Below are positions 1 through 39,106 of a stretch of DNA of 39,106 bases, piece by piece. The translations under genes were made by a program, and so were the position numbers. The number at the start of each line of letters is the position of its first letter. The stretch's first letter is position 1. The notes beneath the pieces were generated by a model that worked only from the letters and a program-made list of their open reading frames with translations, was not told the origin of the DNA and made no database searches. Source of the stretch: a virus; the UHGV virus genome UHGV-1488538. The stretch is one strand, 5' to 3'.

Positions 1-79
1 TTATCAATGAAGTGAACGGTATTTCCCGCGTGGTGTATGACATCAGCGGCAAGCCACCAGCGACTATTGAGTGGGAATG
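1..79 (+). CDS. guaA: 3' end of host GMP synthase gene (partial CDS, last ~25 codons plus TGA)
   Basis: Frame starting at nt 3 translates to ...INEVNGISRVVYDISGKPPATIEWE*, which I recognise from memory as the conserved GuaA C-terminus; no start codon in window. Confidence 0.6.
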
Positions 80-82
80 ATT
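66..82. repeat. attL core: 17-bp direct repeat ATTGAGTGGGAATGATT (second copy at 39044-39060)
   Basis: Exact 17/17 identity at both ends of the window; overlaps the guaA stop codon; integrase gene lies immediately inside. Confidence 0.8.
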
Positions 83-128
83 AACAGCTAACTCATAGCA
101 ACTCATTCCTATTCAGATACTAATTTAA

Positions 129-153
129 CCCTCTGTTTTTACAGAGGGTTTTT
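129..153 (+). terminator. Rho-independent terminator (CCCTCTGT-tttt-ACAGAGGG followed by T-run)
   Basis: 8-bp perfect stem plus T-tract; a near-identical hairpin sits at 39086-39106 beyond attR. Confidence 0.6.
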
Positions 154-205
154 GTTTTTATGTATTCATTTCTATTCACTCTACACCATATTTTTCGTCG
201 GTACA

Positions 206-245
206 GGTGACGGTATTACCTTAAAGGTATACTCTCATACCGTCA
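206..245. promoter_or_regulatory. Putative integrase arm-type sites: GGTGACGGTAT at 206-216 and inverted TGACGGTAT at 237-245
   Basis: Same 11-mer recurs at 38962-38972 next to attR; typical arrangement of arm sites flanking a tyrosine-integrase att core. Confidence 0.45.
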
Positions 246-272
246 TGAAAATGGTTTCTATACGGGTGAATT

Positions 273-1529
273 GTGCTTACCGATACAAAATTAAAAAACC
301 TCAAGCCGCAGGACAAACTGTACAAGGTCTCCGATCGTGACGGGCTGTATGTAGCTGTGCTTACGTCAGGCACGGTCTCGTTTCGCTATGACTACCGTAT
401 CAACGGTCGCCGCGAAACACTGGTAATCGGGCAGTATGGGCGTGACGGTATCAGCCTGGCAGAAGCGCGAGAAGAACTGATTGCTGCAAAGAAGCTGCTT
501 AAAGCAGGCCAGTCACCGGCTGCGGCTAAACGTGACGGTATTAAAAAGATTCGTGGTGCCGAGACGTTTGCGGTACATACCGACAGTTATATGAAACACG
601 TCATCCTGGCTGACAGTACCCGCGCAATGAAGCAGGCGGTGATCGACCGTGACATACTTCCGGTTCTTGGCAACAAAATGATGGCTGAAATTACCACATC
701 AATGGTTCGTGATTTGTGTGACCGGATTGTCGAACGCGGTGGTCGGGCAACAGCAGTACAGGCCAGGGAGATCATCAGCAGCGTATACCGTCACGCCAAT
801 GACCGTGGTCATGGTTTGTTTAATCCTGCGGCTGACATTAAACCTTCGTCTATCGCCATATTTAAACCACGAGAGCGAACACTGACACCAGAAGAAATTG
901 GCCTGTTCTTCCGCACGCTGGATGCCATTGGTGCTATGGGCACTATGAAAATGGCTTTAAAGCTGGTGCTTATCACCATGGTTCGTAAGGGAGAATTCAC
1001 CAATGCAACGTGGGATGAAATAGATTTTAAAAAATGGACATGGACAATTCCTTCAGACCGCATGAAGGGAAGTCGGGCGCACGTTATTTACCTGCCTAAA
1101 CAGGCACAGGATATATTAGTCGGGTTGCAGATGTGCGCTGGTGGAAGTGAATATCTGGTTCCTGGTCGTTACAATTTCCGGAAGCCATTATCTAATGCCG
1201 CGCTGAACTCTCTGATCGACAGAACGGTGAAAATAATAAATGAAGATGGTGAGCATATTCAGGATTTTACTGTACATGATATGCGCCGTACAGCCAGTAC
1301 ATTGTTGCATGAGGCTGGTTATCCTTCAGACTGGATTGAAAAGGCTCTGGCACACGAGCAGAAAGGTGTGCGCGCCGTATATAACAAAGCGGAATACGCC
1401 AGACAGCGCGCCTACATGTTGCAGCAGTGGGCCGATATGATTGATTCCTGGATTAACGGGGAGCATACGGATCTGATTCCGTTCTCCCCGTCGAAGTTTG
1501 AGAAGTGGATGGAAGACAGTAATAAATAA
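273..1529 (+). CDS. int: Tyrosine integrase (P4-type)
   Basis: ORF track 418 aa; N-terminus LTDTKLKNLKPQDKLYKVSDRDGLYVAV... is a typical P4-family integrase N-terminal domain; adjacent to attL; GTG start, exact start uncertain. Confidence 0.9.
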   Translation: MLTDTKLKNLKPQDKLYKVSDRDGLYVAVLTSGTVSFRYDYRINGRRETLVIGQYGRDGISLAEAREELIAAKKLLKAGQSPAAAKRDGIKKIRGAETFAVHTDSYMKHVILADSTRAMKQAVIDRDILPVLGNKMMAEITTSMVRDLCDRIVERGGRATAVQAREIISSVYRHANDRGHGLFNPAADIKPSSIAIFKPRERTLTPEEIGLFFRTLDAIGAMGTMKMALKLVLITMVRKGEFTNATWDEIDFKKWTWTIPSDRMKGSRAHVIYLPKQAQDILVGLQMCAGGSEYLVPGRYNFRKPLSNAALNSLIDRTVKIINEDGEHIQDFTVHDMRRTASTLLHEAGYPSDWIEKALAHEQKGVRAVYNKAEYARQRAYMLQQWADMIDSWINGEHTDLIPFSPSKFEKWMEDSNK

Positions 1530-1531
1530 TT

Positions 1532-2191
1532 CTATCCTTCCTGGACTTTGGTAAGCGTCAGATTTCCGCAGAACACTGCGCCGGTGTCGATGTACATTTG
1601 GTTTGCATACACCAGTGGGTGATGTGCTGGCGTATGACCGAAGATGAACAAATCGGCACCGGTTATCTCCGAGACAATACCGTCCTGCGCGTCGCTAACC
1701 CGCTCACGATTCCATATCACCATTTCTTCCGGTACTGGCTTATCGAATGCGTATTCGTTGTGCGGGTAGTCTGCGTGGCAGATGACGACCTTCTTATTGC
1801 CGGTAACCAGTTCGATAATCATCGGGAGGTTGGTAACCTTTGGCAGAAGGTATTTGAGTTGCACATCCTGCTCAGAATCAAGTTGGTGCCACCATCCACC
1901 GCCGTTTGACATCCAATGTCCGAAACTTCCGCCGTTGACCAGTGCATCCAGCATCATCTGCTCATGGTTGCCACGAACAGCTCGGAACCACGGCATAGTA
2001 ATCAAATCCAGGCATTCGACGTTTTCAGCGCCGCGGTCAACAAGGTCACCAACGGAAATAAGCAAATCGCGCGCCGGGTCGAATGAAACTTTGTCGAGTT
2101 CGTTCATCAGCAGCGTGTAGCACCCATGCAGATCGCCGACGACGAAGATATTGCACCAGTCAGCGCCATTGATGCGTTGATATAGGTTCAT
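1532..2191 (-). CDS. Ser/Thr protein phosphatase (lambda PPase-like metallophosphoesterase)
   Basis: Motifs GDLHGC, GDLVDRG, GNHE and strong overall resemblance to lambda phosphatase as recalled; start placed at internal ATG (MNLYQ...) with GGGAG RBS; track ORF extends to 2311. Confidence 0.85.
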
Positions 2192-2838
2192 GCTGCACGC
2201 TCCCGCCCCTGGTTGTCTGTTGGTGACAGCGGAGCATTGCTGAATGCATTTGTTAATCCGCCGATATCCAACGCGTATCCAGGGTGTAGTTGCACTGCCG
2301 GGTCTTCGCACTGATTACCCCAAACATCGAAGCCATGAGACGTCTGGCGGGCGAACAGTTCAATGCGAGAAACATCGCCTAATAATTGCACAAGTTTTTC
2401 ACGAACGATATCTGGCTTTCTTGAATGCTCAAGCCGCGGTGCGGTAAATGACTGAACGATCCCTGCATTAATGCGCGTAGGTAGTTTTCCCTTTACCGCA
2501 AACAGGCAATCTTCACTATTGGCGCGAGTCATGTGTCCCATACCCATAACCAGTTTATCTGGTTGTCGACTACCACATTTTATCCACGTGAAGCCCTTCA
2601 TCGTCATCAGACGGAATCCCCAGGCTTCAACAACTTTTAGTGCTTCGAGTGGTTGTGTTGGCACCCACCACATGGCCAACAGACAGTTTTCATCGGCCAA
2701 ATCCCACACAGGAAGGCGGCAGATATCCAGCACACTCATAACCGGATATTTAAAACCGGCACCGCGATTACCATCTGCGGCTTTGTCCCGGTATACCCAG
2801 GGTGGATCTGCATAGATTAGTGTGTATTTCTTAGTCAT
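2188..2838 (-). CDS. DNA N6-adenine methyltransferase (MT-A70-like, DPPW motif)
   Basis: [12 protein letters not shown] motif; stop overlaps phosphatase start (ATGA coupling); start at ATG 2838 with GGGGTGG RBS (track ORF to 2850). Confidence 0.8.
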
Positions 2839-3130
2839 AAACCACCCCACAACATCCTATGCCGCTATAGTCGCCACGGCGAAGGCCGTTACCTTTTGTG
2901 ATACATTGGTCCCTGCGAACCGCGATCCTTGCACGTTCAACATCACCAGAAGCAACATCCATACACTGAAGCCAAAGGTGAGCGGCAATGCGGAACTGCC
3001 CTTTTTTCTCTCTTTCAATCGCGCGTTTTTCGATCTCTATCGCCGCAGGAGTAACGGCGATAACCTTTGAAGGACGGCGCATTGAAACCTTGTTCATGTG
3101 ATATTTTTCAAGTCGGCTTAACTTTCTCAC
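2831..3130 (-). CDS. Hypothetical protein (99 aa)
   Basis: ORF in operon context, overlaps methyltransferase start; no recognisable motif. Confidence 0.45.
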   Translation of the reverse strand: MRKLSRLEKYHMNKVSMRRPSKVIAVTPAAIEIEKRAIEREKKGQFRIAAHLWLQCMDVASGDVERARIAVRRDQCITKGNGLRRGDYSGIGCCGVVYD

Positions 3131-3239
3131 TTAATCCAACCCTCTCTGAAAATTAATGCCAGCAGATAAAGCCATGCTGAAACAGAGGCCAGGAATAAGT
3201 ACCATCCTGACCATTTGCTCCAGTGCCTTAGCAGCACAC

Positions 3240-3488
3240 TCATGCAGCGTTTCTCACAGGACGATATACACGTTGCTGAACAGGAGGCTTTTTACCCTGG
3301 AACTCTGCCGGGCTTGCTGCCTGACGTTCATCAAGCCAACGCTCAACTTCGTCACGGTTCCATGCGCAGCGTTTGTCAGTGATATACCAGCGTTTAGGAA
3401 ATTCACCTGCGCGCTCCATACGGTCGATAGTGCTCCATGACAGTGGCACCACCGCCAGGAGTTTCTTCTTATCTAATGCACCTTTCAT
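3240..3488 (-). CDS. AlpA-family DNA-binding protein / excisionase-like regulator
   Basis: 82 aa; ...LLAVVPLSWSTIDRMERAGEFPKRWYI... matches the AlpA/Vis-type HTH pattern. Confidence 0.75.
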   Translation of the reverse strand: MKGALDKKKLLAVVPLSWSTIDRMERAGEFPKRWYITDKRCAWNRDEVERWLDERQAASPAEFQGKKPPVQQRVYRPVRNAA

Positions 3489-3537
3489 AAATACCTCTCT
3501 TGGTTGCAGTGCGGCGCGTGTGGCGCCGCGGTGGTGG

Positions 3538-4455
3538 TTACATAGATGTTTCGTTTAATTCTTCCCGACGAACGCTGTAAACGTCGGTGGCTTTTGCCAG
3601 CAGTTCGTCATCATCTGAAAGTTTTTGTGCAATGTATTTGTAAGCCTTATCCAGTTCGGAGACAGTGCTGTAATTCATCGCTGCGCTGGTAAAGGCCATC
3701 AGCATTTCTTCTGGATCACGGCTATCCGCTTTACGCGTTTGCTCATCATGCTTTTTCACTGGTTTAGCGTTGATCAGACTGTTCATGCTGGATGCTGTGC
3801 CGTGCTTTGCCTGACTTCTTGGAGTTACGTCACGTTCAATAATGTCAGGTGAGTCGATATATTTACCTTCCATTTCCTCAGCTGTGGCTTGTTGACCAAT
3901 CTCCGGCCATGCTTTACGTAATGCCTGTGCCTCTGCGCATTTTGCCAACTGCGCATAAGGGCGCTTTTTCCACATGGCATTTGGTGCCGATGTGTCACGC
4001 CCCCCAGTTGCATAGTTCTCAATCCAGTATTCTTTGGCGCTAAACTCTACGATTTCCCCGCTTGCCATTCGCTTGCTGACGGTGTACTTACACCACTGAG
4101 GGAAGGTAACCTCCACGCCTGAAAGCGTTTGTGTTACATCTGGACCGAACTCAGGTTCATTAGCGCCTGCGTAATCGCCGGAACGGTAGGCCTGAATGCG
4201 ATAAAGTCCAATGCCAGGCATGACCACGTCGCGCCATTCATTCTTTCCACTCTTCGAGTCTTTAACACTCATTGGTACCAGGTGTACCGGCTTAAGAAGA
4301 GGATCGAGTTGACGCGCCCGGCAGTAATCGACTGCCATCATTACCGATTCATCTTTTGCCCCAGGGTAAATACTGTTTTTCAGAGCGCTCCATGTAACTT
4401 CATCGATTCCCCGAATAGCCAACACATCATTGGTGATTGCAATTTCGTTGCTCAT
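3538..4455 (-). CDS. RecT/Bet-family single-strand annealing protein
   Basis: Motifs GLYRIQAYRSG and WKKRPYAQLAKCAEAQALRKAW resemble the RecT/Bet signature; likely start ATG at 4455 overlaps exonuclease stop (ATGA); track ORF to 4482. Confidence 0.8.
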   Translation of the reverse strand: MSNEIAITNDVLAIRGIDEVTWSALKNSIYPGAKDESVMMAVDYCRARQLDPLLKPVHLVPMSVKDSKSGKNEWRDVVMPGIGLYRIQAYRSGDYAGANEPEFGPDVTQTLSGVEVTFPQWCKYTVSKRMASGEIVEFSAKEYWIENYATGGRDTSAPNAMWKKRPYAQLAKCAEAQALRKAWPEIGQQATAEEMEGKYIDSPDIIERDVTPRSQAKHGTASSMNSLINAKPVKKHDEQTRKADSRDPEEMLMAFTSAAMNYSTVSELDKAYKYIAQKLSDDDELLAKATDVYSVRREELNETSM

Positions 4456-5273
4456 ACGTACATATCCTGTTTGCGTGCCCACTCAGGGCGTTTAATAATT
4501 TCCACGCCGCCCCATTCATCGCTGATGCGGCATTCGTGATAGGTATTCAGATCCCGGCGGAACAGAGCGTGCCCGGCATCGACATCCGGCGCATCCAGCC
4601 CGAACACGCGTACCGGATACCGACCACAATCAATGCTTTCGCTCACGGCAAGAAAGAAAAAACCATGCGGCTGACCAGTAACCCTCATTGCGCCTTCGCG
4701 GTACATTGCGTCCTGCACGTGGTAGCGGAATTCCTCGATGTGACGTGCAAAACGGTCCATATCTGCAACCTTTTTCACGTCGACGATCACGTTGTGCTCG
4801 TTCAGCCATTTGTCTGGACGAATTCGGCACAACTCACCCGTCTCTTCATCGTTCCAGTACATTGATGCTTCGCAGTAACCAGGTGCTTCCAGCATCCAGC
4901 GTGCCGCCGGGTGAGCCATTGCGCTATCACGCATCAGCTCCAGTTTCCGCCACTGCTCGGCATCAAGTACCGTAATCCCCATATCCGCTACATCACGAAG
5001 AAATGCTTCTTCGTCAGCTTTACCTTGTTTCGTCCGACGATCGAACTTCGGTGAAACAATGAAGCGTTTGTCGAATTCTCCAGGCTCCAGAAGCAGACAG
5101 TGCAATGCGGTTCCCATATCCAGTGCAGACTTTTTCTCTTCGTCTTCTGGTGCTGCCTGAACCCATTTAAGAAGCGCCGGATTCTTGGCAACCATGTCCA
5201 GTTGCGACTTACTCACGCCGTCACCGGCGTGGTAGTCTTCGTTGCTGATGTCGAAATAAATTCCCGGTTTCAT
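4452..5273 (-). CDS. RecE-like exonuclease (PD-(D/E)XK)
   Basis: 273 aa, N-terminus MKPGIYFDISNEDYHAG typical of phage exonuclease VIII-like nucleases; partner of the annealing protein. Confidence 0.7.
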   Translation of the reverse strand: MKPGIYFDISNEDYHAGDGVSKSQLDMVAKNPALLKWVQAAPEDEEKKSALDMGTALHCLLLEPGEFDKRFIVSPKFDRRTKQGKADEEAFLRDVADMGITVLDAEQWRKLELMRDSAMAHPAARWMLEAPGYCEASMYWNDEETGELCRIRPDKWLNEHNVIVDVKKVADMDRFARHIEEFRYHVQDAMYREGAMRVTGQPHGFFFLAVSESIDCGRYPVRVFGLDAPDVDAGHALFRRDLNTYHECRISDEWGGVEIIKRPEWARKQDMYV

Positions 5274-5584
5274 GCCGCGTCCCTCTGTCCATCAAGCTGA
5301 TCCGCCAGATCCCAGCGCGCTATAATTGCCATTGCCTCGCGCCGGTAGGCATCCATCAGTTCTTCGAACTCAGGGCTGTCTTTAGCAGCCTCCAGCACTT
5401 CCTGACGAACGCCTTTGCCTGTTACAACGTCGAAAGTTGAGGACAGTTGATGAAGTCGGATGCTCTCAATCAGTTCAACTTGTCGGTCATATAGCTGTTC
5501 TGACAGGCGGTAGTCCTTGTCGAATGCCAGCATGATTTTTTGAAGATTTTTCTGCTGATTAACGTTCATTATCAGCCCTCCCAT
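5270..5584 (-). CDS. Hypothetical early protein (104 aa; possible start at 5569)
   Basis: ORF track; operon position between first leftward gene and exonuclease. Confidence 0.55.
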   Translation of the reverse strand: MGGLIMNVNQQKNLQKIMLAFDKDYRLSEQLYDRQVELIESIRLHQLSSTFDVVTGKGVRQEVLEAAKDSPEFEELMDAYRREAMAIIARWDLADQLDGQRDAA

Positions 5585-5724
5585 ATCTCGTTATCGTTGG
5601 CTACATCGCGAGCTTCTTTGCTGACGAAAGCCCACTTAATGCCTTCCTGTAAGGTGCGGAACTTCCAGCTCATGAATCCGCATGCAGTAACGCAGTACCA
5701 ACCGTTGATGATTTTCCACTGCAT
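5572..5724 (-). CDS. Small hypothetical protein (50 aa), first gene of leftward early operon
   Basis: Not in ORF track (<60 aa); ATG at 5724 preceded by GAGGT RBS; TGA-ta-ATG junction with next gene; product MQWKIINGWYCVTACGFMSWKF... Confidence 0.4.
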   Translation of the reverse strand: MQWKIINGWYCVTACGFMSWKFRTLQEGIKWAFVSKEARDVANDNEIWEG

Positions 5725-5743
5725 AACTTGTTACCTCGGTCTG

Positions 5744-5758
5744 TTACCGTTGAGGTAA
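5744..5758. promoter_or_regulatory. Operator TTACC-GTTGA-GGTAA (OL-like, over transcription start of leftward operon)
   Basis: Perfect 5+5 palindrome; lies just downstream of a TTGACA -35 (5781-5786, minus strand). Confidence 0.7.
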
Positions 5759-5805
5759 TAATTATGCGTATTTGGTTTGATGTCAATAGATATGAGTTAA
5801 AAAAA

Positions 5806-5820
5806 TTACCCATTAGGTAA
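5806..5820. promoter_or_regulatory. Operator TTACC-CATTA-GGTAA (OL-like, upstream of -35)
   Basis: Perfect palindrome about 20 bp upstream of the TTGACA -35. Confidence 0.7.
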
Positions 5821-5831
5821 TAGTATAGGCA

Positions 5832-5856
5832 ATAAAAAAGCCGCCAGAAGGCGGCT
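5832..5856 (-). terminator. Rho-independent terminator after repressor gene (GCCGCC-ttct-GGCGGC plus U-run on minus strand)
   Basis: 6-bp GC stem followed by T-tract on the minus strand, 20 bp past the repressor stop. Confidence 0.7.
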
Positions 5857-5877
5857 TACTTACTGAAGAGTATGATT

Positions 5878-6462
5878 TTATTGTTTGTTTTTTTCGTTCT
5901 GGTTGATGACAAATTCAATGTAACTTTCGATCTTTGCTTTCTCGGTTTCGGGTAACAATGCGTAGCGCGAGCGGTCATAGTTGATAGTCGCAGGGTCGTG
6001 CGGGTGAATCAGTAGTTCATATCCGTGACGCCCGAATGCGGATGCAACATTCTCCAGGGTGGAAATGGAAACGCTGACCTCATTGTTTAACAGGCGACTG
6101 ATTGTCACCTGGGCGACGCCGGATGCGCGGTGAAGTTTTCCCTGAGTTGAAAGGTCGCGGCTTTCACTCATCCAGCGTTCCAGGTTGTGAGCTGCCAGCT
6201 GACCAATGTCGCTTGGGCCGACAGGCTGAAAACCTTCCTGAGAAAGCGAGCGATCGATATCAAGCCAGTTACGGGGTTTATTGGCGGCAGCTTCAATTTT
6301 TCGCGCAACCTGGTCGCCGATAACCTTCTTGCCAAGAGCCCAGCGGTTTACCAGATTTGCCTGAGTTCCAAGTTTTTCTGCCATCCGCGTCTGAACACCA
6401 TTGAATTCACGGTCGATCAAGTCGTTGAGATTTTGCCTGCGGACGTCCTGGATACTTTTCAT
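5878..6462 (-). CDS. Immunity repressor, tandem HTH (XRE-like), no peptidase S24 domain
   Basis: 194 aa; two HTH-like segments (TRMAEKLGTQANLVNRWALGKK and ASGVAQVTISRLLNNEVSVSISTLENV); divergent from Cro-like gene with operator cluster between. Confidence 0.75.
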   Translation of the reverse strand: MKSIQDVRRQNLNDLIDREFNGVQTRMAEKLGTQANLVNRWALGKKVIGDQVARKIEAAANKPRNWLDIDRSLSQEGFQPVGPSDIGQLAAHNLERWMSESRDLSTQGKLHRASGVAQVTISRLLNNEVSVSISTLENVASAFGRHGYELLIHPHDPATINYDRSRYALLPETEKAKIESYIEFVINQNEKNKQ

Positions 6463-6517
6463 TTTCTGGAAAATCGCCTCATATATGAATCAGTAGATGA
6501 TTCAATTTAAAGCAATA

Positions 6518-6532
6518 TTACCCAACAGGTAA
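6518..6532. promoter_or_regulatory. Operator TTACC-CAACA-GGTAA (OR-like site 1)
   Basis: Perfect palindrome between divergent repressor and cro-like genes. Confidence 0.7.
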
Positions 6533-6534
6533 AT

Positions 6535-6549
6535 GCACCCCATAGGTAA
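6535..6549. promoter_or_regulatory. Degenerate operator GCACC-CCATA-GGTAA (OR-like site 2)
   Basis: One perfect half-site, 2 mismatches in the other; 3 bp from site 1. Confidence 0.4.
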
Positions 6550-6565
6550 CTATCCTTGATTTTTG

Positions 6566-6580
6566 TTACCTTATGGGTGA
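6566..6580. promoter_or_regulatory. Operator TTACC-TTATG-GGTGA (OR-like site 3, within spacer of putative cro promoter)
   Basis: 1 mismatch; sits between candidate -35 TTGATT (6556-6561) and -10 GAATAT (6579-6584). Confidence 0.55.
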
Positions 6581-6616
6581 ATATTTATTATCTGAAATAA
6601 ATATCAGGCAATAGCT

Positions 6617-6847
6617 ATGAGCGATAACGGACATTTCGATTTCAAAAAGCACTGGCTTGCACTTACTCCGGATGAGCGTGAAGCCTTCGCACAGGAAGCC
6701 GGAACGACGAGTCACTATATCCAGACTCACTTAACAGGTAAGCGCAAAATGCCAGGTAAGGTATTGATGAATGGGCTTTTTAAAGCCTGTAAAACAAGAC
6801 AATGGCTGCGCTCAAAAGCGGAACTGGCATACTTCTTCTACTCATGA
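6617..6847 (+). CDS. Cro-like small regulator (YdaS-like HTH)
   Basis: 76 aa; first rightward gene divergent from repressor. Confidence 0.6.
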   Translation: MSDNGHFDFKKHWLALTPDEREAFAQEAGTTSHYIQTHLTGKRKMPGKVLMNGLFKACKTRQWLRSKAELAYFFYS

Positions 6848-6869
6848 TATCTGGCAACAACCCTCTGTA

Positions 6870-6893
6870 GACCGCCATCCGGCGGTCTTTTCA
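6870..6893 (+). terminator. Rho-independent terminator after cro-like gene (GACCGCC-atcc-GGCGGTC-TTTT)
   Basis: 7-bp stem plus T-run; tR1-like position. Confidence 0.65.
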
Positions 6894-6902
6894 TATCTAT
6901 TC

Positions 6903-6917
6903 GTACCTCAAAGGTAA
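6903..6917. promoter_or_regulatory. Operator-like site GTACC-TCAAA-GGTAA
   Basis: 1 mismatch; immediately follows the terminator. Confidence 0.45.
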
Positions 6918-6997
6918 TAAAAAACCAAATCTGGTTGATCTTTTTTTTGTGTCAGCACAAAATAACCGTAATCCCAATACTAATAACAGGGCTTACC

Positions 6998-7198
6998 ATG
7001 GAAATCATTACACGTATTGATGCCGCAAAGCGCGGACTTAAACGCTACTACACCGGAAAACCATGTAAGCACGGACATGACAGTGAACGCTGGGTTTACA
7101 ACGGACACTGTGTTGAGTGCACCATGGAGTCAAACCGTCGCATCAGGGCAGAGATTAAGCAGATCATGATTAATTCCTCCCCACAACACTCAAGCTGA
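6998..7198 (+). CDS. Small Cys/His-rich protein (possible zinc-binding regulator, cII position)
   Basis: 66 aa from internal ATG; CKHGH...CVEC pattern; track ORF begins at 6935. Confidence 0.45.
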   Translation: MEIITRIDAAKRGLKRYYTGKPCKHGHDSERWVYNGHCVECTMESNRRIRAEIKQIMINSSPQHSS

Positions 7199-7213
7199 TA
7201 GCGGAGATTAATC

Positions 7214-8029
7214 ATGAGCAGACATGCAACAGATTGGGCCTGGGAGACAGATCCAGGTAGCTCATCATTAAAGCTCATACTGCTCTCGATGGCTGACAGA
7301 GCCGATGAATATAACCTCTGCTACCCCAGCATAGAACGCCTCGTTAAAGACACTTGCCTGAATAAAAAAACCGTGCAGGCCGGGCTTATATCGCTCATGA
7401 AAATGGGGCTTATTTCAGATACCGGAGAGAGAAAGGGAGCGACAAAAAGAGTGCGGGTTTTCTCTCTTAATATAACCAAAAACGGGAACATTAAAGGCAA
7501 CCGGGAGGGGGGCAATGAACCCGAAAACGGGAATATACCCGAAAACGGGAATATACCCAAAAACGGGATGTTGAATGATCCCAAAAACGGGATGTTGAAT
7601 GATCCCAAAAACGGGATCCAGAACCAGTCATATAACCAGTCATTTAACCAAGAGAGGGAGAGCAGGACAAAAAGCGGGGATTCTGTGCCTCATGACCCCG
7701 GAGCAAACAACGCCGTGATGAATAACTTTGTTCCTCCTGGTGGGCCAGGGCAATTAGGCAAATTTGTCATGCATGAACAATGGCAGCCATCAGATGACTT
7801 TCTTCGGAAAAGCTCATTGCAGGGGATCTACCTGGACAGTCTGCCAACGGCACAGGAACTTGCAGAGTTCAGAATTTACTGGATGGCTGAGGGTAAGGCA
7901 TACCATCAGGCACAGTGGGAGCAGAAGCTGGCAAGGCGGCTGCAGATTAGCAGACAGAAGCAATCAACATTACCTGATAACAACGTTCCGCACTGGAACA
8001 GCCCTGAAGCATGGGAGGATTTCTTGTGA
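7214..8029 (+). CDS. Replication initiation protein (O-like, N-terminal HTH, internal repeat linker)
   Basis: 271 aa; N-terminal HTH-like region; internal peptide repeats NGNIPENGNIPKNGMLNDPKNGMLNDPKNG encoded by DNA iterons; immediately upstream of P-like gene. Confidence 0.7.
   Translation: MSRHATDWAWETDPGSSSLKLILLSMADRADEYNLCYPSIERLVKDTCLNKKTVQAGLISLMKMGLISDTGERKGATKRVRVFSLNITKNGNIKGNREGGNEPENGNIPENGNIPKNGMLNDPKNGMLNDPKNGIQNQSYNQSFNQERESRTKSGDSVPHDPGANNAVMNNFVPPGGPGQLGKFVMHEQWQPSDDFLRKSSLQGIYLDSLPTAQELAEFRIYWMAEGKAYHQAQWEQKLARRLQISRQKQSTLPDNNVPHWNSPEAWEDFL
7476..7617. repeat. Iteron array (putative origin of replication) inside O-like gene: 6 copies of CC(C/G)AAAACGGGA core at 18/24-bp spacing
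   Basis: Direct tandem repeats visible at 7476, 7520, 7538, 7556, 7580, 7604; analogous to lambda ori within O. Confidence 0.6.
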
Positions 8030-8811
8030 ACAACGTTTTTACCGCGATACAAAACCGTGACGGAGAAGCCCTTTCTCGCATGTCAGGTTATGAGCATCAG
8101 TACGTCAACAATGACAATGTGGTGAACATGTCAGCAGAGAGGCTTGTTGATGCCCTTTTTAAACAGCTGAAACAACTGTTTCCGGCGGCAGTGGTAACCA
8201 ACCTGAAGACGCCAGAGCAGGAAGTTGCTGCAAAACAGCAGTGGATTGCTGCGTTTGCCGAAGGGGGGATCCGAACCCGTGAACAGGTTTCTGCTGGTAT
8301 GCGCCACGCCCGCGCCAGTGAATCTCCGTTCTGGCCGTCTCCAGGGCAATTTATCAAGTGGTGCAAAGACAGCAAGATGGTTCTTGGCGTCACCATTGAC
8401 GATGTGATGGCGGAGTTTCACCGGTACAGCAAGGAAAAAAGTTTATATCCTGGTGGTCCCGAAAGATTCCCGTGGCGACATCCGGTTATGTACTGGATCG
8501 TATGTGATACCCGCCGTGCAATGTATCAGCGCCAGCTTAGCGAGATTGAGGTTGAGAAACACGCACGCAGGCTGCTCGATGATTGGGCGAAAAAGGTGGC
8601 TTCCGGACAGCAGATACCCGATCCGGTGATCAGCATACAGGCAAAGCCAGAGCCCATGAGTACGCCTCCGGACACAGGGAGAGACGTTTACCATCCACCA
8701 GGGCGAAGTTTCGGGTGCATGCCTAACGCCGCCACCCTTGGGGGAATAACACCGGCGCAGTGGCTGATGGAGGAATACAGGCGGGGAAAGGCGGCAGGAT
8801 TTATCAAGTAA
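8011..8811 (+). CDS. Replication protein P-like helicase loader
   Basis: Segments QQWIAAFAEGGIRTREQVSAGMRHARASESPFWPSPGQFIKWC and SLYPGGPERFPW match lambda P as I recall it; probable true start GTG at 8026 with GGGAGGA RBS (GTGA overlap with O-like stop). Confidence 0.85.
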   Translation: MGGFLVNNVFTAIQNRDGEALSRMSGYEHQYVNNDNVVNMSAERLVDALFKQLKQLFPAAVVTNLKTPEQEVAAKQQWIAAFAEGGIRTREQVSAGMRHARASESPFWPSPGQFIKWCKDSKMVLGVTIDDVMAEFHRYSKEKSLYPGGPERFPWRHPVMYWIVCDTRRAMYQRQLSEIEVEKHARRLLDDWAKKVASGQQIPDPVISIQAKPEPMSTPPDTGRDVYHPPGRSFGCMPNAATLGGITPAQWLMEEYRRGKAAGFIK

Positions 8812-8814
8812 TAC

Positions 8815-8836
8815 CAGCGCGATAGCGCATTTTTTT
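8815..8836 (+). terminator. Weak terminator-like hairpin plus T7 run
   Basis: GCGC-gata-GCGC then TTTTTTT; short stem. Confidence 0.35.
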
Positions 8837-8848
8837 ACGCCTCGACAA

Positions 8849-8863
8849 TTACCTGTTAGGTAA
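8849..8863. promoter_or_regulatory. Operator TTACC-TGTTA-GGTAA
   Basis: Perfect palindrome about 20 bp upstream of candidate -35 TTGATT (8883-8888). Confidence 0.65.
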
Positions 8864-8910
8864 TAAAATATTCTAAAATCTATTGATTTCGTGTCTTATG
8901 TGGTTTTTAA

Positions 8911-8925
8911 TTACCTCAGGGGTAA
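8911..8925. promoter_or_regulatory. Operator TTACC-TCAGG-GGTAA overlapping RBS of gene 8929
   Basis: Perfect palindrome ending 3 nt before the ATG. Confidence 0.65.
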
Positions 8926-8928
8926 ATC

Positions 8929-9273
8929 ATGAGAAAACAGATACAGGCTCTTGGTCGACTCAAAACAGGTCAGATGAACAAAACAGAATCTGCGTATTGC
9001 CAGCACCTTGAGCAGCGTAAACGTGCAGGGGAAATCGCCTGGTATCGGTTCGAGGGTATCAAGCTGCGGTTAGCTGATAACACGTTTTATACGCCAGATT
9101 TCGCTGTGATGCTCGCCACCGGCGAGATGGAACTGCACGAAGTGAAAGGTTTCTGGACCGACGACGCCAGGGTGAAAACCAAAGTCGCCGCAGATCAGTA
9201 TCCGTTCCGAATCATCGGGGTAACGGTTAAGCCAAAGAAAGCAGGTGGTGGCTGGAACATCGAAGAGTTCTGA
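8929..9273 (+). CDS. Hypothetical protein, possible PD-(D/E)XK-type nuclease
   Basis: 114 aa; TPDFAV...ELHEVKG pattern suggests D...E.K nuclease motif; assignment tentative. Confidence 0.5.
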   Translation: MRKQIQALGRLKTGQMNKTESAYCQHLEQRKRAGEIAWYRFEGIKLRLADNTFYTPDFAVMLATGEMELHEVKGFWTDDARVKTKVAADQYPFRIIGVTVKPKKAGGGWNIEEF

Positions 9274-9334
9274 ATCGACGATCTTTTTAGTTATCAATGT
9301 AATCAATAAGTTATGTGGATAAGCGAGGGTAAAG

Positions 9335-9853
9335 ATGGAAAGTAATATCAAAGGGTTAGTTTCCGCCGGGCATGAGATGGCTTCGGAACTGAAAGCAGAA
9401 TGTGGTGCCGTTGATATGCGCAGTGTGGCAAAGCTGATCAGCGATTTGGCAACGCAACTGGAAGTGCAACTGGTGCGTGCTAATGCGCTGGCGGCGGAGA
9501 ATGCGGGGCTTAAACAGTCGGAGAAGGAATTTAATAACTTCTGTCGTCAGGAGTACTACGGTTGGGAGGACAACTTCACGGAAACTCCAGCCACCGATGC
9601 TTTTCTGGCTGAAATTCGTGCGGAGGCTCGCAACGAGGGGATTAACTATACCGCCAGCCGTCTTGCTGCTGCGTTCAATCACGGATTTATCAATAAGTCT
9701 TTGCGTGAAGTTTTCGACGTTACACGCATGATTTTGTCAGCGAAAGAAGAGTTGGTTAATGAAGCGCATCCGATTGATGGCCTGTCTGGTGAATATGCGG
9801 AGAAATCCCTTGAAGAATGGGCGGAACAGATTCGCAAAGGAGGCAAGCAGTGA
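9335..9853 (+). CDS. Hypothetical protein (172 aa)
   Basis: ORF track; operon context. Confidence 0.55.
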   Translation: MESNIKGLVSAGHEMASELKAECGAVDMRSVAKLISDLATQLEVQLVRANALAAENAGLKQSEKEFNNFCRQEYYGWEDNFTETPATDAFLAEIRAEARNEGINYTASRLAAAFNHGFINKSLREVFDVTRMILSAKEELVNEAHPIDGLSGEYAEKSLEEWAEQIRKGGKQ

Positions 9854-10149
9854 GTGTATATCTCATTGATAAACGTCGACGTGGGCAACAAATACCACCT
9901 GTAGGAATTCCGAATCACACATGGTTTTGCGTACTTGATATCGATGGTATGGATGCGTTGGTTGACACTCGTCATTACTGCGATACCGCAACAGCTACTC
10001 CGGCGAAAGCAAAGAAAATGGCTGCTCTGATAGAAAACTGGACTCCACCTGATGGTTGGTGCAATGGGAATGATCGAGATTGGCACGAAAAAATGAAGGG
10101 CTATATCTGTGATTTTTTACGTAAATGCAACGGCTTCAGGGTGATGTGA
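9850..10149 (+). CDS. Hypothetical protein (~99 aa)
   Basis: GTG start at 9850 preceded by AAAGGAGG RBS, GTGA overlap with upstream stop; track ORF starts 9817. Confidence 0.5.
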   Translation: MSVYLIDKRRRGQQIPPVGIPNHTWFCVLDIDGMDALVDTRHYCDTATATPAKAKKMAALIENWTPPDGWCNGNDRDWHEKMKGYICDFLRKCNGFRVM

Positions 10150-10150
10150 T

Positions 10151-10984
10151 ATGACCAAAATTAACTATCAGGCACTGCGTGAAAAGGCAGAGAAAGCAAC
10201 GTGTGGTGTGTGGTCGCTCGAATATGGAGAGGGCCGATTTGATGGTGATGATGCGCTAATTCATCGTGAAGTTGCTGGATATATTCCCATTTGCAGAATT
10301 GAAGGAGCGCATCCTGAAAGCGGTTTCGATGAAGATTTCCAAATAGAACAGCAGGCCAATGCTGAATTCATCGCCGCAGCCAATCCAGCTACCGTGCTGG
10401 CACTACTGGATGAACGAGAAAGAAACCAGCAATACATAAAACGCCGCGACCAGGAGAACGAGGATATTGCGCTAACGGTAGGGAAGCTGCGCGTTGAGCT
10501 GGAAGGCAAAGACAGCAAAATAGCCAATCTTACCGCCGAACGCGATGCTCTTCGTGAAGGTGAGATGGGCGACGCTAGGCATAGCAACACACGGGCCGCA
10601 GCTGATATCTACTTCCAACTGGTCGAGGAGTGCGAAATTCCTGCTGGCGGTTCTCTGGTCGAGTACGTTGACGATATGCGCGAGAAGCTGGAAGCCGCAG
10701 AGAAGCGCATTGCAGAACTGGAAGCACGGGAAATAAAACCAGCCAAAGGCGAAGTTCTTGTCGTTGTTTCTGGTTTTACTGGTTGCGGAAAAAGCGCCAT
10801 CGCCGGGGAAATAGAAATCGCGATGAAGGCTATTGGTGTACCGGTTCAGTGGACTAATGGCGATGTGGAAAAGCGCATGACAGGAGCTGACTGGCTGACA
10901 GCGATTGAGATGTACAAACCAACAGTGCGCATCGTGGAAGTTAATGTGCCACGCGCCCCTGGCATTCGCATCAAAGGAGAGTGA
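10151..10984 (+). CDS. Ead/Ea22-like protein
   Basis: 277 aa; N-terminus MTKINYQALREKAEKATCGVWSLEYGEG resembles the Ea22-like family as recalled; coiled-coil middle. Confidence 0.6.
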   Translation: MTKINYQALREKAEKATCGVWSLEYGEGRFDGDDALIHREVAGYIPICRIEGAHPESGFDEDFQIEQQANAEFIAAANPATVLALLDERERNQQYIKRRDQENEDIALTVGKLRVELEGKDSKIANLTAERDALREGEMGDARHSNTRAAADIYFQLVEECEIPAGGSLVEYVDDMREKLEAAEKRIAELEAREIKPAKGEVLVVVSGFTGCGKSAIAGEIEIAMKAIGVPVQWTNGDVEKRMTGADWLTAIEMYKPTVRIVEVNVPRAPGIRIKGE

Positions 10985-10985
10985 T

Positions 10986-11564
10986 ATGACTACTATAACC
11001 GATAAGAAACAGTATCCAGGCGAGCAATATCTTAATGAGCTAATCACCAACATAGAGTTTGCTGCAAGGGCACCAGTTGAAGTCGTGAGAGCGATGGCAG
11101 CAGAGCTACAGAAGCTGCGCGAAGCTGATAGTGCAGAACCTGTAAGCCAAACTTACAAGTTGCCTCCCCTGTCATCCAACGAAGTAAACGACGCGGCATG
11201 GAAATTACACGACATGCTGACTGAACATGGCCCGCTAAATGGGCGTCAGTTCAACAATCTGAAAGGTTGCTTCTATGAGGCATTAAAGGTCGCAATGCGC
11301 AACTATCCGGTAACTCCGGATAGTTGGATAAGCTGTAGTGAGCGAATGCCAGAAATGGGAGAGCGACAATGCTATGTGTTAGCTGCTGACTTTAAAAACA
11401 ACTACCCACCAGGCATCCCCAACACTCAGGTCGGCGTATATGGCGACTGGTTTAATGATGGCAAGCCCACTTGGGATGACGGTGGTGGCGAAGACCTGTA
11501 TCTCAAGGAGGTAACCCACTGGATGCCTCTACCAGAACCGCCGCAGGAGGTTAACCGTGGCTAA
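10986..11564 (+). CDS. DUF551-like phage protein
   Basis: 192 aa from internal ATG; C-terminal WISCSERMPE...THWMPLPEPP resembles DUF551; family assignment from memory. Confidence 0.5.
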   Translation: MTTITDKKQYPGEQYLNELITNIEFAARAPVEVVRAMAAELQKLREADSAEPVSQTYKLPPLSSNEVNDAAWKLHDMLTEHGPLNGRQFNNLKGCFYEALKVAMRNYPVTPDSWISCSERMPEMGERQCYVLAADFKNNYPPGIPNTQVGVYGDWFNDGKPTWDDGGGEDLYLKEVTHWMPLPEPPQEVNRG

Positions 11565-11838
11565 CCTGCAACTTGCCGTCAAAGGTGAATACTTCGATGC
11601 CATCATTCGCGGAGAGAAAACGGAAGAGTATCGCCTGTGTAATGACTACTGGAATAAGCGAATTATGTTCAGGGATTATGACCGCCTGATTATCACAAAG
11701 GGATATCCGAAGCGCGAAGACTTCAGTCGCAGAATTGACGTCCCGTATAACGGATATGAAATAAAGACAATCACACATCCGCACTTCGGTGATAAACCGG
11801 TAAAGGTGTTCGCGATAAAGGTAAATATTGATGGCTAA
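11557..11838 (+). CDS. Hypothetical protein, possibly ASCH-domain
   Basis: 93 aa; tentative. Confidence 0.45.
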   Translation: MANLQLAVKGEYFDAIIRGEKTEEYRLCNDYWNKRIMFRDYDRLIITKGYPKREDFSRRIDVPYNGYEIKTITHPHFGDKPVKVFAIKVNIDG

Positions 11839-12169
11839 ATCAGCAGCAGAGCGCAAAGCCGCTCAGAGAGCCAGACAAGCTGCATCTGGTGTGCGTAAGC
11901 TGGAGATTGTGCTTGATGCTCAGGAAATTGAAATTCTGGAGCGTAACTGTGCCACGCGTCGCCCCGGGCGTGCGCCTTACGAATTTGGTGAGTATATAGC
12001 GTTACTGATCCGCCAGGATGATGCACGCGTGCACGGGCGTATAAAATCGATCAGCAGAACACGTTGCGGTAAGTGCGGCGAGAGAGTTCCAGTTAATTCA
12101 TGTCCGTGTAATGGTGACTCACAATGCTGGGTGACTAAAGGCTGGCATGAAACGAAATTAATAGTGTGA
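11828..12169 (+). CDS. Hypothetical basic protein with C-terminal zinc-ribbon (CGKCG...CPCNG); candidate late regulator
   Basis: 113 aa; last gene before terminator and terminase operon. Confidence 0.5.
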   Translation: MMAKSAAERKAAQRARQAASGVRKLEIVLDAQEIEILERNCATRRPGRAPYEFGEYIALLIRQDDARVHGRIKSISRTRCGKCGERVPVNSCPCNGDSQCWVTKGWHETKLIV

Positions 12170-12177
12170 CATGTCAC
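12166..12177. repeat. 12-bp palindrome GTGACATGTCAC (copy 1 of 3)
   Basis: Exact; overlaps stop codon of gene 11828-12169. Confidence 0.7.
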
Positions 12178-12218
12178 GAGTAGATTATGCATGATGAATT
12201 TGACGGGTTTTGAATACT

Positions 12219-12245
12219 GCCGCCAACTATGGCGGCTTTATTTTG
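12219..12245 (+). terminator. Rho-independent terminator (GCCGCC-aactat-GGCGGC-TTTATTTT)
   Basis: 6-bp GC stem plus T-rich tail, immediately upstream of terminase operon. Confidence 0.7.
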
Positions 12246-12255
12246 CATGGTACTA

Positions 12256-12270
12256 TTACCACAACGGTAA
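12256..12270. promoter_or_regulatory. Operator TTACC-ACAAC-GGTAA in terminase 5' region
   Basis: Perfect palindrome 18 bp upstream of terminase small-subunit ATG. Confidence 0.65.
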
Positions 12271-12273
12271 CTA

Positions 12274-12288
12274 TTACCACGGTGGTTA
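12274..12288. promoter_or_regulatory. Operator-like TTACC-ACGGT-GGTTA overlapping terminase RBS and start
   Basis: 1 mismatch. Confidence 0.45.
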
Positions 12289-12884
12289 TGATGCCTGCTG
12301 AACCTAAAACCTATAAACGCAAATCAACGCAATTTAAGCCACTAACAGCAATGCAGGAGGCTTATTGCCAGTCATACATCAAAACGCCTGAAAACCAGAC
12401 TCAGGCAGCGATTAACGCAGGATTCTCCCCAAATACAGCGGCAGTTAAAGCCAGTGTCATGATGCGCGATGAACGCATTCAAAAACGGATTGCCGAGTTG
12501 ATGGAGGAGCGCAACAAACGAATGCGTGTCAGTGCTGATTACGTTCTCATGCGCCTGGTGGAGATCGACCAGATGGACGTGATCGACATCCTCAACGACG
12601 ATGGGAGCCTTAAACCAATCCGTGAGTGGCCGAAAATCTGGCGCACTACGCTTAGTGGCTTTGATCTGTCATCGACCATCATGAACATGAACGAGGATTC
12701 AATAGAGACAATCCTCAAAAAAATTAAATGGCCTGACAAGGTGAAGAACCTTGAGCTGATTGGTAAGCATGTTGATGTCAACGCATTCAAAGAACGTCTG
12801 GATGTTAATGTGAATGTGACAATTGCTGATCGCATAGCAGCAGCCAGGAAGCGACTCAAAGAACGTCAGGATGGTAATCAGTGA
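12288..12884 (+). CDS. Terminase small subunit
   Basis: Position immediately upstream of large terminase with 4-nt overlap; start at ATG 12288 (track ORF from 12210). Confidence 0.7.
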   Translation: MMPAEPKTYKRKSTQFKPLTAMQEAYCQSYIKTPENQTQAAINAGFSPNTAAVKASVMMRDERIQKRIAELMEERNKRMRVSADYVLMRLVEIDQMDVIDILNDDGSLKPIREWPKIWRTTLSGFDLSSTIMNMNEDSIETILKKIKWPDKVKNLELIGKHVDVNAFKERLDVNVNVTIADRIAAARKRLKERQDGNQ

Positions 12885-14356
12885 CAGATACAGCGTTATC
12901 TCCTGAAGAGCAGTTAATCGAGGATATTGCAGGGTTCACTCACGATCCGCTTGGCTATGCCCTCTATGCGTTCCCGTGGGGGGAAGATGGGACTGAACTG
13001 GCACATGCCACCGGTCCACGTCAGTGGCAGGCTGATGCGTTCCGAGAGATACGTGATCACCTGCAGAATCCAGAGACGCGCTATCAGCCGCTTATGCTGG
13101 CACGCGCTTCGGGTCACGGTATTGGTAAATCCGCATTCATCTCAATGCTGATCAACTGGGGCATGTCCACTTGCGAGGATTGTAAGGTTGTGGTGACCGC
13201 CAACACCGACAACCAGCTACGAACGAAGACCTGGCCGGAAATTATCAAGTGGTCGAACCTTGCTATCACGAAAGACTGGTTTACCTGTACCGCTACCGCG
13301 ATGTACAGCAATGATCCTGGACACGACAAGCGGTGGCGAGCTGACGCAATACCCTGGTCTGAGCACAACACTGAGGCATTCGCCGGACTACACAACGAGC
13401 GCAAACGCATCATCGTGGTATTCGATGAAGCGTCGAACATTGCGGATCTGGTGTGGGAAGTTGCTGAGGGTGCGCTTACGGACGAAGACACTGAGATTAT
13501 CTGGGTGGCGTTCGGAAACCCTACACGTAACACCGGGCGTTTTCGCGAATGTTTCCGCAAATATAAACACCGCTGGAAAACTGCGCAGATTGACAGCCGG
13601 ACGGTGGAAGGCACTAACAAACAGCAGTTGCAGAAATGGGTTGATGACTACGGGGAAGACAGCGACTTCGTTAAAATCCGTGTGCGCGGCATATTCCCGG
13701 ATGCATCTGAATTGCAGTTTATCCCTACCGGCCTTACTGACGAGGCAATGAAACGGGTGGTAACCGCTGCGCAGGTTGCACATGCTCCGGTGATAATCGG
13801 CGTTGACCCGGCATACTCCGGCGTTGATGACGCTGTGATATACCTGCGGCAGGGGCTGCACAGTAAGGTGCTGTGGACTGGCAACAAGACCACTGACGAT
13901 CTGATTATGGCGAAGCGTATCGCTGACTTTGAAGACCAGTACCAGGCTGACGCAGTGTTCATCGACTTCGGTTACGGAACTGGTCTGAAGTCAATCGGTG
14001 ATGGCTGGGGTCGTACATGGCAACTTGTTCCGTTCGGTGGCGCGTCTACTGACCCGCAGATGCTCAACAAGCGTGGGGAGATGTTCAACTCATGCAAGAC
14101 ATGGCTGAGGCTGGGCGGCATGCTGGATGACCAGGAAACAGCGGACGACCTGTCTGCGGCAGAGTACAAAGTTCGAGTGGACGGTAAAATCGTTATCGAA
14201 CCGAAGGAAGATATCAAGGAGCGGCTTGGGCGTTCTCCTGGTAAAGGCGATGCGCTACTGCTGACGTTTGCGTTCCCTGTGTCGAAGCGTCTGCGAATTC
14301 CCGGGCAGCAGAACCAGCAAGGCAAGGCCATCACAGATTACGATCCATATGCTTAA
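12881..14356 (+). CDS. Terminase large subunit
   Basis: 491 aa; Walker A-like GHGIGKS; size and position. Confidence 0.9.
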   Translation: MTDTALSPEEQLIEDIAGFTHDPLGYALYAFPWGEDGTELAHATGPRQWQADAFREIRDHLQNPETRYQPLMLARASGHGIGKSAFISMLINWGMSTCEDCKVVVTANTDNQLRTKTWPEIIKWSNLAITKDWFTCTATAMYSNDPGHDKRWRADAIPWSEHNTEAFAGLHNERKRIIVVFDEASNIADLVWEVAEGALTDEDTEIIWVAFGNPTRNTGRFRECFRKYKHRWKTAQIDSRTVEGTNKQQLQKWVDDYGEDSDFVKIRVRGIFPDASELQFIPTGLTDEAMKRVVTAAQVAHAPVIIGVDPAYSGVDDAVIYLRQGLHSKVLWTGNKTTDDLIMAKRIADFEDQYQADAVFIDFGYGTGLKSIGDGWGRTWQLVPFGGASTDPQMLNKRGEMFNSCKTWLRLGGMLDDQETADDLSAAEYKVRVDGKIVIEPKEDIKERLGRSPGKGDALLLTFAFPVSKRLRIPGQQNQQGKAITDYDPYA

Positions 14357-14407
14357 TCCGCTGGTGGGGATAATGTCGTTGATATCCTCTGATGAGGATA
14401 AAACAAA

Positions 14408-14431
14408 GCCAGCTCATCGGCTGGCTGTTTG
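14408..14431 (+). terminator. Terminator-like hairpin after terminase (GCCAGC-tcatcg-GCTGGC)
   Basis: 6-bp stem, weak T tail. Confidence 0.45.
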
Positions 14432-14442
14432 TGACATGTCAC
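14431..14442. repeat. 12-bp palindrome GTGACATGTCAC (copy 2 of 3)
   Basis: Exact; abuts terminator hairpin and 3' end of minus-strand moron. Confidence 0.7.
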
Positions 14443-14446
14443 GGTG

Positions 14447-14866
14447 TTACTTAATGGCATTAAATCCAGCGTTGATGGCTTCCGCAATATTGATGGCACT
14501 TGTTTTATCGAAGTGCCCATTCTGAATAAGCGCCGCATGCAGGCATTGTAACTTCATGTTGTATAAGTGTTCGCTCATGTAATCATTATCACTTTTTGCT
14601 TTAGCGTAAACAGCGCGAGAAATATCAAAAACATCGCCTTTTTCCATTTCAGAACGTTGTGCTGTTATCCAGTCATGGAACGTAACGCTAGTACCATGGT
14701 CTTCGCTAAGAGTTAACCCGGCCAGTCCCTCACTCTGAATTACTTCGTAATGCATTTCATTACCAGCAAAAACGCCATAAAAAATGCAGTCTTCAGCCTG
14801 AACGATACGAGAATATTTTAATGGCCATTCATTTAGATACTTAGCCAACATATCAATTGTCTTCAT
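14447..14866 (-). CDS. Hypothetical protein (139 aa), opposite-strand moron
   Basis: AAGGTGAG RBS; transcribed against flanking late genes. Confidence 0.6.
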   Translation of the reverse strand: MKTIDMLAKYLNEWPLKYSRIVQAEDCIFYGVFAGNEMHYEVIQSEGLAGLTLSEDHGTSVTFHDWITAQRSEMEKGDVFDISRAVYAKAKSDNDYMSEHLYNMKLQCLHAALIQNGHFDKTSAINIAEAINAGFNAIK

Positions 14867-14875
14867 GATCTCACC

Positions 14876-14900
14876 TTAAAAAATGCCCGGCGAACCGGGC
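14876..14900 (-). terminator. Hairpin GCCCGG-ttcg-CCGGGC plus U-run (minus strand)
   Basis: Directly upstream of moron RBS. Confidence 0.5.
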
Positions 14901-14977
14901 GAACTGGAAGCAATGAGTTATGCCTTCCGTGGCTGTACGGGTTTACAGCATGAAGTCATCGCAATGGCGTCCTGCTG

Positions 14978-15020
14978 TAAAAAGGGCGGTGATAGTCCTT
15001 CAAGGGAAACTATCACCGCC
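14978..15020 (-). terminator. Strong rho-independent terminator 3' of tRNA (12-bp stem GGCGGTGATAGT, U-run)
   Basis: 12-bp perfect inverted repeat followed by T-tract on the minus strand. Confidence 0.75.
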
Positions 15021-15063
15021 AAGCACCTGGAACTTCTGGCATCACGGTCCTTAGGCGTGATTC

Positions 15064-15140
15064 TGGCGTGGCATGCAGGATTCGAACCTGCGACCAACCG
15101 CTTAGAAGGCGGTTGCTCTGTCCAACTGAGCTAATGCCAC
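15064..15140 (-). tRNA. tRNA-Arg (anticodon UCU)
   Basis: 77-nt cloverleaf folded by hand on the minus strand: 7-bp acceptor stem GTGGCAT/ATGCCAC, D-arm GCTC/GAGC, anticodon stem ACCGC/GCGGT with loop CTTCTAA, T-arm GCAGG-TTCGAAT-CCTGC, encoded CCA. Confidence 0.9.
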
Positions 15141-15462
15141 AACGCTGAGAGCACTTAGCCTGTTAAGGCGCCACACTTTGTCGCGGCTCCATAAATGCTC
15201 TCATCGTTGTACCCTCGTCTCTTCCGAGGCGTCACACCGAATCGCCGGGATGGTGAATCCCCGTGCGCGGAATAAAACCGCTCGACTTGCACATTCCGGC
15301 TACCTGGTTCGTTTGCCACAGCCAGGGAGGGTGCCCCTTAAACGTATCCAGACCGCTATCGGCGCATGTGCCATACGCCGTACTGCTCAAAATAAAAGCT
15401 CACCCCACCTGTTCAATTTAACGACAAGCCAGTCAGGTTAATAACCGGAATGAACTCTTTGC

Positions 15463-15477
15463 TTACCTGAAGGGTAA
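15463..15477. promoter_or_regulatory. Operator TTACC-TGAAG-GGTAA upstream of virion operon
   Basis: Perfect palindrome about 90 bp upstream of first virion-module gene. Confidence 0.65.
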
Positions 15478-15567
15478 TAATTTGTGCGTTAAATGTCAAC
15501 TGTCTACGATAAATAAATCATATGTGGTTAAATTGGTAATAATTTAATTACGTACGGAGTCATTGAT

Positions 15568-15774
15568 ATGTGCATGGGTAGCTCACCATCAGTGCCTGCA
15601 ACACCAGAAGTTCAGGCAGCACCACAGGAGCAGGATGCCGCCGTTGTTGATGCCCGCGACGAAGAAACACGTCGCCGTCGCGCTGCTGCTGGTCGTAGTT
15701 CTACGCTGCTTACCGGTTCTCAGGGCGACACATCAACCGCTAATACCAGCGGTAAAACGCTGCTTGGTCAGTAA
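15568..15774 (+). CDS. Small hypothetical virion-module protein (68 aa)
   Basis: ORF track; first gene of virion operon. Confidence 0.5.
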   Translation: MCMGSSPSVPATPEVQAAPQEQDAAVVDARDEETRRRRAAAGRSSTLLTGSQGDTSTANTSGKTLLGQ

Positions 15775-15788
15775 CCGGAGTCATTGAA

Positions 15789-17468
15789 ATGGCGGAAACA
15801 ACTAAAGAGCGATTGAACAAACAGTTCGCACAACTTGAAAGCGAGCGTCAGTCGTTCGAGCCGCACTGGCGCGAGTTGAGTGATTACATCAACCCGCGTG
15901 GTTCCCGCTTTCTGACTTCTGAGGTCAACCGTAACGATCGACGCAATACACGCATTATTGATTCGACCGGGACTATGGCGGCGCGCACTCTCGCCAGCGG
16001 CATGATGTCAGGCATCACAAGCCCCGCGCGTCCGTGGTTTCGCCTGGCTACGCCAGATCCTGAAATGATGGATTATGGCCCTGTTAAGTTGTGGCTTGAG
16101 GCGGTGCAGAACCGCATGAACGATATGTTCAATAAGTCGAATCTCTACCAGTCTCTTCCGCAGTTATACGGAAGCCTCGGCACATACAGCACTGGTGCAA
16201 TGGCGGTGCTGGAGGATGACGAGGACATCATTCGCACAATGCCATTCCCGATAGGCAGTTACTACCTGGCTAACTCACCTCGTGGCAGTGTGGACACCTG
16301 TTTTCGCAAGTTCTCTATGACTGTTCGTCAGCTTGTTCAGGAGTTCGGGCTAAATAACGTCAGCGAATCTGTAAAAAGCATGTGGGAAAGCGGCACCTAC
16401 GAGAAGTGGATTGAAGTGATGCATTCGGTTTACCCGAACATTGACCGCGATACATCGAAGCTGGATAGCAAGAACAAGCCATTCAAATCGGTTTATTACG
16501 AGGTTGGTGGCGATAACGACAAGTTGTTGCGTGAGTCCGGATTCGATGAGTTTCCAATTATGGCTCCGCGCTGGGAAGTTAATGGCGAAGATGTTTATGG
16601 ATCATCATGCCCGGGTATGCTGGCGCTTGGACCTGTTAAGGCATTGCAGCTTCTCCAGAAGCGCAAGTCGCAGTTGATTGATAAAGCCACCAATCCGCCG
16701 ATGGTTGCTCCGACTTCCCTCAAGAATCAGCGTGCCTCCCTTCTTCCTGGCGACATCACGTATATCGATCAGATTACTGGTCAGGATGGCTTCAGGCCTG
16801 CTTATCTGGTTAACCCCAGTACAGCAGATTTGGTGGCAGACATTCAGGACACTCGTCAAATCATTAACAGCGCCTACTTCGTCGATCTGTTCATGATGTT
16901 GCAGAACATCAATACCCGCTCAATGCCTGTTGAAGCGGTGATCGAAATGAAAGAAGAAAAGCTTCTGATGTTGGGGCCGGTTCTGGAGCGTCTGAACGAC
17001 GAATGTCTTAATCCTCTCATTGACCGCGCTTTCTCGATGATGGTGCGTAAAAACATGCTGCCGCCACCGCCTGACGCGATGGAAGGCATTCCCCTGAAGG
17101 TCGAATACATTTCCGTCATGGCTCAGGCGCAGAAGTCTATCGGCCTGTCCAGTCTGGCGTCCACGGTTAACTTCATTGGTCAACTTGCGCAAGCGAAACC
17201 AGAAGCTCTCGACAAACTCAACGTTGATCAGGCGATCGATGCATTCGCTGATATGTCCGGAGTGTCTCCAACCGTCATTGTTCCGCAGGAACAGGTTGAG
17301 CAGGCTCGCCAGCAACGGGCACAGCAGCAACAGCAACAACAAATGATGGCGGTGGGGATGGCGGCGGCACAGGGTGCCAAGACGCTAAGCGAAGCTAAAA
17401 CTTCGGATCCGAGTGTTTTGACAGCTATGGCGAATGCAGTTAGTGGTCAGGGTGGGCAATCACAATGA
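15789..17468 (+). CDS. Portal (head-to-tail connector) protein, T7 gp8-like
   Basis: 559 aa; Gln-rich C-terminus QQRAQQQQQQQMMAVGMAAAQGA resembles the T7 connector C-terminus as recalled; gene order. Confidence 0.8.
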   Translation: MAETTKERLNKQFAQLESERQSFEPHWRELSDYINPRGSRFLTSEVNRNDRRNTRIIDSTGTMAARTLASGMMSGITSPARPWFRLATPDPEMMDYGPVKLWLEAVQNRMNDMFNKSNLYQSLPQLYGSLGTYSTGAMAVLEDDEDIIRTMPFPIGSYYLANSPRGSVDTCFRKFSMTVRQLVQEFGLNNVSESVKSMWESGTYEKWIEVMHSVYPNIDRDTSKLDSKNKPFKSVYYEVGGDNDKLLRESGFDEFPIMAPRWEVNGEDVYGSSCPGMLALGPVKALQLLQKRKSQLIDKATNPPMVAPTSLKNQRASLLPGDITYIDQITGQDGFRPAYLVNPSTADLVADIQDTRQIINSAYFVDLFMMLQNINTRSMPVEAVIEMKEEKLLMLGPVLERLNDECLNPLIDRAFSMMVRKNMLPPPPDAMEGIPLKVEYISVMAQAQKSIGLSSLASTVNFIGQLAQAKPEALDKLNVDQAIDAFADMSGVSPTVIVPQEQVEQARQQRAQQQQQQQMMAVGMAAAQGAKTLSEAKTSDPSVLTAMANAVSGQGGQSQ

Positions 17469-17761
17469 CAGATTACGAAGACGATCAACTGAAAGAAGAA
17501 AACGCCCGTAAGCAACGTGACATGGCGCAGCGTGAAATTGATGACATTCGCTTTGTCATGAGCAGTGAACAAGGGCGTCGCGTTGTCTGGTCGGTGCTGG
17601 AGAAAGGCCGTGTGTTTTCCGCTATCTCACCGATGGACGCTATGGCAATGGCATTTAATGAGGGGCAACGCAATCTGGCGCTGGAACTGTTTCAGCGCGT
17701 TATGGCGCATTGCCCTGAACAGTATTTGAAGATGGCCAAAGAGGCCAGTGAACAGGAGTGA
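17465..17761 (+). CDS. Hypothetical protein (98 aa)
   Basis: ORF track; ATGA overlap with portal stop. Confidence 0.55.
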   Translation: MTDYEDDQLKEENARKQRDMAQREIDDIRFVMSSEQGRRVVWSVLEKGRVFSAISPMDAMAMAFNEGQRNLALELFQRVMAHCPEQYLKMAKEASEQE

Positions 17762-17763
17762 TC

Positions 17764-18459
17764 ATGAATTTATTTGAGCGTTTGCTGTATCGCCGTCTTT
17801 GCAATGAGCAACCAGTCGATGGTGGAGCAGCTCCGGCTGCGTCAGAACCGTCAGCGCCTGCAGGTGATAACCCTGCTCCAGTTGGTGATCCATCACAACA
17901 GGAAGGTGATAAGCCACAACCTGTTGCTGATGGCGATAAACCTGCTGATGACAAAAAGCCTGAAAACGATAAGCAGGATGAAAAAAAGGACGGCGATAAA
18001 CCAGAGGGTGCGCCTGAAAAGTACGAGTTTCAGGCTGCCGAAGGCGTAGAGCTGGATACAGAAGCGTTGAAGGAATTCGAGCCGGTGGCGCGAGAACTAA
18101 ACCTGACCAACGAGCAAGCGCAAAAGCTGGTTGATGCTTATCCGAAGATTCTGGCAGGTGTTCAGCAGCGCCAGGCAGAAGCCTGGCAGAAAACAACCGA
18201 GCAGTGGGCTGCGGATGTAAAAGCTGACAAAGAAATCGGTGGCGACAAGTTGATTTCTAACCTTAGCGCCGCACAGCGTGCGCTTGACCAGTTCGGGACA
18301 CCTGAACTCAAAGAATATCTGAACACCACCGGGCTGGGTAATCACCCTGATCTGGTCAAAACGTTCGTGAAAATCGGAAAGGCGATGTCTGAAGATGGCA
18401 TGGTCACCGGTGGTAATGAAGGCCAGCGTAGTGCGGCCGAAGTGCTCTATGGCAAATAA
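17764..18459 (+). CDS. Scaffolding protein
   Basis: Acidic, Pro/Ala/Asp/Lys-rich low-complexity N-terminal half, helical C-terminus; between portal and capsid; AGGAG RBS before ATG 17764 (track start 17758 GTG). Confidence 0.7.
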   Translation: MNLFERLLYRRLCNEQPVDGGAAPAASEPSAPAGDNPAPVGDPSQQEGDKPQPVADGDKPADDKKPENDKQDEKKDGDKPEGAPEKYEFQAAEGVELDTEALKEFEPVARELNLTNEQAQKLVDAYPKILAGVQQRQAEAWQKTTEQWAADVKADKEIGGDKLISNLSAAQRALDQFGTPELKEYLNTTGLGNHPDLVKTFVKIGKAMSEDGMVTGGNEGQRSAAEVLYGK

Positions 18460-18467
18460 GAGAGGAA

Positions 18468-19460
18468 ATGACAATGGCTGTTAAAGGCTTAACTGCGCTA
18501 ACGCTGGCTGACTGGGGTAAGCGCGTCGATCCAAACGGGAAAGTCGATAAGATTATCGAGCTTCTCAGTCAAACCAACCCAATCCTTCAGGATATGCCTT
18601 TTGTTGAAGGAAACCTTCCTACCGGACACCGAACCACCATTCGTTCTGGTTTGCCTTCCGCTACTTGGCGTTTGCTGAACTATGGCGTACAACCGAGCAA
18701 ATCAACAACGGTGCAGGTCACTGATTCCATTGGCATGCTGGAAACCTATGCTGAAGTCGATAAGTCTCTGGCTGATCTGAACGGTAATACTGCCGAATTC
18801 CGCCTGTCTGAAGACCGAGCATTTATTGAAGCGATGAATCAGGCGATGGCGCAGACGCTGTTTTACGGTGATTCCAGCGTTAACCCTCAGCAGTTTATGG
18901 GACTGTCCTCCCGCTATTCCAGCCTGTCTGCGGGTAATGCTCAGAACATCATTGATGCTGGTGGCACGGGTACAGATAACACTTCAATCTGGTTAGTGGT
19001 GTGGGGCGAAAACACCGTGCATGGCATCTTCCCGAAAGGGCAGAAGGCTGGCATCCAGATGGAAGATAAAGGCCAGGTGACACTGGAAGATGCTAATGGC
19101 GGCAAGTACGAAGGTTATCGTACCCATTATAAGTGGGACAACGGGCTGACATTGCGTGACTGGCGCTATGTTGTTCGCATTGCAAACATCGATGTCAGCA
19201 ATCTTGACGCTCCTTCTACTGCTGCGAATATCGCAAAACTGATGATTCGTGCCCTTCATCGAATCCCAAATCGTGGGATGGGACGTCCTATTTTCTACAT
19301 GAACAGAACCATTAACGAAGTGCTTGACCTGCAATCTCTGGAGAAGAGTTCTCTGGCGATCAGCGTGAAAGAGACAGAAGGCGAATGGTGGACAGAACTT
19401 CGTGGTGTGCCGATTCGCGAAACTGACGCACTTCTGGAAACAGAAGCCCGCGTGGTGTAA
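18468..19460 (+). CDS. Major capsid protein
   Basis: 330 aa; position after scaffold; followed by stabilising hairpin 19477-19496. Confidence 0.8.
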   Translation: MTMAVKGLTALTLADWGKRVDPNGKVDKIIELLSQTNPILQDMPFVEGNLPTGHRTTIRSGLPSATWRLLNYGVQPSKSTTVQVTDSIGMLETYAEVDKSLADLNGNTAEFRLSEDRAFIEAMNQAMAQTLFYGDSSVNPQQFMGLSSRYSSLSAGNAQNIIDAGGTGTDNTSIWLVVWGENTVHGIFPKGQKAGIQMEDKGQVTLEDANGGKYEGYRTHYKWDNGLTLRDWRYVVRIANIDVSNLDAPSTAANIAKLMIRALHRIPNRGMGRPIFYMNRTINEVLDLQSLEKSSLAISVKETEGEWWTELRGVPIRETDALLETEARVV

Positions 19461-19511
19461 CGCCTGTTATTAACCTGTGGGTCGTAACAGACCCACTAAT
19501 GGAGAAAGAAG

Positions 19512-19949
19512 ATGATCACCGACAAACTGTTGATGTTCTCCGAAGCTCAGGCGGTTACGAATACCGCGGCTTCTACTGACGTAATCGATCTCGGTCCAAT
19601 TGACGGAAACCGTCGCGATATCGGTGTGGGTTACCCGCTTGAGTTTTGGGCGCTGGTTAACGAAGCCGCCACGGCAAGTGGTGAGGCAACTGTAAACATC
19701 CAGTTGCAGACGAGTGAGAATAACAGCTCATGGTCCACTATTTATGATAGTGGCGCACTGGCAAAGGCCACCCTGACAGCAGGTAAGCGAGTTGTTTCTG
19801 CAAAGGTGCCAGCCGGTGTTCAGCGATATCTGCGTGTTAACTACTCCGTCGCAACTGGCCCACTAACGGCTGGCAAATTCACTGCGGGTATCAATCTTGA
19901 TGTTGATGCCAATACGCCGTATCCGATCCGCTCAAAAGTAACTGGTTAA
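19512..19949 (+). CDS. Hypothetical virion protein (145 aa)
   Basis: ORF track; late operon. Confidence 0.55.
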   Translation: MITDKLLMFSEAQAVTNTAASTDVIDLGPIDGNRRDIGVGYPLEFWALVNEAATASGEATVNIQLQTSENNSSWSTIYDSGALAKATLTAGKRVVSAKVPAGVQRYLRVNYSVATGPLTAGKFTAGINLDVDANTPYPIRSKVTG

Positions 19950-19950
19950 G

Positions 19951-20295
19951 GTGATATTGATGTCAGGTGAGAAACCAAGATACCGCGTTCTGCGCCTCTC
20001 TCATATCCATAACACTCTGTGGCCGGAGGGGGCAGAAATCGAATACGAAGGTGAGCCTGGTAGCGCACTGGAACCTGTTAACGATGCAGCCAGACAGGCA
20101 AAAGCAAAGGTAGCGGGAAAGGTGTCAATGGCAGCAACCAGCACCAAAATCATCAACGATGTGTCAGATGATGGTGAACTGGATAAGCTCCGTGAAGAGT
20201 ACGAATTGCTCTTTAACGAGAAGCCACACCATAACGCCAAAGCAGAAACGCTTCGCGAGAAGATCGCAGATAAGCGTAAAGAACTGGGCGTGTAA
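19951..20295 (+). CDS. Hypothetical virion protein (114 aa)
   Basis: ORF track. Confidence 0.55.
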   Translation: MILMSGEKPRYRVLRLSHIHNTLWPEGAEIEYEGEPGSALEPVNDAARQAKAKVAGKVSMAATSTKIINDVSDDGELDKLREEYELLFNEKPHHNAKAETLREKIADKRKELGV

Positions 20296-20339
20296 GCCTC
20301 GCGAATCAGACAAGGGGCTTCGGCCCCTTTATTGCAGGA

Positions 20340-20669
20340 GTGTATATGGAACTCGTAAACCTCAAAACAGGCACTGACAGCTACCAGGATGAGAGCGGAG
20401 AAACCAGAACTCGCGATGAATACCCGTGGGGGCTGTGCATCACGCTGAATAACGACACATTGAATAAGCTGAAGGCGCAACCTAAGGGCGTCGGAACGGA
20501 AGTGATGATAACTGCAAAGGCTGTTATTCGAGGCCTGTCTGCCAGAGAAACTGACGATGGCGTTAATCGCAGCGCCGATCTGCAGATCACTGATATGGCG
20601 ATCGCTCCTGTTTCCGGGGATGTAGAAAAATCAGCGGCTGAAACTCTGTACGGTAACGGAGGTGAGTGA
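20340..20669 (+). CDS. Hypothetical virion protein (109 aa)
   Basis: ORF track. Confidence 0.55.
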   Translation: MYMELVNLKTGTDSYQDESGETRTRDEYPWGLCITLNNDTLNKLKAQPKGVGTEVMITAKAVIRGLSARETDDGVNRSADLQITDMAIAPVSGDVEKSAAETLYGNGGE

Positions 20670-21274
20670 TGGCCTCTGTAGTAGAGATCTGTAATCGTGC
20701 GCTGTCCAATATTGGCAACAGCCGCAGCATTAACAGCCTGACGGAAGCCAGCAAGGAAGCGGGGGAATGTTCGCTGCACTTTGAGGCCTGCCGTGATACT
20801 GTGCTTTCTGATTTTGACTGGAACTTTGCTACCAAACGCGTGGCGCTTGCAGATACGAGCAATCCACCGCCTGACTGGGAATATGCGTACCAGTACCCGT
20901 CAGATTGTCTGCGCATTACTGAAATTATGCTTCCTGGTGTACGCAATCCAACAGCAGCAATGCGCGTTCAGTACGAAGTTGGTGCAGACACCAACGGAAC
21001 AGGAAAGTTGATCTACACAGACCAGCCTCAGGCATGGCTCAAGTATGTCTCTCGCGTTACAGATGTGAACATGTTTGATGCCATTTTTATGGAGGCGTTG
21101 GCCTGGCGTCTTGCGGCAGCTATTAACATGGCGCTGACTGGGAATGCAGACCTCGGTACGTTTGCCCTCAATATGTACAATCGCGTGATTCTTAGTGCTG
21201 GCTCGCATAGCCAGAATGAATCACAGGAACCACAGCCACCGGTTGACGAGTTTACCATTGCGAGGTTGTCCTGA
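20666..21274 (+). CDS. Tail tubular protein A-like (T7 gp11-like)
   Basis: 202 aa; N-terminus ...ICNRALSNIGNSRSINSLTEA resembles T7 gp11 N-terminus as recalled; position. Confidence 0.6.
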   Translation: MMASVVEICNRALSNIGNSRSINSLTEASKEAGECSLHFEACRDTVLSDFDWNFATKRVALADTSNPPPDWEYAYQYPSDCLRITEIMLPGVRNPTAAMRVQYEVGADTNGTGKLIYTDQPQAWLKYVSRVTDVNMFDAIFMEALAWRLAAAINMALTGNADLGTFALNMYNRVILSAGSHSQNESQEPQPPVDEFTIARLS

Positions 21275-23745
21275 TGGCTATCAGTTGGATCCAGCCCAGC
21301 TTTGCTGGTGGTGAGATTGGACCGTCGTTGTACGGACGTATCGACATGGCGAAGTACCAGGTGGCATTGCGCAAGTGCGATAACTTTATCGTGCGGCAGT
21401 ATGGCGGCGTTGAGAATCGACCTGGTACGCGTTTTGTCGGTGCCGCCAAATATCCAAATCGGAAATGCCGCCTGATCCCGTTCCAGTTCTCGACGGTTCA
21501 GACTTATGCTCTGGAGTTCGGACACCAGTACATGCGCGTTATCAAAGATGGTGCGTTGGTGCTGAACAGCAGCAATGTTATTTATGAAATTTCCACGCCA
21601 TATACTGAAGCCGATCTGTTCCGAATTAAATTCACGCAAAGCGCAGACGTGCTTACGCTGGTTCATCCGGCATACCCGCCGAAAGAGTTGCGCCGCTATG
21701 CGCATGACAACTGGCAACTGGTTGATGTGGTAACGAAGAACGGGCCATTTGAAGATATCAATATTGACGAGTCAGTGACGGTTTATGCCAGCGCCAGCAC
21801 CGGGACAATTACGCTAACGGCAAGCGCCTCTATTTTTGGCGCGGAGCAGGTAGGCAAATTGTTCTATCTGGAACAGCCTGCAGTGGATTCTGTGCCGGTA
21901 TGGGAAACCAGTAAGAGTACGTCGATTGGCGATATTCGCCGAGCAGACAGTAACTACTATCGCGCCGTTAAAGCAGGCAAAACAGGTACTTTGCGCCCTT
22001 CGCATACAGAAGGCACATCATGGGATGGCTGGGGCGGATCCGGTGATGATGATACTGGCATTGAGTGGGAATATCTGCACAGTGGTTTTGGCATTGCCCG
22101 TATCACTGCTGCAAATGGAACTACTGCAACTGCCGAGGTGATTTCCTATATCCCTTCGCAGGTAGTTGGCGAGGATAATGCCAGCTATAAATGGGCTAAA
22201 TATGCCTGGAACAGTGTTAATGGTTATCCTGGCACTGTTGTTTATTATCAACAACGTCTTTACTTCGCCGCATCGACTGCGTTTCCTCAGACTATCTGGG
22301 CCAGCCGTACCGGGGATTATAAGGATTTTGGCAAAAGCAATCCTACGCAGGATGACGACAGAATTATCTACACCTATGCCGGGCGTCAGGTTAATGAGAT
22401 CCGTCACCTGATTGATGTTGGTTCGCTGGTGGCGCTGACTTCCGGAGGTGAGTACGTCATCACTGGCGACCAGAACAAAGTGCTTACCCCATCATCATTT
22501 GCATTCAGCTCTCAGGGATCAAATGGCTCGAGCAATGTCCCACCAATTGCCGTGGCGAATATTGCTCTGTTCGTCCAGGAGAAAGGCTGTGTTGTCCGTG
22601 ATCTGGCCTACTCATTCGATGTTGACGGCTATCAGGGGAACGACCTGACCATCCTTGCCAATCATCTTTTTCAGAAGCACAGTATTGTTGACTGGTGCTT
22701 CTCTATTGTCCCTTACTCCAGCGCCTTCTGCATTCGTGATGACGGTAAATTACTGGTGATGACCTATTTGCGTGATCAGCAGGTTTTTGCATGGGCACCA
22801 CAATCCAGTACCGGAAAATATGAAAGCACATGCAGTATCAGCGAAGGAAATGAAGATGCGGTGTATTTCGTCGTTAACCGAACCGTTAACGGGCAAACAG
22901 TGAGATACATCGAGCGACTGTCCAGCCGTTTATTTACCAGCGATGAAGATGCTTTCTTTGTTGATTCTGGCCTTAGCTATGATGGAAGAAATACGTCTGA
23001 CAGAACGATGACCATCACTGGTGGTTCTGGTGAATGGGATTACCGCGCGGAATATACAATCAGTGTTTCTGGTGGTGCGTACTTCACCAGTAGTGATGTC
23101 GGCGCGCAACTACAGTTCCCTTATACCGGAACTGATCCTGATACTGGTGATGAGGTGTCAAAAGAATTACGTTGCGACATTATTTCTGTAACCAGCAATA
23201 CCGCTGTAGTGGTTCGTGCTAACAGGAACGTCCCGCCATCCCTCAGGAATGTGGCCACCACGAACTGGCAGATGGCGCGCCGGACATTTGGAGGCCTGTC
23301 TCATCTTGAAGGCCAGACCGTAAACATTCTCTCTGATGCGAACGTGGAACCACAGAAAGTGGTTTCCGGAGGTGCCGTCACGCTGGAATCTCCGGGGGCT
23401 GTAGTTCACATCGGCCTGCCAATAACTGCTGAATTCGAAACACTGGATATCAACATTAACGGACAGGAAACGCTGCTGGACAAAAAACAGGTGATCCCGT
23501 CCGTTACTCTGGTTGTGAATGCCAGCCGCGGCATCTGGGCGACTACGCCCGGCGGTAAATGGTACGAATATCCACAGCGTGAATTCGAGTTCTACGATGA
23601 TCCTGTTGATGATGCTACCGGAAAAGTAGAAGTGAAACTGGACAGTAACTGGGGCAAAAACGGACGTGTAAAAATCCGTCAGCTTGACCCGTTGCCGCTG
23701 TCTGTTCTTGCCGTTATTCCTCGCCTTACTGTTGGGGGATTCTGA
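21274..23745 (+). CDS. Tail tubular protein B-like (T7 gp12-like)
   Basis: 823 aa; size and gene order only. Confidence 0.55.
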   Translation: MAISWIQPSFAGGEIGPSLYGRIDMAKYQVALRKCDNFIVRQYGGVENRPGTRFVGAAKYPNRKCRLIPFQFSTVQTYALEFGHQYMRVIKDGALVLNSSNVIYEISTPYTEADLFRIKFTQSADVLTLVHPAYPPKELRRYAHDNWQLVDVVTKNGPFEDINIDESVTVYASASTGTITLTASASIFGAEQVGKLFYLEQPAVDSVPVWETSKSTSIGDIRRADSNYYRAVKAGKTGTLRPSHTEGTSWDGWGGSGDDDTGIEWEYLHSGFGIARITAANGTTATAEVISYIPSQVVGEDNASYKWAKYAWNSVNGYPGTVVYYQQRLYFAASTAFPQTIWASRTGDYKDFGKSNPTQDDDRIIYTYAGRQVNEIRHLIDVGSLVALTSGGEYVITGDQNKVLTPSSFAFSSQGSNGSSNVPPIAVANIALFVQEKGCVVRDLAYSFDVDGYQGNDLTILANHLFQKHSIVDWCFSIVPYSSAFCIRDDGKLLVMTYLRDQQVFAWAPQSSTGKYESTCSISEGNEDAVYFVVNRTVNGQTVRYIERLSSRLFTSDEDAFFVDSGLSYDGRNTSDRTMTITGGSGEWDYRAEYTISVSGGAYFTSSDVGAQLQFPYTGTDPDTGDEVSKELRCDIISVTSNTAVVVRANRNVPPSLRNVATTNWQMARRTFGGLSHLEGQTVNILSDANVEPQKVVSGGAVTLESPGAVVHIGLPITAEFETLDININGQETLLDKKQVIPSVTLVVNASRGIWATTPGGKWYEYPQREFEFYDDPVDDATGKVEVKLDSNWGKNGRVKIRQLDPLPLSVLAVIPRLTVGGF

Positions 23746-24209
23746 TGATCGATGTTCGAATTATTCCCGCTACCGAAGAGCATCTTCAGATGATTTTGCC
23801 GGATGTTCGTCAGGCTGATATTGACGAACTGTATGCGGTATCGCTGATGACTACCGAAGATGCGCTGCGTGTTGGTCTGCGCACTGCGACTATGGCCTGG
23901 TCAGGGTTCGCGAACGGAGAGCTGGTAACCATGTTTGGTGTATCTCCGGCGTCAATGATCGGTGGCAATGGTACGCCATGGCTGGTCGGGACCAGCCGTA
24001 TTGAAAAATATCAGAAGACATTTCTGCGCCACTGCCGCCCTGTATTGCAGCAGATGCTGGCAGTTTATCCGCGCTTGGAAAACTACGTCGACGAGCGAAA
24101 CCATGTTGCCAAAGCATGGCTGCACTGGCTTGGATTCAGGCTTGAAGAAGCCGCGCCTTATGGTGCTCTTGGTCTTAATTTCCACAGATTTCACATGGAG
24201 AGAAAATAA
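23745..24209 (+). CDS. Hypothetical protein (154 aa), internal virion protein A position
   Basis: Gene order only. Confidence 0.5.
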   Translation: MIDVRIIPATEEHLQMILPDVRQADIDELYAVSLMTTEDALRVGLRTATMAWSGFANGELVTMFGVSPASMIGGNGTPWLVGTSRIEKYQKTFLRHCRPVLQQMLAVYPRLENYVDERNHVAKAWLHWLGFRLEEAAPYGALGLNFHRFHMERK

Positions 24210-24748
24210 TGTGTAACCCAGCCATCGCTTTGGTTGCCGTCACAGTGGCATCCACAGCCGCGTCAATGTACAGCCAGAGCAAGCAGGCAAAATACCAGTC
24301 AGCCATAGCTGATCGGAATGCTGAAATTGCTGAAGCTCAGGCACAGGATTCAATCAATCGTGGGAATATTGAAGCGGATCAGCGTCGTCGTGAAATGCGT
24401 CAACGCTCAGGCACTGCGGCGGCCACTATGGGGGCTACCGGTGCGGAATTAAGTAGCGGAACAGCTCTTGACGTTTTTGCGGATAATGCTCAGTTCGGCA
24501 CTCTTGATGCGTTAACGACAGTGAATAATGCTCAGCGTGAGGCATATGGGTATCAGGTTCAGGGAATGAATGCTCAGGCACAGGGGGCTGCTGCTCAGTC
24601 GGCTGCTAAATCATCGATGACCAGCACTTTGTTAACGGCACCACTAAAAGCATACGGTGCATACCAGATGGGCGGCGGAACGTGGAGCCCGTTCTCTCAG
24701 AAGGCTGCGCCGATTTCTGCTGCTGTTGGCACTCCAACCGGTCGATAA
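24209..24748 (+). CDS. Internal virion protein B (T7 gp14-like)
   Basis: 179 aa; starts MC..., Ala/Gln-rich, C-terminus KAAPISAAVGTPTGR closely resembles T7 gp14 C-terminus as recalled. Confidence 0.7.
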   Translation: MCNPAIALVAVTVASTAASMYSQSKQAKYQSAIADRNAEIAEAQAQDSINRGNIEADQRRREMRQRSGTAAATMGATGAELSSGTALDVFADNAQFGTLDALTTVNNAQREAYGYQVQGMNAQAQGAAAQSAAKSSMTSTLLTAPLKAYGAYQMGGGTWSPFSQKAAPISAAVGTPTGR

Positions 24749-24760
24749 GGGGATAATAAG

Positions 24761-27274
24761 ATGCCAGTTGTACCAACAACATCGGGCCGTCAGGTTCAGA
24801 GCAGAGGGATTTCGACGCAGGGATTCTCATCGTTTCAGACACCAAATGTCGGTGATGTACTTGGCGATGTTGCAGAGCAATATGCAGGTATTATTGCGCA
24901 GGCAAAACAGCGTGCGAATGTTGCTATGGCTCAGGATGCTTCTCTTAGCTTAAGCCAGATAAGCAGCGATCTGCTGAATAACCCTGAAACAGGTTTGCTT
25001 AACCTGCAAGGGAAAAATGCTATTGGAAAAGGTCAGGAGTATACGCAGCAGTTTGATGCTCAGGTCGAACAACTGGCTATGTCGCTGCCGGATGAACAGG
25101 CTCGTAATGCTTTCATGCAGCAGGCGCAGCAGCAGCGCATTCAGTTCACTACGCAGGCCGGGCGGCACGAGATAGGGCAAATAAATGCCTACGAAGAAGG
25201 CCAGTTTCAGGCTACGCTGCTGAACAATGGTAAAAATGCCGCAGCATTGTATGGCGACAACGCCGCATACGTATTGGCTAATAAGCAAACTTTCCAGCAA
25301 ATTGAGGATTACGGCATTGCACATGGCTGGAGTGACGAGCAAATCCAGGCCAAGAAAATCGAGTTTAAAGAAGCAACAGCAAAAGCAACTGCTCAAAATG
25401 CTATTGGAGCAAACTATCTTCAGGTAAGACAGCAAAACGGCGAGTTAAGCGATACTGCTGCTGGTTCTCGCCGTGCTGTAGCAGATAGTGGCTCTTCCGA
25501 TCGTACCCGCGGTATACGCAACAATAACCCCGGCAATCTTGAATACAGCAAAACTAATCCGTGGGTTGGGCAGACTGGTGATGATGGTCGCTTTGCCAAA
25601 TTCGAAACCCCTGAACACGGTATTCGTGCATTAGGGCGGAACCTGATGTCGTATCAGCGGCAGGGTATTGATACCGTCAGCGAGATAATTAATCGCTGGG
25701 CACCGCCTACTGATAAAAATGACACTATGTCGTATATCAAAGCAGTGTGCGAACAACTTGGCGTTTCTGCTGATGAGCCTCTCGATGCATCAAATCCTGA
25801 TACCCTGAAGGCGCTTTGTGCAGCCATTATCCATCATGAAAACGGTAGCCAGCCATACAGTGATCAGCAGTTAACTGCAGGTGTTAGTGCTGCGCTGGGG
25901 CTTTCTCAGCTACCGACAAAAAATAAACGTTATACCGGTGTAGCCTGGTTCGATGCTTTAAGTGAATCAGATCAGGCCAGCGTGTTGCGACAGACTGATG
26001 CACTAGCCAGACAACAGCAGGCTGAATATAAAACGATGCTCGACAGCCGGGTTCGCGATGCGACGGCTGCGTATATGCGTGGCATTGAATTTCCTAACCC
26101 ACCTGGTGAGGATGATTTTATTGCAGCTTATGGAGTCAGAGAAGGAAACCTGCGATATACCGAGTTTAAGAATACGCAGATCGCCGGACAGTATATAGGC
26201 TCTTTCCGCAACATGCCGACAAGCAGCATTACAGCATATGTTGAGCAATTACGCCCGGATACTGGTGATACAGGGGAGGGGTATGCGGCACGCGCAACTC
26301 TTTATGACAACGTTGTTTCGGCTGCAAATCAGGTGATAAAGCAGCGGCAGTCGGATCCTGTGCAGTTCTCTCTTGCCTCCGGACAGGCAAAGCCTATCGA
26401 CATGAGCAATAAGGATAACTTTGGACAGAGCGTTGCCTTGCGTGCCGCTCAGGTCAGTGACCTTGCTAAGTCATATGGCACTCCACTGACGTTCTTTTCC
26501 AAAGACGAGGCCAATCAGATCGGTGTTTTCTTTCGTGATGCTCCAGTTTCCCAACAGGCAGCATATCTCGATACCATCAGGCAGAGCACTGGTGGTGGGC
26601 AGGTGTATATGTCAGCACTACAGCAGATCAGTGCCAACGCTCCATCTGCTGCCGTTGCCGGGATACTGATGGATAAGCCTGGTGGTATTTTGGCAGAAAA
26701 AAACTGGTTTAATCCGGATGTTTCCGTGTCTCCTGAAACCGCTGCGCAGACAATTCTTGCTGGCGCGGCGGCTCGTAAAGGTACTGATGATGCGAAAGGT
26801 ATTCCGATGCCTAAAGATGCTGATCTTCGCCTTGAGTTTTCTGACATGGTGAAGGATGCATTTGCTGGTGACGCTCAGGGCGCATCAATGGCATACGAGA
26901 TCGCAAAGGATTATTACGCTGGTGTGATGGCGAAAAAAGGCGTGGTATCAGGCGAAATTGACAATGATGTCTGGAAACAGGCTGTTAACGTAGCTACAGG
27001 TGGCGTGCATGACTATAACGGAATGGGGAATGTCCTTTTGCCGTGGGGAATGTCTGCAGAGCAATTCGATAAGCAGGTTAATCAGGCTTGGAATGAACAA
27101 GTTGTCGGCTCCGGGATAAAAACACCGCCTGGTCAGTATGGTTTGCAAAGTTACGGCGATAGTCAGTACCTGGTGAAACTTGGTACTGGTTATCTGCTGA
27201 AAGATGATGGTTCTCCCGTTGTTCTTAATCTGACACAGAAGCGTCAGAGATTCTCCGGAGATATTCCGCAATGA
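24761..27274 (+). CDS. Internal virion/ejection protein (gp15-like), possible peptidoglycan-hydrolase domain
   Basis: 837 aa; segment RGIRNNNPGNLEYSKTNPWVGQTGDDGRFAKFETPEHGIRALGRNL reminiscent of phage structural lysozyme domains (tentative). Confidence 0.6.
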   Translation: MPVVPTTSGRQVQSRGISTQGFSSFQTPNVGDVLGDVAEQYAGIIAQAKQRANVAMAQDASLSLSQISSDLLNNPETGLLNLQGKNAIGKGQEYTQQFDAQVEQLAMSLPDEQARNAFMQQAQQQRIQFTTQAGRHEIGQINAYEEGQFQATLLNNGKNAAALYGDNAAYVLANKQTFQQIEDYGIAHGWSDEQIQAKKIEFKEATAKATAQNAIGANYLQVRQQNGELSDTAAGSRRAVADSGSSDRTRGIRNNNPGNLEYSKTNPWVGQTGDDGRFAKFETPEHGIRALGRNLMSYQRQGIDTVSEIINRWAPPTDKNDTMSYIKAVCEQLGVSADEPLDASNPDTLKALCAAIIHHENGSQPYSDQQLTAGVSAALGLSQLPTKNKRYTGVAWFDALSESDQASVLRQTDALARQQQAEYKTMLDSRVRDATAAYMRGIEFPNPPGEDDFIAAYGVREGNLRYTEFKNTQIAGQYIGSFRNMPTSSITAYVEQLRPDTGDTGEGYAARATLYDNVVSAANQVIKQRQSDPVQFSLASGQAKPIDMSNKDNFGQSVALRAAQVSDLAKSYGTPLTFFSKDEANQIGVFFRDAPVSQQAAYLDTIRQSTGGGQVYMSALQQISANAPSAAVAGILMDKPGGILAEKNWFNPDVSVSPETAAQTILAGAAARKGTDDAKGIPMPKDADLRLEFSDMVKDAFAGDAQGASMAYEIAKDYYAGVMAKKGVVSGEIDNDVWKQAVNVATGGVHDYNGMGNVLLPWGMSAEQFDKQVNQAWNEQVVGSGIKTPPGQYGLQSYGDSQYLVKLGTGYLLKDDGSPVVLNLTQKRQRFSGDIPQ

Positions 27275-29073
27275 GTTACTTTGGCCTTAATCCAGTAAAC
27301 CAGAATCAGCAGCTTGACGAAGCAGCATCAAATCCAGCTGGCTTTAACAGCGATGTTGGTTTTTTCGACAATGCTGTAGGAGCGGCATTGTCTGGTTTGT
27401 ACTCCGGGCTGGTGGCAAAGCCAGATCAGTTGCTATGGGCAGGGATGGATAAAATCGTATCCCCGATTGCTCAGTTTGTTAACGAAAACACCTCGATCAA
27501 TGACACTTCAGTTTCATACATTGCTGAGCAGAGAAAACTAGCAGAGCAGCAGGTTAAGCGGCTGACGCCTGATGCCGCGACAACCGGAACCGCCGGGCAG
27601 GTCCTTTATGGGTTGTTCGATATGGGCGGGCAGGCTGTTGTCGGTACAACGCTCGGTGGTCCGGTCGGAGGTGCTGCGGCGGTAACTTCTCTACAGGGTT
27701 TTTCTGAGTTTGAACGGCTTACAGCACAGGGTGTTGATTTCAGGACGGCGCAGGAAGCGGGATTAGTGCAGGGTATTACTGCTGGTGCCGGAACACTGAT
27801 CCCTATGAGCCTCGGGTTACGTGCTGGTGGTGCGCTGGCGGAAGGTGTGGCGGCTCAGCTTGCGCGGACGGGTGAAAGTTCAGTGCGACGCGCCGCAGCA
27901 ACAGCAGTACGTGCAACGCCAGATATTGCCTATGCCGCAGGTACAAATATTGCGTTCGGTATGGCACAGCGTGGGCTTACTGCAAAAACGCTTCGTGATG
28001 GTGGCTATAGCGAAATGGCTAACCAGTATGATGTGTTGGATCGACAGGCAATTGCTATTGATGCTGTTCTTGGGGTGGCGTTTGGTGGTGTCGGCAGATT
28101 TATTAACTCTCGCGGCGAGTCTACAAGCGCACCAAATTTTTCACCAGTTGATATCGATGCTGCACTGGCGGCGAATGCCGCTCATCATGCTGAAATTGAT
28201 ATTGCTCCCGGCGTGCCGATCAACGTGCTTTCGCGTAATTCGCACATTCAGGCTCTGCGAAAAGCCATGTCTGATGTTAGCCAGGGGAGACCTGTAGACG
28301 TTGCCAGCATTGTTGAGTCTGCATCTTTCAGTGAAATTCCTGGACGCAAGAGTCTGCTGTCTCAGGCAGTTAATGAGGCTCTGTCATCTGTAGATGATGG
28401 AGTAACGGCGCGCGCTATAGAAAATCGGTTGCTTGAAGAACAGGCCGCGCAGCTTTTGCCGCGTGGCGATAGACAGGTTTACCAGTCTGAAATCGCTAAT
28501 AGCCAACGAATTATTGAAAATCTCACTGAACAGCGCGCACAAATTCTTGCAGAAGATCCAGCCGGTAGCGGTAAGGCTTTATCTCGTGCTCGATCAGATA
28601 AACAGGCCAGACTTCGCGATATTGACCAACGAATCCGGCAGGCACAAGAACGCCTGGAATTTTCTCGTAACGCGTTGGCACCGCATGAGCCTGGCGGTCA
28701 GTTTTTTGAAGCTCGAGCAGAACTGGCTCGGAGACAGCAGGCAGAAAGTGAACTTAATGCTCAGGCTGTTTCATTCTATAAAACAGCAGAGGTCAGGACG
28801 CCAGACGAAGTAGCTCCTTTTGAGCCTGATAAAATATTGCAACAGGCAGAACAAAAAATGATGTCAGATCAGGCAGGAGATATTGATTTGCGCATAGCTG
28901 AAGACTCGCTGCTTGAATCACCTGACATGATAATCACCGTGCTGGATGATGATGGTAATCCACAATCGCGCAGTGCGCGTGAAGCACTGGATGAAGCGAA
29001 CAGGGAAAGTGAGCAGGCAATACAGGATTCCAGCCTGTTTGATGTCGCTGTGGCGTGTTTCTTGAGAGGTTAA
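27271..29073 (+). CDS. Internal virion/ejection protein
   Basis: 600 aa; gene order. Confidence 0.55.
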   Translation: MSYFGLNPVNQNQQLDEAASNPAGFNSDVGFFDNAVGAALSGLYSGLVAKPDQLLWAGMDKIVSPIAQFVNENTSINDTSVSYIAEQRKLAEQQVKRLTPDAATTGTAGQVLYGLFDMGGQAVVGTTLGGPVGGAAAVTSLQGFSEFERLTAQGVDFRTAQEAGLVQGITAGAGTLIPMSLGLRAGGALAEGVAAQLARTGESSVRRAAATAVRATPDIAYAAGTNIAFGMAQRGLTAKTLRDGGYSEMANQYDVLDRQAIAIDAVLGVAFGGVGRFINSRGESTSAPNFSPVDIDAALAANAAHHAEIDIAPGVPINVLSRNSHIQALRKAMSDVSQGRPVDVASIVESASFSEIPGRKSLLSQAVNEALSSVDDGVTARAIENRLLEEQAAQLLPRGDRQVYQSEIANSQRIIENLTEQRAQILAEDPAGSGKALSRARSDKQARLRDIDQRIRQAQERLEFSRNALAPHEPGGQFFEARAELARRQQAESELNAQAVSFYKTAEVRTPDEVAPFEPDKILQQAEQKMMSDQAGDIDLRIAEDSLLESPDMIITVLDDDGNPQSRSAREALDEANRESEQAIQDSSLFDVAVACFLRG

Positions 29074-29078
29074 ATTAA

Positions 29079-31553
29079 ATGAGACAGGAATGTATACAAG
29101 CGGTTCAGCAGGCGGCGCAGCGCATGTTAACGGCGCGAGAAATACAGAACATTGAAGACCGCATTTATCGAAATATGCGCTCCATTGCTCGTGATGACCC
29201 TATGTCGTGGCGACAACTTTCCGAATCAGAGCGGCTATATCGAGCAGCACAATTGGCATCTGAAGAATTACAGCGAGAAGCGGCATTAAAGAAACGTCGT
29301 GTGGCTCTCACTATAGCCGCGCGTCAGAGATTGGATAAATTTATCAATAGCTATCAAGGGGCTGATGGGAAACTTGGCGCTCTTAACCGTACTATAGCTT
29401 TTAATGCAGACGGTAAATCTAATTTCCTCTCTGTTGAATCCAGAACAAAAGCCACCCGTGATTATGCATTGAGTCAATTGCAGGAGGCATTCGAAGCAGT
29501 TGATCCTCGCTTTTTTGGTCTGTTTGAAGATGAAGCGGGCGTACGTGACCTGGTATATGAAATGCGGGGGCAAAATACTGGCAATGCTAAAGCAAGAAAC
29601 GGTGCTAAGGCGTGGAGAGAAGTTACAGAGCTGCTGCGCCGCCGGTTTAATGATGCTGGTGGGGACATTGGCTATCTCGAAAACTGGGGGATCCCTCAAC
29701 ATCATTCTATGGAAAAGGTTGGGGCAGTATCAAAGGATAAGTGGGTTAGCGATGTTATAGGTAAGCTGGATCGCAAATATTATATCCGAGCCGATGGACA
29801 ACTGATGAACGATGCAGAGTTGTCTTCATTTCTTGGAGAGGCTTATAACACGATCGCTACTGGTGGGCTGAATAAGCTTACTGATACCGGAATGCGAATT
29901 TCCGGCGCACGTGCTAACCGTGGTAATGCATCACGACAGATACATTTCAAAGATGCAGATTCCTATCTGCAATATCAGCAACTTTATGGCGATCGCTCTC
30001 TATGGGAAATCATGGTCTGTCACCTGGAAGGTATCAGTAAAGATATTGCACTGGTGGAAACATATGGCCCAAACCCCGATCATGTTTTCCGCTCTCTTCT
30101 TGATCAGGTGAAGGCAGAAACGGCAACAGTTAACCCGAGTAAAACCGGTAAAGTCGAGCGGCTGGCGAACAACACAGAGAATCTGTACAACTTTATTTCC
30201 GGAAAGACACAGCCTGTAGCGAATCCGCACATCGCGCGATGGTCTGACAATATCCGCAACTGGCTGGTTGCCAGCAGACTCGGATCCGCGTTGCTGTCAT
30301 CGTTCTCTGATCTTGGAACCATGTATCTGTCTGCGAAGGTTACCAACCTTCCAATGAACCAGTTATTCCGCAACCAGCTTGAAGCTATGGACCCAACGAA
30401 CCGTACAGAACTTGCGCGGGCGCGCCGCGCTGGTCTGGCGATGGAATCTCTACTTGGCAGCGTTAACCGCTGGGCGATGGATAATATGGGGCCGTCAGTG
30501 TCTCGTTGGGCGGCAACGGCGGTAATGCGTGCCAGTGGGCTTACAGCATGGTCAGATGCGCACAAGCGCGCCTATGGCGTAACCATGATGGGAAGCCTGG
30601 GAGAAGTAGTGTCACGGACACCAGACCTTCGTAGCCTCGATGACTCTGATTTTCGTATCCTGAAAAGCAAAGGGATTACTGACACAGACTGGAGCGTATG
30701 GAAGCTGGCGAAACAGGAGGACTGGGGGAACGGTAATAATACGATGCTGACACCGGAAAGCATTATGCGTATCCCTGATTCAGCAGTTAAACATCTTGGT
30801 GAGCCTGAACGCGTGAAATTTGAGGCAATGCGTAAACTGCTCGGTGCCGTAACTGAAGAAGTTGATATGGCTGTTATTACACCGGGAGCACGTGAGCAAC
30901 TGATAACCGGTTCTGGTATTCAGCGTGGAACATGGAAAGGTGAATTAACGAGAAGTGTTTTCCTGTTTAAATCGTTCCCTATCTCGGTTGTTATGCGTCA
31001 CTGGTCACGCGCTATGGGTATGCCGTCTGCTGGTGGGCGTGCGGCATATATTGCGACGTTTATTGCCAGTACGACCATTCTTGGCGCTTTGTCGCAGCAA
31101 CTTAACGACCTTGCGTCTGGTCGTAATCCTCGAGAGATGACAGGAGAAGATGCCGCAAAATTCTGGCTTGGTGCTCTACTGAAAGGTGGTGGTCTTGGCC
31201 TTTACGGTGACTTTTTATTGTCAGATCACACTAGGTACGGAAGCGGCGCGCTGGCGTCGATGCTTGGCCCGGTAGCTGGTCTGGTTGATGACGTAGTGAA
31301 GATTGCTCAGGGCATACCGTTAAATGCTGTGGAAGGGAAGAGTGAGCAGACTGGTGGTGATCTGGTGAAGCTGGGGAAAGGTTTGATGCCTGGTGCGAAT
31401 CTCTGGTACTTGAAGGCGGCTCTCGATCACATGATCTTTAACCAGATGCAGGAGTATTTTTCACCAGGCTATTTGCGTAAAATGGAGCAACGTTCGAAGA
31501 AAGAGTTTAACCAGACATACTGGTGGCGACCACAGGATGTCACTCCGCAATAA
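29079..31553 (+). CDS. Internal virion/ejection protein (gp16-like)
   Basis: 824 aa; gene order. Confidence 0.55.
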   Translation: MRQECIQAVQQAAQRMLTAREIQNIEDRIYRNMRSIARDDPMSWRQLSESERLYRAAQLASEELQREAALKKRRVALTIAARQRLDKFINSYQGADGKLGALNRTIAFNADGKSNFLSVESRTKATRDYALSQLQEAFEAVDPRFFGLFEDEAGVRDLVYEMRGQNTGNAKARNGAKAWREVTELLRRRFNDAGGDIGYLENWGIPQHHSMEKVGAVSKDKWVSDVIGKLDRKYYIRADGQLMNDAELSSFLGEAYNTIATGGLNKLTDTGMRISGARANRGNASRQIHFKDADSYLQYQQLYGDRSLWEIMVCHLEGISKDIALVETYGPNPDHVFRSLLDQVKAETATVNPSKTGKVERLANNTENLYNFISGKTQPVANPHIARWSDNIRNWLVASRLGSALLSSFSDLGTMYLSAKVTNLPMNQLFRNQLEAMDPTNRTELARARRAGLAMESLLGSVNRWAMDNMGPSVSRWAATAVMRASGLTAWSDAHKRAYGVTMMGSLGEVVSRTPDLRSLDDSDFRILKSKGITDTDWSVWKLAKQEDWGNGNNTMLTPESIMRIPDSAVKHLGEPERVKFEAMRKLLGAVTEEVDMAVITPGAREQLITGSGIQRGTWKGELTRSVFLFKSFPISVVMRHWSRAMGMPSAGGRAAYIATFIASTTILGALSQQLNDLASGRNPREMTGEDAAKFWLGALLKGGGLGLYGDFLLSDHTRYGSGALASMLGPVAGLVDDVVKIAQGIPLNAVEGKSEQTGGDLVKLGKGLMPGANLWYLKAALDHMIFNQMQEYFSPGYLRKMEQRSKKEFNQTYWWRPQDVTPQ

Positions 31554-31561
31554 AAGGAGAT

Positions 31562-31687
31562 ATGATGGTTCAAATAACTTTTATTGTACTAATATGTGCA
31601 GCGTTTTTATGCTATTCATACATTTTGATAAAAATGGGTTTCAATTGGAATCTCTGTTGCGTGCAGCGGCATGGTTCGGCTTTGTAG
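31562..31687 (+). CDS. Small hydrophobic peptide (41 aa), putative membrane protein
   Basis: AAGGAGA RBS then ATGATG; product MMVQITFIVLICAAFLCYSYILIKMG...; alternative overlapping track ORF 31537-31725 in another frame. Confidence 0.3.
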   Translation: MMVQITFIVLICAAFLCYSYILIKMGFNWNLCCVQRHGSAL

Positions 31688-31772
31688 TATTCGGAATTGT
31701 ATTGTTCGGAAGAATAATAAAATAACTAGTTAATTTGTGGATTGGTGCTGTTTTTCCATGATAGGGGTAATT

Positions 31773-32153
31773 ATGAGAAAAGTATTTTTGATTTTTGGAT
31801 TTATGCTTCTCGTTGGATGCCAGTCAGCTGCACAGTTTGAAAGAAATATGCTTACGTGGCGCGGGCAGAGTATAGACGCAATGGTTCAGCAGTGGGGGTA
31901 TCCTCAGGGAGAGCTTACATCTCCAGATGGAAACAGAGTGTATGTTTACTCAAGCTCTGGTAGTTATAACGTACCACAAACCACAACGTATAATACTACG
32001 TCTAATCTAATTGGTAATACTATATATTCAAACACATACGCAACAACTGATGGCGGTTATACACTCCATTTCAGTTGCTCTGTTTACGTTGAGTTTGGTG
32101 CTGATAAGATTATTAAAAATGTTACATGGCGCGGTAATAATTGCGTTGCGTGA
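31773..32153 (+). CDS. Lipoprotein (signal peptide plus lipobox LLVGC), moron
   Basis: MRKVFLIFGFMLLVGCQS...; AGGGG RBS; AT-rich relative to surroundings; track ORF from 31737. Confidence 0.7.
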   Translation: MRKVFLIFGFMLLVGCQSAAQFERNMLTWRGQSIDAMVQQWGYPQGELTSPDGNRVYVYSSSGSYNVPQTTTYNTTSNLIGNTIYSNTYATTDGGYTLHFSCSVYVEFGADKIIKNVTWRGNNCVA

Positions 32154-32161
32154 CATGTCAC
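32150..32161. repeat. 12-bp palindrome GTGACATGTCAC (copy 3 of 3)
   Basis: Exact; overlaps lipoprotein stop codon, abuts terminator. Confidence 0.7.
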
Positions 32162-32162
32162 A

Positions 32163-32186
32163 GGCCGCTTTCGCGGCCTTGTTTTT
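32163..32186 (+). terminator. Rho-independent terminator (GGCCGC-tttc-GCGGCC-TTGTTTTT)
   Basis: 6-bp GC stem plus T-run. Confidence 0.7.
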
Positions 32187-32225
32187 AACGAATGCCACCG
32201 CCGCCAGGGCGGGAATCCGCAGACA

Positions 32226-32248
32226 CAAAAAAGCCCGCGTCGCGGGCT
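32226..32248 (-). terminator. Rho-independent terminator on minus strand (GCCCGCG hairpin plus U-run)
   Basis: Convergent with the previous terminator; follows the 211-aa gene. Confidence 0.65.
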
Positions 32249-32255
32249 TAAAGAA

Positions 32256-32891
32256 CTATTTTATTGGCAGCTTATGCTTTGAAATTATGGCCAATCTGTT
32301 TTGGAAGTTTTCCGCATCACCCCACAACCAGGTTTCACCTTTCTCAAGCTCTTCCTCGTTATTCATCTCTATCAGCTCGCATGTCATCATGTCGTAACCA
32401 TAGAGGTGGAGGCCAAGTTCCAGTGCGTCATACATGCGAGCCTGCCAGAACGACATGCCTTCATGAGTCTGGTTGCGATCTGACACGATGATATCGTACC
32501 GTTCCAAGAGGTAGTTCATGAAGATGATGCCGGCGAAATCATGAAGCACAGCACGATGCTTAGGCTTCTGGGTTCTCCATACCAATATCTGCGTGACAGG
32601 ACGGCAGTTAAGATAGCTGTCAGGCTGGATAATGACACGATTGTAATACACTACCTCTTCGGTGAGGTCATTTATCAATGACAGTTCAAAGTGCGCCTGT
32701 GGAATCTCGCCTTTCTTACGATCGTCTACACGGACAACGCGGTATCCAGGAGCCAGAGAAACGCCTTTGACATCAGATGTGACATCGTTGCCGTTCACTA
32801 ACTCTGAATACAGGGCGCGGTTGTCTGGAGTTTCGTTCAGATGAGCGAAAACCTCAGTTACCTTTGCCGGATTCAGCAGTTGTTGTGGCAT
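32256..32891 (-). CDS. Hypothetical protein (211 aa), immI-region gene of unknown function
   Basis: ORF track; own upstream operator sites. Confidence 0.6.
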   Translation of the reverse strand: MPQQLLNPAKVTEVFAHLNETPDNRALYSELVNGNDVTSDVKGVSLAPGYRVVRVDDRKKGEIPQAHFELSLINDLTEEVVYYNRVIIQPDSYLNCRPVTQILVWRTQKPKHRAVLHDFAGIIFMNYLLERYDIIVSDRNQTHEGMSFWQARMYDALELGLHLYGYDMMTCELIEMNNEEELEKGETWLWGDAENFQNRLAIISKHKLPIK

Positions 32892-32932
32892 ACATCACCT
32901 CATAATATATAGATGCTTCTTTAAGCGGGATT

Positions 32933-32947
32933 TACCATTAGGGTAAA
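32933..32947. promoter_or_regulatory. Operator TTACC-ATTAG-GGTAA upstream of 211-aa gene
   Basis: Perfect palindrome about 42 bp upstream of start; coordinates +/-1. Confidence 0.65.
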
Positions 32948-33032
32948 TGAACTATCCGAATGTTAAACGCCTTCGTACTCGTCAAATTTTCTCATGTGGG
33001 CTCCTCCTGTATCGGTGCCTAATCGCTATGGA

Positions 33033-33047
33033 TCACCCGTAAGGTAA
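33033..33047. promoter_or_regulatory. Operator-like TCACC-CGTAA-GGTAA
   Basis: 1 mismatch. Confidence 0.45.
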
Positions 33048-33120
33048 TAGTACTCTATTCACCCCCCTGTCTGCAATCGTACAGAATTATTTAAAGGCAC
33101 ATCCCTGTGCCGCCGTTCTG

Positions 33121-33831
33121 TCAGAAGAACCCTGCCTTGTCGTTGATGTACTCCGCGTGGGTCTGGATATCACGCAGGCATTTGCTCACACCGACGATGT
33201 AGCAGAACATGGTGGTCAGCTCCGCCGCCGCGCCCGATACATCGTGCCCGTCTTCCTGTAACTGGTTCAGCAGATTCATCAGCAGTGAGTTCTCCGTCAG
33301 GCCGAGAACACCAGACGGCGAATGAATCAGGCTGCGGTAGCCGGGCTTCAGTGGGGCGCTGTAGGTTTTGTTCTCTATCTTCATCGCCTGCATTACTGCT
33401 GACGCCGTGGCGTTGGCTACCTGGTCGGCAACCATCTTTATGCGTTCTTCCTGCGGGAGCGAGTTTTTAATGTAACTTCCGGTGCGGCGGATCTGAGGAA
33501 GAACCTCACCTGTAACCCATTTACGAAAGCGGTAGGGGATAGTGCCTGGTGTCACTGCGTCGCGGCAGCGGAGGATCAGTGTGTAGAGGCCTGACTCGGA
33601 GATAATGTTGATCTCTTTTACTCGGCTGTCAAAAATTGCACGATGTTCATGCCCTATGTTGAACATAGACCTTTCATCATCATCCAGTTTTTCAAGTGCT
33701 TGGGTGACGTTTTGGATACGCAGCGCACTACAAACGTCTTGGGCTACAAACCATGGTTGGCCATCGATAATGATGGAACGGATAGGGTTAACAGATTCAA
33801 ATTTGAAGATGGCAGTTTGAGCATTAGCCAT
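33121..33831 (-). CDS. Antirepressor (Bro-N/KilA-N N-terminal domain plus C-terminal domain)
   Basis: N-terminus FKFESVNPIRSIIIDGQPWFVAQDVCSALRI is a classic Bro-N/Ant signature; start at ATG 33831 with GGAG RBS (track GTG at 33846). Confidence 0.8.
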   Translation of the reverse strand: MANAQTAIFKFESVNPIRSIIIDGQPWFVAQDVCSALRIQNVTQALEKLDDDERSMFNIGHEHRAIFDSRVKEINIISESGLYTLILRCRDAVTPGTIPYRFRKWVTGEVLPQIRRTGSYIKNSLPQEERIKMVADQVANATASAVMQAMKIENKTYSAPLKPGYRSLIHSPSGVLGLTENSLLMNLLNQLQEDGHDVSGAAAELTTMFCYIVGVSKCLRDIQTHAEYINDKAGFF

Positions 33832-33859
33832 GGTGGTTATCTCCACTTAGTGATTTTAA

Positions 33860-33890
33860 TCACCACCGCAACGCCAATTACTGGTGGTGA
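33860..33890 (-). promoter_or_regulatory. Leader hairpin TCACCACC/GGTGGTGA with alternative pairing to ACCACC at ant start codon
   Basis: 8-bp inverted repeat; a third complementary hexamer lies immediately 5' of the ant ATG. Confidence 0.4.
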
Positions 33891-33986
33891 ACTGGACAAG
33901 GTTGGCGTACCGGCCTAAGTGGTACCGGCGTCCTTTCGGACCCCTGCCCAGCCCACCATAATTCGGATATAGCTGTGCTTAACGCA

Positions 33987-34010
33987 TAAAAAAACCACGT
34001 CTGGCGTGGT
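33987..34010 (-). terminator. Intrinsic terminator within ant leader (ACCACG-ccaga-CGTGGT plus U7)
   Basis: Hairpin followed by 7 T on minus strand. Confidence 0.55.
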
Positions 34011-34026
34011 ATGCGCCACTTAGTAA

Positions 34027-34128
34027 CCCGGGACGCCAATCCCGGCACTGGATTTTGCCAGTGCCCGATTACTATGGCACAAGAGGAGTGCGATGTAAAT
34101 TTACTGCAAAGGTAAATATAAGCACTCC
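34027..34128 (-). ncRNA. Candidate structured RNA / cis-regulatory leader upstream of antirepressor
   Basis: Three hairpins (34083-34128 AGGAGTGC...GCACTCCT; 34044-34065 GGCACTGG...CCAGTGCC; 34028-34045 CCGGG...CCCGG) then terminator; no ORF. Confidence 0.4.
34101..34115. promoter_or_regulatory. Operator-like TTACT-GCAAA-GGTAA inside leader hairpin
   Basis: 1 mismatch. Confidence 0.4.
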
Positions 34129-34146
34129 TATTGGTAATTTCAAATC

Positions 34147-34419
34147 TTATCTGGTTTGTTTTCGTAATTGTTCGGCACAATAGTCGAGATGTGTTTGCAG
34201 ATCCTGCATAGACATCTGTGAGCTGGTGACGTAGTTAATCAGTGCAGTCAGTTCGGCAAGTGGGCCATCGACATTAAATCCATCCTTATCGAGATCCCGG
34301 AGTAATTTCATCAAGTGCGATCCCTCCACCAGTGACCTGACGCCTCCCGGCGTGTGAATCCTTTCGGTAAATCCCTCTTCCAGTGGATAGTGATACTGCT
34401 GCATCTTAATCTTCTCCAT
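34147..34419 (-). CDS. Small protein homologous to antirepressor C-terminal domain; LexA-controlled (candidate SOS antirepressor)
   Basis: 90 aa; about 45% identity by eye to Ant residues ~170-241 (IH.P.GV..L.E.S.LM.LL..L..DG..V.G..AELT, D.QTH..Y); LexA box directly upstream. Confidence 0.7.
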   Translation of the reverse strand: MEKIKMQQYHYPLEEGFTERIHTPGGVRSLVEGSHLMKLLRDLDKDGFNVDGPLAELTALINYVTSSQMSMQDLQTHLDYCAEQLRKQTR

Positions 34420-34424
34420 GCAAT

Positions 34425-34444
34425 AACTGTATATTTATACAGTA
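34425..34444. promoter_or_regulatory. LexA (SOS) box AACTGTATATTTATACAGTA
   Basis: CTGT-N8-ACAG with AT-rich spacer, near-consensus; overlaps putative -10 of small ant-like gene. Confidence 0.8.
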
Positions 34445-34481
34445 GCAAATAATTTGTTTGCTATCCAGCACGTTTTGCAAA

Positions 34482-34496
34482 TTACCTGAAAGGTAA
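34482..34496. promoter_or_regulatory. Operator TTACC-TGAAA-GGTAA
   Basis: Perfect palindrome between LexA box and tailspike gene. Confidence 0.65.
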
Positions 34497-34600
34497 TATC
34501 TATTCATATTCACAGTCTTTCTATCCATATATGGTTTTTTGGGTAATAGAATAACCAGATATGCGGCGCAACGGGTGCTGCGACTATCTGGAGATTTAAC

Positions 34601-37063
34601 ATGACGGTCTCAACCGAAGTTGACCACAACGAATACACAGGTAACGGCGTTACGACATCATTTCCGTATACCTTCCGTATTTTCAAAAAATCCGACCTGG
34701 TTGTTCAGGTGTCTGACCTTAACGGTAACGTTACAAAACTAGTGCTGGATGCTGGTTATACGGTAACAGGGGCGGGAACTTATAGTGGCGGTGCAGTGGT
34801 TCTTCCGTCGCCGCTTGCTGCTGGCTGGCGAATCACGATAGAGCGTGTGCTTGATGTGGTGCAGGAGACTGATCTTCGCAATCAGGGAAAATTTTTCCCC
34901 GAAGTTCATGAGGATGCATTTGACTACCTGACGATGCTGATCCAGCGATGTTTTGGGTGGTTCAGACGTGCATTGATGAAACCATCTTTGCTTGCAAAAT
35001 ATTACGATGCAAAGCAAAACAGAATATCTAACCTTGCCGATCCATCACTTGAGCAGGACGCTGTAAATAATCGCTCAATGCGTAATTATGTCGATGCTGC
35101 AATCGCCGGAGTTATTGGTGGTTTTGGTTGGTTTATTCAGTATGGTTCTGGAGCGGTATACAGAACGTTCCAGGATAAGATGCGTGATGGTGTCAGCATT
35201 AAGGATTTTGGAGCTCAAAATGGAATCTTAAATGATAACAAGGATGCTTTTACAAAATCATTACATTCGTTTAGCAGTGTTTTTGTTCCGGAAGGGGTAT
35301 TCAATACATCTTTAGTTTCTCTTTCACGTTGTGGCTTGTACGGAACAGGTGGGGGAACGATAAAACAGTATGACAGAGATGGTAATCATCTGGTTTTTAA
35401 CATGCCCGATGGTGGCATGCTTAGTACGCTAACAATTATGGGAAATAAATCAGATGATAGTGTGCAGGGACACCAGGTGTCATTTTCAGGTGGCCATGAT
35501 GTATCGGTTAAAAATATCAGATTTACAAATACGCGAGGACCAGGATTTAGCTTGATCGCTTATCCGGATAATGGTATTCCGTCAGGTTACATTGTTAGAG
35601 ATATAAGAGGAGAGTATTTAGGGTTCGCAAATAATAAAAAAGCAGGTTGTGTGCTTTTTGATTCATCGCAAAATACGCTAATTGATGGTGTGATAGCCAG
35701 AAATTATCCTCAGTTTGGTGCAGTGGAACTTAAAACAGCAGCAAAATATAACATTGTCAGCAATGTTATTGGTGAAGAGTGTCAGCACGTTGTTTACAAT
35801 GGAACTGAGACGGAAACTGCCCCAACGAATAATATCATTAGCAGTGTAATGGCTAACAACCCAAAATACGCCGCAGTAGTTGTTGGCAAGGGGACTGGTA
35901 ACCTGATTTCGGATGTGCTGGTTGATTACTCTGAATCGGACGCAAAGCAGGCGCACGGCGTCACCGTTCAGGGAAATAATAATATTGCCAGTAATATTCT
36001 AATGACTGGGTGTGATGGGAAAAATGAATCAGGAGATCTGCAGGCATCTACAACCATTCGTTTCTTAGATGCTGCACGCAGTAATTATGCGTCAATATTC
36101 CCCATGTATAGTTCTTCCGGCGTGGTTACCTTCGAGGAAGGGTGTATCAGGAACTTTGTTGAAATTAAACATCCGGGTGACAGAAATAATATTCTGAGTT
36201 CTGCATCAGCGGTGACTGGTATTTCCAGTATAGACGGCACTACAAATAGCAATGTTGTTCACGTCCCTGCGCTTGGTCAGTACGTTGGGACTATGTCAGG
36301 GCGTTTTGAATGGTGGGTTAAATATTTTAACCTTGCTAACCAGACGCTTGTTTCTGCAGATAAATTCAGAATGCTTGCTGAAGGCGATGTATCTCTGGCT
36401 GTGGGAGGCGGTATAAGTTCGCAATTGAAATTATTCAATAGTGATAATACTAAAGGCACTATGTCGCTAATAAATGGAAATATTCGAATATCTACTGGAA
36501 ATTCAGAATATATACAGTTTTCTGATTCAGCCATGACACCATCGACAACGAATACTTATTCTCTTGGGTTGGCTGGTCGTGCATGGTCGGGGGGATTTAC
36601 CCAGTCAGCGTTTACGGTGCTGTCCGATGCGCGTTTCAAGACTGCTCCAGAGGTTATTGATGAGAAAATACTGGACGCATGGGAAAGAGTGGAATGGGTT
36701 TCATACCAGTACCTTGACAGGATCGAAGTGAAAGGTAAAGACGGAGCAAGATGGCACTTTGGTGCAGTTGCGCAGCATGTTATCAGTGTATTTCAGAATG
36801 AAGGCATAGATGTGTCACGACTGGCATTTATCTGTTATGACAAGTGGAATGAGACCCCGGCAGAATACAGGGATGTGACGGAAGAAGAGCATTCTGCAGG
36901 AGTTTACCCACTTATACAGACAAAGGTTCTGGTACGCGAAGCCGTCGAGGCTGGTGAATGTTACGGTATCCGTTATGAAGAGGCTCTGATTCTGGAATCT
37001 GCGATGATGAGACGCAGGGTTAAAAAGCTGGAAGAGCAAGTTTTGCAATTAACAGGGAATTGA
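34601..37063 (+). CDS. Tailspike with beta-helix depolymerase-like centre and C-terminal self-cleaving chaperone (S74-like) domain
   Basis: 820 aa; C-terminal LSDARFKTAPEVIDEKILDAWERVEWVSYQY... and coiled-coil tail match the intramolecular chaperone autoproteolysis domain. Confidence 0.8.
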   Translation: MTVSTEVDHNEYTGNGVTTSFPYTFRIFKKSDLVVQVSDLNGNVTKLVLDAGYTVTGAGTYSGGAVVLPSPLAAGWRITIERVLDVVQETDLRNQGKFFPEVHEDAFDYLTMLIQRCFGWFRRALMKPSLLAKYYDAKQNRISNLADPSLEQDAVNNRSMRNYVDAAIAGVIGGFGWFIQYGSGAVYRTFQDKMRDGVSIKDFGAQNGILNDNKDAFTKSLHSFSSVFVPEGVFNTSLVSLSRCGLYGTGGGTIKQYDRDGNHLVFNMPDGGMLSTLTIMGNKSDDSVQGHQVSFSGGHDVSVKNIRFTNTRGPGFSLIAYPDNGIPSGYIVRDIRGEYLGFANNKKAGCVLFDSSQNTLIDGVIARNYPQFGAVELKTAAKYNIVSNVIGEECQHVVYNGTETETAPTNNIISSVMANNPKYAAVVVGKGTGNLISDVLVDYSESDAKQAHGVTVQGNNNIASNILMTGCDGKNESGDLQASTTIRFLDAARSNYASIFPMYSSSGVVTFEEGCIRNFVEIKHPGDRNNILSSASAVTGISSIDGTTNSNVVHVPALGQYVGTMSGRFEWWVKYFNLANQTLVSADKFRMLAEGDVSLAVGGGISSQLKLFNSDNTKGTMSLINGNIRISTGNSEYIQFSDSAMTPSTTNTYSLGLAGRAWSGGFTQSAFTVLSDARFKTAPEVIDEKILDAWERVEWVSYQYLDRIEVKGKDGARWHFGAVAQHVISVFQNEGIDVSRLAFICYDKWNETPAEYRDVTEEEHSAGVYPLIQTKVLVREAVEAGECYGIRYEEALILESAMMRRRVKKLEEQVLQLTGN

Positions 37064-37135
37064 ACCGTAAATGGTGTGTTGTTGCGCGGTATACTTTTCC
37101 TGAAGCAGGGTGTTTGCAAATAAACGGGTTTCGTT

Positions 37136-37540
37136 ATGTCATTCCAACTAACCAATGAAACTTCAAATCAGTGGCTTAGTGTTAGTTCTCTTGCTGCGGT
37201 TATTGCAGGTGTCCCTCCGGAGGTTGCTTTGGGGGCTTTGGCTGGGGCGGTAATTTTTGTTACCTCTGCGGTAGAGTATCCTATTCGTCGTCGTGTACTC
37301 TTGTCGATGCTTAGCTTTCTCTGCGGCCTTCTTTTTTATAAACCAGCAGCATCAATTCTTATCGGCATAGCCAGCCTGATCCCTACCATCACGCAGGACT
37401 CTTTTGAAAAAGGGATTGTTTTCTCAGCTGGCGCATTCGTGTCAGCAATTGTTGCTGTGCGTATTGGTATATGGCTCTATCACCGTTCCGATAATCCACG
37501 CGAGTTAATTCCGGGGAGAAAAGACGATGGTAACGCATGA
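37136..37540 (+). CDS. Holin-like membrane protein (134 aa)
   Basis: Multiple hydrophobic segments; first gene of lysis cassette. Confidence 0.5.
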   Translation: MSFQLTNETSNQWLSVSSLAAVIAGVPPEVALGALAGAVIFVTSAVEYPIRRRVLLSMLSFLCGLLFYKPAASILIGIASLIPTITQDSFEKGIVFSAGAFVSAIVAVRIGIWLYHRSDNPRELIPGRKDDGNA

Positions 37541-37835
37541 GTTTTTTTTGCTTATCACCAATGCAGTTATTTGTACTGGCATAGCAATTCGCGTTGTCAC
37601 ATTCCGGCGTAACGGATCTCAACATCGAAGATGGGGAGGGTGGCTTGCTTATTTCCTTATTGTTGCTGCGGCAAGTATTCCTGTTCGTGTCGTCTATGCA
37701 ATCTGGTTACGCACGCCAATGGCTGTGGATTTATCTGAGGTCATTATCAACGCTGTCATGCTTGCCGCGGTTATTAAAACACGCGGTAACGTTGTTCATA
37801 TTTTCAAAATATCGAGGTCTAAACATGGAGATTAA
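37527..37835 (+). CDS. Holin/antiholin-like membrane protein (102 aa)
   Basis: Hydrophobic helices, directly upstream of endolysin. Confidence 0.5.
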   Translation: MVTHEFFLLITNAVICTGIAIRVVTFRRNGSQHRRWGGWLAYFLIVAAASIPVRVVYAIWLRTPMAVDLSEVIINAVMLAAVIKTRGNVVHIFKISRSKHGD

Positions 37836-38454
37836 ACAATTCCAGCGAGCTGCTGGTATTAGCGAGGCGCTGGCCGCACGCTGGTTCTCGCATATAACGT
37901 CTGCGATGAAAGAGTTTGGTATCAGCAAACCCGAAGATCAGGCAATGTTTATTGCTCAGGTCGGGCATGAGTCTGGTGGCTTCAACCGGTTGCAGGAAAA
38001 TTTCAACTACAGCGTCACCGGACTGGCTAACTTCGTTCGGGCTGGGCGTCTCACCCAGGGACAGGCTAACGCACTGGGCCGCCGTGCTGGTGAGCCACCA
38101 TTGCCACTCGAGCGCCAGCGCGCGATCGCAAATCTGGTGTACAGCAAACGCATGGGTAACAATGCCTCTGGTGATGGCTGGAATTACCGTGGTCGCGGAC
38201 TTATCCAGATTACCGGTTTGAATAACTATCGTGACTGTGGAAACGGTCTTAAGGTTGACCTGCTGGAGAGTCCTGAACTGCTGGCGCAGGACGAATACGC
38301 GGCTCGTAGCGCGGCGTGGTTCTTTGCCAGCAAAGGATGCATGAAGTATACCGGCGATATTGCACGTGTAACTCTGATTATCAATGGTGGCCGGAACGGC
38401 ATCGACGACCGGCGCGCGCGGTACGTCACTGCCAGTAAGGTGCTGGCTATATGA
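37825..38454 (+). CDS. Endolysin, glycoside hydrolase family 19 (chitinase-like lysozyme)
   Basis: FIAQVGHESGGF...YRGRGLIQITGLNNY motifs; start at ATG 37825 (track ORF begins 37594 in same frame). Confidence 0.85.
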   Translation: MEIKQFQRAAGISEALAARWFSHITSAMKEFGISKPEDQAMFIAQVGHESGGFNRLQENFNYSVTGLANFVRAGRLTQGQANALGRRAGEPPLPLERQRAIANLVYSKRMGNNASGDGWNYRGRGLIQITGLNNYRDCGNGLKVDLLESPELLAQDEYAARSAAWFFASKGCMKYTGDIARVTLIINGGRNGIDDRRARYVTASKVLAI

Positions 38455-38933
38455 TCTGGGCATTCGTAAAAGCATATTGGAAACAGATGCTTATTGTGTT
38501 GATGCTTGCTGCTCTGTTCATCGTCGGAGTGGTTTCCTGGAATATACACGGCAGTCGCCAGTACGATGCCGGGTATGCGCAGGCGGAAGAAGACCGCAAA
38601 GCCGAAGAAGACAAAGTTCGTCAGTACTACGAACAGGAGAAAGTGGCCAATGAACGTGAAGCTCAGCAGAGGATCGACCAGGCGCGCAATGATGCTCTTG
38701 ATGCTGCCGCTCGCGCTGGCCGGTTGCAGCAACAACTCTTTGCCATCCGTGAGCAGCTCAGGCAGTATAACGCCATTGTCGGCGCTGGGACGTCAGCCGC
38801 AGACACCGGAGTTTTGCTTGCCGACGTGCTCAGCAAATCTCTCGAGAGAAACAGACAACTGGCAGAGTATGCTGACCGGGCAGCCGAAGCCGGAAGAGTC
38901 TGCGAAAAACAGTACGACACACTGACCAGATAG
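38451..38933 (+). CDS. Rz: i-spanin (Rz-like)
   Basis: N-terminal TM helix, coiled-coil periplasmic domain; ATGA overlap with endolysin. Confidence 0.8.
   Translation: MIWAFVKAYWKQMLIVLMLAALFIVGVVSWNIHGSRQYDAGYAQAEEDRKAEEDKVRQYYEQEKVANEREAQQRIDQARNDALDAAARAGRLQQQLFAIREQLRQYNAIVGAGTSAADTGVLLADVLSKSLERNRQLAEYADRAAEAGRVCEKQYDTLTR
38689..38925 (+). CDS. Rz1: o-spanin (Rz1-like lipoprotein) embedded in +1 frame of Rz
   Basis: MMLLMLPLALAGCSNNS lipobox; Pro-rich; entirely within Rz gene. Confidence 0.75.
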   Translation: MMLLMLPLALAGCSNNSLPSVSSSGSITPLSALGRQPQTPEFCLPTCSANLSRETDNWQSMLTGQPKPEESAKNSTTH

Positions 38934-38961
38934 CATGGCATTTTTCATGGTACTGATTTCC

Positions 38962-38972
38962 GGTGACGGTAT
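38962..38972. promoter_or_regulatory. Putative integrase arm-type site GGTGACGGTAT (right arm)
   Basis: Identical 11-mer to 206-216. Confidence 0.4.
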
Positions 38973-39043
38973 ATAAAACGGTACGAGAAAAATTCATCTT
39001 TGGAAAAATGTTATCACTCAATTAGTTATGGTGTCCGTAAATA

Positions 39044-39060
39044 ATTGAGTGGGAATGATT
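39044..39060. repeat. attR core: 17-bp direct repeat ATTGAGTGGGAATGATT
   Basis: Exact copy of 66-82; followed by a host-type terminator hairpin 39086-39106. Confidence 0.8.
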
Positions 39061-39106
39061 TGACCCTGCACTATGAATGAACAAAACCCTCTGTTACTAC
39101 AGAGGG

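Follow-up and report, generated by a model that had tools for sequence, protein, structure and literature searches.

The tRNA-Arg(UCU) of an epsilon15/phiV10-like prophage lies within a predicted conserved structured RNA with exchangeable cargo

The tRNA-Arg(UCU) found between the terminase and portal genes of an epsilon15/phiV10-like (Uetakevirus) prophage, a temperate podovirus, is, as judged by comparative sequence analysis, part of a conserved, covarying structured RNA that runs from position 15392 to 14979 on the minus strand of the window (the whole stretch of 39,106 nt, UHGV virus genome UHGV-1488538, that was analysed). In relatives of this phage the RNA and the leader that follows it are retained, but a non-tRNA domain stands where the tRNA is, and unrelated genes take the place of the downstream 139-aa gene. 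A tRNA and a small gene on their own are routine for phiV10-like phages; the surrounding RNA is not. We judge the chances to be about even that the tRNA and the 139-aa gene form the distal portion of a single minus-strand accessory transcription unit in which the 5' domain of the RNA brings about antitermination in cis.

RESULTS

Organization of the locus and its putative promoter

The tRNA, a terminator, a second terminator-like hairpin and the 139-aa ORF on the opposite strand all lie between terL (12881-14356) and the portal (head-tail connector) gene (15789-17468), as the first-pass annotation had claimed; both flanking genes have 97-98% DNA identity to their annotated counterparts in phiV10, PAS61 and typing phages. 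Read along the minus strand, the order is a promoter-like site with an operator on its -10 element, the covarying structured RNA holding the tRNA, a tail hairpin, a strong terminator, a leader followed by hairpin 2 and the RBS, the accessory gene and, finally, a bidirectional terminator.

The putative sigma-70 promoter and operator (15462-15499, minus strand), recognized by reading of the sequence, comprise a -35 element TTGACA (15494-15499), a 17-nt spacer and a -10 element TACCCT (15471-15476), the last of which is overlapped, together with the start site, by a putative prophage-repressor operator, ATTACCCTTCAGGTAAG (15462-15478). In the window the operator motif ATTACCnnnnnGGTAAT occurs 10 times where 0.05 occurrences would be expected, the equivalent epsilon15 site is annotated 'repressor, lysogeny' in its record, and the promoter region is kept in both phiV10 and epsilon15. 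A consensus-based scan found no promoter-like site between 14985 and 14866, and the sole such site upstream of the 139-aa gene is ~600 nt away from it. Because the repressor operator overlaps the -10 element, the unit is probably an early lytic one, and a role of the 139-aa gene in lysogenic conversion, which had been put forward earlier, is for the same reason unlikely.

A phage-borne tRNA similar to argU

The only tRNA that ARAGORN detected in the window is a minus-strand tRNA-Arg(tct) at 15064-15140; Rfam RF00005 matched it with 73.3 bits, the gathering score being 29, so that both methods agree with the claim of a well-formed phage-borne tRNA-Arg(UCU). Its acceptor stem has 7 bp, position 73 is G and the CCA end is encoded, and it is identical to E. 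coli K-12 argU at 64 of 77 positions (83%); the anticodon loop CUUCUAA, the T-arm and G73 are common to both, and three of the five anticodon-stem pairs differ. The tRNA itself is already known in sister phages, a tRNA-Arg being annotated at the equal position and on the same strand in the Uetakeviruses phiV10, O157 typing phages 9 and 10, phiv142-3, ZX5, SPN9TCW and SPC32H, and 'one tRNA' having been reported for ZX5 (PMC9782041). The novelty lies in the larger RNA of which it is a module; indeed, in those Uetakevirus records the 250 nt that precede the tRNA are unannotated.

Two functions had been suggested for the tRNA, namely supply of rare AGA decoding and service as a decoy against anticodon nucleases. 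With respect to the first, AGA and AGG are used in the window at 6.4 and 4.25 per 1000, together making up 17% of Arg codons, whereas E. coli usage is roughly 2 and 1 per 1000, and use above the host average is therefore plausible. However, HK022, which has no tRNA, uses AGA more (9.7 per 1000; tRNA-less epsilon15, 4.35), and this makes the codon-supply argument weak. As for the second, the pattern of altered anticodon-stem pairs around an unchanged loop would be compatible with an anti-nuclease function; anticodon-stem changes are known to let phage tRNAs resist P2-OLD (PMC12445682).

The RNA surrounding the tRNA

The 5' domain of the RNA with its closing helix (15141-15392, minus strand) was delineated by profile match, covariation and fold. 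An nhmmer profile of 37 diverse homologues gave one match in the window, at 15392-15189 (E 1.3e-43). In the covariation set, which consisted of 37 representatives with <93% identity, two-sided changes affected 16 pairs, in 112 cells. The covariation score of 0.307 exceeded that after shuffling (0.146; none of 500 reached 0.307) and that of slid controls, which did not go above 0.086, and the fold z-score of the RNA was -5.3. Since many G-U pairs occur in the covariation, the transcribed strand is the tRNA strand.

The core formed by the 5' domain measures 165 nt and has at least five helices, and the RNA with its cargo comes to about 410 nt. Its predicted elements, all on the minus strand, include a hairpin H1 with loop GGCAC (15360-15380), an invariant 19-mer GGUAGCCGGAAUGUGCAAG (15286-15304), a T-loop-like hairpin H4 with loop UUCACCA (15247-15262), a hairpin H5 with loop GAAGAGA (15213-15229) and a closing helix GAGAGCA/UGCUCUC (15196-15202 and 15147-15153). 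Blocks predicted to be unpaired, the 19-mer among them, are highly conserved.

The RNA was found in 1840 of 5426 complete E. coli genomes, in chromosomal prophages and P1-like plasmids, and also in other Enterobacterales. In lambdoid phages without N, the 5' domain is also found immediately behind early promoters under repressor control, and P1 carries it in its ban operon. No Rfam family matched the RNA on the whole window at gathering thresholds, on the region at E<=5 or on six related loci at E<=1, and the RNA is absent from Rfam 15; a full-text literature search found no paper containing its invariant sequence blocks, and the records examined carry no annotation of it, spurious ORFs being laid over it in several phage records. 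So widespread a covarying RNA with an invariant core represents an annotation gap. Two known groups of phage RNA, the EHEC prophage sRNAs and the Pas sRNAs, were considered and rejected, as they come from different loci, beside capsid and tail genes. A type I toxin is also unlikely, because the 52-aa and 54-aa minus-strand ORFs that might encode one are not hydrophobic.

Exchange of the RNA cargo

In phages of the same type, non-tRNA domains of 88-286 nt replace the tRNA between the sequence GUUGUGG and the tail hairpin, and the tRNA acceptor stem GUGGCAU/AUGCCAC occupies the place of the helix GUGGUG/CACCAC that closes the non-tRNA domain in these relatives. The RNA core was found without a tRNA at two loci that had been reached independently through protein look-ups. 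Among 130 loci, 47 have a tRNA abutting the element, which is a tRNA-Arg on the downstream side in 30 and a tRNA(CAT) on the upstream side in 17, and 83 have none; in the window the tRNA lies inside the RNA. The tail hairpin, AUCACG-CCUAAGGAC-CGUGAU (15041-15061, minus strand), directly 3' of the tRNA, is conserved and also follows the non-tRNA cargo domains, and at one locus (L030) it is present as a compensatory variant, CACA/UGUG.

Some inserts contain T-arm-like hairpins (GGTTCGATTCC), and many variants have a tail UUGCUGUGUGUAGUCUU followed by a terminator, resembling the 3' end of RprA. At locus L008 the RprA model (RF00034) scored 50.2 bits at 2131-2250, below its gathering score of 70, and the overlap is limited to the 3' segment UUGCUGUGUGUAGUCUU and the terminator; this motif is not in the window's own tail. 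Epsilon15 has lost the RNA core and the tRNA by a deletion between two 13-bp repeats and keeps the leader and the gene behind it, which means that the RNA is not strictly required for keeping that gene. The terminator ascribed to the tRNA as its own thus belongs to the longer conserved RNA, in which the tRNA is an optional 77-nt module, given that a non-tRNA domain stands at exactly its position in relatives and that the module is deleted in epsilon15.

Terminators, leader and ribosome-binding site

The conserved RNA ends in intrinsic terminator 1 (14979-15020, minus strand), a 14-pair stem followed by CUUUUU. In the terminator scan this site appeared as 14 pairs (7 G-C) at 15020-14985 with CTTTTT behind them, and the 12-bp stem described in the first-pass annotation is the uninterrupted core of it; the strong terminator after the tRNA is thus real enough as a sequence feature. 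A homologous terminator ends the RNA ahead of the first early-left gene in the lambdoid phage mEp460. The inter-terminator leader that follows (14901-14978, minus strand), with hairpins ACAGCA...UGCUGU and GGAAGGCA...UGCUUCC, is near-invariant in E. coli, Klebsiella and Salmonella relatives regardless of the gene that comes after it.

The leader gives way to terminator-like hairpin 2, which is fused to the RBS (14870-14900, minus strand): GCCCGG-UUCG-CCGGGC and a U-run occupy 14878-14900, and the RBS AAGGUGAG occupies 14870-14877. At the DNA level this corresponds to GCCCGG-TTCG-CCGGGC at 14900-14885, then ATTTTTT, AAGGTGAG (14870-14877) and an ATG at 14866, and the second hairpin reported to abut the RBS of the 139-aa ORF is therefore seen as described. 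At the far end, a terminator at 14400-14426 acts on both strands by prediction, being common to terL (plus) and the accessory gene (minus); its plus-strand form is annotated in phiV10 and its minus-strand form comes from the terminator scan. It is kept in phiV10 and epsilon15 and constitutes the conserved border at which the cargo cassette ends on its 3' side.

On the minus strand, a G+C-rich hairpin with a U-run was present at 15020-14985, 14900-14885 and 14426-14407, and the region 14200-15900 had four terminator-like sites against 1.5 +/- 1.3 in shuffles, a modest excess. Comparison of relatives is more telling. Hairpin 2, GCCCGG/CCGGGC in the window, also occurs as GCCCAC/GTGGGC, and a compensatory change in it is present in epsilon15 and L013; the stem of terminator 1 occurs as GGCGGTGATAGT/ACTATCACCGCC, as GGCGGTGG-CAG/CTG-A-CCACCGCC and as GGCGGTACCAG/CTGGTACCGCC. 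This conservation of both hairpins, with compensatory changes, in E. coli, Salmonella and Klebsiella relatives indicates that they are not explained by chance.

The 139-aa gene

The ORF of 139 aa at 14447-14866 on the minus strand (phrog_4846) was confirmed, as an accessory gene in a variable slot. The slot holds at least five unrelated genes behind an identical leader, hairpin and RBS. Its alternatives include Tad2-like PF11195 proteins (at loci L010, L094 and L105) and Phage_gp49_66 PF13876, the family to which the slot gene of phiV10 and epsilon15 belongs, and some slot-mates are membrane and coiled-coil proteins resembling exclusion or abortive-infection factors. The description of the gene as a moron holds in so far as it is a replaceable gene between conserved genes with a terminator of its own at 14400-14426. 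It has no promoter of its own immediately upstream, a hairpin adjoins its RBS and the one promoter-like site upstream is distant, so that it is not a moron in the classical sense.

The 139-aa protein had no Pfam, NCBIfam, PADLOC, PDB or fold match, and no profile match to Tad2-like PF11195 or to known defence or anti-defence proteins. AlphaFold models had a pLDDT of 59 at first and of 82.9 when built from a deeper alignment, and predict an alpha/beta domain (aa 1-75) and a helical hairpin (aa 93-137).

DISCUSSION

Our best guess as to what the conserved RNA does is that it is a cis-acting antiterminator or a scaffold RNA. We propose that in a lysogen the unit would be repressed, and that induction or infection would lead to early transcription. 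Once transcribed, the 5' domain would act in cis to render RNA polymerase resistant to terminators, filling the functional role of HK022 put or lambda N-nut, and would double as a scaffold for its RNA cargo. Terminator 1 would stop most transcripts and so yield a discrete RNA, the accessory gene being expressed only through read-through of two terminators. RNase P and 3' processing would free a functional tRNA-Arg(UCU), which could supplement the scarce host argU tRNA, the phage having 77 AGA codons, or replace it if it were attacked.

The main argument for this proposal comes from the position of the element in other phages. Operators lie directly upstream of the RNA in mEp460, the annotated order in Ayreon is cI, terminator, promoter, element, and at 62 of 130 loci a gene for a cI-like repressor immediately precedes the element in the same orientation. 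The element is not followed by any N-like ORF, and mEp460, Ayreon and a Stx2c phage have it in a put-type position, after a repressor-controlled early promoter in a phage without N. In put-mediated read-through, the beta' zinc-binding domain of RNA polymerase is bound. As with putL and putR of HK022, N-less lambdoids have the conserved RNA where a repressor-controlled early operon begins, with terminators still to be passed downstream (PMC9378689; PMC12315714). The put sites are cis-acting, protein-independent processive antiterminators of about 70 nt with two stem-loops, whereas the conserved RNA is more than twice that size and of different architecture, and antitermination is in its case a candidate role. 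Indeed, the nhmmer profile found nothing better than E 0.5 in the whole HK022 genome, and nothing at putL or putR. The element is not always promoter-proximal either, since in P1 it is 2.3 kb from the annotated ban promoters.

Lambda nut and the rrn boxA-boxB sites offer a further comparison. At loci L033, L046 and L089 a hairpin and then GCUCUUUAA follow at a fixed offset after the 5' domain, and L089 has an exact rrn-type boxA, UGCUCUUUAACAA. This boxA is limited to the three variants, with none in the window; the window and most variants instead carry a boxA-resembling helix strand that is base-paired (UGCUCUC or UGCUCUUU). Unlike at lambda nut, no N-like protein is encoded here.

How early terminators are passed in N-less lambdoids is a question explicitly raised in the recent literature: Casjens et al. 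noted that LLS, a relative of mEp460, is without N, and guessed at a put-like RNA (PMC12315714). The RNA described here may be the N-independent antitermination signal missing from such phages, and, if it truly is one, it would explain early-terminator passage in LLS, mEp460 and many Stx2c phages. More tentatively, and at a level of confidence well short of even, we entertain the possibility of a new class of cis-acting antiterminator RNA, protein-independent or Nus-assisted, that doubles as a modular cargo scaffold. Such a class would span N-less lambdoids of the mEp460/LLS/Stx2c type, P1-like phages and Uetakeviruses, and would deliver tRNA-Arg, tRNA-like domains and the RprA-like tail as cargo at the start of the lytic programme.

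The alternative that survives best, possible in our view though doubtful, is a stand-alone trans-acting phage non-coding RNA, either an ornate scaffold in the style of GOLLD and ROOL or a precursor that releases sRNAs. It would serve host manipulation or counter-defence, the tRNA, the tRNA-like domain and the sRNA-like tail being its cargo and read-through into the gene mere leakage. The presence of a terminator belonging to the RNA in every phage type examined suits this idea, as do its conserved unpaired blocks with the invariant 19-mer, its exchangeable cargo modules, some with T-arm-like hairpins, and the RprA-like tail and terminator of many variants. GOLLD and ROOL are likewise phage- or prophage-encoded, of elaborate structure and found near tRNA islands, and the GOLLD linker sometimes contains tRNAs (PMC12286853). 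However, they come from Lactobacillales and marine or rumen organisms, whereas the conserved RNA is from Enterobacterales and, with its 165-nt core and ~410 nt including cargo, several-fold smaller; the covariance models of GOLLD (RF01998) and ROOL (RF03087), like those of any Rfam family, found no match to it (E<=5 on the window region, E<=1 on six loci). Furthermore, the P1 5' domain has neither cargo nor terminator and looks like a cis leader, because the ban RBS directly follows it, and the constant place of the element after repressor-controlled early promoters suits a cis role as well. Should the RNA be a trans-acting scaffold after all, it would provide, in the genetically accessible E. 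coli, a counterpart to the tRNA-associated GOLLD and ROOL. Under either reading, single tRNAs of temperate phages look like swappable RNA cargo, not stand-alone genes.

The model of the first-pass annotation, in which an independent tRNA with its own terminator stands beside a self-contained moron expressed from the prophage, appears improbable. It can draw on the intact argU-like tRNA, on the share of AGA and AGG among the Arg codons of the window, on a gene slot as variable as morons would make it and on those slot-mates that resemble exclusion or abortive-infection factors. It is difficult to reconcile with a tRNA that is embedded and swappable within a larger conserved RNA, or with a gene that has no promoter-like site among terminator 1, hairpin 2 and the RBS and whose only upstream promoter bears an operator. 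Moreover, other slot-mates are of anti-defence type (Tad2-like) and not of defence type, and PADLOC was negative for the window protein.

There is a slimmer chance that the 5' domain is a riboswitch-like leader, sensing a ligand or a tRNA and gating early transcription by host state. Its size and style are aptamer-like, it has invariant unpaired blocks and a possible pseudoknot GCAC/GUGC, the sequence GCACAU has two mutually exclusive pairings, and the downstream genes are diverse. One possibility would be a T-box-like arrangement in which the invariant UGGC of the H1 loop pairs with the complementary GCCA 3' end of the embedded tRNA, but in a Klebsiella phage the tRNA has A73 and the loop is still UGGC. 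Against such a leader, no terminator or RBS-sequestering expression platform comes directly after the domain in the window, and the candidate tertiary pairs are invariant and hence outside the reach of covariation. That the block instead codes for a small protein, or works as a DNA element (a single-strand origin or a site for recombination or packaging), is highly improbable: ORFs are annotated over it (mEp460 gp37, Ayreon 0037) and beside it (phiV10p04), and the epsilon15 deletion between repeats took place at it, yet every reading frame is broken by 1-2-nt indels, the abundant compensatory G-U pairs would be A-C on the other strand, and the orientation always follows the flanking early transcription unit.

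Returning to the proposed early unit with its antiterminating leader, the 139-aa protein would, by analogy with its slot-mates, most likely be an early accessory factor engaged in counter-defence or host takeover. Tad2 (DUF2829) is a published anti-Thoeris anti-defence sponge (10.1101/2023.05.01.538930), to which the window protein is unrelated by sequence, and an anti-defence role for the latter would be a case of guilt by position. Moron and accessory hot spots of temperate phages are likewise hypervariable slots bounded by conserved sequence, and the slot behind the RNA, Tad2-like in some relatives, offers a compact site at which new genes for early counter-defence might be mined, the 139-aa family being one candidate. 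For this family an exhaustive profile search found only 31 clusters, and all those examined were slot-mates.

The tRNA and its flanking terminators

The window is a complete prophage of the epsilon15/phiV10 type (Uetakevirus), ~97 % identical to PAS61, phiv142-3, HEMP4 and ZX5 over most of its length; in the region tested, its sequence matches the E. coli APEC E16002 chromosome at 100 % identity. Everything described in the first-pass annotation between terL (12881–14356) and the portal gene (15789–17468) was confirmed in place; its interpretation held up in part. ARAGORN found one tRNA in the window, tRNA-Arg(tct) at 15064–15140 on the minus strand, also called by Rfam (73 bits), and a consensus scan gave three minus-strand terminator-like sites: a strong 14-pair hairpin followed by CUUUUU after the tRNA (terminator 1, 15020–14985); a GCCCGG-UUCG-CCGGGC hairpin (14900–14885) followed by AUUUUUU and leading directly into AAGGUGAG and the ATG of the 139-aa ORF (14447–14866, minus strand); and a hairpin at 14426–14407, annotated in phiV10 as the plus-strand terL terminator. 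The tRNA is already known, being annotated in O157 typing phages 9 and 10, phiv142-3, SPN9TCW, SPC32H and a Klebsiella prophage and mentioned in the ZX5 paper (PMC9782041). It is identical to K-12 argU at 64 of 77 positions and shares its anticodon loop, T-arm, G73 and CCA, but most pairs of the acceptor stem and three of five in the anticodon stem differ by compensatory changes. The segment 3' of the tRNA (15041–14979, minus strand) is built like an Hfq sRNA derived from a 3' external spacer, in that a 5' hairpin is followed by ~20 unpaired nt and then by a terminator hairpin with its U-run; tRNA 3' processing could release it.

A widespread structured RNA carries the tRNA

What deserves to be followed up is the conserved structured RNA within which the tRNA lies. 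Public annotation of the 420 bp between promoter and tRNA is empty or holds dubious ORFs, and by sensitive BLAST the segment 15381–15141 is ~80 % identical to unannotated DNA of very different phages, namely the lambdoids mEp460, cdtI, Ayreon, 2H10 and Stx2c phages, as well as P1/P7/D6/SJ46, Klebsiella phage SopranoGao and a Stenotrophomonas phage. Of 5426 complete E. coli genomes, 1840 have the element, either chromosomally or on P1-like plasmids, and it is hardly ever covered by an annotated feature; an invariant 19-mer of its core was found in more than 120 IMG/VR contigs (104 distinct sequences) and at 24 places in ~20 Enterobacterales species. No Rfam family matched the RNA and a full-text literature search did not find its invariant blocks, so that, as judged from Rfam 15 and the searchable literature, it appears to be undescribed. 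The 19-mer also turns up on two contigs assigned to Oscillospiraceae and Bacillota MAGs (L143, L155), most likely enterobacterial phage sequences that were mis-binned. Public ORFs over the tRNA or RNA (phiV10p04, mEp460 gp37, Ayreon 0037 and a Tyrion hypothetical protein; 14883–15134 and 15178–15441 on the plus strand of the window, 2443–2811 in the mEp460 locus L005 and 3061–3180 in L133) are very likely spurious calls.

An alignment of 37 representatives with <93 % identity allowed helices H1, H2a, H2b, H4 (with a T-loop-like UUCACCA loop) and H5 (GAAGAGA loop) to be read off directly. Paired cells make up 87.5 %, and 16 pairs are altered on both sides (112 cells); the covariation score was 0.307 against 0.146 after shuffling, with none of 500 shuffles reaching 0.307, and at most 0.086 with slid partners. 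Frequent G-U pairs establish that the transcribed strand is that of the tRNA, and a protein-coding reading is ruled out by indels of 1–2 nt. A closing helix, GAGAGCA/UGCUCUC in the window, also covaries (e.g. GAGCGCAC/GUGCGCUC, AAAGAGCG/CGCUCUUU, GGAAAAGGCG/CGCCGUUUCC) and encloses inserts of variable size. Its place in L033, L046 and L089 is taken by a hairpin, AAGCGCCCAnAGGACGCUU, and then a boxA, directly 3' of H5 and +123 to +130 nt from the 19-mer; the boxA of L089 is the exact rrn consensus UGCUCUUUAACAA.

The tRNA is an exchangeable module of this RNA. In a census of 130 loci, tRNA-Arg begins 164 nt past the core in 30, a tRNA(CAT) ends 96 nt before the core in 17 (the P1 type) and 83 have no tRNA; L161 and L162, found through the protein, likewise have the core and lack the tRNA. 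In Uetakevirus-type loci the tRNA sits between ...CGUU|GUGG and CCAGA|AUCACGCCUnAGGACCGUGAU, an interval which in other members holds non-tRNA domains of 88–286 nt closed by GUUGUGGU.../...ACCACAAC, and the tail hairpin, terminator 1 and leader that follow are the same in either case. The acceptor stem GUGGCAU/AUGCCAC therefore replaces the closing helix of the domain, and the tRNA is a module of an RNA of ~410 nt (15392–14979, minus strand). Terminator 1 belongs to that RNA, and not, as first annotated, to the tRNA itself.

Some of the other inserts are reminiscent of tRNAs. Those of L077, L100 and L104 contain perfect T-arm-like hairpins (e.g. CCCGGTTCGATTCCGGG, GCGGTTCGATTCCGC, GAAAGGTTCGATTCCTTTC), with no tRNA called there by ARAGORN, and the cargo of L085 starts with GUGGUUAGCUCAGG, like a decayed tRNA. 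In many variants the pre-terminator tail is UUGCUGUGUGUAGUCUU, resembling the 3' part of RprA, and the fuller form, UUGCUGUGUGUAGUCUU(U/G)GCC followed by the terminator, is almost the 3' third of that RNA (L008 2131–2250; also L013, L014, L038, L059, L077, L085 and L104). The Rfam match to RprA in L008 is below threshold (50 bits versus 70), and the window's own tail, GCCAGAAGUUCCAGGUGCUU, is without the motif; such a tail may be an Hfq-binding or seed mimic. Epsilon15 keeps the promoter and H1 and has lost both core and tRNA. At ~2860–2960 (L006), compared with L013, L044 and L068, its sequence passes straight from the loop of H2 to that of terminator 1, and the core is missing together with the tRNA or cargo module; the junction joins two TTCCCTTGATGCT repeats, and the 13-nt TTCCCTTGATGCT stands at both places in relatives. 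From this junction, epsilon15 looks like a deletion derivative.

Predicted control of the unit

The sole promoter-like site lies ~325 nt upstream of the tRNA (−35 TTGACA, 15494–15499; 17-nt spacer; −10 TACCCT, 15471–15476) and is kept in phiV10 and epsilon15. Its −10 is overlapped by a 17-bp palindrome, ATTACCnnnnnGGTAAT (15462–15478), an operator motif with ten sites in the window (5743, 5805, 6517, 8848, 8910, 12255, 12273, 15462, 33032 and 34481) against 0.05 expected. The copies at 5743, 5805 and 6517 surround the cI-like and cro-like genes, and others precede several operons, the terS start and the tailspike among them. Equivalent sites, also the one at the promoter, are marked as repressor-binding in the curated epsilon15 record. 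The repressor appears, from these sites, to control many promoters directly, late ones included. Given the operator over the −10 and the epsilon15 repressor sites, the unit is predicted to be silent in a lysogen and to come on early once the prophage is induced, which argues against the lysogenic conversion first proposed for the 139-aa gene. As a U-run terminator hairpin is fused to its RBS and no promoter-like site intervenes, this gene could be expressed by read-through only. Elsewhere in the window (33880–34064, minus strand), Rfam identified a C4 antisense RNA (66 bits) beside the Hfq-binding RNA isrK (67.7 bits), the pair that forms the P1/P7/P22-type immI antirepressor control region and that is found also in mEp460 (L005 206–394); a repressor operator (34481–34497) is nearby.

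The 139-aa protein occupies an accessory slot

Across 28 tRNA-bearing loci the stretch from tRNA to RBS is almost invariant, and the genes behind it belong to at least five unrelated families: PF13876 proteins, phrog_4846 (the 139-aa protein), Tad2-like DUF2829 proteins (L010, L094, L105), membrane and coiled-coil proteins of 200–300 aa, and a Zn-ribbon protein. The cassette is limited by the RBS at one end and a bidirectional terminator at the other. Indeed, phiV10 covers just 72 % of the query because a different gene, for a Phage_gp49_66 (PF13876) protein, fills its slot. The 139-aa family is narrow, with 103 close homologues, all enterobacterial and all ‘hypothetical’, and accounts for only 31 clusters in a set of 1.8 billion representatives. 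It is built as a mosaic of small modules, and distant Leclercia and Cronobacter members, looked up independently, occupy the same slot. The AlphaFold model (pLDDT 82.9) comprises a small alpha/beta domain and a helical hairpin, with no informative structural neighbour in BFVD or PDB, and the sequence had no Pfam, NCBIfam, PADLOC or PDB match. The gene is a new, uncharacterized member of an ordinary accessory slot; that it may act as an early accessory or counter-defence factor is suggested by the genes found in the same slot elsewhere. In the Leclercia prophage L161, ~2.5 kb without a called gene (4421–6946) separates the homologue from terS, where terL is expected, and may be a pseudogenized or uncalled terL.

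Possible roles of the RNA and its cargo

Position is the most consistent clue to the role of this very widespread RNA, which sits where an N-independent early antitermination signal would be expected. At 62 of 130 loci the element is preceded, on its own strand, by a cI-like repressor gene that ends 110–130 nt upstream, and the Ayreon annotation gives the order cI, terminator, promoter, element. Operators common to the cI–cro interval (TTGCnnnnnnnGCAA) lie directly upstream of the RNA in mEp460, placing its start ~40 nt into the early-left transcript, and it ends at a homologue of terminator 1 ahead of the first gene. In mEp460, Ayreon and a Stx2c phage, no N-like protein is encoded after the element, and the authors of a 2025 paper on LLS, a phage related to mEp460, noted that N is absent and guessed at a put-like RNA (PMC12315714). 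In addition, three variants have a hairpin and rrn-type boxA at a single fixed offset past H5, and the P1 copy is located within the ban operon, which C1 controls, between trnI and ban. Our preferred reading, given this position and the two terminators between promoter and 139-aa gene, is that the RNA would act in cis as an antiterminator, a functional analogue of HK022 put (PMC9378689), although it is larger than put and shows no homology to it. Against this stand P1, where the element is far from annotated promoters, and epsilon15, which manages in the absence of the core. As the chief alternative, the RNA would act in trans, as a scaffold or a precursor, much like GOLLD and ROOL, phage RNAs that likewise adjoin or enclose tRNAs (PMC12286853); the two roles are compatible with each other.

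As regards the tRNA, AGA and AGG occur at 6.4 and 4.25 per 1000 codons in the window, together 17 % of Arg codons and about three-fold over the E. coli average, and cluster in tail, tailspike and replication genes. Such usage needs no phage tRNA, since the tRNA-less phages epsilon15 and HK022 use AGA at 4.35 and 9.7 per 1000. Phage tRNAs are known to counter the defence systems PARIS (PMC11464382), retron Eco7 (PMC11555353) and P2-OLD, in the last case with resistance through anticodon-stem changes (PMC12445682), and the altered anticodon stem and unchanged loop of the window tRNA would be compatible with a counter-defence role.

Follow-up and report, generated by a model that had tools for sequence, protein, structure and literature searches.

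A conserved accessory gene for a predicted envelope lipoprotein beside the DNA-delivery genes of an epsilon15/phiV10-like prophage

The AT-rich stretch at 31562-32186 of the viral genome UHGV-1488538 (39,106 nt, a whole stretch referred to below as the window) carries, as the evidence well supports, a conserved, accessory and compositionally foreign gene for an envelope lipoprotein, fixed beside the genes for DNA delivery. By analogy with known exclusion systems, the encoded protein, a member of phrog_3716, may block the entry of related phages (superinfection exclusion), a proposal that is put forward tentatively and at somewhat less than an even chance. All features named in the initial annotation are present, and its interpretation is upheld in part.

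Results and discussion

Phage identity and gene order

The region with its flanks, used as a query of 901 nt, is 96-99.9% identical to Uetakevirus phages and E. coli prophages; the matches include phiV10, phiv142-3, PAS61 and vB_EcoP_ZX5 and the prophages of IAI39, APEC O1 and CE10. Genes in the window are arranged as in phiV10. Judged from its DNA, the phage is thus an epsilon15/phiV10-like member of Uetakevirus and an E. coli prophage; a P22-like identity was rejected, as the top DNA matches are Uetakevirus phages and prophages. The integrase at the start of the window is followed by the small and large terminases, the head and tail genes and an internal virion protein of the T7-gp14 family. 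Three large internal virion proteins of 837, 600 and 824 amino acids directly precede the region, and the gene of the last of these forms the conserved upstream flank of the slot described below. On the 3' side lie the convergent genes for a 211-aa protein and a BRO-N/Ant protein, followed by the tailspike and the lysis cassette (Table 1).

The query is matched by 548 E. coli genomes, mostly in part (the end of the 824-aa gene, or the palindrome and terminator), and the cassette is present in 34 of them. Strains of the K1, ExPEC and APEC types are among the carriers, and APEC O1 and CE10 carry the gene naturally in a prophage. The nucleotide query extended only 45 nt into the 211-aa gene, and two of the 34 cassette-bearing genomes match through the terminator and these first 45 nt; other records have a different gene in place of this neighbour.

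Table 1. Features in and around the AT-rich region, with positions in the window
Feature	Position	Strand	Basis or remarks
Integrase	273-1529		Gene order, start of window
T7_gp14-family internal virion protein gene	24209-24748		Family match
Last large internal virion (ejectosome) gene, 824 aa	29079..31553	+	phrog_684, E=0; equals phiV10p20, 'virion structural protein'
AT-rich spacer with broken small gene	31554..31772	+	GC 0.338
41-codon ORF: 5' half (helix 1) and out-of-frame tail	31562..31687	+	RBS AAAGGAG; one hydrophobic stretch
3' half (helix 2, ending ...AAAWFGFVVFGIVLFGRIIK*), other frame	31624..31725	+	tblastn and DNA alignment
Lipoprotein gene, 126 aa	31773..32153	+	AGGGG 7 nt upstream; signal peptide residues 1-15
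Perfect 12-bp palindrome GTGACATGTCAC	32150..32161	.	Overlaps lipoprotein stop codon
Intrinsic terminator of late/structural transcription unit	32162..32186	+	Terminator 32162-32179, then T run
Convergent intrinsic terminator of 211-aa gene	32221..32249	-	Terminator at 32249-32231
211-aa gene, phrog_1349	32256..32891	-	Convergent; mosaic neighbour, outside cassette

Base composition

The initial annotation had called this stretch AT-rich relative to the rest of the prophage, and a windowed GC calculation bears this out. GC is 0.387 at 31562-32186 against 0.491 for the entire window; just 0.3% of 625-nt windows are as low, and the stretch is the lowest-GC region of the window. The lipoprotein coding sequence has a GC of 0.402, so that in base composition, one of the marks of a moron, the gene deviates from its neighbours (0.40 against 0.49). 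Across hosts the lipoprotein gene keeps, in most loci, a GC of 0.39-0.41 and a GC3 of 0.32-0.40, against a GC3 of 0.45-0.66 for the gene upstream (five genera); the exception is the low-GC phage L033, in which the lipoprotein gene and its neighbour both have a GC3 of about 0.25 and show no contrast. The GC3 contrast across hosts indicates that AT-richness is a stable property of the gene, beyond that imposed by amino-acid content alone.

The lipoprotein and its family

The lipoprotein ORF begins MRKVFLIFGFMLLVGCQS, and its homologues favour the start at 31773 over an upstream GTG. The N-terminus, MRK-VFLIFGFMLLVG-C, is composed of a charged N-region, a hydrophobic core and a lipobox of the form [LVI][ASTVI][GAS]C. 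The signal peptide and lipobox, MRKVFLIFGFMLLVG, are followed by CQS..., with cleavage at LLVG / C, and the lipidated residue is predicted to be Cys16 (codon 31818-31820). Among 31 homologues Cys16 is invariant and Gly15 is found in at least 90%, which confirms the lipobox lipoprotein (LLVGC) that had been recognised at this position. Residue +2 governs the sorting of lipoproteins in E. coli; in the window protein it is Gln, and every homologue has either Gln or Ala there and none has Asp, which predicts that the protein is sorted to the outer membrane. Among the residues invariant in the homologues are the lipidated Cys, W29 and G31, the last three residues of the WGYP motif (its W is present in at least 90%), GN(x)VYVY, Cys102 and GNNC124; this pattern, with both Cys102 and Cys124, fits a periplasmic, disulfide-bonded domain.

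The protein matches phrog_3716, a PHROGs family with no assigned function, over its full length (E=5e-64), and no family match was found in Pfam, NCBIfam or PADLOC. A word-indexed search returned 37 protein clusters, all enterobacterial or metagenomic, and a profile search returned 3652 representatives at E<=1e-3, 1055 of them at E<=1e-10. Homologues of at least about 39% identity lie after the last ejectosome gene of an epsilon15-like phage in every locus examined but one, a prophage remnant in Enterobacter, and the same slot holds the lipoprotein in prophages of E. coli, Salmonella, Klebsiella, Enterobacter and Raoultella. Distant members of the family are found in ordinary chromosomal settings in many Gram-negative phyla, indicating that the fold is not specific to phage exclusion. 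The cluster names of these distant relatives, which are metagenomic singletons, are uninformative. Where dS can be estimated, dN/dS ranges from 0.03 to 0.14 against close homologues, and it rises to 0.36 for the most distant one; dS is saturated in the majority of pairs. The gene is evidently under strong purifying selection. Nothing on this lipoprotein was found in the literature on phiV10, epsilon15, Uetakevirus, ZX5, phiv142-3 or BamE-like prophage lipoproteins.

An AlphaFold2 model of the lipoprotein (pLDDT 86.9) predicts a BamE/BLIP-like fold, in which the two helices and beta-sheet typical of the outer-membrane lipoprotein BamE are present. Foldseek searches against the PDB returned mainly BamE chains, with high probability and weak E-values, and those against a viral library returned lipoproteins from Pseudomonas phages that are annotated as SmpA/OmlA; none of the matches was Llp, Rtp45 or another known exclusion protein. 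The Pfam model SmpA_OmlA (PF04355) gave no match at E<=1. A role as o-spanin (Rz1) was rejected, because the lysis cassette has a separate Rz gene (38451-38933) with an embedded Rz1 (...LALAGCSNN...), and phiV10 carries an equivalent Rz/Rz1 annotation.

The frameshifted small gene

A small membrane peptide had been proposed in front of the lipoprotein, encoded by a hydrophobic 41-codon ORF with a strong RBS. The ORF, the RBS and the hydrophobic stretch are all present, but the supposed peptide is a frameshifted 5' fragment. When the two frames listed in Table 1 were joined and the repaired protein was used as search query, intact homologues of 52-54 aa encoded by single ORFs were found (P0187 and P0185, the latter with the sequence MSHIIFIVIISGAFLCYSYAFDKKGFSLEPQARAAAWFGFVVFGLVLLGRLVGN), and these adjoin the 3' end of the 824-aa gene in the related prophages L051 and L053. 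In tblastn of P0185 against the window, residues 1-27 align at 31565-31645 in one frame and residues 21-52 at 31624-31719 in a second, the latter with 72% identity, and DNA alignment to the intact L051 and L053 genes places a 1-nt gap just past ...CYSY, at 31622-31623. The 41-codon ORF was accordingly rejected as a genuine peptide gene, and it appears to be the remnant of a pseudogenised gene for a two-helix membrane protein of 52-54 aa.

Thirty-four complete E. coli genomes contain the 219-nt spacer with at least 99.5% identity, all of them leaving it unannotated, and tblastn detects the same frame split in phage ZX5 and in the Phi05_1387 B record. Sequencing error was rejected as the cause of the frameshift, since it is identical in the 34 complete genomes and the split recurs in ZX5 and the Phi05_1387 B record. 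Programmed frameshifting at 31619-31626 was judged unlikely by inspection, as the site lacks an X XXY YYZ heptamer and has just a T4 run, and the metagenomic allele L052 regains the frame instead through an extra 26-nt deletion, which gives a 44-aa product followed by the same lipoprotein.

A variable slot for small envelope proteins

The slot runs from the stop codon of the 824-aa gene to the palindrome with its terminator, and both ends are conserved in phages that differ in what lies between them. The cargo consists of 46-aa two-helix proteins in phiV10 and SPN1S (phiV10p21 and SPN1S_0020), and of a 57-aa two-helix protein together with a 98-aa three-helix protein in phiv142-3; the 57-aa protein matches the repaired window protein with a blastp E of 6e-5 in a single pairwise comparison. 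L051 has the intact 54-aa gene and no second cargo. In Salmonella, Enterobacter and other loci the lipoprotein is the sole cargo and starts 2-10 nt past the virion gene, and in Klebsiella it follows a 143-nt spacer. In L009 (from a Raoultella genome) and L011, a gene for a hydrophobic membrane protein of 99-109 aa overlaps the lipoprotein start with its stop, and a similar 99-aa ORF in L035 ends 18 nt upstream of the lipoprotein; a hydropathy scan of the first two proteins found two hydrophobic stretches in that of L009 and one in that of L011. Finally, in L036 the lipoprotein gene directly adjoins the ejectosome gene on one side and the next large gene downstream on the other; from its position, this large gene should be the tailspike.

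The alternative cargoes are all small membrane proteins. Their variation between shared ends, along with the presence of the cassette in only 34 of the 548 E. coli genomes, indicates that the slot is a hot spot for small envelope-protein genes, in which the two-helix gene and the lipoprotein gene appear as separable modules that are sometimes found together. Presence or absence between collinear genomes, another mark of a moron, is likewise observed, as phiV10, SPN1S and phiv142-3 have the same flanks and other cargo. The view of the lipoprotein gene as an accessory and compositionally foreign gene after the ejection genes is therefore upheld by its variable presence between phages with the same flanks, by the GC3 contrast and by its intact state in the Enterobacter remnant.

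This remnant, in Enterobacter quasihormaechei, has the lipoprotein gene between guaA and an AraC/RND efflux locus and measures about 1.7 kb from guaA to the next host gene. It holds an 86%-identical copy of positions 3-216 of the window, a putative att region, together with fragments of a degraded integrase gene and of the 824-aa gene, the palindrome with one mismatch, the terminator and a scrap of ant. The lipoprotein gene is the only intact ORF left of a prophage that was originally about 39 kb, and its copy has a dN/dS of 0.03 against that of an intact Enterobacter prophage. In this one case, survival as the sole intact ORF with such a dN/dS is the signature of a gene retained for host benefit.

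Promoter, terminators and palindrome

No sigma-70-like promoter was found on the plus strand at 31690-31772 by consensus scan and inspection by eye, a scan that a weak or atypical promoter could escape; the sole nearby sigma-70 match (31537-31566, 9/12) falls within the terminal part of the virion gene. A promoter of its own, a further mark of a moron, was thus not detected for the lipoprotein gene. phiV10 shares the conserved terminator behind it, with an annotation to that effect, and as phiV10 has no lipoprotein this terminator belongs to the phage backbone. The terminator fold at the 3' end has a free energy of -21.5 kcal/mol (z -2.6).

The palindrome GTGACATGTCAC occurs in three exact copies in the window, at 12166, 14431 and 32150, where about 0.002 would be expected by chance from a length-based estimate. 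The copies are located just upstream of the small terminase, just past the terminator of the large terminase and where the structural operon ends. phiV10 and SPN1S, which have no lipoprotein, carry copies at the same places, and SPN1S has a fourth, with one mismatch, at the end of Rz. The TGA within the motif is often the stop codon of the preceding gene. The palindrome is a genus-wide punctuation element beside terminators, and it was rejected as the boundary of an inserted gene because it is a backbone motif with the same positions in phages lacking the lipoprotein. Of the bounds named in the initial annotation, the palindrome and convergent terminators, both are present on the 3' side, but the former belongs to this repeated backbone motif.

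Possible functions of the lipoprotein

For the phrog_3716 lipoprotein, exclusion of related phages at the stage of entry is the reading favoured here. The slot, between the last ejectosome gene and the backbone palindrome and terminator of epsilon15/phiV10-like temperate podophages, here contains a dead, frameshifted gene for a two-helix inner-membrane protein and the intact AT-rich gene for the 126-aa lipoprotein. The latter would fold in the periplasm into a disulfide-stabilised BamE/BLIP-like domain, of a fold class that typically binds proteins, and would probably be held at the periplasmic face of the outer membrane, bound to a protein partner. Its target may be an outer-membrane or periplasmic component used for DNA delivery, for example a secondary receptor or the incoming ejectosome channel, and by this binding a superinfecting phage would be excluded, or the ejection of progeny phage into infected cells or debris would be stopped. 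Such action would be like that of Llp, Rtp45 and Cor, or of T4 Sp paired with Imm, outside all those families.

Three analogies support exclusion: the SieA-like position of the slot, the Llp and Rtp45 lipoproteins, and T4 Imm and Sp, which form a comparable two-part exclusion system. Salmonella prophages carry the same lipoprotein with two different tailspikes, a pattern that speaks against a role specific to the O-antigen and favours a target that comes into play after adsorption. The difference in tailspikes is also in line with an accessory gene. The case is weakened by the lack of a detected promoter and by the coupling to the late operon in many relatives, in which the gene starts 2-10 nt after the virion gene. 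The failure to match PADLOC, the dissimilarity to Llp, Rtp45 and SieA and the distant relatives in ordinary chromosomal settings likewise count against it. Whether the slot as a whole is a dedicated entry-exclusion locus, with the BamE-like lipoprotein, with or without a two-helix partner, as a new structural class of exclusion factor, is more doubtful; the lipoprotein would then dock, on the periplasmic side, on an outer-membrane complex or on the incoming T7-gp14-like ejectosome channel and halt DNA delivery.

Lysogenic conversion for the fitness of the host would involve a strengthened or remodelled envelope, for example serum or stress resistance of the kind associated with lambda Bor, TraT and OsmE, or modulation of BAM by a BamE mimic. 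It is suggested by BamE and OsmE as the nearest in fold among envelope proteins, by the gene kept alone and under purifying selection in the decayed remnant, by the K1, ExPEC and APEC strains among the carriers, and by phiv142-3, in which other genes of the same region affect serum survival (PMC7724020). Such a role is nevertheless considered unlikely: homologues of at least about 39% identity lie beside the ejectosome genes of one phage group, the Enterobacter remnant excepted, the remaining cargo of the slot consists of small inner-membrane proteins of a kind typical for injection blockers, and Pfam SmpA_OmlA gave no match.

The lipoprotein may instead be made with the virion proteins, and not from the prophage, for a late function in the envelope of the infected cell during the lytic cycle, conditioning the outer membrane for release or protecting it until lysis. 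In Salmonella, Enterobacter and a number of viral contigs the gene starts 2-10 nt past the last virion gene, in L036 it lies between the ejectosome gene and the putative tailspike, and no promoter of its own was found, all of which is in keeping with this. The gene is however dispensable, being absent from phiV10, SPN1S and most E. coli relatives, the lysis cassette already has a complete Rz/Rz1 spanin pair, and the lipoprotein survives in a remnant without lytic genes, which together make a late function rather improbable.

Very improbable is a periplasmic inhibitor or immunity protein, directed against a peptidoglycan hydrolase, T6SS effector, colicin or beta-lactamase-like protein in the manner of BLIP and T6SS immunity lipoproteins, as no cognate toxin or enzyme gene is adjacent, a Pfam scan of the ejectosome proteins in the window detected no hydrolase domain, and fold similarity of this degree does not point to a target. 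That the ORFs are non-functional and the AT-rich stretch is non-coding filler can practically be dismissed: the small ORF is indeed broken, and unannotated in 34 of 34 complete genomes, but conservation (37 clusters by search, 3652 representatives by profile, dN/dS far below 1, invariant Cys and motifs) speaks decisively against it for the lipoprotein, so that filler would describe the 41-codon ORF only.

Implications

Envelope genes of prophages shape phage infection of clinical E. coli, Salmonella and Klebsiella and are thereby relevant to phage therapy and typing. The lipoprotein family is common in epsilon15-like prophages and previously unstudied, with a predicted fold unlike those of the known exclusion lipoproteins, and the wider family, a large one, is not covered by any Pfam model. 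Were the slot indeed an entry-exclusion locus, the 3652 unnamed relatives would extend the function or its parent fold across Gram-negative bacteria. The slot itself provides natural controls, in the form of phages with the same flanks that have the lipoprotein, lack it or have other cargo, and as the cultured phage vB_EcoP_ZX5 carries the gene, the exclusion hypothesis is directly testable.

Comparison with known systems

Among envelope proteins, BamE/SmpA_OmlA and OsmE are closest to the predicted fold of the lipoprotein, which differs from BamE and OsmE in four extra long beta-strands rich in N, T, S and Y, in its conserved Cys pair and in being an accessory gene product carried by a phage. 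Alignments to BLIP-like domains, the CAP-associated N-terminal domain (4ifa, 4h0a), YjgB/DUF4309 and the T6SS immunity protein BtiO extend over 60-76 residues with 13-23% identity, and all of these differ in partners and functions.

Llp of T5, Rtp45 of phage Rtp and Cor (phi80/N15) are phage lipoproteins of the inner leaflet of the outer membrane that act from the periplasmic side (PMC12685063, PMC9586334), and Llp and Rtp45 bind outer-membrane receptors from the periplasmic face (PMC12685063). Their genes lie near those for host recognition or entry, as does the lipoprotein gene here. They are however smaller (about 6-7 kDa against about 12 kDa) and belong to siphophages with known protein receptors (FhuA, LptD), whereas the present phage is a podophage without a known protein receptor. 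Kinship with these proteins found no backing: the lipoprotein resembles Llp, Rtp45 and SieA neither in sequence nor in fold, and it matched none of the Pfam models named for Cor.

P22 SieA blocks the function of ejection proteins (PMC10883804). The genomic logic of sieA is the same, with an accessory gene for a membrane protein placed right behind the ejection-protein genes and ahead of ant and the tailspike, and the P22 order 16, sieA, immI, 9 is paralleled here by ejection genes, accessory gene, ant and tailspike. The positional match to sieA noted in the initial annotation thus holds as a true positional analogy, within an epsilon15/phiV10-like phage and with no homology to SieA. SieA is a polytopic inner-membrane protein, whereas the gene considered here encodes a lipoprotein, with a soluble domain behind a cleaved signal peptide; among the cargoes of the slot, the small two-helix genes come closer to SieA and Imm than does the lipoprotein.

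Prophage ends and probable integration site

Positions 3-216 match the Enterobacter sequence immediately downstream of guaA and are followed by the integrase gene; the start of the window appears to be the prophage attachment site. As the lysis cassette ends at 38933, the window probably covers the entire prophage, inserted at the site equivalent to that adjacent to guaA in Enterobacter.

Enterobacter quasihormaechei carries a prophage remnant downstream of guaA (L054, 5000-6800), with approximately 1.7 kb separating guaA from the next host gene. The lipoprotein gene is the only gene left intact in this remnant. It is flanked by degraded pieces of the integrase gene, the 824-aa gene (in the window, the last large gene of the ejectosome) and ant, together with an att-like sequence that shares 86% identity with window 3-216.

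Positions of features in the window
Feature	Position	Strand	Remark
Integrase gene	273-1529		Follows the 3-216 match
Palindrome, copy 1	12166-12177		Exact match
Palindrome, copy 2	14431-14442		Exact match
Palindrome, copy 3	32150-32161		Exact match
211-aa gene, phrog_1349 (unknown function)	32256-32891	-	Converges on the lipoprotein gene
Tailspike gene	34601-37063		Encloses the AT-rich stretch 34826-35629

Lipoprotein superfamily and the preceding spacer

A search with the profile of alignment A2 groups 3652 cluster representatives at E<=1e-3 into the lipoprotein superfamily, whose members are spread over many Gram-negative phyla and are in part fused to SH3, MORN or SHOCT domains. This large superfamily has no Pfam or NCBIfam model and is a candidate new domain family.

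The broken small gene in the AT-rich spacer upstream of the lipoprotein gene is represented by a further allele on a metagenomic contig (L052, 4001-4135, compared with window 31562-31725), which has an additional deletion of 26 nt. Taken together with the 1-nt loss, it puts the gene back in frame; the product has 44 aa, and its first helix is shortened. This single contig hints at selection for recovering the C-terminal helix. In Klebsiella phage ST11-OXA245phi3.2 (L004), the lipoprotein gene is preceded by a spacer of 143 nt. An unannotated hydrophobic ORF of 39 codons lies within this spacer (4852-4971, - strand), on the strand opposite to the lipoprotein gene.

Mosaic and possibly exchanged regions

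Of the 34 E. coli genomes that bear the cassette, just 2 continue to match across the terminator and the first 45 nt of the 211-aa gene, these being all that the query covers of that region. Others have a DUF2335 gene or different genes in its place, so the sequence beyond the terminators is mosaic as well. Within the tailspike gene, whose product combines a beta-helix with a Peptidase_S74 chaperone domain at the C-terminus, GC falls as low as 0.386 in the second of the window's strongly AT-rich stretches. This would fit a receptor-binding module that is exchanged horizontally.

A recurrent palindrome

The exact 12-bp palindrome GTGACATGTCAC, of which no description was found, occurs three times in the window, always at a transcription unit's 3' end and adjoining a terminator-like hairpin. 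Copies 1 and 2 flank the terminase module. It may serve as a regulator-binding, termination-associated or module-boundary site. The related phages phiV10 and SPN1S carry the palindrome at matching positions; in SPN1S a fourth copy, differing by one mismatch, lies where Rz ends.

Follow-up and report, generated by a model that had tools for sequence, protein, structure and literature searches.

What does this temperate phage carry directly behind its antirepressor gene, and what controls the expression of that cargo? The question is raised by a 211-aa reading frame in a window of 39,106 nt, the whole stretch of DNA that was analysed, which is a complete genome of a phiV10/epsilon15-like (Uetakevirus) temperate podophage of an E. 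coli prophage type. The tailspike, injection-protein and holin genes of the window resemble their counterparts in phiV10-type phages. The genes and RNAs that bear on the question are the following.

273-1529: integrase gene.
5878-6462, minus strand: HTH_3 repressor-like gene.
33121-33846, minus strand: antirepressor gene (ant), Bro-N, 241 aa (Pfam Bro-N, E 1e-19; PHROG 130 Ant, E 2e-57).
33880-33963, minus strand: C4 antisense RNA upstream of ant (Rfam, 66 bits; gathering score 45).
33988-34064, minus strand: IsrK-like RNA upstream of ant (Rfam, 67.7 bits; gathering score 50).
34025-34077, minus strand: c4 a1b1 targets upstream of ant (Rfam, 44.1 bits, slightly below the gathering score of 46.7).
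34143-34115, minus strand: likely c4-ant promoter-like site TTGAAA-17-TATATT, from the promoter scan, its -10 fused to a copy of the operator (34101-34115).

The C4, IsrK-like and a1/b1 matches all lie between the promoter-like site and the Bro-N ant gene, whose 241-aa product has many antirepressor matches in Pfam and PHROG. The operator at 34115-34101 begins with the final T of the -10. These matches support the assignment of the antirepressor block to the P1 type of immI, with C4 RNA and its targets upstream of ant; the block had been called immI-like in a first-pass annotation, and the C4 and IsrK Rfam matches bear this out and place it with P1, not P22. As in the immI of P1/P7 (c4 antisense RNA - icd - ant), C4 RNA and targets precede an antirepressor, a repressor-type operator is found at the promoter-like site of the operon, and, as with the dispersed C1 operators of P1/P7, numerous copies of the operator are spread over the genome ahead of separate units. 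The operator differs from that of P1 in being a symmetric palindrome of 15-17 bp, the P1 operator being an asymmetric 17-mer, and the Ant of the window differs in being a Bro-N protein; P1 is not known to have a GNAT-fold gene behind ant. An Rfam scan of positions 31500-34700 found no RNA family in the spacer between ant and the 211-aa gene. A Trp-leader match at 32225-32332 in Rfam was set aside as chance (21.6 bits against a gathering score of 41, E 0.36).

The spacer between ant and the 211-aa gene is 229 nt long. The gene and its immediate signals are listed below.

32256-32891, minus strand: 211-aa gene with ATG start (the cargo; GNAT-fold, orphan sequence).
32896-32901, minus strand: Shine-Dalgarno sequence GAGGTG of the 211-aa gene, from reading of the sequence; leader and Shine-Dalgarno sequence are the same in lineage L092.
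32231-32249, minus strand: intrinsic terminator AAGCCCGCGACGCGGGCTT followed by a T-run, directly 3' of the 211-aa gene, from the terminator scan.

The 211-aa protein matches PHROG 1349 over its full length (E 3e-78). Its close homologues form 94 clusters across Enterobacterales, the family counts 434 representatives (50% identity, E<=1e-3), and the exact protein is found on 716 contigs. The gene was compared with its closest diverged copy, that of L092, which encodes a 96% identical protein, and dN/dS is 0.03 at dS 0.60. Because of this ratio and the hundreds of homologues, the ORF is, by comparative sequence evidence, a real and strongly conserved gene; it lies downstream of the P1-type immI ant, and its earlier description as an uncharacterised accessory gene in the immunity-I block is upheld. 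A candidate named P0199 (1784 aa, 13 matched stretches) was dropped, its sequence being repetitive and eukaryote-like and its summed score spurious.

Members of the family are found within and outside prophages. In Erwinia amylovora, the family member stands alone on the chromosome with ihfA and btuE on either side, outside any prophage and fixed; in Photorhabdus, a lone member is likewise situated outside prophage, near genes for a LuxR-type regulator, T6SS and RtxA. In Dickeya, the family member is part of a podophage-like prophage that has no ant. No conserved neighbour of the family gene was found across 40 chromosomal and 63 viral loci. Judged by this distribution, the family gene is a self-contained, widely transferred single-gene module, and the lone copies in Erwinia amylovora and Photorhabdus point to an advantage for the cell that does not depend on phage development.

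In the window the gene occupies a defined site. The corresponding slot of phiV10, the closest type phage, is empty: only ant, a 29-aa ORF and a terminator are found there. A head of ~90 nt after the ant stop codon, comprising a hairpin, a promoter-like site and an operator (O1), is present in about 336 E. coli records, where it follows several different kinds of antirepressor gene. Two features mark the borders of the slot in the window.

33096-33111, minus strand: conserved hairpin GGCACAGGGATGTGCC, then TTTAAATAATT, just past the ant stop codon; a weak terminator or RNA end.
32185-32226, minus strand: 13-codon in-frame remnant of a 53-aa ORF, from alignment with L015.

The hairpin GGCACAGGGATGTGCC falls below the T-run criterion of the terminator scan. 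In L092, it carries a compensatory double change (GGCGCA...TGCGCC), which supports the view that it acts as a structure, at the end of the ant unit.

The cargo that follows O1 varies among genomes. Allele 1, the 211-aa gene, is found in 12 genomes. Allele 2, carried by 93 of 5,426 complete E. coli genomes, encodes a 210-aa protein with 29% identity to the 211-aa protein (hhalign probability 99.9). Other cargo includes a DUF4760 protein, a YafO toxin together with a 59-aa ORF (phage TL-2011b), and further pairs of 69+288, 69+251 and 55+146 aa. In the compact alleles, the RBS and start codon of the payload lie 27-75 nt past the operator. The 3' terminator is common to all cargo alleles examined and is followed in most of them by a 53-aa ORF (WP_000708858 type), the ORF of which the window keeps the remnant listed above. 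A short repeat, GGGCGGCGG, occurs at either end of the cassette, and again at the junction in phiV10, where the site is empty. An association with antirepressors is also seen in IMG/VR, where an Ant-like ORF lies no more than 3 kb from the family member, typically directly upstream, in 39 of 63 loci.

As read from these alignments, the slot is built of a fixed head, an exchangeable payload and a shared intrinsic terminator tail, and the 211-aa gene is accessory cargo, or a moron, in this swappable slot downstream of ant. The arrangement is like that of the P2/P4 defence hotspots and of phage morons in that a short slot with conserved head and tail receives a swappable payload of one or two genes; like phage morons, the slot also has a promoter of its own (predicted) and a terminator. 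Classical morons are constitutively on, whereas the head described here bears a phage operator fused to the -10.

This operator belongs to a repeated element of the genome. Perfect copies of TTACC-N5-GGTAA number 9 in the window against 0.11 expected, a count reached in none of 100 shuffles, and 17 sites are found when at most one mismatch is allowed (0.52 expected). The 211-aa gene had been credited with operator copies of its own, and both sites prove to be genuine members of this strongly enriched 15-bp palindrome, of the same type as the operator at the antirepressor promoter-like site. They are listed here with the promoter-like site of the head.

32932-32946: operator O2, TTACCATTAGGGTAA, with perfect arms, 41 nt upstream of the start codon of the 211-aa gene.
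33033-33047: operator O1, TTACCTTACGGGTGA (minus strand), with one mismatch, within the conserved head of the slot.
33076-33047, minus strand: cargo promoter-like site, read by eye, with -35 TTGCAG (33076-33071), an 18-nt spacer and -10 TACTAT (33052-33047).

O1 is perfect in several alleles. O2 is present in the window and in IAI39, and is absent from the DUF4760 alleles; it travels with the GNAT-fold gene, and an equivalent single operator is found in L092, the Dickeya prophage, L101 and L111. Among the other copies in the window, the sites at 6518 and 6566 fall within the 154 bp that separate the HTH_3 repressor-like gene from a divergent 76-aa cro-like ORF, and pairs 62 bp apart bracket promoter-like sites (5744/5806 and 8849/8911). 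Others come directly after terminators and head further transcription units. This layout is the one expected of the operators of the main repressor, to which the palindromes are putatively assigned. Since the palindrome brackets the cI/cro-like region, the cargo is most likely held off by the prophage repressor.

In the cargo promoter-like site, the -10 ends in the T with which O1 begins, which matches the layout of the c4-ant site. The fusion of a phage operator to the -10 of the head predicts that the payload is off in the lysogen. The promoter scan did not call the site at 33047-33076; its -35 is weak, and a 7-bp deletion displaces the -35 in some alleles. The main reason to regard the payload as repressor-controlled is found in homologues of 64-89% identity (Dickeya and other phages), in which the palindrome overlaps a promoter-like site at -72 to -86, so that an operator-overlapped promoter-like site has been kept over this range of divergence. 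Read by eye, the site is TTGCAT-17-TAGGAT plus operator in the Dickeya prophage homologue and TTTGCA-17-TAGAAT plus operator in the L101 homologue; in the L111 homologue the operator lies inside the promoter spacer. The possibility that a promoter lies between O2 and the start codon was rejected, since the candidate hexamers TATATT/TATTAT (32909-32902) would place the transcription start within the Shine-Dalgarno sequence.

The earlier proposal that the 211-aa gene is co-regulated with the antirepressor is thus borne out in part. The two genes share the type of operator, and with it probably the repressor, but they look like separate units because the hairpin and a separate operator-fused promoter-like site intervene, and only ant lies behind the C4 RNA.

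The spacer further contains a small reading frame between the two operators, which are 101 bp apart.

32963-32995, minus strand: mini-ORF MRKFDEYEGV plus stop, 10 codons, with ATG at 32995.
33003-33008, minus strand: AGGAGG, the RBS of the mini-ORF, 7 nt before the ATG.

The 10-codon ORF and its strong RBS were correctly annotated (AGGAGG at 33008-33003, ATG at 32995). No AGGAGG-N4-9-ATG other than that of the mini-ORF is present in the window; since mononucleotide shuffles yield 1.7 per window, one occurrence is not unusual, and only its position within the 229-nt spacer is worthy of attention. The mini-ORF is 100% identical across six aligned alleles. In IMG/VR, it is unchanged in 28 of 29 copies, and an exact-match search with its 24-nt start found that all 29 end at the same codon; as exact matching was required, this common end is uninformative about a longer version that would mark the mini-ORF as a gene remnant. 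The sole change is non-synonymous, so that nothing points to coding constraint. From O1 across the mini-ORF as far as GATAGTT, the 211-aa allele and the DUF4760 alleles have an identical sequence, which is found in those two only; in the window, the similarity to the DUF4760 alleles ends exactly before O2. In L092, only one operator precedes the 211-aa gene; the proximal leader is the same, and the mini-ORF is absent.

The mini-ORF had been proposed as a possible leader peptide, which would control the gene behind it through attenuation or translational coupling. For this role speak its Shine-Dalgarno sequence, which is the strongest match in the window and correctly spaced, the invariance of the block across alleles, and the structure of the DUF4760 alleles, in which a strong terminator hairpin (ACGGGGCC-ATTA-GGCCCCGT-TTT) comes after the mini-ORF and directly before the DUF4760 start codon, and in which the folded leader has a z of -1.82. 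The DUF4760 allele may have an attenuator here. The leader of the 211-aa gene is different: the folded RNA of the window is no better than shuffles (z +0.94), the terminator scan found no terminator-like site at 32963-32891, and no alternative structure follows the mini-ORF. The segment is shared only with the DUF4760 cassettes, and the 211-aa gene of L092 and other lineages does without it. With an unstructured leader RNA and a non-synonymous sole variant, a leader-peptide role for the 211-aa gene is very unlikely, and the mini-ORF looks like a passenger or leftover of recombination, not a dedicated leader peptide of this gene. Recombination also offers the simplest account of the two operators and the mini-ORF together: a unit of operator plus GNAT-fold gene appears to have been joined behind a DUF4760-type head of O1 plus mini-ORF.

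The nature of the 211-aa protein is seen in its predicted structure. The first-pass annotation had recognised no motif in it, and sequence libraries likewise give no match. Pfam, NCBIfam, PADLOC and PDB sequences contain nothing similar to the protein, whether it is used as a single query or in profiles. When 103 diverse family members were compared with Pfam, only scattered lone chance matches were obtained, and none of the members hit a GNAT model. Among 5.8 billion proteins searched with a profile, no relative bearing any Pfam domain was found. Remote homology and structure prediction had been proposed as the way forward, and of these, sequence models give no assignment and structure prediction yields a GNAT-like fold.

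An AlphaFold2 model, built with 32 homologues as input, has a pLDDT of 85.8 and a pTM of 0.81, with only residues 1-6 disordered. Foldseek matches to the PDB agree on the GNAT fold at identities of 5-13%, and include NatD/Naa40, HAT1 and the acetyl-CoA-binding C-terminal domain of M. tuberculosis ICL2/Rv1916. The top match is a non-catalytic CoA-binding domain and most others are true transferases; GNAT toxins rank well below other GNATs. Among viral models, uncharacterised phage proteins of ~190 aa are the best matches, followed by annotated acyl-CoA N-acyltransferases. The order of secondary structure, with two helices, a four-strand meander, a long helix, a short strand, a helix, a hairpin, a helix and a strand, fits the GNAT core.

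The best-conserved motif of the family is S-D-x-x-Q-T-x-x-G-x-x-F-W at residues 137-149 (S137, G145, W149), which is modelled as strand-loop-helix and could be motif A or motif B. In the wide family, Y82, W105, G145 and W190 are conserved in at least 90% of members and W149 is invariant. The acetyl-CoA loop Q/R-x-x-G-x-G/A is not recognisable after strand 98-106, taken as beta4, where the residues R106-T-Q-K-P-K-H-R are free of glycine. An hhalign comparison of the family profile with E. coli RimI placed the conserved motif on motif A with a probability of 0.06, a null result.

The model gives good support to placing the 211-aa protein, strongly diverged as it is, within the GNAT (acyl-CoA N-acyltransferase) fold. 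It has the characteristic alpha/beta fold of the superfamily, but differs from known GNATs in that none of the 103 members is matched by a GNAT model of Pfam or NCBIfam, that an N-terminal helical pair replaces the usual beta1-first order, and that the glycine-rich CoA loop is unrecognisable, the conserved motif being S-D-x-x-Q-T-x-x-G-x-x-F-W. Because the canonical CoA loop is not recognisable and the best matches include a non-catalytic domain, catalysis by the 211-aa protein is putative only.

The explanation proposed here takes the reality of the gene, its fold, the anatomy of the slot and the enrichment of the operator as shown. It holds that the 211-aa protein is a repressor-gated accessory effector of GNAT fold, which uses or binds acyl-CoA and is directed against a host or competitor target during early lytic growth; we regard the chances of this reading as about even. 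The window arrangement would have come from a cassette of single operator plus GNAT-fold gene, joined to a DUF4760-type head of O1 plus mini-ORF. In this arrangement the hairpin would close the ant unit, and a weak sigma-70-like promoter with an O1-fused -10 would open the cargo unit. We infer the operator-binding protein and the timing of expression: the prophage repressor, bound to the operator, would keep the cargo off in the lysogen, and the cargo would be made with the early genes once the repressor is absent, as in fresh infection, or inactivated, as by induction or the action of Ant. Expression would run parallel to that of ant as a separate unit, and C4 RNA would have no effect on it unless the hairpin is read through. 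Use of CoA and the nature of the target are inferred likewise: the protein would bind acyl-CoA and acylate a target in the host or in a competitor, as an effector of the host-takeover or counter-defence type, or, as a less likely variant, it would merely sense acyl-CoA. A precedent for the counter-defence reading is AcrVA5, reportedly a phage GNAT acetyltransferase that inactivates Cas12a and thus a small phage-borne GNAT-fold protein acting against a host system. AcrVA5 differs in being much shorter; no sequence match or specific structural match to it was seen, and no CRISPR link was found.

Other readings assign the protein to the lysogen, to sensing, to toxicity or to the immunity circuit itself. 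A defence, exclusion or abortive-infection factor that guards the lysogen, through basal expression or by being turned on when a superinfecting phage inactivates the repressor, would suit a stand-alone, widely transferred single gene in a variable hotspot with conserved flanks, where a YafO toxin with its small partner and other small-plus-large pairs are also held. Variable prophage hotspots with small-plus-large gene pairs are a pattern typical of defence islands. This reading is nevertheless unlikely, given that PADLOC (v2, E<=1) gives no match for the 211-aa protein and none for its slot-mates, that the operator over the promoter-like site predicts repression in the lysogen, and that the gene has no partner and shows no sign of toxicity. 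Rather more doubtful is a non-catalytic, GNAT-like acyl-CoA-binding sensor or adaptor that couples a metabolic signal or protein partner to phage development. It fits the top structural match, but other structural matches are mostly true transferases, and the conserved S-D-x-x-Q-T-x-x-G-x-x-F-W together with the invariant Trp/Tyr residues looks like an active or ligand site.

A type II GNAT toxin of the TacT/AtaT kind, acetylating aminoacyl-tRNA with the mini-ORF or another small ORF as its antitoxin, is rejected as highly improbable because no partner gene is conserved in the 40 chromosomal and 63 viral loci. TacAT, AtaRT and KacAT have an adjacent, usually upstream, RHH/DUF1778 antitoxin, whereas the upstream ORF of the window has 10 codons only; its 10 residues are far too short for an RHH antitoxin, and L092 and all other lineages lack it. 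Lone copies of the family gene have been stably retained at core-genome positions, and toxin structures match far below other GNATs. A second antirepressor, which would bind and inactivate the prophage repressor, had been put forward on the first-pass annotation. The gene adjoins ant in the immI block and has the same operator type, but its product has no similarity to Bro-N, KilAC, AntA/B, ORF6N or P22 Ant in Pfam and PHROG, its fold is that of a GNAT, its homologues in Erwinia and Photorhabdus are lone chromosomal genes outside prophages, and the same slot holds unrelated cargo. The proposal is abandoned here as having hardly any probability left.

The preferred reading, a repressor-gated GNAT-fold effector, describes an ordinary type of feature, namely a moron-type GNAT-fold cargo in a variable prophage slot by a P1-type immI, and it does not overturn current understanding. 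A bolder version, which we consider an unlikely one, would see in the slot a repressor-gated cargo bay for swappable conflict genes (the YafO toxin pair, DUF4760 and both alleles of the GNAT-fold family) that fire only at repressor loss, and in the GNAT-fold family a new class of phage acyltransferase that, upon infection or induction, modifies a target in host defence or housekeeping, or even the repressor, as enzymatic partner of Ant. The family is common, with hundreds of clusters in Enterobacterales and phages, yet has no Pfam family, name or known function, and the literature search found nothing on the family, on the function of DUF4760 or on the operator. The GNAT-fold assignment gives it a concrete biochemical hypothesis, acyl-CoA binding and transfer. 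Slot-mates of the kind of the YafO toxin pair are more often met as defence or addiction cargo that lysogens express than as early anti-host functions, an observation that runs against the preferred reading, as do the lone chromosomal copies in Erwinia amylovora and Photorhabdus. The anatomy of the slot (~90-nt head, payload, shared terminator) provides a handle for mining accessory genes in phiV10/epsilon15-like prophages. If the operator truly gates the payload, the slot would show temperate phages timing conflict genes to the loss of the repressor.

Several features border the cargo cassette, which carries a 211-aa GNAT-fold gene in the swappable slot downstream of the antirepressor gene ant.

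~33118-33110 and ~32206-32198 in the window; ~2485-2500 in the phiV10 locus (L004): short direct repeat GGGCGGCGG
32185-32226, minus strand: MSADSRPGGGGIR, the 13 codons that remain, in frame, of a 53-aa ORF (WP_000708858)
31737-32153, plus strand: 138-aa ORF convergent with the cargo gene (PHROG 3716, function unknown)

The copies of GGGCGGCGG bound the entire cassette, and in the empty slot of phiV10 the junction consists of this repeat, an arrangement which suggests that the cassette was gained or lost through recombination between the repeats. The intact 53-aa ORF is signal-peptide-like and lies downstream of the cargo in most other prophages; in the window, the WP_000708858-type gene is shortened by an internal deletion. 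The neighboring 138-aa ORF, whose place in phiV10 is taken by a different small membrane protein, has a lipoprotein-type signal (…LLVGC) and may be one more accessory gene, for a surface or an exclusion factor.

Within the cargo family, all 32 close homologues examined begin with Met-Pro (residues 1-2; window 32886-32891), which is also the N-terminal consensus over 103 diverse members. Despite this conservation, residues 1-6 of the 211-aa protein are predicted to be disordered in the structure model.

Different payloads occupy the slot in related prophages (comparison loci designated L).

L013:2120-3195: small-plus-large gene pair, 69+288 aa
L014:2119-3194: small-plus-large gene pair, 69+251 aa
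L016:2106-2734: small-plus-large gene pair, 55+146 aa
L002:3076-3235, with equivalents in L012, L018, and L019: mini-ORF (10 codons), followed by a terminator and the start region of the DUF4760 gene

Searches of Pfam and PADLOC gave zero matches for the three pairs, which are possible uncharacterized toxin-antitoxin or defense pairs. In the DUF4760 prophages, a strong terminator hairpin lies ~20 nt 3' of the invariant mini-ORF and the start codon follows ~20 nt beyond the hairpin; since a promoter would not fit between them, mini-ORF and terminator together look like a leader-peptide/terminator attenuator.

Upstream of the slot lie the RNA elements of the immI block and a further ORF.

33880-34077, minus strand: C4 antisense RNA, a1/b1 targets, and IsrK (Rfam matches), upstream of the Bro-N antirepressor gene ant
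34147-34419, minus strand: 90-aa ORF preceding the C4 region (PHROG 450, E 3.5e-48)

Judged by these RNA matches, the block is of the P1/P7 type, with ant under antisense RNA control, and not of the P22 arc/mnt type. Homology of the 90-aa ORF to Ant proteins covers just their C-terminal portion, and it groups with Ant when ORFs around the family-member loci are clustered. This ORF, which may encode a shortened paralogue of Ant or a partner of the icd type, is served by a separate perfect operator copy (34482-34496).

That operator copy belongs to a dispersed set.

Window sites 216, 5744, 5806, 6518, 6566, 6903, 8849, 8911, 12256, 12274, 15463, 32932, 33033, 34101, 34482, 34714, and 37260: palindrome (A)TTACC-N5-GGTAA(T), 15-17 bp

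The 17 sites are scattered over the genome, ahead of separate transcription units, and are often located directly 3' of an intrinsic terminator or joined to a -10-like hexamer. Two pairs (5744/5806 and 8849/8911) are each spaced by exactly 62 bp, and one pair precedes the small terminase gene. As predicted operators, these palindromes would give the podophage a layout like that of P1, in which one repressor serves many dispersed operators.

Follow-up and report, generated by a model that had tools for sequence, protein, structure and literature searches.

What does a temperate phage gain from two genes that carry the same antirepressor domain, one encoding it as a small protein and the other placing it behind a second, quite different domain? 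The question is raised by UHGV-1488538, an integrated phiV10/epsilon15-like (Uetakevirus) E. coli prophage; "the window" denotes the whole 39,106-nucleotide stretch that was analysed.

One domain in a large and a small protein

The large gene (33121..33831, minus strand) encodes an antirepressor of 236 aa, plus stop, which is made up of a Bro-N domain, a linker and an Ant domain. The ATG at 33831, rather than the GTG at 33846, is its most likely start, because the closest full-length homologues share the resulting length. Bro-N occupies residues 17-112 of 236 (33496..33783, minus strand; PF02498, E=1e-19, 71.4 bits against a gathering cut-off of 25.6) and is the sole Pfam match of the protein. 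The Ant domain follows at residues ~151-236 (33124..33381, minus strand) and matched no Pfam or NCBIfam family; in the window it is not a free-standing protein of ~86 aa, being fused behind Bro-N, and it has no LexA box upstream. AF2 modelled the Bro-N region with a pLDDT of 80-88, while the Ant domain, as a monomer, was modelled with low confidence (pLDDT 35-58).

The small gene (34147..34404, minus strand) encodes an 85-aa protein, and its ORF can be extended to 34419. The second ATG, at 34404, is the most likely start, since a GGAG lies 9 nt upstream of it and homologues are 85-86 aa long; the ATG at 34419 overlaps this Shine-Dalgarno sequence. Although labelled 'hypothetical' in most genomes, the protein is the orthologue of the antirepressor Ant of Salmonella phage SPC32H (PDB 5D50), to which it is 89% identical. 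In phmmer it matched 5D50_E with E=1.7e-47 over residues 7-89, demonstrating full-length homology to the crystallised Ant, and its AF2 model matched 5D50_H with a TM score of 0.83 on the target. A 100-aa ORF between the two genes (33878-34180) was rejected as spurious; the stretch encodes two RNAs.

BLASTP of the translated ORFs aligned the C-terminal ~80 residues of the large protein with the small ORF gaplessly, with 33/78 identities (42%; E=8e-21), which agrees well with the about 45% identity over about 70 residues estimated by eye in the initial annotation. The small Ant belongs to clade A of the domain, made up of standalone proteins, and the domain of the large protein to its paralogue, clade B. 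Profile-profile comparison (hhalign) of the standalone with the fused clade gave a probability of 99.8% and E=1.2e-27 over 78 columns, so that the pairwise and the HMM comparison were both significant. Furthermore, 5D50_E ('Anti-repressor protein') was a common match of the two proteins, the large one matching it with E=1.3e-13 at residues 160-236 in the numbering of its 241-aa ORF (155-231 of the 236-aa protein), and both matched PHROGs 450, 15539 and 1760. Nineteen positions are invariant across clades A and B, including the polar residues H17, S29, D41, E51 and H72, and the AF2 models have a three-helix pattern in common. A compositional or coiled-coil artefact was ruled out by the shared motif IH-P-GV...S-LM-LL...DG-V-G-AE...Y...H.

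Control elements of the two genes

Upstream of the small gene lies a LexA (SOS) box, TACTGTATAAATATACAGTT (34425..34444, minus strand), and its end falls 7 nt short of the Shine-Dalgarno sequence of that gene. Its near-consensus core, CTGTATATTTATACAG at 34427-34442, is the sole AT-rich CTGT-N8-ACAG site in the window, and the box, conserved across the genus, aligns with sites of SPC32H, TL-2011b, phiV10 and a Klebsiella phage. In the promoter of small ant no -35/-10 hexamers could be assigned with confidence. According to the outline in PMC7380047 (citing Kim & Ryu 2013), SPC32H ant is under SOS/LexA control. The SPC32H Ant protein, which has been described as a tetramer, binds Rep and frees it from DNA, and this action of the tetramer is known only for SPC32H (PMC9638917).

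The window encodes a prophage repressor of the same type, Rep (5878..6462, minus strand), which has two helix-turn-helix domains, matched 5D50_A ('Repressor') with E=4e-42 and is 42% identical to the Rep of SPC32H. It may be noted that identity to the SPC32H counterpart is 89% for the small Ant and only 42% for Rep, which makes sequence conservation a poor guide to binding partners in this system. A perfect palindrome, ATTACC-N5-GGTAAT (34481..34497), is found in the space that separates small ant from the divergent tailspike gene. It is located 39 bp upstream of the core of the LexA box, and its position is kept in SPC32H, TL-2011b, phiV10 and the Klebsiella phage. With up to two mismatches allowed, the motif has 16 matches in the window against 1.0 expected; operator-like palindromes flank rep on both sides, and in SPC32H the motif likewise forms clusters to either side of rep, and it is also found at operon starts. 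We infer that this palindrome is the operator of Rep, the copy at 34481 being a candidate site.

The large gene is preceded by a different set of elements. A promoter scan gave a candidate sigma-70 promoter (34071..34099, minus strand; TTTACA, 17-nt spacer, TG-CATAGT) for an isrK-C4-ant unit, which is fully conserved in seven loci and whose -10 hexamer ends 7 nt before the 5' end of isrK. Directly abutting the -35 hexamer is a degenerate operator-like palindrome, TTTACC-TTTGC-AGTAAA (34100..34116, minus strand), with 3 mismatches to the consensus in the window copy; related loci carry ATTACC-N5-GGTAAA here, and the flanking TTACC / GTAAATTTACA is invariant in seven loci. The promoter is followed by the isrK sRNA (33988..34064, minus strand; RF01394, 67.7 bits, gathering score 50) with an intrinsic terminator at 33994-34010 and a U tract, by the C4 antisense RNA (33880..33963, minus strand; RF01695, 66 bits, gathering score 45) and by the leader of large ant (33841..33877, minus strand). 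In its predicted fold C4 exposes two boxes, the hairpin loop CCACUUAG and the single-stranded ACGCCAA. The former is exactly complementary to leader box b2, CUAAGUGG (33843-33850), which overlaps the Shine-Dalgarno sequence GGAG (33841-33844), and the latter to leader box a2, UUGGCGU (33871-33877). IsrK itself contains UUGGCGU and CUAAGUGG, identical to both target boxes. C4 and leader co-vary in 6/6 loci, with four variants of the b box and two of the a box. The scores of both RNAs exceeded the Rfam gathering thresholds not only in the window but also in six related loci with a fused ant, and both RNAs were absent from two loci with small ant only and from a locus that holds only a truncated fusion remnant. 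The proposal that the two genes are under different control is supported by their different upstream elements, the LexA box of the small gene and isrK, C4 and the operator-like palindrome of the large one.

Our preferred reading, to which we assign a probability of about 60%, is that two antirepressors serve one repressor, one being triggered by SOS and the other controlled as in P1 immI, with Rep presumably the target of both. LexA would repress small ant and DNA damage would switch it on; by analogy with the crystal complex of SPC32H Rep and Ant, the small protein would assemble as a tetramer and strip Rep from its operators. Large ant would belong to an optional, P1/P7 immI-like cassette of operator-abutted promoter, isrK, C4 and ant, in which the C4 boxes would pair with the ant leader and cover the ribosome-binding site. 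The Ant domain of the large protein would act as a module for Rep recognition and oligomerisation, with an interchangeable N-terminal domain. Two inputs would meet at Rep, SOS through LexA, and infection or anti-immunity gated by Rep, C4 and IsrK. We infer both the direct binding of the fused Ant domain to Rep and the timing at which the two antirepressors are expressed in this scheme.

A variant in which the antirepressors are wired in series, as a feed-forward loop which SOS triggers and an RNA sponge gates, and by which the prophage is committed to induction, appears rather unlikely to us. LexA cleavage would here drive an ant-isrK transcript with a 3' end acting as a target mimic that soaks up C4; removal of C4 would unlock the translation of Bro-N::Ant, while the small Ant, by removing Rep, would de-repress the isrK promoter. 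The paralogous domains might, in addition, build mixed tetramers. Such a sponge transcript is possible because no terminator was predicted between small ant and isrK, the two ant genes being adjacent and in the same orientation, and because IsrK holds both C4 target boxes.

Origin and role of the fused copy

Small ant occupies the same genome position in 35 epsilon15-like phage records, with the tailspike gene on one side and the internal-virion-protein gene on the other, as in SPC32H, and it is under purifying selection (dN/dS 0.045-0.06). The cassette with large ant, on the other hand, is absent from SPC32H, from epsilon15 and from one E. coli prophage whose Rep is 100% identical and which has small ant only. 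The initial annotation had taken the C-terminal domain of the large protein to be duplicated as a separate gene; this polarity was not supported, as the small gene is a conserved core gene of epsilon15-like phages and not a spin-off of the large one, and the fused copy sits on an accessory cassette that is present in some genomes and absent in others.

The small and the fused forms make two deep clades, ~40% identity apart, when split by average linkage (single linkage merged all Ant domains). Clade A contains no fused proteins; it comprises 115 standalone proteins and four with 21-60 extra N-terminal residues, which we attribute to start codons called too far upstream. In clade B most proteins are fused, and its standalone proteins of 95 aa were, where checked, 5'-truncated remnants of fusions. 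A recent tandem duplication was ruled out by the ~40% identity of the copies, their separate clades and the variable presence of the cassette. As judged from sequence comparison, the two Ant copies are the outcome of old paralogy and domain shuffling, not of local duplication. Of the two origins first suggested, recruitment stood, as the shuffling of an old paralogue, but duplication within the genome did not.

A tblastn search (E<=0.001) of 50,697 phage genomes found the domain in 34 records; those for which the lineage was looked up were Uetakevirus or unclassified Caudoviricetes and, among the records listed, each one with a fused copy also has a second match. Of the complete E. coli genomes surveyed, 535/5426 had a match. 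The census of fusions comprises the search with the large protein, the E. coli genome survey and individual loci; a word-indexed search with the small protein and a domain-only profile gave mostly standalone proteins, and a profile from a mixed alignment, in which Bro-N columns became profile positions, returned mostly Bro-N proteins among its top 150 and few Ant-domain architectures. The same C-terminal domain was found in relatives behind Bro-N, AntA, ORF6N or P22_AR_N domains, and it is identical in the fusions to AntA, ORF6N and P22_AR_N; the P22_AR_N fusion comes after an Arc-like repressor gene. The N-terminal domains are general Pfam families and the C-terminal domain is restricted, which argues that it is the C-terminal domain that ties the protein to Rep-type immunity.

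These observations bear on another reading, in which the shared domain is an oligomerisation (tetramer-core) scaffold only and the target of the large protein is set by its N-terminal domain or elsewhere. The large and the small protein would in that case be distinct effectors, the large one directed at the repressors of other resident prophages (cross-talk), at host DNA or at a host factor. Such a role would suit the tetrameric state of SPC32H Ant (PMC9638917), the low-confidence monomer fold of the fused domain, which fits an obligate oligomer, and the identity of only about 40% between the clades. Salmonella antirepressors are, moreover, able to act on non-cognate repressors (PMC3121763), and Bro-N is usually regarded as DNA-binding (PMC9782041). 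However, the domain is confined to phages with the small Ant, a restriction not expected of a generic oligomeriser, and targeting by the N-terminal domain is hard to reconcile with four unrelated N-domains on an unchanged C-terminal domain where both locus and Rep stay the same. The 19 positions invariant in both clades, polar ones included, also speak against a mere scaffold, and we hold this reading to be a possible but doubtful one.

Experimental data come from ZX5 ORF4, which is 81% identical to the large protein of the window overall and identical to it in the last 160 residues. Its over-expression lowered the number of lysogens about 1000-fold, lowered rep mRNA and promoted the lytic pathway (PMC9782041). 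The whole protein was used there, so that the activity cannot be ascribed to one domain or the other. Together with SPC32H Ant, ZX5 ORF4 provides experimental antirepressor evidence for relatives of both proteins, in keeping with the two antirepressor outputs first proposed.

The state of the large gene in other phages raises the idea that its C-terminal domain travels along with a mobile cassette and has no function of its own, its similarity to the small Ant reflecting ancestry only. In phiV10 a 16-bp deletion shifts the frame within this domain. The matches in O157 typing phages 9 and 10 are split in two and equal that of phiV10 in coverage and identity; such copies in catalogued phage isolates suggest that the domain is dispensable, and prophages that are otherwise near-identical lack the cassette altogether. 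Yet full-length homologues (233-236 aa, 70-100% identity) are kept in at least six genera, including Escherichia, Salmonella, Citrobacter and Enterobacter, and the C-terminal domain is under purifying selection (dN/dS 0.23, against about 1.0 in the adjacent linker and 0.05 in Bro-N). With the upstream RNA control elements conserved and co-varying, and with the phenotype of ZX5 (PMC9782041), a functionless domain is very improbable indeed.

The fused protein might also not act alone but enter mixed tetramers with the small Ant, either poisoning the SOS inducer or tethering it through Bro-N. The helix pattern and the conserved core positions common to both proteins would permit this, and co-expression after SOS is plausible for adjacent, co-oriented genes with no predicted terminator between them. 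An identity of ~40% is, however, often too low for efficient mixed assembly, and over-expressed ZX5 ORF4 promoted the lytic pathway (PMC9782041), unlike a poison, which leaves co-assembly with a small likelihood.

Against the reading of two antirepressors that converge on Rep it may be held that the domains are only ~40% identical and may differ in specificity, that the palindrome at the isrK promoter of the window departs from the consensus at 3 positions, that the fused domain was modelled with low confidence, and that its frameshifted copy in phiV10 suggests dispensability. This reading would link two bodies of literature with no cross-citation, one on the small SPC32H protein and the other on the Bro-N protein of ZX5, each called 'the' antirepressor, and the sole part common to the two proteins is a domain already solved in complex with the repressor. 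It would provide a testable assignment for modular antirepressors, in which recognition of the repressor falls to the C-terminal domain while the N-terminal one can be swapped, and this bears on the long-unclear role of Bro-N-type domains. It predicts that about one in ten complete E. coli genomes carries such a locus, inducible by SOS and in most cases also gated by RNA, which would be of relevance for antibiotic-driven induction and for superinfection between related prophages.

Comparison with known systems

Phage regulators are said to shuffle Bro-N, KilA-N, AntA, ORF6N and P22_AR_N domains at their N-termini. The large protein resembles them in having interchangeable N-terminal modules on alternative C-terminal modules; it differs in that its C-terminal module lies outside Pfam and NCBIfam and has as its homologue a free-standing antirepressor of known structure. 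With the Ant/Rep system of SPC32H (PDB 5D50) the window shares an Ant orthologue in the same position, the LexA box and a Rep homologue, the latter being only 42% identical. Unlike SPC32H and epsilon15, it carries a second, fused Ant paralogue.

The immI operon of P1/P7 reportedly consists of a C1-controlled promoter, the C4 antisense RNA, icd and ant1/2. As there, the window has a C4-family RNA co-transcribed with its target, two short boxes complementary to the leader and ribosome-binding site of the antirepressor frame that follows, an operator-like site at the promoter and an upstream RNA that repeats the target boxes. In contrast to immI, its C4 would target the ribosome-binding site of ant directly, with no icd-like coupled ORF (an upstream ORF of 168 aa was found only in the ORF6N variant locus), and its repressor is of the Rep type, not P1 C1. 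A summary of the P1/P7 immI operon is given in PMC8201110.

In the isrK-orf45-anrP locus of Gifsy-1, IsrK supplied in trans switches on translation of the antirepressor encoded further downstream (Hershko-Shalev et al. 2016, PMC4825925). The likeness to the window is one of locus layout: an antirepressor gene is preceded by isrK and its leaky terminator, and a processed RNA of ~80 nt from 'orf45' occupies the place of the window C4, although the published model for Gifsy-1 does not include a C4 (PMC4825925). In Gifsy-1 the stop codon of orf45 overlaps the antirepressor start; the window lacks any such 45-codon ORF and has just a 14-codon frame, which terminates within C4. The GfoA-type antirepressors of Gifsy phages and the Tum-type of phage 186 are not proposed as relatives, the Gifsy genes being in a dinI operon, a different context (PMC3121763).

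Phage N15, as outlined in PMC4488713 (citing Mardanov & Ravin 2007 and Ravin et al. 1999), has an SOS-controlled AntC and an immA operon under a small processed RNA. The repressor family differs from that of the window, and the two antirepressors of the window, unlike those of N15, share a homologous effector domain. The window RNA would be a P1-type C4 that blocks translation. The arrangement is nevertheless the same in outline: one temperate phage combines an antirepressor under LexA/SOS control with a second antirepressor operon that a small RNA regulates.

Homology and genomic setting of the two ant genes

Small ant (34147-34404, -; 85 aa) and large ant (33121-33831, -; 236 aa) are located in a variable region flanked by the last internal-virion-protein gene (29079-31553) and the tailspike gene (34601-37063). 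The window is 89-98% identical, over almost its entire length, to Escherichia phage phiV10, a member of the genus Uetakevirus (epsilon15-like podoviruses). Gene order is permuted relative to phiV10 with the integrase at the left end, as in an integrated prophage, and relatives carrying the same integrase are integrated at the guaA 3' end (see also PMC9782041). Two additional genes that phiV10 lacks, 31737-32153 (+) and 32256-32891 (-), encode one protein of 138 aa matching PHROG 3716 and another of 211 aa matching PHROG 1349, both families of unknown function; the second gene has two operator-like palindromes upstream (32931 and 33032), and in relatives the slot is occupied by a YafO-family toxin or other cargo. 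A tRNA gene (15067-15140, -; Rfam 73 bits) separates the terminase module from the portal module; its anticodon loop is CUUCUAA, the anticodon was read by eye as UCU (Arg), and SPC32H has a tRNA-Arg at the equivalent position.

The initial annotation had claimed that the C-terminal region of large Ant resembles the small protein, and BLASTP of the two ORF products confirmed this with a gapless alignment of 33/78 identities (E=8e-21) spanning practically all of small Ant. Comparison of a profile of the standalone proteins with one of the fused C-terminal domains was likewise significant (99.8% probability, E=1.2e-27 over 78 columns), and 19 positions are invariant in standalone and fused forms together (Y..P....IH.P.GV..L...S.L...L..DG..V.G..AE...Y...H). 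Both proteins match PHROG 450, 15539 and 1760 and the same solved chain, 5D50_E 'Anti-repressor protein', small Ant at E=1.7e-47 and large Ant at E=1.3e-13 over residues 155-231 of 236 (160-236 in the numbering of the 241-aa ORF). The structure model of small Ant matched 5D50_H; the AF2 monomer model of large Ant was confident for Bro-N only, and its low-confidence C-terminal helices (172-180, 183-193 and 201-235) parallel helices 19-27, 30-40 and 46-84 of the small Ant model. The homology is real. On the basis of homologue lengths and Shine-Dalgarno positions, the true starts are likely ATG 33831 (236 aa) and ATG 34404 (85 aa).

Small ant as the core inducer

Small Ant and the Ant protein of Salmonella phage SPC32H share 89% identity, and a crystal structure of the latter in complex with the Rep repressor is known (PDB 5D50). 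The Rep partner is also encoded in the window (5878-6462, -), its product matching 5D50_A 'Repressor' at E=4e-42, yet with only 42% identity. The position of small ant beside the tailspike gene is constant in all 35 matching phage records (Escherichia, Salmonella, Klebsiella, Enterobacter), and comparison with Enterobacter and Salmonella orthologues gives it a dN/dS of about 0.05. A near-consensus LexA box, TACTGTATAAATATACAGTT, stands 7 bases 5' of the small ant Shine-Dalgarno and aligns with counterparts in SPC32H, TL-2011b, phiV10 and one Klebsiella phage. SPC32H induction, as summarised in PMC7380047 from Kim & Ryu 2013, proceeds by inactivation of Rep by LexA-controlled Ant, which according to the account in PMC9638917 is a tetramer binding two Rep dimers. 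Taken together, the orthology to SPC32H Ant, the Rep partner, the constant position, the LexA box and the low dN/dS establish that small ant is the already known core inducer and not a derived copy.

Divergence from SPC32H is discordant between the two partners: small Ant (34147-34404 against L003, 2495-2755) is 89% identical whereas Rep (5878-6462 against 33739-34335 of SPC32H) is 42% identical, hand counting giving about 55% for the first 60 residues. Such a pattern means either that Ant recognises a structural feature conserved in Rep or that Ant is under another constraint. Small Ant of Klebsiella phage ST512-KPC3phi13.3 (L005, 3495-3755) bears DGHDVSGAAAEL, a motif typical of the E. coli fused clade, where E. 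coli small Ant has DGFNVDGPLAEL; this reflects either the ancestral state or an exchange between paralogues.

Large ant on an accessory, shuffled cassette

Large Ant consists of Bro-N (residues 17-112), a linker and the Ant-like domain, and its gene belongs to a cassette with the isrK sRNA and C4 antisense RNA. This cassette is accessory: it is missing in SPC32H and epsilon15, and the E. coli GF4 prophage at guaA, whose Rep is 100% identical, has small ant alone. We found matches to the locus in 535 of 5426 complete E. coli genomes surveyed, and the cassette was present in about four-fifths of an evenly spaced sample from the ranking of these matches. Among E. coli prophages sharing these flanks, AntA (PF08346) or ORF6N (PF10543) takes the place of the N-terminal domain while the C-terminal ~85 residues remain at least 97% identical, the junction being the start of the region homologous to small Ant. 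Full-length versions of the Bro-N fusion itself (233-236 aa; 70-100% identity) are conserved in six genera or more, the synteny also being kept in Enterobacter. Within the fusion, dN/dS comes to 0.05 in Bro-N, ~1.0 in the linker and 0.23 in the C-terminal domain.

Clustering of 208 distinct Ant-domain sequences gave two deep groups. Clade A (n=119) holds no fusion, comprising 115 standalone proteins and four with N-terminal extensions of 21-60 residues, which we read as upstream start calls; in clade B (n=87), 73 are fused. The initial claim of a duplication stands as regards common ancestry and separate controls, but its polarity, in which the separate gene was the copy, is reversed: small ant is the conserved original, and the fused domain is an old paralogue on a mobile, shuffled cassette.

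One seemingly free-standing clade B protein of 95 aa (L012, 5652-6288) is a 5'-truncated remnant of a Bro-N::Ant fusion, the upstream reading frame running on as ...TGRYVRDELSPADKA; the remnant is found at the margin of a Klebsiella/Raoultella element encoding primase/DUF927 and SSB proteins. TL-2011b carries a third Ant-domain gene (L018, 2561-3745; 314 aa) joining P22_AR_N (PF10547) to a C-terminal domain identical to that of the window. It lies directly 3' of an Arc-like repressor gene, the order seen in P22 immI, and adds a third control type in one phage. HEMP4 also has three places matched by the Ant domain in tblastn.

Bro-N, AntA, ORF6N and P22_AR_N are general Pfam families. The clade B domain was found in 34 records (tblastn E<=0.001, 50,697 phage genomes), those with lineage looked up being Uetakevirus or unclassified Caudoviricetes, and among the matches listed every fused-copy record has a second hit. 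Our main argument is that the C-terminal domain, restricted to such phages while the N-terminal domains are general, is the part specific to Rep/Ant immunity. At least the phiV10 lineage can do without this domain: deletion of 16 bp, ATCTGCTGAACCAGTT, causes a frameshift in the C-terminal Ant domain of its Bro-N antirepressor (L002, 19551-20230) and leaves the gene in two annotated parts, p23 (194 aa) and p22 (29 aa); the same two-piece match occurs in O157 typing phages 9 and 10.

Control of large ant and the proposed scheme

Rfam searches placed isrK at 33988-34064 (-) and C4 at 33880-33963 (-), both above gathering score; a 100-aa ORF between the ant genes was rejected as spurious because these RNAs occupy the stretch. 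The pair precedes the fused gene in six related loci (in L007, an ORF just 5' of it) and was not found in two small-ant-only loci nor in L012. The C4 fold agrees with the Rfam model and exposes loop CCACUUAG and single-stranded ACGCCAA, exactly complementary to CUAAGUGG and UUGGCGU, respectively, in the large ant leader (33841-33877), where CUAAGUGG overlaps the GGAG. C4 and leader co-vary in 6/6 loci, the first box occurring in four versions and the second in two. The same two-box logic was reportedly described for P1/P7 C4 by Citron and Schuster in 1990. IsrK has exact copies of both target boxes, and isrK, C4 and leader co-vary three ways in 5/6 loci (the window, L004, L005, L007 and L010; four b-box and two a-box variants), so that IsrK resembles a mimic of the C4 target or a sponge for C4. 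Its boxes may be likened to the P1 'a1/b1' boxes, which lie upstream of c4. Such a role would explain why IsrK activates anrP translation in trans in Gifsy-1, in a paper which does not mention C4 (PMC4825925); the P1/P7 system is outlined in PMC8201110. In the AntA-fusion loci (L006 and L008, both 2227-2412) C4 and leader still match each other while the isrK boxes (UUGGCGU, CUAGUAGG) are mismatched to those of C4 (AGACCAA, CCACUUAG); the arrangement resembles a recombination joint that falls between isrK and C4, and in these prophages IsrK is predicted no longer to pair with C4.

A promoter-like TTTACA-17-(TG)CATAGT, invariant in seven loci, ends 7 nt 5' of isrK, and ATTACC-N5-GGTAAA (TTTACC-N5-AGTAAA in the window) directly abuts its -35 hexamer. 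ATTACC-N5-GGTAAT sites number 16 in the window (listed at 215, 5743, 5805, 6517, 6902, 8848, 8910, 12255, 12273, 15462, 32931, 33032 and 34481) and 18 in SPC32H, against ~1 expected in each. They flank rep on both sides (clustered in SPC32H) and stand at operon starts, including those of the terminase, head, tailspike and lysis operons, often paired 62 bp apart; a perfect copy lies in the interval separating small ant from the tailspike gene, 39 bp 5' of the LexA box. This strong over-representation and placement make the palindrome a good candidate Rep operator, which would imply direct repression of late operons too. The separate controls initially proposed, operator and RNA for large ant and LexA for small ant, thus appear to apply, judging from the C4/leader pairing, the promoter palindrome and the LexA box.

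Experimental evidence of function comes from relatives, namely SPC32H Ant (the Rep-Ant complex, 5D50) and ZX5 ORF4, which is 81% identical to large Ant with the last 160 residues identical. Over-expression of ORF4, treated by the ZX5 authors as the phage's antirepressor, lowered lysogens from ~10^9 to 10^6 and rep mRNA by 75% (PMC9782041); the ZX5 record annotates the small gene as 'hypothetical protein'. We found no report linking the small and large proteins in the literature searched, to which the primary SPC32H papers did not belong. In the mechanism we prefer, small Ant would be the SOS-triggered inducer and large Ant a second, immI-like antirepressor, expressed once Rep is missing or inactivated and C4 has been outcompeted, as might occur when the phage infects, when it superinfects a related lysogen or through positive feedback after SOS, and its C-terminal Ant domain would engage Rep. 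Alternatively, the fused domain may be a tetramerisation core only, with specificity elsewhere, or may co-assemble with small Ant. For the preferred two-part scheme N15 offers a precedent, an SOS-controlled antirepressor being paired there with an RNA-controlled one, as outlined in PMC4488713; what is new in the window is that both antirepressors have a common effector domain. The components are each of a known kind (SPC32H Ant, C4/IsrK, Bro-N), but their combination, in which an antirepressor of characterised structure has been reused as the constant C-terminal part of interchangeable antirepressors controlled by LexA, RNA or Arc, appears undescribed within the papers searchable.

Follow-up and report, generated by a model that had tools for sequence, protein, structure and literature searches.

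A P1-type C4 antisense RNA cassette most likely holds a second antirepressor untranslated in a phiV10-like Escherichia coli phage

Introduction

In phage P1, the icd-ant operon is acted on by C4, a stable RNA of about 77 nt that is processed from a precursor and whose 5′ end is made by RNase P. The annotated immI region runs a1, b1, c4, a2, b2 and start codon, with 7 nt between a1 and b1, 66 nt from b1 to c4, 3 nt from c4 to a2, 22 nt from a2 to b2 and 10 nt from b2 to the ATG. The copies a1 and b1 are labelled only “putative” targets in the P1 record. Phage P4 also places a target copy, a processed RNA and a target copy on one transcript (CI RNA with seqA and seqC), and CI acts by premature transcription termination instead of RBS occlusion. 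In the immI region of P22, ant is subject to Mnt, Arc and sar, an antisense RNA encoded in cis. Phage SPC32H reportedly uses a Rep/Ant antirepression system, known from work of Kim and Ryu in 2013 and of Kim et al. in 2016, and its ant gene is said to be under LexA control in the 2013 study.

The Gifsy-1 locus isrK–orf45 (STnc1160)–anrP encodes a short RNA that acts in trans to switch on translation of the antirepressor (Hershko-Shalev et al., 2016; PMC4825925). Supplied in trans, IsrK lifts anrP translation more than 100-fold (139-fold), pairing downstream of its terminator, and anrP transcription 8-fold; a stable processed RNA, STnc1160, comes from the region downstream of that terminator (PMC4825925). 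The published mechanism invokes orf45 translation and translational coupling, the downstream element is not called a C4 RNA, and the authors name seqA as a structural homologue of IsrK (PMC4825925). In the literature that we surveyed, C4 and IsrK are treated as separate topics.

Results

We analysed the UHGV virus genome UHGV-1488538 over its whole length of 39,106 nucleotides (the window). On the minus strand, about 300 bp lie between a small and a larger antirepressor gene, and an earlier note on this DNA had described them as a structured leader. Two Rfam models scored above their gathering thresholds on this strand, isrK (RF01394) and C4 (RF01695), and the stretch 33820-34070 folds better than its shuffles (z = -4.6). 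The three hairpins and the terminator named in the earlier note are present, but they form these two families and are not separate structures. In the order of predicted transcription, the elements are as follows.

34071..34099, minus strand: candidate promoter PisrK (TTTACA, 17 nt, CATAGT, with TG upstream of the -10)
33988..34064, minus strand: IsrK-like (c4-a1b1) element with two hairpins, a b1-bearing linker and the intrinsic terminator
34033..34040, minus strand: a1, AUUGGCGU, in the loop of IsrK hairpin 2
34016..34024, minus strand: b1, ACUAAGUGG, with 8 nt complementary to the C4 b′ loop
33987..34010, minus strand: intrinsic terminator, stem ACCACG/CGUGGU plus U-run, the last helix of the isrK model
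33880..33963, minus strand: C4 antisense RNA gene (Rfam C4, RF01695)
33915..33922, minus strand: b′, CCACUUAG, loop of C4 hairpin 2, complementary to b1 and b2
33902..33908, minus strand: a′, ACGCCAA, single-stranded junction 3′ of hairpin 2, complementary to a1 and a2
33871..33878, minus strand: a2, AUUGGCGU, core UUGGCGU, 5 nt past the predicted C4 3′ end
33843..33851, minus strand: b2, ACUAAGUGG, covering the first two G of the ant Shine-Dalgarno GGAG (33844..33841)
33832..33867, minus strand: leader hairpin of GGUGGU (33867..33862) and ACCACC (33837..33832), enclosing b2 and the Shine-Dalgarno sequence

From a1 to the start codon, the elements follow one another as annotated for P1 immI and at similar distances, which in the window are 9, about 58, 5, 20 and 11 nt. 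The earlier note had likened the succession of target copy, complement and target copy at the RBS to P1 c4, and the layout does agree with annotated P1 nearly base by base. The locus further shares with P1 and P7 the C4 fold, in which b′ sits in the hairpin-2 loop and a′ in the 3′ junction, a b2 copy located where the first downstream gene has its Shine-Dalgarno sequence, an antirepressor downstream, a candidate -10 equally placed before a1b1 and, as between P1 and P7, specificity variants among close relatives. P1 has other a and b sequences (UUGACAG and GUUAGUG, against UUGGCGU and CUAAGUGG in the window), and the C1 operator at the promoter is a P1 feature. An icd-like ORF between b2 and ant, a P1 trait and not a requirement of the Rfam C4 family, is absent, and C4 is predicted to target the ant RBS directly. 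Unlike P1, the window belongs to a Uetakevirus podophage, its antirepressor joins Bro-N to a SPC32H-Ant-like domain, and a LexA-controlled antirepressor gene is predicted directly upstream on the same strand. These results indicate that the 300-bp “leader” is very probably a complete P1-type immI RNA cassette, set between a small and a larger antirepressor gene. Its supposed novelty disappears with this assignment: the locus is, judged by homology, an unannotated example of the already known C4/IsrK phage RNA switch, a textbook cassette that a standard Rfam scan detects.

The C4 search that the earlier note proposed gave a full-length match (model positions 1-87 of 87) of 66.0 bits against a gathering score of 45, with E = 8.3e-11 over the whole window; P1 itself scores 68.8 bits. 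The minimum-energy structure of 33963..33880 (-43.6 kcal/mol) is the Rfam consensus, a long closing stem around two hairpins, and 0 of 200 shuffles folded as well (z = -5.0). Alignment to the annotated 77-nt P1 C4 predicts a mature RNA of 75 nt at 33957..33883. Within it, b′ and a′ occupy the positions of CACUAAC and CUGUCAA in P1 C4. The 8-bp complement to the ant RBS claimed earlier is indeed there, as CCACUUAG on the minus strand at 33922..33915, facing CUAAGUGG in b2. A second repeat pair had been overlooked, namely a1 and a2 (AUUGGCGU), whose shared core UUGGCGU is complementary to ACGCCAA (a′) in C4, with 7 bp between a′ and a2. Around a and b together, 7 + 4 + 8 bp are possible between the IsrK-like element and C4. 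When C4 was combined with IsrK or the leader in RNAcofold, both monomer folds were kept and the minimum-energy dimer held no a or b contacts; we read this as uninformative rather than negative, since short loop-target contacts are poorly modelled. An RNAduplex cross-matrix of b′ and a′ against the targets of the window, phiV10, the related locus L015 and P1 failed to tell cognate from non-cognate pairs, as the included flanking stem bases pair promiscuously, and it was discarded.

The IsrK-like element matched the isrK model over positions 1-77 of 77 (34064..33988) with 67.7 bits against a gathering score of 50, and the c4-a1b1 model (RF03163) with 44.1 bits (E = 7.9e-10), just short of the gathering threshold of 46.7. 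The terminator that the earlier note had reported was recovered independently of the isrK model, as a hairpin at 34010..33994 followed by a T-run tail, and a T-run lies between a1b1 and C4 in 76 of 100 C4 loci. TTGGC stands at the relative position of a1 in 85 and at that of a2 in 74 of these 100 loci, compared with 8 of 100 in a control window in either case. In a promoter scan, the PisrK candidate showed 9 of 12 consensus matches plus the TG, and it ends 7 nt before the start of the isrK model. Its CATAGT aligns, through the c4-a1b1 model, with TATAGT, which the P1 record gives as the -10 of the sigma-70 promoter P1c4 (former P51b). In one locus that has the cassette without the small ant gene (L088), homology starts about 60 nt upstream of isrK and takes in the candidate promoter.

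The 9-mer repeat also stood up: CCACTTAGT (plus strand) occurs in the window only at 33843-33851 and 34016-34024, against a chance expectation of 0.18 per window, and none of 100 shuffles contained two matches. The ant ATG (33831..33829) follows b2 after 11 nt with no ORF between them. Across the family, the median distance from the end of b2 to the next ATG is 8 nt, which is the position of a Shine-Dalgarno sequence.

Pairing between the C4 loop and its targets was assessed in 84 viral contigs with distinct C4 loops, where a position was counted if 7 nt or more of it were complementary to the loop of its own locus. At the b1 position this was the case for 55% of contigs, compared with 1.7% when loops were swapped between loci (binomial p ~1e-58), so that own-locus complementarity at b1 is a feature found across the family. 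At the b2 position the corresponding values were 70% and 1.5% (binomial p ~1e-87). Close relatives show the same on near-identical backbones. The elements b1, b′ and b2 read CUAAGUGG, CCACUUAG and CUAAGUGG in the window; CUAAAAGG, CCUUUUAG and CUAAAAGG in phiV10 and ZX5; and CUAGUAGG, CCUACUAG and CUAGUAG in L015. The covariation for which the earlier note had looked to homologous prophages is therefore present at both scales. Joint change of b1, b′ and b2 among near-identical phages calls for selection on their pairing. Hairpin 1 of C4 also carries compensatory changes among close relatives.

The protein genes and the operator-like site of the system are the following.

34427..34442, minus strand: LexA box, CTGTATAAATATACAG in minus-strand reading, upstream of the small ant gene
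34147..34419, minus strand: small antirepressor gene, SPC32H-type Ant
33121..33831, minus strand: large antirepressor gene (putative), 236 aa from the ATG at 33831, Bro-N plus SPC32H-Ant-like C-terminal domain
5878..6462, minus strand: phage repressor, matching 5D50 chain A (“Repressor” of SPC32H) with E = 4e-42

The LexA box is among just three CTGT-N8-ACAG matches in the window, lies at an equal distance in 7 phiV10-like loci and in SPC32H, and is the predicted SOS input to the locus. The small ant gene likely starts at the ATG at 34404 (MQQYHY...), which is preceded by GGAGAA. It was identified through PHROGs and PDB sequence searches, with E = 1.7e-47 to PDB 5D50 chain E (“Anti-repressor protein” of phage SPC32H), and the SPC32H homologue is annotated as ant; Pfam returned DUF724 alone, below threshold. 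The product of the large gene contains Bro-N (Pfam, 9.6e-20), falls into the PHROG “anti-repressor Ant” and matches 5D50_E with its residues 155-231 (1.2e-13), and the small Ant is 42% identical to its residues 151-228. The gene predicted to be under C4 control is, by these homologies, a Bro-N fusion to a paralogue of the small Ant. It is 81% identical to ORF4 of ZX5, whose overexpression lowers prophage counts about 1000-fold and promotes the lytic cycle (PMC9782041). Its domains and this likeness make the large gene a plausible antirepressor. The repressor is of the SPC32H Rep type, contains HTH_3 and no peptidase S24 domain, and is presumably what both antirepressors act on. Repressor, small Ant and LexA box thus all have homologues in SPC32H, but SPC32H has the small ant only, followed by its own terminator, and the whole isrK-C4-Bro-N-ant cassette is absent there. 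In the window, unlike in SPC32H, the small-ant mRNA has no terminator of its own.

Discussion

Homology and covariation together suggest how the cassette may work. Transcripts would begin at the cassette promoter (34099..34071), perhaps joined by others from the LexA-controlled promoter upstream. The IsrK-like element (34064..33988) would be transcribed first, with a1, b1 and then the intrinsic terminator. Read-through of the terminator would give the C4 RNA (about 33957..33883), probably excised as a stable RNA of about 75 nt. Its exposed b′ loop and a′ junction would pair with b2 (33851..33843) and a2 (33878..33871), and since b2 overlaps the Shine-Dalgarno sequence, bound C4 would block ribosome entry. 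The Bro-N antirepressor would then not be made, whether in cis or on a superinfecting genome that shares the specificity. In this phiV10-like E. coli phage, the C4 RNA flanked by target copies most likely holds the second antirepressor untranslated. The terminated IsrK-like RNA, with its copies of the a and b sequences, is most likely a decoy that competes for C4, so that an excess of it would unlock ant translation. The effect of IsrK on anrP in Gifsy-1 is an experimental precedent for this step.

Gifsy-1 resembles the window in that an IsrK-type RNA, built of the same two hairpins and a terminator, precedes a structured region and an antirepressor gene; its long transcript is made by terminator read-through, as is predicted for the window. 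The equivalent of orf45 starts in the window at an ATG at the C4 5′ end, has 14 codons (MVGWAGVRKDAGTT) and stops at a UAG inside b′. Coupling through orf45 cannot apply here, because so short an ORF ends about 80 nt before ant. The Gifsy-1 map shows no LexA-box protein-coding gene before isrK on the same transcript (PMC4825925). Taken together, the window locus, P1 and Gifsy-1 identify IsrK as the a1b1 element of a C4 system.

C4 might instead act mainly on transcription, with pairing at a1/b1 or a2/b2 favouring termination either at the IsrK terminator or, through Rho, within the untranslated leader, which we regard as improbable. Precedents at the level of transcription are P4 CI RNA and, as a reported downstream consequence, the action of C4 on icd-ant in P1. 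The intrinsic terminator between a1b1 and C4 is conserved, b1 ends at its foot, and a partly covarying helix brackets it (GCGCAU at 34016..34011 with AUGCGU at 33987..33982; CGGACA/UGUCCG in P1). A fold test with shuffled 3′ segments was not discriminating for this helix (59 versus 46 of 62 loci), and a comparison of own with swapped loci for this helix was used instead, giving a modest signal. The Gifsy-1 authors also raise termination control by STnc1160, and anrP transcription does rise 8-fold, but this is far less than the 139-fold effect on translation (PMC4825925). Moreover, b2 lies on the Shine-Dalgarno sequence across the family, as a translational block predicts, and no alternative antiterminator pairing is conserved among the window, phiV10 and P1. 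The last observation also led us to reject the terminator/antiterminator attenuator that the earlier note had offered as another possibility, the terminator being the 3′ end of the a1b1 element. Rho-mediated polarity would be a consequence of the translational block and not a competitor to it.

It is less likely still that cis structure alone operates, i.e. that the leader hairpin sets a low constitutive ant translation while no RNA acts in trans, the 8- and 9-mers being left over from a C4 cassette that has decayed. By itself the ant leader does fold (-22.1 kcal/mol, z = -3.6), with b2 and the Shine-Dalgarno sequence enclosed in the hairpin. The sequences UCACCACC (33890..33883), GGUGGUGA (33867..33860) and ACCACC (33837..33832), to which the earlier note had ascribed alternative pairings, all exist; in the predicted fold, UCACCACC forms the 3′ arm of the C4 closing stem and GGUGGU pairs with ACCACC. 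phiV10 and ZX5 preserve this hairpin as AGUGGU/ACCACU, through a compensatory change from G-C to A-U. Against decay, however, stand the full-length matches to the C4 and isrK models, well above gathering score, the retained candidate promoter and the joint changes of b1, b′ and b2 among near-identical phages.

That the region encodes a small protein (a 100-aa TTG ORF at 33878-34180 or a C4-internal ORF) with incidental RNA signals is the least credible explanation and was rejected: although mechanical ORFs exist, ZX5 has an annotated CDS across the C4 region and orf45 translation contributes to anrP expression in Gifsy-1 (PMC4825925), the ORFs are not conserved, with frames, lengths and stops differing between the window and phiV10, the long TTG ORF diverging after isrK, the C4-internal ATG ORF measuring 14 aa in the window, 35 aa in phiV10 and 45 aa in Gifsy-1, and substitutions between relatives being compensatory in RNA helices. 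A review of the Gifsy-1 work likewise describes a conserved nucleotide sequence with a variable amino-acid sequence (PMC12197685). The earlier statement that the leader has no ORF holds for conserved ORFs, but mechanical ones are present (100 aa from TTG, 34 aa from GTG). A sar-type antisense RNA was rejected as well. P22 likewise combines a podophage with antisense RNA control of an antirepressor RBS, but sar runs on the opposite strand across the ant start, whereas the complementary element of the window lies upstream on the ant strand, and the promoter scan found no plus-strand promoter-like site within 33700-34700.

With C4 as a translational block and the IsrK-like RNA as its decoy, a wider reading is conceivable, which we put forward only tentatively: the cassette would be an SOS-wired, two-stage feed-forward switch. 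The small-ant mRNA would run into the IsrK-like element and stop at its terminator, and DNA damage would yield the small Ant protein together with a burst of a1b1 decoy RNA. By titrating C4, the decoy would in turn allow translation of the second antirepressor, the Bro-N protein with the Rep-binding-domain paralogue. If this were true, the three b specificities on near-identical backbones would represent RNA-based heteroimmunity groups among the E. coli Uetakeviruses, and the a1/b1 copies, “putative” in P1, would gain a defined physiological role.

The cassette is un- or misannotated in the phiV10-like group. Over it, the phiV10 annotation has only a “terminator” and a misc_feature, and the C4 RNA region of ZX5 is annotated as an “ash family protein” CDS; the ZX5 antirepressor paper makes no mention of the RNA or of LexA (PMC9782041). 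These phages offer a natural test system, in which a structurally characterised Rep/Ant pair and a predicted LexA input meet a C4 cassette with three natural specificities, and they are convenient for asking what purpose the upstream target copies serve.

One further element lies between the small-ant stop and the isrK promoter.

34080..34133, no strand assigned: imperfect palindrome with arms 34080-34091 and 34122-34133

This palindrome is possibly an operator or an RNA hairpin. A search for extra copies of the palindrome GGTAAATTTACA as an operator remained at chance level. The fold energy of the element at 34080..34133 is -21.6 kcal/mol in the window, and the phiV10 counterpart is an 18-bp perfect palindrome with -37.1 kcal/mol (z = -6.2).

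Phage identity and layout of the locus

Window positions 33500-34600 share 97.5% identity with Escherichia phage HEMP4 and, across 78% of their length, about 90-93% with phiV10, ZX5 and the O157 typing phages. Because of these identities, we assign the window on sequence similarity to the phiV10/epsilon15-like temperate podophages, genus Uetakevirus. The RNA region is flanked as follows.

34601-37063, plus: tailspike gene, on one side of the RNA region
Opposite the tailspike side, minus: block of small gene, 300-bp spacer and Bro-N antirepressor gene

An isrK-C4 cassette upstream of the large antirepressor gene

The whole window was scanned with Rfam at the gathering threshold, which returned a tRNA, isrK and C4; c4-a1b1 came from a more permissive scan. 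In the list, a1 and b1 are the upstream target copies, a2 and b2 those in the ant leader, and a' and b' their complements within C4.

34077..34025, minus: c4-a1b1 (RF03163, 'a1, b1 targets of C4 antisense RNA'), 44.1 bits, E = 7.9e-10, slightly under the gathering score of 46.7; overlaps isrK
34064..33988, minus: isrK (RF01394), Rfam 67.7 bits against gathering 50, full model covered
34040..34033, minus: a1, AUUGGCGU, loop of IsrK hairpin 2
33963..33880, minus: C4 antisense RNA (RF01695), Rfam 66.0 bits against gathering 45, full model covered
33908..33902, minus: a', ACGCCAA, single-stranded junction of C4, complementary to a1 and a2
33878..33871, minus: a2, AUUGGCGU, early in the ant leader, complementary to a'
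15067-15140, minus: tRNA gene, Rfam 73.3 bits, anticodon loop CUUCUAA, putatively anticodon UCU (Arg)

The earlier note, made from the sequence alone, had described a repeated 9-mer with a complementary 8-mer between its copies, and had suggested a covariance-model search for C4, which proved positive. The 9-mer CCACTTAGT (plus strand) occurs at 33843-33851 and 34016-34024 and nowhere else in the window (0.18 matches expected by chance; two matches in 0/100 shuffles), and the 8-mer CCACUUAG lies on the minus strand at 33922..33915. Given the isrK and C4 matches, one 9-mer is b1, which belongs to the IsrK-like element, the other is b2, which lies at the ribosome-binding site of ant, and the 8-mer is b', the loop of C4 hairpin 2. 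A second repeat pair, AUUGGCGU at a1 and a2, had been overlooked; the a2 core UUGGCGU starts 5 nt past the predicted C4 3' end. The intrinsic terminator was recovered as a terminator-like hairpin and T-run at 34010..33994, and the segments proposed to pair alternatively were all found (UCACCACC at 33890..33883, GGUGGUGA at 33867..33860 and ACCACC at 33837..33832). The dense structure noted was borne out by folding well beyond shuffled controls (z = -4.6 for 33820-34070, -5.0 for C4 and -3.6 for the leader). These results confirm the observation and support the earlier note's interpretation. The cassette is an unannotated new representative of a described RNA system.

The P1 record annotates a1 at 48255-48261, b1 at 48269-48276, c4 at 48343-48419, a2 at 48423-48429, b2 at 48452-48459 and the icd ATG at 48470. 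The gaps in P1 and the window are, respectively, 7 and 9 nt from a1 to b1, 66 and about 58 nt from b1 to c4, 3 and 5 nt from c4 to a2, 22 and 20 nt from a2 to b2, and 10 (icd ATG) and 11 nt from b2 to the ATG. The structural positions of a' and b' are equal in both C4 RNAs; a' reads CUGUCAA in P1 and ACGCCAA in the window, and b' CACUAAC and CCACUUAG. On P1, Rfam scored 68.8 bits for C4, 51.0 for c4-a1b1 and 35.1 for isrK; since P1 scores on both of the latter, isrK and c4-a1b1 are two models of one element.

Covariation of the C4 loop and its targets

A search pattern comprising C4 hairpin 2 and the junction matched at least 120 viral contigs, with 92 distinct loop sequences among the matches listed. 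One locus was taken per distinct loop, and 84 had full flanks. A complement of at least 7 nt to the locus's own loop was present at -150..-60 in 55% of these 84 loci, compared with 1.7% with swapped flanks (binomial p about 1e-58). For +35..+75 the corresponding shares were 70% and 1.5% (binomial p about 1e-87). The median distance from the end of the downstream match to the following ATG was 8 nt, which puts the match where a Shine-Dalgarno sequence lies. Of 100 loci, 85 had TTGGC at the a1 position and 74 had it at the a2 position, against 8/100 for control windows; in 76/100, a T-run separated a1b1 from C4. As GCCAACC was fixed in the pattern, a' could not vary among the matched loci and is invariant in this set by construction.

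The clearest cases are the window, phiV10/ZX5 and the viral contig L015, whose backbones are almost identical apart from these elements and in which b1, b' and b2 differ jointly.

Sequences of the b elements in the window and its relatives
Window: b1 CUAAGUGG; b' CCACUUAG; b2 CUAAGUGG
phiV10, ZX5: b1 CUAAAAGG; b' CCUUUUAG; b2 CUAAAAGG
L015: b1 CUAGUAGG; b' CCUACUAG; b2 CUAGUAG

C4 hairpin 1 of L015 also shows compensatory changes, as does the leader hairpin of phiV10, which has AGUGGU/ACCACU in place of GGUGGU/ACCACC. Such covariation is what selection on the pairings would be expected to produce, and the differences in b specificity parallel the heteroimmunity described for c4 of P1/P7 (PMC12197685). 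Together, the Rfam matches, the P1 layout and the covariation support the P1 c4-like arrangement for ant put forward in the earlier note.

Open reading frames and annotation of the spacer

The spacer had been described as free of ORFs. Mechanical ORFs do exist, but none is conserved in phiV10, and a protein-coding spacer was rejected because ORF frames, lengths and ends differ between the window and phiV10. A long TTG ORF diverges from phiV10 in sequence and end point. The ATG ORF from the C4 5' end (33958..33914, minus; MVGWAGVRKDAGTT) has its UAG stop within the b' loop; this C4-internal frame comprises 14 codons in the window, 35 in phiV10 and 45 in the Salmonella prophage Gifsy-1 ('orf45'). 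The AUG at the C4 5' end is conserved, and the change in b specificity itself generates the window's stop codon.

Public records misannotate the C4 region. The phiV10 record carries only a terminator and a misc_feature 'similar to hypothetical protein SF0880' (L001 3093-3160), the ZX5 record places an 'ash family protein' CDS on top of C4 (L124 1550-1663), and RNA gene annotation over C4 is absent from both. C4 has been described in P1/P7 and IsrK in Gifsy-1, and c4 and c4-a1b1 are both motifs in Weinberg et al. 2010. The literature surveyed handles IsrK and c4 as separate topics; we found none tying phiV10, epsilon15 or Uetakevirus phages to C4 or IsrK, and antisense RNA, sRNA and LexA all go unmentioned in the ZX5 paper (PMC9782041). 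The locus is of use mainly as a convenient natural test system for the role of the a1b1/IsrK copy.

Antirepressors, repressor and module boundaries

The small gene (34419..34147, minus), which probably starts at 34404, matches the anti-repressor of Salmonella phage SPC32H (PDB 5D50 chain E, E = 1.7e-47), and a LexA box lies 5' of small ant in both phages. For the SPC32H repressor (5D50 chain A), the matching protein of the window is a 194-aa HTH protein (6462..5881; 4e-42). We looked for an S24 peptidase domain in this HTH protein and found none, which fits induction by antirepression; Ant disrupts the Rep tetramer (summarised in PMC9638917). The large Ant (33121-33831, minus) has an N-terminal Bro-N domain, and its C-terminal 80 residues form a paralogue of small Ant (residues 151-228, 42% identity, E = 7e-17); residues 155-231 also match 5D50_E (1.2e-13). 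Because of these matches, the locus appears to encode two differently controlled antirepressors with one common, presumably Rep-binding domain.

Large Ant and ZX5 ORF4 share 81% identity; overexpression of ORF4 lowered prophage counts from 1e9 to 1e6 PFU/mL (PMC9782041). From about residue 75 on, the two proteins have the same sequence, and their N-terminal 70 residues differ. The segment with the differing N-terminus (33620-33963) also bears a C4 b specificity and leader different from ZX5. The sequences suggest that a specificity block (C4, a2b2 and Ant N-terminus) may have been swapped as a single mosaic unit.

SPC32H has small ant with its own terminator only and lacks the isrK-C4-large-ant cassette. 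Conversely, the viral contig L088 carries an identical promoter-isrK-C4-ant cassette in another upstream context, without small ant or LexA box, its homology beginning about 60 nt 5' of isrK. L015 keeps small ant and the LexA box, but its b specificity differs, and so does the gene that follows. Both contigs indicate a modular cassette; from the comparison with L088, it is a mobile module placed 3' of ant in the E. coli phages. IsrK-C4-like sequence was found in 253 phage records, mostly Stx1-/Stx2-converting, e.g. VT2-Sakai; the matches show about 70% identity across roughly 200 nt, in a region mostly unannotated there.

Proposed mechanism

The mechanism proposed here builds on what was seen directly, namely family membership, fold, Shine-Dalgarno complementarities, covariation and protein homologies. 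In P1, C4 is cut from the transcript, pairs with a2/b2 and blocks ribosome access; the P1 record annotates it as 'repression of icd ant translation'. By analogy, C4 would here be excised from the transcript and pair with a2 and b2, keeping the ribosome off ant. The short terminated IsrK-like RNA would compete for C4, as Gifsy-1 suggests. There, IsrK in trans raised anrP translation 139-fold and transcription 8-fold by pairing with the region 3' of its terminator, as supported by compensatory mutations; a stable processed RNA, STnc1160, derives from that region (PMC4825925). The orf45-coupling step of Gifsy-1 is impossible in the window, where the corresponding ORF ends in b' after 14 codons. 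As this coupling cannot operate here, the simpler reading is that the ribosome-binding site of ant is occluded directly.

A terminator scan found none in the stretch from the stop codon of small ant to isrK, so SOS-driven small-ant transcripts may stop at the terminator of IsrK and so provide decoy RNA. Speculatively, DNA damage would thereby be coupled to release of the second antirepressor.

Candidate promoter and flanking repeats

CATAGT (34076..34071) aligns in the c4-a1b1 model with TATAGT of P1, the annotated -10 of the sigma-70 promoter P1c4 (former P51b). With TTTACA 17 nt 5' of it and a TG motif, it forms a plausible cassette promoter, ending 7 nt ahead of the isrK model start.

A helix, GCGCAU/AUGCGU (34016..34011 with 33987..33982, minus), encloses the terminator hairpin of IsrK and is not part of the Rfam isrK model. 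It is possible in read-through transcripts only, and its 5' arm takes in the final nucleotide of b1. In P1, CGGACA/UGUCCG stands at this position, and variants occur in many loci; 27% of own-locus pairs, versus 7.7% of swapped pairs, showed exact complementarity over 6 nt or more.

A palindrome at 34080-34133 overlaps the -35 region of the candidate promoter; its phiV10 version is a perfect 18-bp inverted repeat with ATTTACC-N5-GGTAAAT. The exact motif also occurs at window 32930-32948, 5' of the 211-aa ORF after ant (0 expected by chance), and the repressor-cro intergenic region (6520-6582) is filled with AGGTAA(A/C)T-type repeats. The palindrome and these repeats may be repressor operators, in which case the cassette would be repressor-controlled, like P1 via Op51.

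Follow-up and report, generated by a model that had tools for sequence, protein, structure and literature searches.

Introduction

The closest described relative of the locus reported here is the Ant/Rep pair of Salmonella phage SPC32H (PDB 5D50, 5D4Z). Kim & Ryu (2013, J Virol 87:11775) and Kim et al. (2016, PNAS 113:E2480) reportedly found that a small antirepressor, encoded by a LexA-repressed gene, inactivates a non-cleavable repressor in this phage genus. The SPC32H literature covers the LexA control, the uncleaved repressor Rep, the binding of Ant to Rep and the stoichiometry of the complex. According to PMC7380047, the SOS- and LexA-dependent synthesis of Ant inactivates the repressor, and PMC9638917 (citing Kim et al. 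2016) describes that Rep binds DNA as a tetramer, which is disrupted when an Ant tetramer binds two Rep dimers.

LexA-repressed antirepressor genes that are located outside of the immunity region and act on a non-cleavable repressor are also known as gfoA, gftA and gfhA of Gifsy-1, -2 and -3, as AntC of N15 and as Tum of phage 186, the C-terminal half of which is DinI-like (PMC3121763). These are prophages of the sipho- or myovirus type. The antirepressor Ant of P22 is under the control of Mnt, Arc and sar, and the immI region of phage P1 is arranged like isrK-anrP of Gifsy-1. In the Gifsy-1 arrangement, PisrK-isrK-orf45-anrP, the IsrK RNA opens the leader in trans and turns on the translation of the antirepressor (PMC4825925). 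P22 Ant is outside of LexA control and dispensable for SOS induction (PMC7380047).

Here we analysed a stretch of 39,106 nucleotides of viral DNA, in the following called the window, for which a preliminary description had pointed to a small, stand-alone antirepressor gene behind a LexA box. We consider it very likely that the locus is an SPC32H-type, LexA-controlled Ant/Rep induction switch in an E. coli phiV10-like prophage.

Results and Discussion

The window carries an integrase gene near its start and lysis genes at its far end. Set against the gene map of SPC32H, this is the layout expected of an integrated Uetakevirus. In a DNA comparison, the surroundings of the locus are 91-98% identical to the Escherichia phages HEMP4, TL-2011b, vB_EcoP_ZX5 and phiV10 and, judged by order and identity, the window is a prophage of the phiV10/epsilon15-like podophage type (Uetakevirus) in E. 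coli. The small gene and its neighbour are located as follows.

34147 to 34404, minus strand: ant, small antirepressor gene, 85 aa from the conserved ATG at 34404, with the SD sequence GGAG at 34414-34417
34601 to 37063, plus strand: tailspike gene, the divergent neighbour of ant, a synteny shared with tsp/ant of SPC32H

The divergence of ant and tailspike gene is found here as in SPC32H, epsilon15, phiV10, Tyrion and BUCT554. In SPC32H, ant is flanked by the virion-protein gene cluster and by the divergently transcribed tailspike gene, and the order in the window is equal. The gene is divergent from the tailspike gene and distant from the rep/cro immunity region, which is the genomic position that an SPC32H switch requires. 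The immI Ant of P22 is alike in that it is an accessory antirepressor gene next to a tailspike gene in a temperate podophage. We also note a tRNA gene on the minus strand at 15067-15140 (Rfam, 73.3 bits), in the place of the tRNA-Arg of SPC32H.

The preliminary description had assigned an ORF of 90 aa (34147-34419, minus strand) to the small gene. This ORF exists, but its conserved start gives a protein of only 85 aa. In every aligned phage a GGAG is followed 9-10 nt later by an ATG, which in the window is ATG 34404, and because the alignment shows this shared GGAG together with the ATG, we placed the start there. The 90-aa version is an in-frame extension of the conserved ant frame by five upstream codons. 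The ATG at 34419 was rejected as a start: no SD sequence precedes it, the predicted transcription start is about 13 nt away, and this ATG is out of frame in SPC32H and missing from the Klebsiella phages.

The protein is identical to SPC32H Ant at 74 of 83 positions (89%, E=2e-57, pairwise) and one residue shorter at the N-terminus. When we searched the solved structures with it we obtained one match, chain E of PDB 5D50, an 'Anti-repressor protein' of 86 aa (E=1.7e-47), and it also matches phrog_450 (E=3.5e-48). In GenBank, the gene is named 'ant: anti-repressor protein' in SPC32H and in SPC32N, and the SPC32H record uses the name rep for the repressor gene. By these matches the gene at 34147-34404 on the minus strand is the ortholog of SPC32H ant. 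The implied novelty of a minimal inducer made of a C-domain only is hereby lost, as the protein is the same as the already characterised 86-aa Ant. The dN/dS value against SPC32H is 0.047, with synonymous sites near saturation, showing that ant is under strong purifying selection. With tblastn we found ant in 35 of 50,697 phage records, all of them Uetakevirus-like, and Rep in 36 records, which are essentially the same set.

Searches of Pfam and NCBIfam assigned Ant to no family, and neither collection has an Ant model; matches to DUF724 and UpsF were far under the cut-offs and were taken as chance. A DinI/Tum-like domain, present in 186 Tum, was not detected in the window Ant with Pfam or with NCBIfam. 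The fit to the model of Gifsy-type prophages and coliphage 186 that had been proposed holds for the circuit logic, which the Gifsy antirepressors, 186 Tum and N15 AntC have in common with the window ant. It is an analogy and not a sign of family membership; unlike these sipho- and myovirus-type prophages, the window is of the podophage type.

The putative target of Ant is encoded far away from it.

5878 to 6462, minus strand: rep, immunity repressor of 194 aa with two HTH domains, the candidate target of Ant

Rep aligns end to end with chain A of PDB 5D50, annotated 'Repressor' (E=4e-42). To SPC32H Rep the identity is 42%, and to the repressors of phiV10 and ZX5 it is 100%. Pfam returned HTH_3 and related HTH models only and gave no Peptidase_S24 match at E<=0.1, which agrees with the earlier statement that the immunity repressor has no RecA-cleavable S24 domain. 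When the identities of Ant and Rep to the window proteins are compared phage by phage, we find 84% and 78% for Tyrion, 85-89% and 42% for the Salmonella phages, and 60-64% and 45% for the Klebsiella phages. The two values are not in step across the genus, which hints at cross-reactive antirepressors or at a shuffling of modules. The immunity specificity probably differs from that of SPC32H.

We also found a candidate for the DNA site of Rep.

34481 to 34497, no strand assigned: palindrome ATTACC-N5-GGTAAT, without mismatch, in the intergenic region of ant and tailspike gene, conserved in the alignment

Sixteen sites with at most two mismatches are present, versus 1.0 expected, and they lie mostly outside long ORFs. 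Examples are 5805-5821, 6517-6533 (adjoining rep), 8848-8864 and 34481-34497, the last just upstream of the putative ant promoter. The equivalent of the palindrome in epsilon15 is annotated 'repressor; lysogeny', and ATTACC-N5-GGTAAT is probably the Rep operator. If so, Rep would act at many promoters throughout the genome.

The following control elements were assigned upstream of ant.

34425 to 34444, minus strand: LexA (SOS) box, AACTGTATATTTATACAGTA, reading TACTGTATAAATATACAGTT on the ant strand
34439 to 34467, minus strand: predicted ant promoter with -35 TGGATA (34467-34462), a 17-nt spacer and -10 TACTGT (34444-34439)

The box TACTGTATAAATATACAGTT agrees with TACTG(TA)5CAGTA at 18 of 20 positions, and its CTG and CAG arms are both intact. 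At up to three mismatches to the 20-mer consensus, 34425-34444 is the sole site in the 39 kb window, and shuffled sequence gave 0 matches across 100 shuffles. The claim of a near-consensus box CTGT-N8-ACAG upstream of the small ORF is thereby confirmed. The bare core is weaker evidence than the 20-mer because it occurs three times in the window versus 0.61 expected; the other two occurrences have G+C-rich spacers. The distance needs a correction: the box does lie upstream of the ORF, but 6-25 nt rather than 8-25 bp from ATG 34419, and 21-40 nt upstream of the conserved ant start. From the tailspike start it is 157 nt away.

For a comparison within the genus we built an alignment of nine phages over the region between ant and the tailspike gene. 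The box is retained in all seven aligned relatives from E. coli, Salmonella and Enterobacter, while the flanking positions vary. In both Klebsiella phages, BUCT711 and Kp4865-1, the left arm reads ATG and not CTG, and these phages may have a weaker LexA control or another control in its stead. SPC32N differs from SPC32H at one position of the aligned region, where the right arm of the box has A for C (TATACAGT to TATAAAGT). In the alignment, the window box falls in the columns that hold the box of SPC32H and the mutated position of SPC32N. An operator mutation in SPC32N reportedly renders Ant constitutive (Kim & Ryu 2013). We take the C-to-A change to be this published mutation, and its position in the box fits the constitutive phenotype.

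Could the palindrome at 34425-34444 be something other than a working LexA operator for ant, that is, an A+T-rich palindrome that arose by chance or a regulator of the tailspike gene? The threefold occurrence of the core in the window, the location in a divergent intergenic region common to both genes and the change from CTG to ATG in an arm of the two Klebsiella relatives would speak for this. We nevertheless regard it as extremely improbable, given that the full 20-mer is unique and absent from all 100 shuffles, that its distance is 21 nt to the start of ant versus 157 nt to that of the tailspike gene, and that the box is conserved amid varying flanks, with the SPC32N variant mapping inside of it. 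We keep the assignment as a LexA operator of ant. TGGATA and TACTGT with their 17-nt spacing are conserved in the alignment, and we infer that they form the ant promoter, the -10 element of which would coincide with the left arm of the LexA box. A scan with consensus promoter models reported no site for ant; the two hexamers are weak matches.

The switch would operate as follows. In the lysogen, LexA of the host would sit on 34425-34444, overlapping the ant promoter, and would keep ant off. Upon DNA damage RecA would be activated, LexA would cleave itself and ant would be transcribed. Ant of about 85 aa, a tetramer in SPC32H, would bind Rep (5878-6462) and break its DNA-binding tetramer. Rep, which has two HTH domains and is without an autocleavage domain, would then leave its operators, and the lytic genes would be expressed. 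That the E. coli pair behaves like the SPC32H pair is inferred by analogy; the binding of Ant to Rep is extrapolated because the window Ant is 89% and the window Rep 42% identical to the SPC32H protein.

The two systems are alike in genus, in the order of ant and tailspike gene, in the 89% identity of Ant, in the full-length homology of Rep without an S24 domain and in a LexA box at the same position over the ant promoter region. They differ in the 42% identity of Rep, and in that SPC32H, like epsilon15, is without the isrK-C4-Bro-N::Ant-like module that comes after ant in the window. By this comparison, the window locus shows all those features defining the SPC32H Ant/Rep switch that can be examined in sequence. 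The central idea of the preliminary description, a non-cleavable repressor inactivated by an SOS-induced antirepressor, is supported by the orthology of Ant and Rep to SPC32H, the box, the synteny and the absence of S24.

Downstream of ant lies a second gene with a related domain.

33121 to 33831, minus strand: Bro-N::Ant-like protein, 236 aa from ATG 33831 within ORF 33121-33846, Bro-N by Pfam with E=1e-19
33139 to 33369, minus strand: Ant-like C-terminal domain of the Bro-N protein (residues 155-231), matching 5D50_E with E=1.2e-13

Residues 155-231 cover nearly the entire solved Ant chain. The window Ant and this C-terminal domain are identical at 33 of 78 positions (42%, E=6e-17), which bears out the earlier view of the small protein as a paralogue of this domain. 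In the phage collection, the Ant-like domain, free or fused, is found in 34 records, the same Uetakevirus-like set as Rep, a distribution that fits a Rep-targeting domain. Directly downstream of the Bro-N gene lies an ORF of 211 aa (32256-32891, minus strand) that matches phrog_1349 of unknown function (E=2.9e-78) and gave no family in a Pfam search; it seems to travel together with the inserted module. In HEMP4 and TL-2011b, the Ant-like domain is matched at three places, pointing to a third copy in these phages. In phiV10, the Bro-N gene (PhiV10p23/p22, L002 3074-3753) is annotated as a protein of 194 aa plus a separate ORF of 29 aa, and two tblastn pieces are needed to cover its Ant-like domain, with the small ant intact; the phiV10 Bro-N gene looks frameshifted.

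The relation of the two proteins raises the question of which one is the working antirepressor. The 2022 paper on ZX5, the only experimental one on a phage whose Rep is identical, presents the Bro-N protein as 'the' anti-repressor and mentions neither LexA nor the small Ant (PMC9782041), which in the GenBank record of ZX5 is a hypothetical protein. Overexpression of the ZX5 'anti-repressor', ORF4, lowered lysogeny about 1000-fold (PMC9782041); its C-domain is 100% identical to that of the window Bro-N protein, and the Rep proteins are identical as well. One may thus propose that in the E. coli phiV10-like lineage the Bro-N::Ant-like protein does the work, and that the small Ant modulates it, for example in mixed oligomers, or is partly redundant. 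The domain of about 78 aa that both proteins have in common would allow this, as would the tetrameric state of SPC32H Ant given in PMC9638917, and the divergence of Rep far exceeds that of Ant. Yet the Salmonella relatives are without the Bro-N gene and use Ant alone, selection on ant is strongly purifying, the LexA box is kept in the E. coli phages, and it is the Bro-N gene that is apparently split in phiV10 (194 aa and 29 aa), with ant remaining intact. We consider this division of labour improbable and stay with the small Ant as the SOS-induced antirepressor.

Between ant and the Bro-N gene we detected the following RNA elements.

33988 to 34064, minus strand: isrK-family sRNA, Rfam RF01394, 67.7 bits versus a gathering score of 50
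34010 to 33994, minus strand: intrinsic terminator of isrK, the first predicted terminator downstream of ant
34099 to 34071, minus strand: promoter-like site TTTACA-17-CATAGT, from which transcription would begin at the isrK 5' end
33880 to 33963, minus strand: antisense RNA element of the C4 family, located in the Bro-N leader, Rfam RF01695, 66 bits versus a gathering score of 45

The pair of isrK and C4 recurs in phiV10, Tyrion and Kp4865-1. In SPC32H and epsilon15, from which the whole isrK-C4-Bro-N module is absent, convergent genes come directly after ant. A terminator is located there in epsilon15; at the corresponding place in the window, from the end of ant to isrK, none was predicted. 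Two further observations concern promoters in this region. A promoter-like site TTGAAA-17-TATATT (10/12; 34083-34143 region, minus strand) begins right after the ant stop, and an ATTACC half-site seen by eye adjoins its -35 element. Also by eye, a near-palindrome TTTACC-N5-AGTAAA is found just upstream of the likely isrK promoter; isrK may also be under Rep control.

For each of the two C4 blocks, CCACTTAG and ACGCCAA, isrK contains a complementary counterpart (CTAAGTGG and TTGGCGT), which recurs identically in the Bro-N leader. The SD sequence of the Bro-N gene is overlapped by one of these leader copies. A further, third block of C4 would pair over the start codon at 33831. The exact complementary blocks in C4, isrK and the Bro-N leader are 7-8 nt long. 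Duplex energies calculated for the whole isrK or C4 RNA against the downstream leader were no better than those of shuffled controls. We dropped these energies as evidence for antisense pairing and used the search for exact blocks instead.

Together, these elements resemble P1/P7 immI (c4-icd-ant) and Gifsy-1 isrK-anrP (PMC4825925), and the likeness concerns the Bro-N gene and not the small ant. An isrK sRNA, a terminator and a C4 element stand ahead of an antirepressor-like gene on the same strand, as in the known systems. The differences are that we saw, by eye, no upstream ORF with a stop overlapping the Bro-N start (ATGA-type), that the C-domain of the Bro-N protein is SPC32H-Ant-like, and that the module follows directly downstream of a LexA-controlled gene.

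This arrangement leads to a more speculative proposal, which we think is rather unlikely to be correct as a whole: the known LexA-Ant switch could be wired in series with an RNA-gated second antirepressor, forming a feed-forward loop triggered by the SOS response. Because no terminator is predicted between ant and isrK, the SOS-induced ant transcripts would enter isrK. They would end at the isrK terminator or read through it, and more RNA of IsrK sequence would be made. Following the Gifsy-1 precedent, this RNA would free the ribosome-binding site of the Bro-N::Ant-like gene from an occlusion of the C4 type. If this were true, Rep would be attacked by two proteins with a common Rep-binding domain.

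Conclusion

In summary, the finding is a correct rediscovery of a known system and not a new one. As a discovery it has little value, since the mechanism, the protein family and a crystal structure of Ant with Rep are already on record for another member of the genus. Its value lies rather in the annotation. The ant segment is present in 534 of 5,426 complete E. coli genomes, among the matches listed it is labelled 'hypothetical protein', and neither Pfam nor NCBIfam holds a model that would name it. Additionally, the small ant would be the gene to delete when phiV10-type phages for O157 typing or biocontrol are to be protected against SOS induction. Less charted is the neighbouring Bro-N::Ant-like paralogue with its putative RNA gate, on which experiments could still be worthwhile.

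Follow-up and report, generated by a model that had tools for sequence, protein, structure and literature searches.

A prophage tailspike homologous to K5 capsule lyases, with a predicted self-cleaving C-terminal chaperone domain

Gene and modular organization of the tailspike

Which surface polysaccharide is the tailspike of this prophage likely to act on, and would its C-terminus be removed by self-cleavage? The window, meaning the whole stretch of 39,106 nucleotides that we analysed, corresponds to a complete prophage that lies between guaA and yfgI. The reading frame reported for the tailspike gene in a preliminary description of this sequence proved exact. The ORF list contains a single frame of 820 aa at 34601..37063 on the + strand, including the stop codon, which has an ATG start and encodes an 89.7-kDa precursor. 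A Shine-Dalgarno sequence, GGAG, can be read directly from the sequence 7 nt 5' of this ATG (34590..34593, + strand), and the N-terminus, MTVSTEV..., is the same start as that of the homologues in the alignment. The protein is 100% identical to RefSeq WP_021576901.1 in E. coli ECSC054 and is matched by PHROG tail spike families with an E-value of 1e-222. Neither a signal peptide nor a separate export route was apparent for the tailspike. A scan for promoters and terminators around the gene yielded 8 sites versus 7.3 and 5 sites versus 2.8 in shuffled sequence. Since this is no excess, we claim no transcription signals for the gene. The tailspike most probably consists of three modules: an anchor (aa 1-198), a lyase with its stalk (aa 199-674) and a chaperone domain (aa 675-820).

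The central region is related to K5 lyases

The central region had been described as beta-helix-like and interpreted as an O-antigen or capsule depolymerase. The fold was confirmed, and the decisive evidence was a match to the crystal structure of the K5 lyase KflA (2x3h); the alignment spans aa 199-675 from end to end and has no large indels (E-value 1e-183, about 56% identity). From this alignment, AF2 and Foldseek we assigned aa 199-560 (35195..36280, + strand) as the predicted right-handed parallel beta-helix that would form the K5 (heparosan) lyase catalytic domain. The AF2 model of the beta-helix had pLDDT values mostly between 80 and 96, and its top Foldseek match was again 2x3h (E-value 1.5e-46). 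The Pfam Beta_helix match was weak and below the cut-off (E-value 9.5e-4).

Similarity to K5 lyases extends to the C-terminal end of the protein. Over aa 199-820, the tailspike is 56.4% identical to KflA of coliphage K5 (Y10025.2, 'K5 lyase') at 99% coverage, and about 56% identical to the phage K1-5 lyase. The best sequence match among solved structures was 9vvr (E-value 3e-224), which covers aa 192-814 and thus includes the chaperone domain. Homologues of the tailspike carry the source name 'K5 lyase', and of 103 alignment columns without variation among 18 K5-lyase homologues, the tailspike retains 102. Candidate active-site residues of the lyase lie within 35726..35797 on the + strand, and include E376 and K378 (35726-35734) as well as Y399 (35795-35797). 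These align with E206, K208 and Y229 of a 632-aa KflA-like protein (P0021), and all 18 homologues have the E and the K. E206, K208 and Y229 were reportedly proposed as the catalytic residues of KflA by Thompson et al. in 2010.

Judged by its sequence, the central part of the tailspike is a homologue of K5 (heparosan) capsule lyases and not a generic depolymerase. Because this homology covers aa 199-820, capsule rather than O-antigen is the likely substrate of the lyase. The capsule half of the earlier interpretation was thus retained. We rejected an O-antigen depolymerase, as the homology to KflA spans its full length.

The C-terminal chaperone domain and the stalk

The C-terminal ~145 aa had been proposed to form an intramolecular chaperone domain, and a domain search bore this out for the 146 residues from S675 to N820 (36623..37060, + strand; 16.9 kDa). 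The Pfam family Peptidase_S74 (PF13884) matched aa 675-735 at an E-value of 1.4e-13, far beyond chance, and scored 51.3 bits where the gathering score is 22. With phmmer, the chaperone structures 3gw6 (E-value 1e-20) and 3gud (E-value 2e-20) were found. The AF2 model of the domain had a pLDDT of 86, with values >90 from S675 on. Its Foldseek matches in the PDB were 3gw6 (E-value 3e-12) and 3gud (TM 0.85, rmsd 2.8 A), followed by 4uw8 and 7dc3, and this search returned no significant matches beyond chaperone/ICA domains. The domain ends the protein and directly follows the stalk. Sequence homology, the Ser-Lys dyad described below, position and predicted fold agree, and support the assignment of aa 675-820 as a C-terminal intramolecular chaperone (S74) domain. 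A long helix at aa 792-819 (36974..37057, + strand), assigned by DSSP on both monomer models, would be expected to form a trimerising coiled coil. In the literature on MyRF and endoNF, the long terminal helix is a coiled coil (PMC8326128).

In this family, the catalytic dyad is defined by a Ser at the cleavage site and a Lys five residues later (PMC8326128). The tailspike contains S675-D-A-R-F-K680 at 36623..36640 on the + strand (codons TCC GAT GCG CGT TTC AAG). By alignment, S675 is the predicted scissile and nucleophilic Ser and K680 the predicted general base of the autoproteolytic dyad. They align with S911(A) and K916 of the endosialidase endoNF (3gw6) and with SDERHK of 3gud, a phi29-family neck appendage protein. 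A conserved S-D-x-R-x-K had been noted around 36621-36640, and apart from a trivial offset of 2 nt at its start the motif is indeed present, but only its S and K are conserved family-wide. Among 51 homologues, the Ser is found in 50 (the remaining one has Cys) and the Lys in all 51, while the Asp is nearly always present and conservation of the Arg does not extend beyond the K5-lyase group. We therefore rejected S-D-x-R-x-K as a family-defining motif. K680, R717, H719 and G721 are invariant among the homologues.

Upstream of the chaperone domain, aa 561-674 (36281..36622, + strand) form the predicted C-terminal stalk, which is expected to be intertwined among three chains. This assignment is based on an alignment to the C-terminal intertwined region of 2x3h, which the stalk follows up to the final residue of that structure. 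Confidence of the monomer model was low at aa 566-604 and at aa 656-670, which would be expected of a stretch that acquires its fold only in the trimer. The family mechanism involves the Ser-Lys dyad, a stalk Arg and a requirement for trimers (PMC8326128, PMC4690869). In endoNF (R897) and T5 (R1250), it is a stalk Arg of the neighbouring chain that completes the active site (PMC4690869, PMC8326128). The sole nearby Arg in the tailspike is R660, which is located at -15 rather than -14, one residue off endoNF R897 in the alignment. R660 is a candidate for the neighbouring-chain arginine. Two observations on relatives bear on cleavage. In the solved structure of mature KflA (2x3h), the last residue of the chain is the one that aligns with S675, and a review lists the K1-5 K5 lyase, a 632-aa homologue, at 67 kDa with a mature form of 52 kDa (PMC5380687). 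Release of the chaperone domain after trimerisation is likewise predicted for the tailspike.

The virion anchor and its prophage

The N-terminal module, aa 1-198 (34601..35194, + strand), was assigned as a putative epsilon15-like virion anchor from PHROG, PDB and prophage tailspike matches. It is ~95% identical to the anchors of tailspikes from many E. coli prophages that are unrelated to ours in the centre, and the boundary of the exchangeable cassette lies near aa 194-205. PHROG tail families cover aa 1-166 with E-values down to 1e-98 or better, and aa 1-179 match the tail-fibre N-terminus of PDB 28lx/8ck1 (E-value 6.5e-30). When the gene was compared to phage records with megablast, the N-terminal 25% alone was matched. 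The phage DNA matches end at nt 582-615 of the gene, and Salmonella phage VB_ST_E15 matches nt 1-346 at 74% nucleotide identity. The lyase allele is absent from the isolated phages of the searched collection, where even the closest protein shares <60% identity.

The prophage that carries this anchor has structural genes of the epsilon15 type. The prophage has a complete gene set, including an integrase, replication, terminase, portal, capsid, tail, core protein and lysis genes, and its 17-bp att repeat is present and intact. In the related prophage of E. coli ECSC054 the tailspike is 100% identical and the remainder ~96-98% identical. Annotations of the ECSC054 prophage include a gp10 capsid staple and a T7 gp14-family core protein.

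Association with the K5 capsule locus

The tailspike gene is 99.7-100% conserved in 68 complete E. coli genomes. One of these lysogens, ECSC054, carries kpsMT-kfiABCD-kpsSCUDEF. We found kfiC in 37 of the ~68 tailspike-positive complete E. coli genomes versus ~233 of ~5358 others, an odds ratio of ~26 that is inflated because the carriers are clonally related and many look like one lineage. Conversely, ~31 of the 68 lysogens do not have kfiC. ATCC BAA-2469, the one kfiC-negative lysogen that we checked, contains a different capsule (kps) region 2. The suggestion that the depolymerase determines host range is reasonable but was borne out only in part, since about half of the lysogens are without kfiC today. 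A literature search on K5 lyase and ST131 returned nothing about the prophage of the window.

Comparison with known tailspikes and chaperone domains

The chromosomal (prophage) K5 lyase or 'eliminase' of E. coli K5, ElmA, was reportedly described by Legoux et al. in 1996, and we take it to be 820 aa long as well. ElmA is a prophage-borne K5 lyase in an E. coli chromosome and a member of the chaperone-domain family, as predicted for the tailspike studied here. A phage tailspike (H31) that shares only the N-terminal module with our gene is annotated as 'eliminase', a label that fits ElmA having the same N-terminus as our tailspike. Very probably, the tailspike is ElmA or an allele of it. Among 40 of the 384 members of the query's cluster and both members of an 89%-identical cluster, the names ElmA, eliminase and heparosan lyase were absent and only generic names were found. 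The latter cluster reflects the existence of a second 820-aa variant (P0016) that is 89% identical to the tailspike. According to earlier work, E. coli K5 carries ElmA as a prophage K5 lyase (PMC3594737), heparosan is shortened by a lyase of phage origin encoded in the K5 genome (PMC5412866), and the K5 lyases (ElmA) constitute one of the four founding families of the chaperone domain (PMC8326128).

KflA (coliphage K5/K5A; 2x3h; Y10025.2) and the K5 lyase of phage K1-5 share the beta-helix lyase, the stalk and the S74 domain with the tailspike, and S505, the cleavage Ser of the 632-aa KflA-like protein, corresponds to S675. They differ at the N-terminus and in phage lifestyle. KflA, at 632 aa, has a short N-terminal adaptor-binding peptide and belongs to lytic SP6-like phages, whereas our tailspike has the ~198-aa epsilon15-like anchor instead and belongs to a temperate phage. 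A loop in the chaperone domain (aa 741-790) is also ~17 residues longer than in KflA. The 9vvr tail spike (843 aa, 18 chains) and the 843-aa tailspikes of T7-like phages such as vB_EcoP-101120B2 match aa 192-814, but have a T7-gp17-like N-terminus (PF03906). We found no publication for 9vvr in our literature search. Conversely, tailspikes of the Salmonella phage epsilon15 and E. coli phiV10 type resemble ours in the N-terminal anchor and in the architecture of the whole prophage, including the epsilon15 gp10-type capsid staple protein. However, they target O-antigen and have catalytic centres unrelated to this lyase.

The chaperone domains of endoNF (3gw6), the phi29-family neck appendage (3gud), T5 pb1 (4uw8) and the eukaryotic MyRF ICA (7dc3), of the MEROPS/Pfam S74 type, have the fold predicted for the tailspike domain and the Ser-x4-Lys dyad. 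The conserved R-x-H-F-G motif, the long terminal helix and the place after a trimeric beta-stalk are also common to these domains and the tailspike. Differences are that identity is 25-36%, that the passenger upstream in the tailspike is a predicted lyase and not a sialidase or fibre, and that the stalk Arg is offset by one.

Proposed mechanism and alternative explanations

We propose that the gene encodes a K5 tailspike, a protein that both binds and destroys the capsule as its receptor and has a self-cleaving chaperone, carried by an epsilon15-like temperate podophage integrated at the guaA 3' end in E. coli. We assign this explanation a probability of about 0.88. It is based on the homologies, the conserved dyad, the predicted folds, the location of the gene in a prophage and its co-occurrence with the K5 capsule locus, from which we infer the trimerisation, cleavage, substrate and enzymatic activity of the tailspike. 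Three nascent chains would associate via the chaperone module, with the long terminal helices trimerising, and the chaperone trimer would then template folding of the intertwined stalk. Once the stalk is correctly folded, S675 would adjoin K680, probably aided by an arginine of the neighbouring chain, and self-cleavage would occur at the L674-S675 bond. Departure of the 16.9-kDa fragment would leave a kinetically stable trimer of 72.7-kDa chains. On the virion, aa 1-198 would anchor this trimer to the tail, while the lyase would bind the K5 capsule (heparosan, -4GlcA-beta1,4-GlcNAc-alpha1-) and cut it by beta-elimination, so that the virion could tunnel to the outer membrane.

Alternatively, a K5-lyase fold may have drifted in specificity towards an O-antigen or a non-K5 capsule, in which case host range would not be set by K5. 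Such a shift is conceivable because the tailspike shares only ~56% identity with characterised K5 lyases, a value that falls to ~40% in the first third of the beta-helix (aa 199-330). The ~31 lysogens without kfiC, and the other kps region 2 of ATCC BAA-2469, point in the same direction. We nevertheless consider drift improbable, given the end-to-end alignment to KflA without large indels, the near-complete retention of the group-invariant columns, E376 and K378 among them, and the strong enrichment in kfiC-positive genomes. In addition, the prophage K5 lyase ElmA has been described in E. coli K5 (PMC3594737, PMC5412866), and the non-K5 hosts can be explained by capsule switching after lysogeny.

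An even less probable explanation is that the prophage is domesticated, the gene being kept so that the lysogen sheds or trims its own K5 capsule, as with ElmA activity in culture broths, and not as a virion receptor-binding protein. The phage-derived K5 lyase in the K5 genome does release and shorten heparosan in fermentation (PMC5412866), and the near-identity of the gene across the 68 genomes would also fit. Against this, the prophage gene set is complete and its att repeats are intact, the virion anchor is undamaged and shares ~95% identity with its counterparts in other phages of this type, and no export route is evident. Spontaneous induction would explain the release of lyase. Finally, the C-terminal domain could be an S74 relic, degenerate or simply retained, which assists in folding and stays uncleaved, given that cleavage is here a prediction from sequence and that the stalk arginine did not align exactly. 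Yet both dyad residues and the family-invariant R717, H719 and G721 are present, the closest solved homologue, KflA, is in a cleaved form ending at the aligned Ser, and 632-aa homologues are reported to go from 67 to 52 kDa (PMC5380687). This makes a relic very improbable. A self-cleaving K5 tailspike on a temperate podophage is the explanation that we favour.

Implications for annotation and capsule evolution

The tailspike is of an already known kind, because K5 lyases (ElmA) are named in the literature among the founding families of the chaperone domain, and it extends neither the known biology of K5 lyases nor that of chaperone domains. Its practical value is mainly in annotation: the RefSeq name is 'tail fiber domain-containing protein', but our evidence supports 'K5 (heparosan) capsule lyase tailspike, self-cleaving C-terminal chaperone domain'. 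The K5-lyase name predicts the capsule target of the phage, and flags an enzyme able to shorten heparosan in K5 production strains. For a recombinant anti-K5 depolymerase, the construct boundary would be at residue 674/675, yet the protein would be expressed with the chaperone domain.

Given that about half of the carrier genomes have lost the K5 capsule genes or never had them, it is also conceivable, although we consider it unlikely, that the resident lyase acts on the lysogen itself or that the tailspike recognises a second receptor. Leaky or SOS-driven expression of the lyase might strip the lysogen of its own heparosan capsule and thereby favour a change of capsule type, or loss of the capsule, in lineages such as ST131. 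If the lyase did act on the lysogen, or a second receptor were involved, the prophage tailspike would be a driver of capsule-type evolution, beyond its role as a key to host range.

The tailspike contains a C-terminal chaperone domain

The tailspike gene (window 34601-37063, + strand), at the coordinates of the preliminary description, consists of one ORF that starts with ATG and encodes 820 aa. A GGAG lies 7 nt 5' of the ATG, and in the alignment the product has the same start as its homologues. Promoter and terminator scans of the gene gave only chance-level hits.

The domain search placed Peptidase_S74 ("chaperone of endosialidase") at aa 675-735 (E 1.4e-13, 51.3 bits), well above the curated Pfam cut-off of 22 bits. 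The S-D-x-R-x-K motif previously placed at 36621-36640 is real, although its true start is 2 nt further on: it reads S675-D-A-R-F-K680 at 36623-36640 (+; codons TCC GAT GCG CGT TTC AAG). The C-terminal part, described as ~145 aa, comprises 146 aa from S675. When the last 205 aa were searched against PDB sequences, they matched the chaperone domains of the endosialidase endoNF (3gw6, E 1e-20) and of the neck appendage protein of the phi29 family (3gud, E 2e-20); further matches were 6eu4, the tailspike of an Acinetobacter phage, and 4uw8, the L-shaped fibre of T5. The endoNF cleavage-site residue (replaced by Ala in the S911A crystals) aligns with S675, and endoNF K916 with K680; 3gud has S-D-E-R-H-K at these positions. 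In this domain family the Ser-Lys pair is the autoproteolytic dyad, and cleavage requires the trimer (PMC8326128; PMC4690869).

Across an alignment of 51 homologues, K680, R717, H719 and G721 are invariant, while S675 is kept in 50 and is Cys in the remaining one. The Asp of the motif is almost always there, and its Arg is conserved in the K5-lyase group only. The Cys homologue (P0112, 809 aa) reads ...IATCDATHK... and retains the Lys and R-H-G positions; judged from its sequence, it may be a Cys-nucleophile S74 variant or else a sequencing variant.

An AlphaFold2 model of the chaperone region (aa 641-820) had a mean pLDDT of 86, with values over 90 from S675 onward, and ended in a 28-residue helix. 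Its significant Foldseek neighbours in the PDB were chaperone/ICA domains only: 3gw6 (E 3e-12), 3gud (TM 0.85, rmsd 2.8 Å), 4uw8 and 7dc3, the last being the ICA domain of the eukaryotic protein MyRF.

The central region is homologous to K5 lyases

The K5 (heparosan) lyase KflA of coliphage K5A (2x3h) aligned with aa 199-675 without large gaps (E 1e-183). In 2x3h the chain stops precisely at the position that aligns with S675, which is indirect evidence that the mature tailspike may end near there. The highest-scoring sequence match to a solved structure was 9vvr, a "tail spike protein" of 843 aa (E 3e-224, aa 192-814), for which a literature search found no paper. In tblastn searches of phage records with aa 199-820, the K5 lyase of phage K5 (Y10025.2) showed 56.4% identity over 99% of the query and that of K1-5 56.2%. 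No match in this collection exceeded 60% identity, and none of its isolated phages carries this tailspike allele. Relatives found in the protein search are 632, 784 and 843 aa long, and several of them carry the name "K5 lyase" in their source.

The central beta-helix of the preliminary description reappeared in the full-length model, which confidently predicts a right-handed beta-helix at aa ~197-560 and has 2x3h as its top Foldseek match (E 1.5e-46). Model confidence was low at aa 566-604 and 656-670, as expected of a stalk whose folding requires the intertwined trimer. The tailspike keeps 102 of the 103 columns that are invariant among 18 K5-lyase-group homologues. In the KflA-like protein of 632 aa, E206, K208 and Y229, the residues reportedly proposed as catalytic by Thompson et al. 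2010, correspond to E376, K378 and Y399 of the tailspike, and S505 to S675. The K1-5 lyase is 67 kDa with a mature form of 52 kDa (PMC5380687, review), which fits cleavage at the Ser aligned with S675.

The N-terminal anchor is shared among tailspikes with unrelated centres

Residues 1-198 share ~95% identity with many tailspikes with unrelated centres from E. coli prophages, and have nothing in common with the lytic-phage K5 lyases. This segment matched PHROG tail families and, among solved structures, the N-terminal part of a podophage tail fibre (28lx/8ck1, E 6.5e-30). At the nucleotide level, isolated epsilon15/phiV10-like phages match the gene only as far as nt 582-615, which places the cassette junction there; the swap point between anchor and centre lies at about aa 194-205. 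Among 5426 complete E. coli genomes, the anchor module (window 34601-35194) was found in 493, whereas the tailspike gene was found at full length and at least 99.7% identity in only 68, every time on the chromosome. The one anchor is combined with many receptor-binding centres, including GH28-like, peptidase G2 and GDSL esterase types.

Proposed maturation and relation to ElmA

Maturation is best explained by the textbook mechanism of the chaperone-domain family. The C-terminal domains of three chains would trimerise and then template the intertwined stalk, and correct folding of the stalk would activate the S675/K680 dyad, probably aided by an arginine from a neighbouring chain. The sole candidate for the latter is R660, which is one residue off endoNF R897 in the alignment. 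Cleavage would release a 16.9-kDa domain and leave a stable trimer of 72.7-kDa chains, which would dock to the tail via aa 1-198 and degrade heparosan by beta-elimination. What the analysis shows is the homology, the conserved residues, the predicted fold and the association between genomes; the steps beyond these are inferred.

A phage protein that has only the tailspike N-terminus in common is annotated "eliminase", and ElmA, the closest known system, is presumably also 820 aa long. Taken together, these points indicate that the tailspike is very probably ElmA or an ElmA allele; the source names of the cluster members that we read are generic. K5 lyases, with ElmA as the example, are one of the four phage protein families from which this chaperone domain was defined (PMC8326128). 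ElmA is listed as a K5 lyase encoded by a prophage of E. coli K5 (PMC3594737), and in fermentations heparosan is shortened by a K5 lyase of phage origin that is integrated in the K5 genome (PMC5412866). Whether or not the tailspike is ElmA, proteins of this kind are established, as are their domain architecture and the way in which they mature.

Prophage context

A 17-bp direct repeat, ATTGAGTGGGAATGATT, occurs at window 66-82 and 39044-39060 and corresponds to the guaA 3' end (last codons and stop). These repeats are the attL and attR cores of a prophage integrated at the guaA 3' end, and the window is the whole prophage. E. coli ECSC054 carries an element between guaA and yfgI whose tailspike is 100% identical and whose remainder is ~96-98% identical, with a few modules swapped. 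Its annotated genes include those for an integrase, RecT and replication protein P; for the terminase, portal and major capsid protein, with a capsid staple of the epsilon15 gp10 type; for proteins of the tail and internal core, after which comes the tailspike; and for a pair of holins, a GH19 endolysin and a DUF2514 protein. A tRNA-Arg (anticodon TCT; window 15064-15140, -) lies between the terminase and portal genes and is also annotated in ECSC054.

Directly 3' of the tailspike, on the same strand, is a lysis cassette (37136-38933, +) of two holin-like ORFs (37136-37540 and 37527-37835, +), then a GH19 endolysin and a DUF2514 protein. Since the genes 5' of the tailspike are encoded on the other strand, the tailspike and lysis genes seem to form a rightward unit of their own.

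A near-consensus LexA (SOS) box, AACTGTATATTTATACAGTA, with two mismatches to TACTGTATATATATACAGTA, is located at 34425-34444, between the tailspike start and an 85-aa ORF (34147-34404, -). It was the single match in the window, and none of 100 shuffles gave one. The 85-aa ORF lies just 3' of the box, which on the minus strand also overlaps a -10-like hexamer, TATAAA; this suggests a small SOS-controlled gene, possibly antirepressor-like, divergent from the tailspike. With the C-terminal third of the BRO-N domain protein next to it (33121-33846, -), this ORF shares 42% identity (E 9e-16); from sequence, the two look like paralogous modules without and with the BRO-N DNA-binding part.

Association with the K5 capsule locus

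ECSC054 has a K5 capsule locus comprising kpsMT, kfiA, kfiB, kfiC, kfiD and kpsSCUDEF. Its kfiB and kfiC are separated by an IS5 element plus a transposase pseudogene (NZ_AP024112.1 876.5-878.5 kb), an insertion that might affect capsule expression in this K5-lyase-prophage strain.

We cross-tabulated genomes with a chimeric query of the lyase-specific tailspike part and kfiC. It matched 338 places in 301 genomes, so that 37 genomes have both; with the 68 tailspike carriers, this gives ~270 kfiC-positive genomes. Tailspike and kfiC co-occur with an odds ratio of ~26 (Fisher p ~3e-31, overstated because many carriers are clonally related). kfiC is absent from ~31 of the 68 carriers, and the predicted capsule specificity therefore disagrees with the present host capsule in about half of the lysogens. 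In one such carrier, ATCC BAA-2469, region 2 of the kps locus is a different one and contains glycosyltransferases, wecB and wecC (NZ_CP158435.1 797-811 kb). The simplest explanation for the kfiC-negative carriers is a putative replacement of the capsule after lysogeny.
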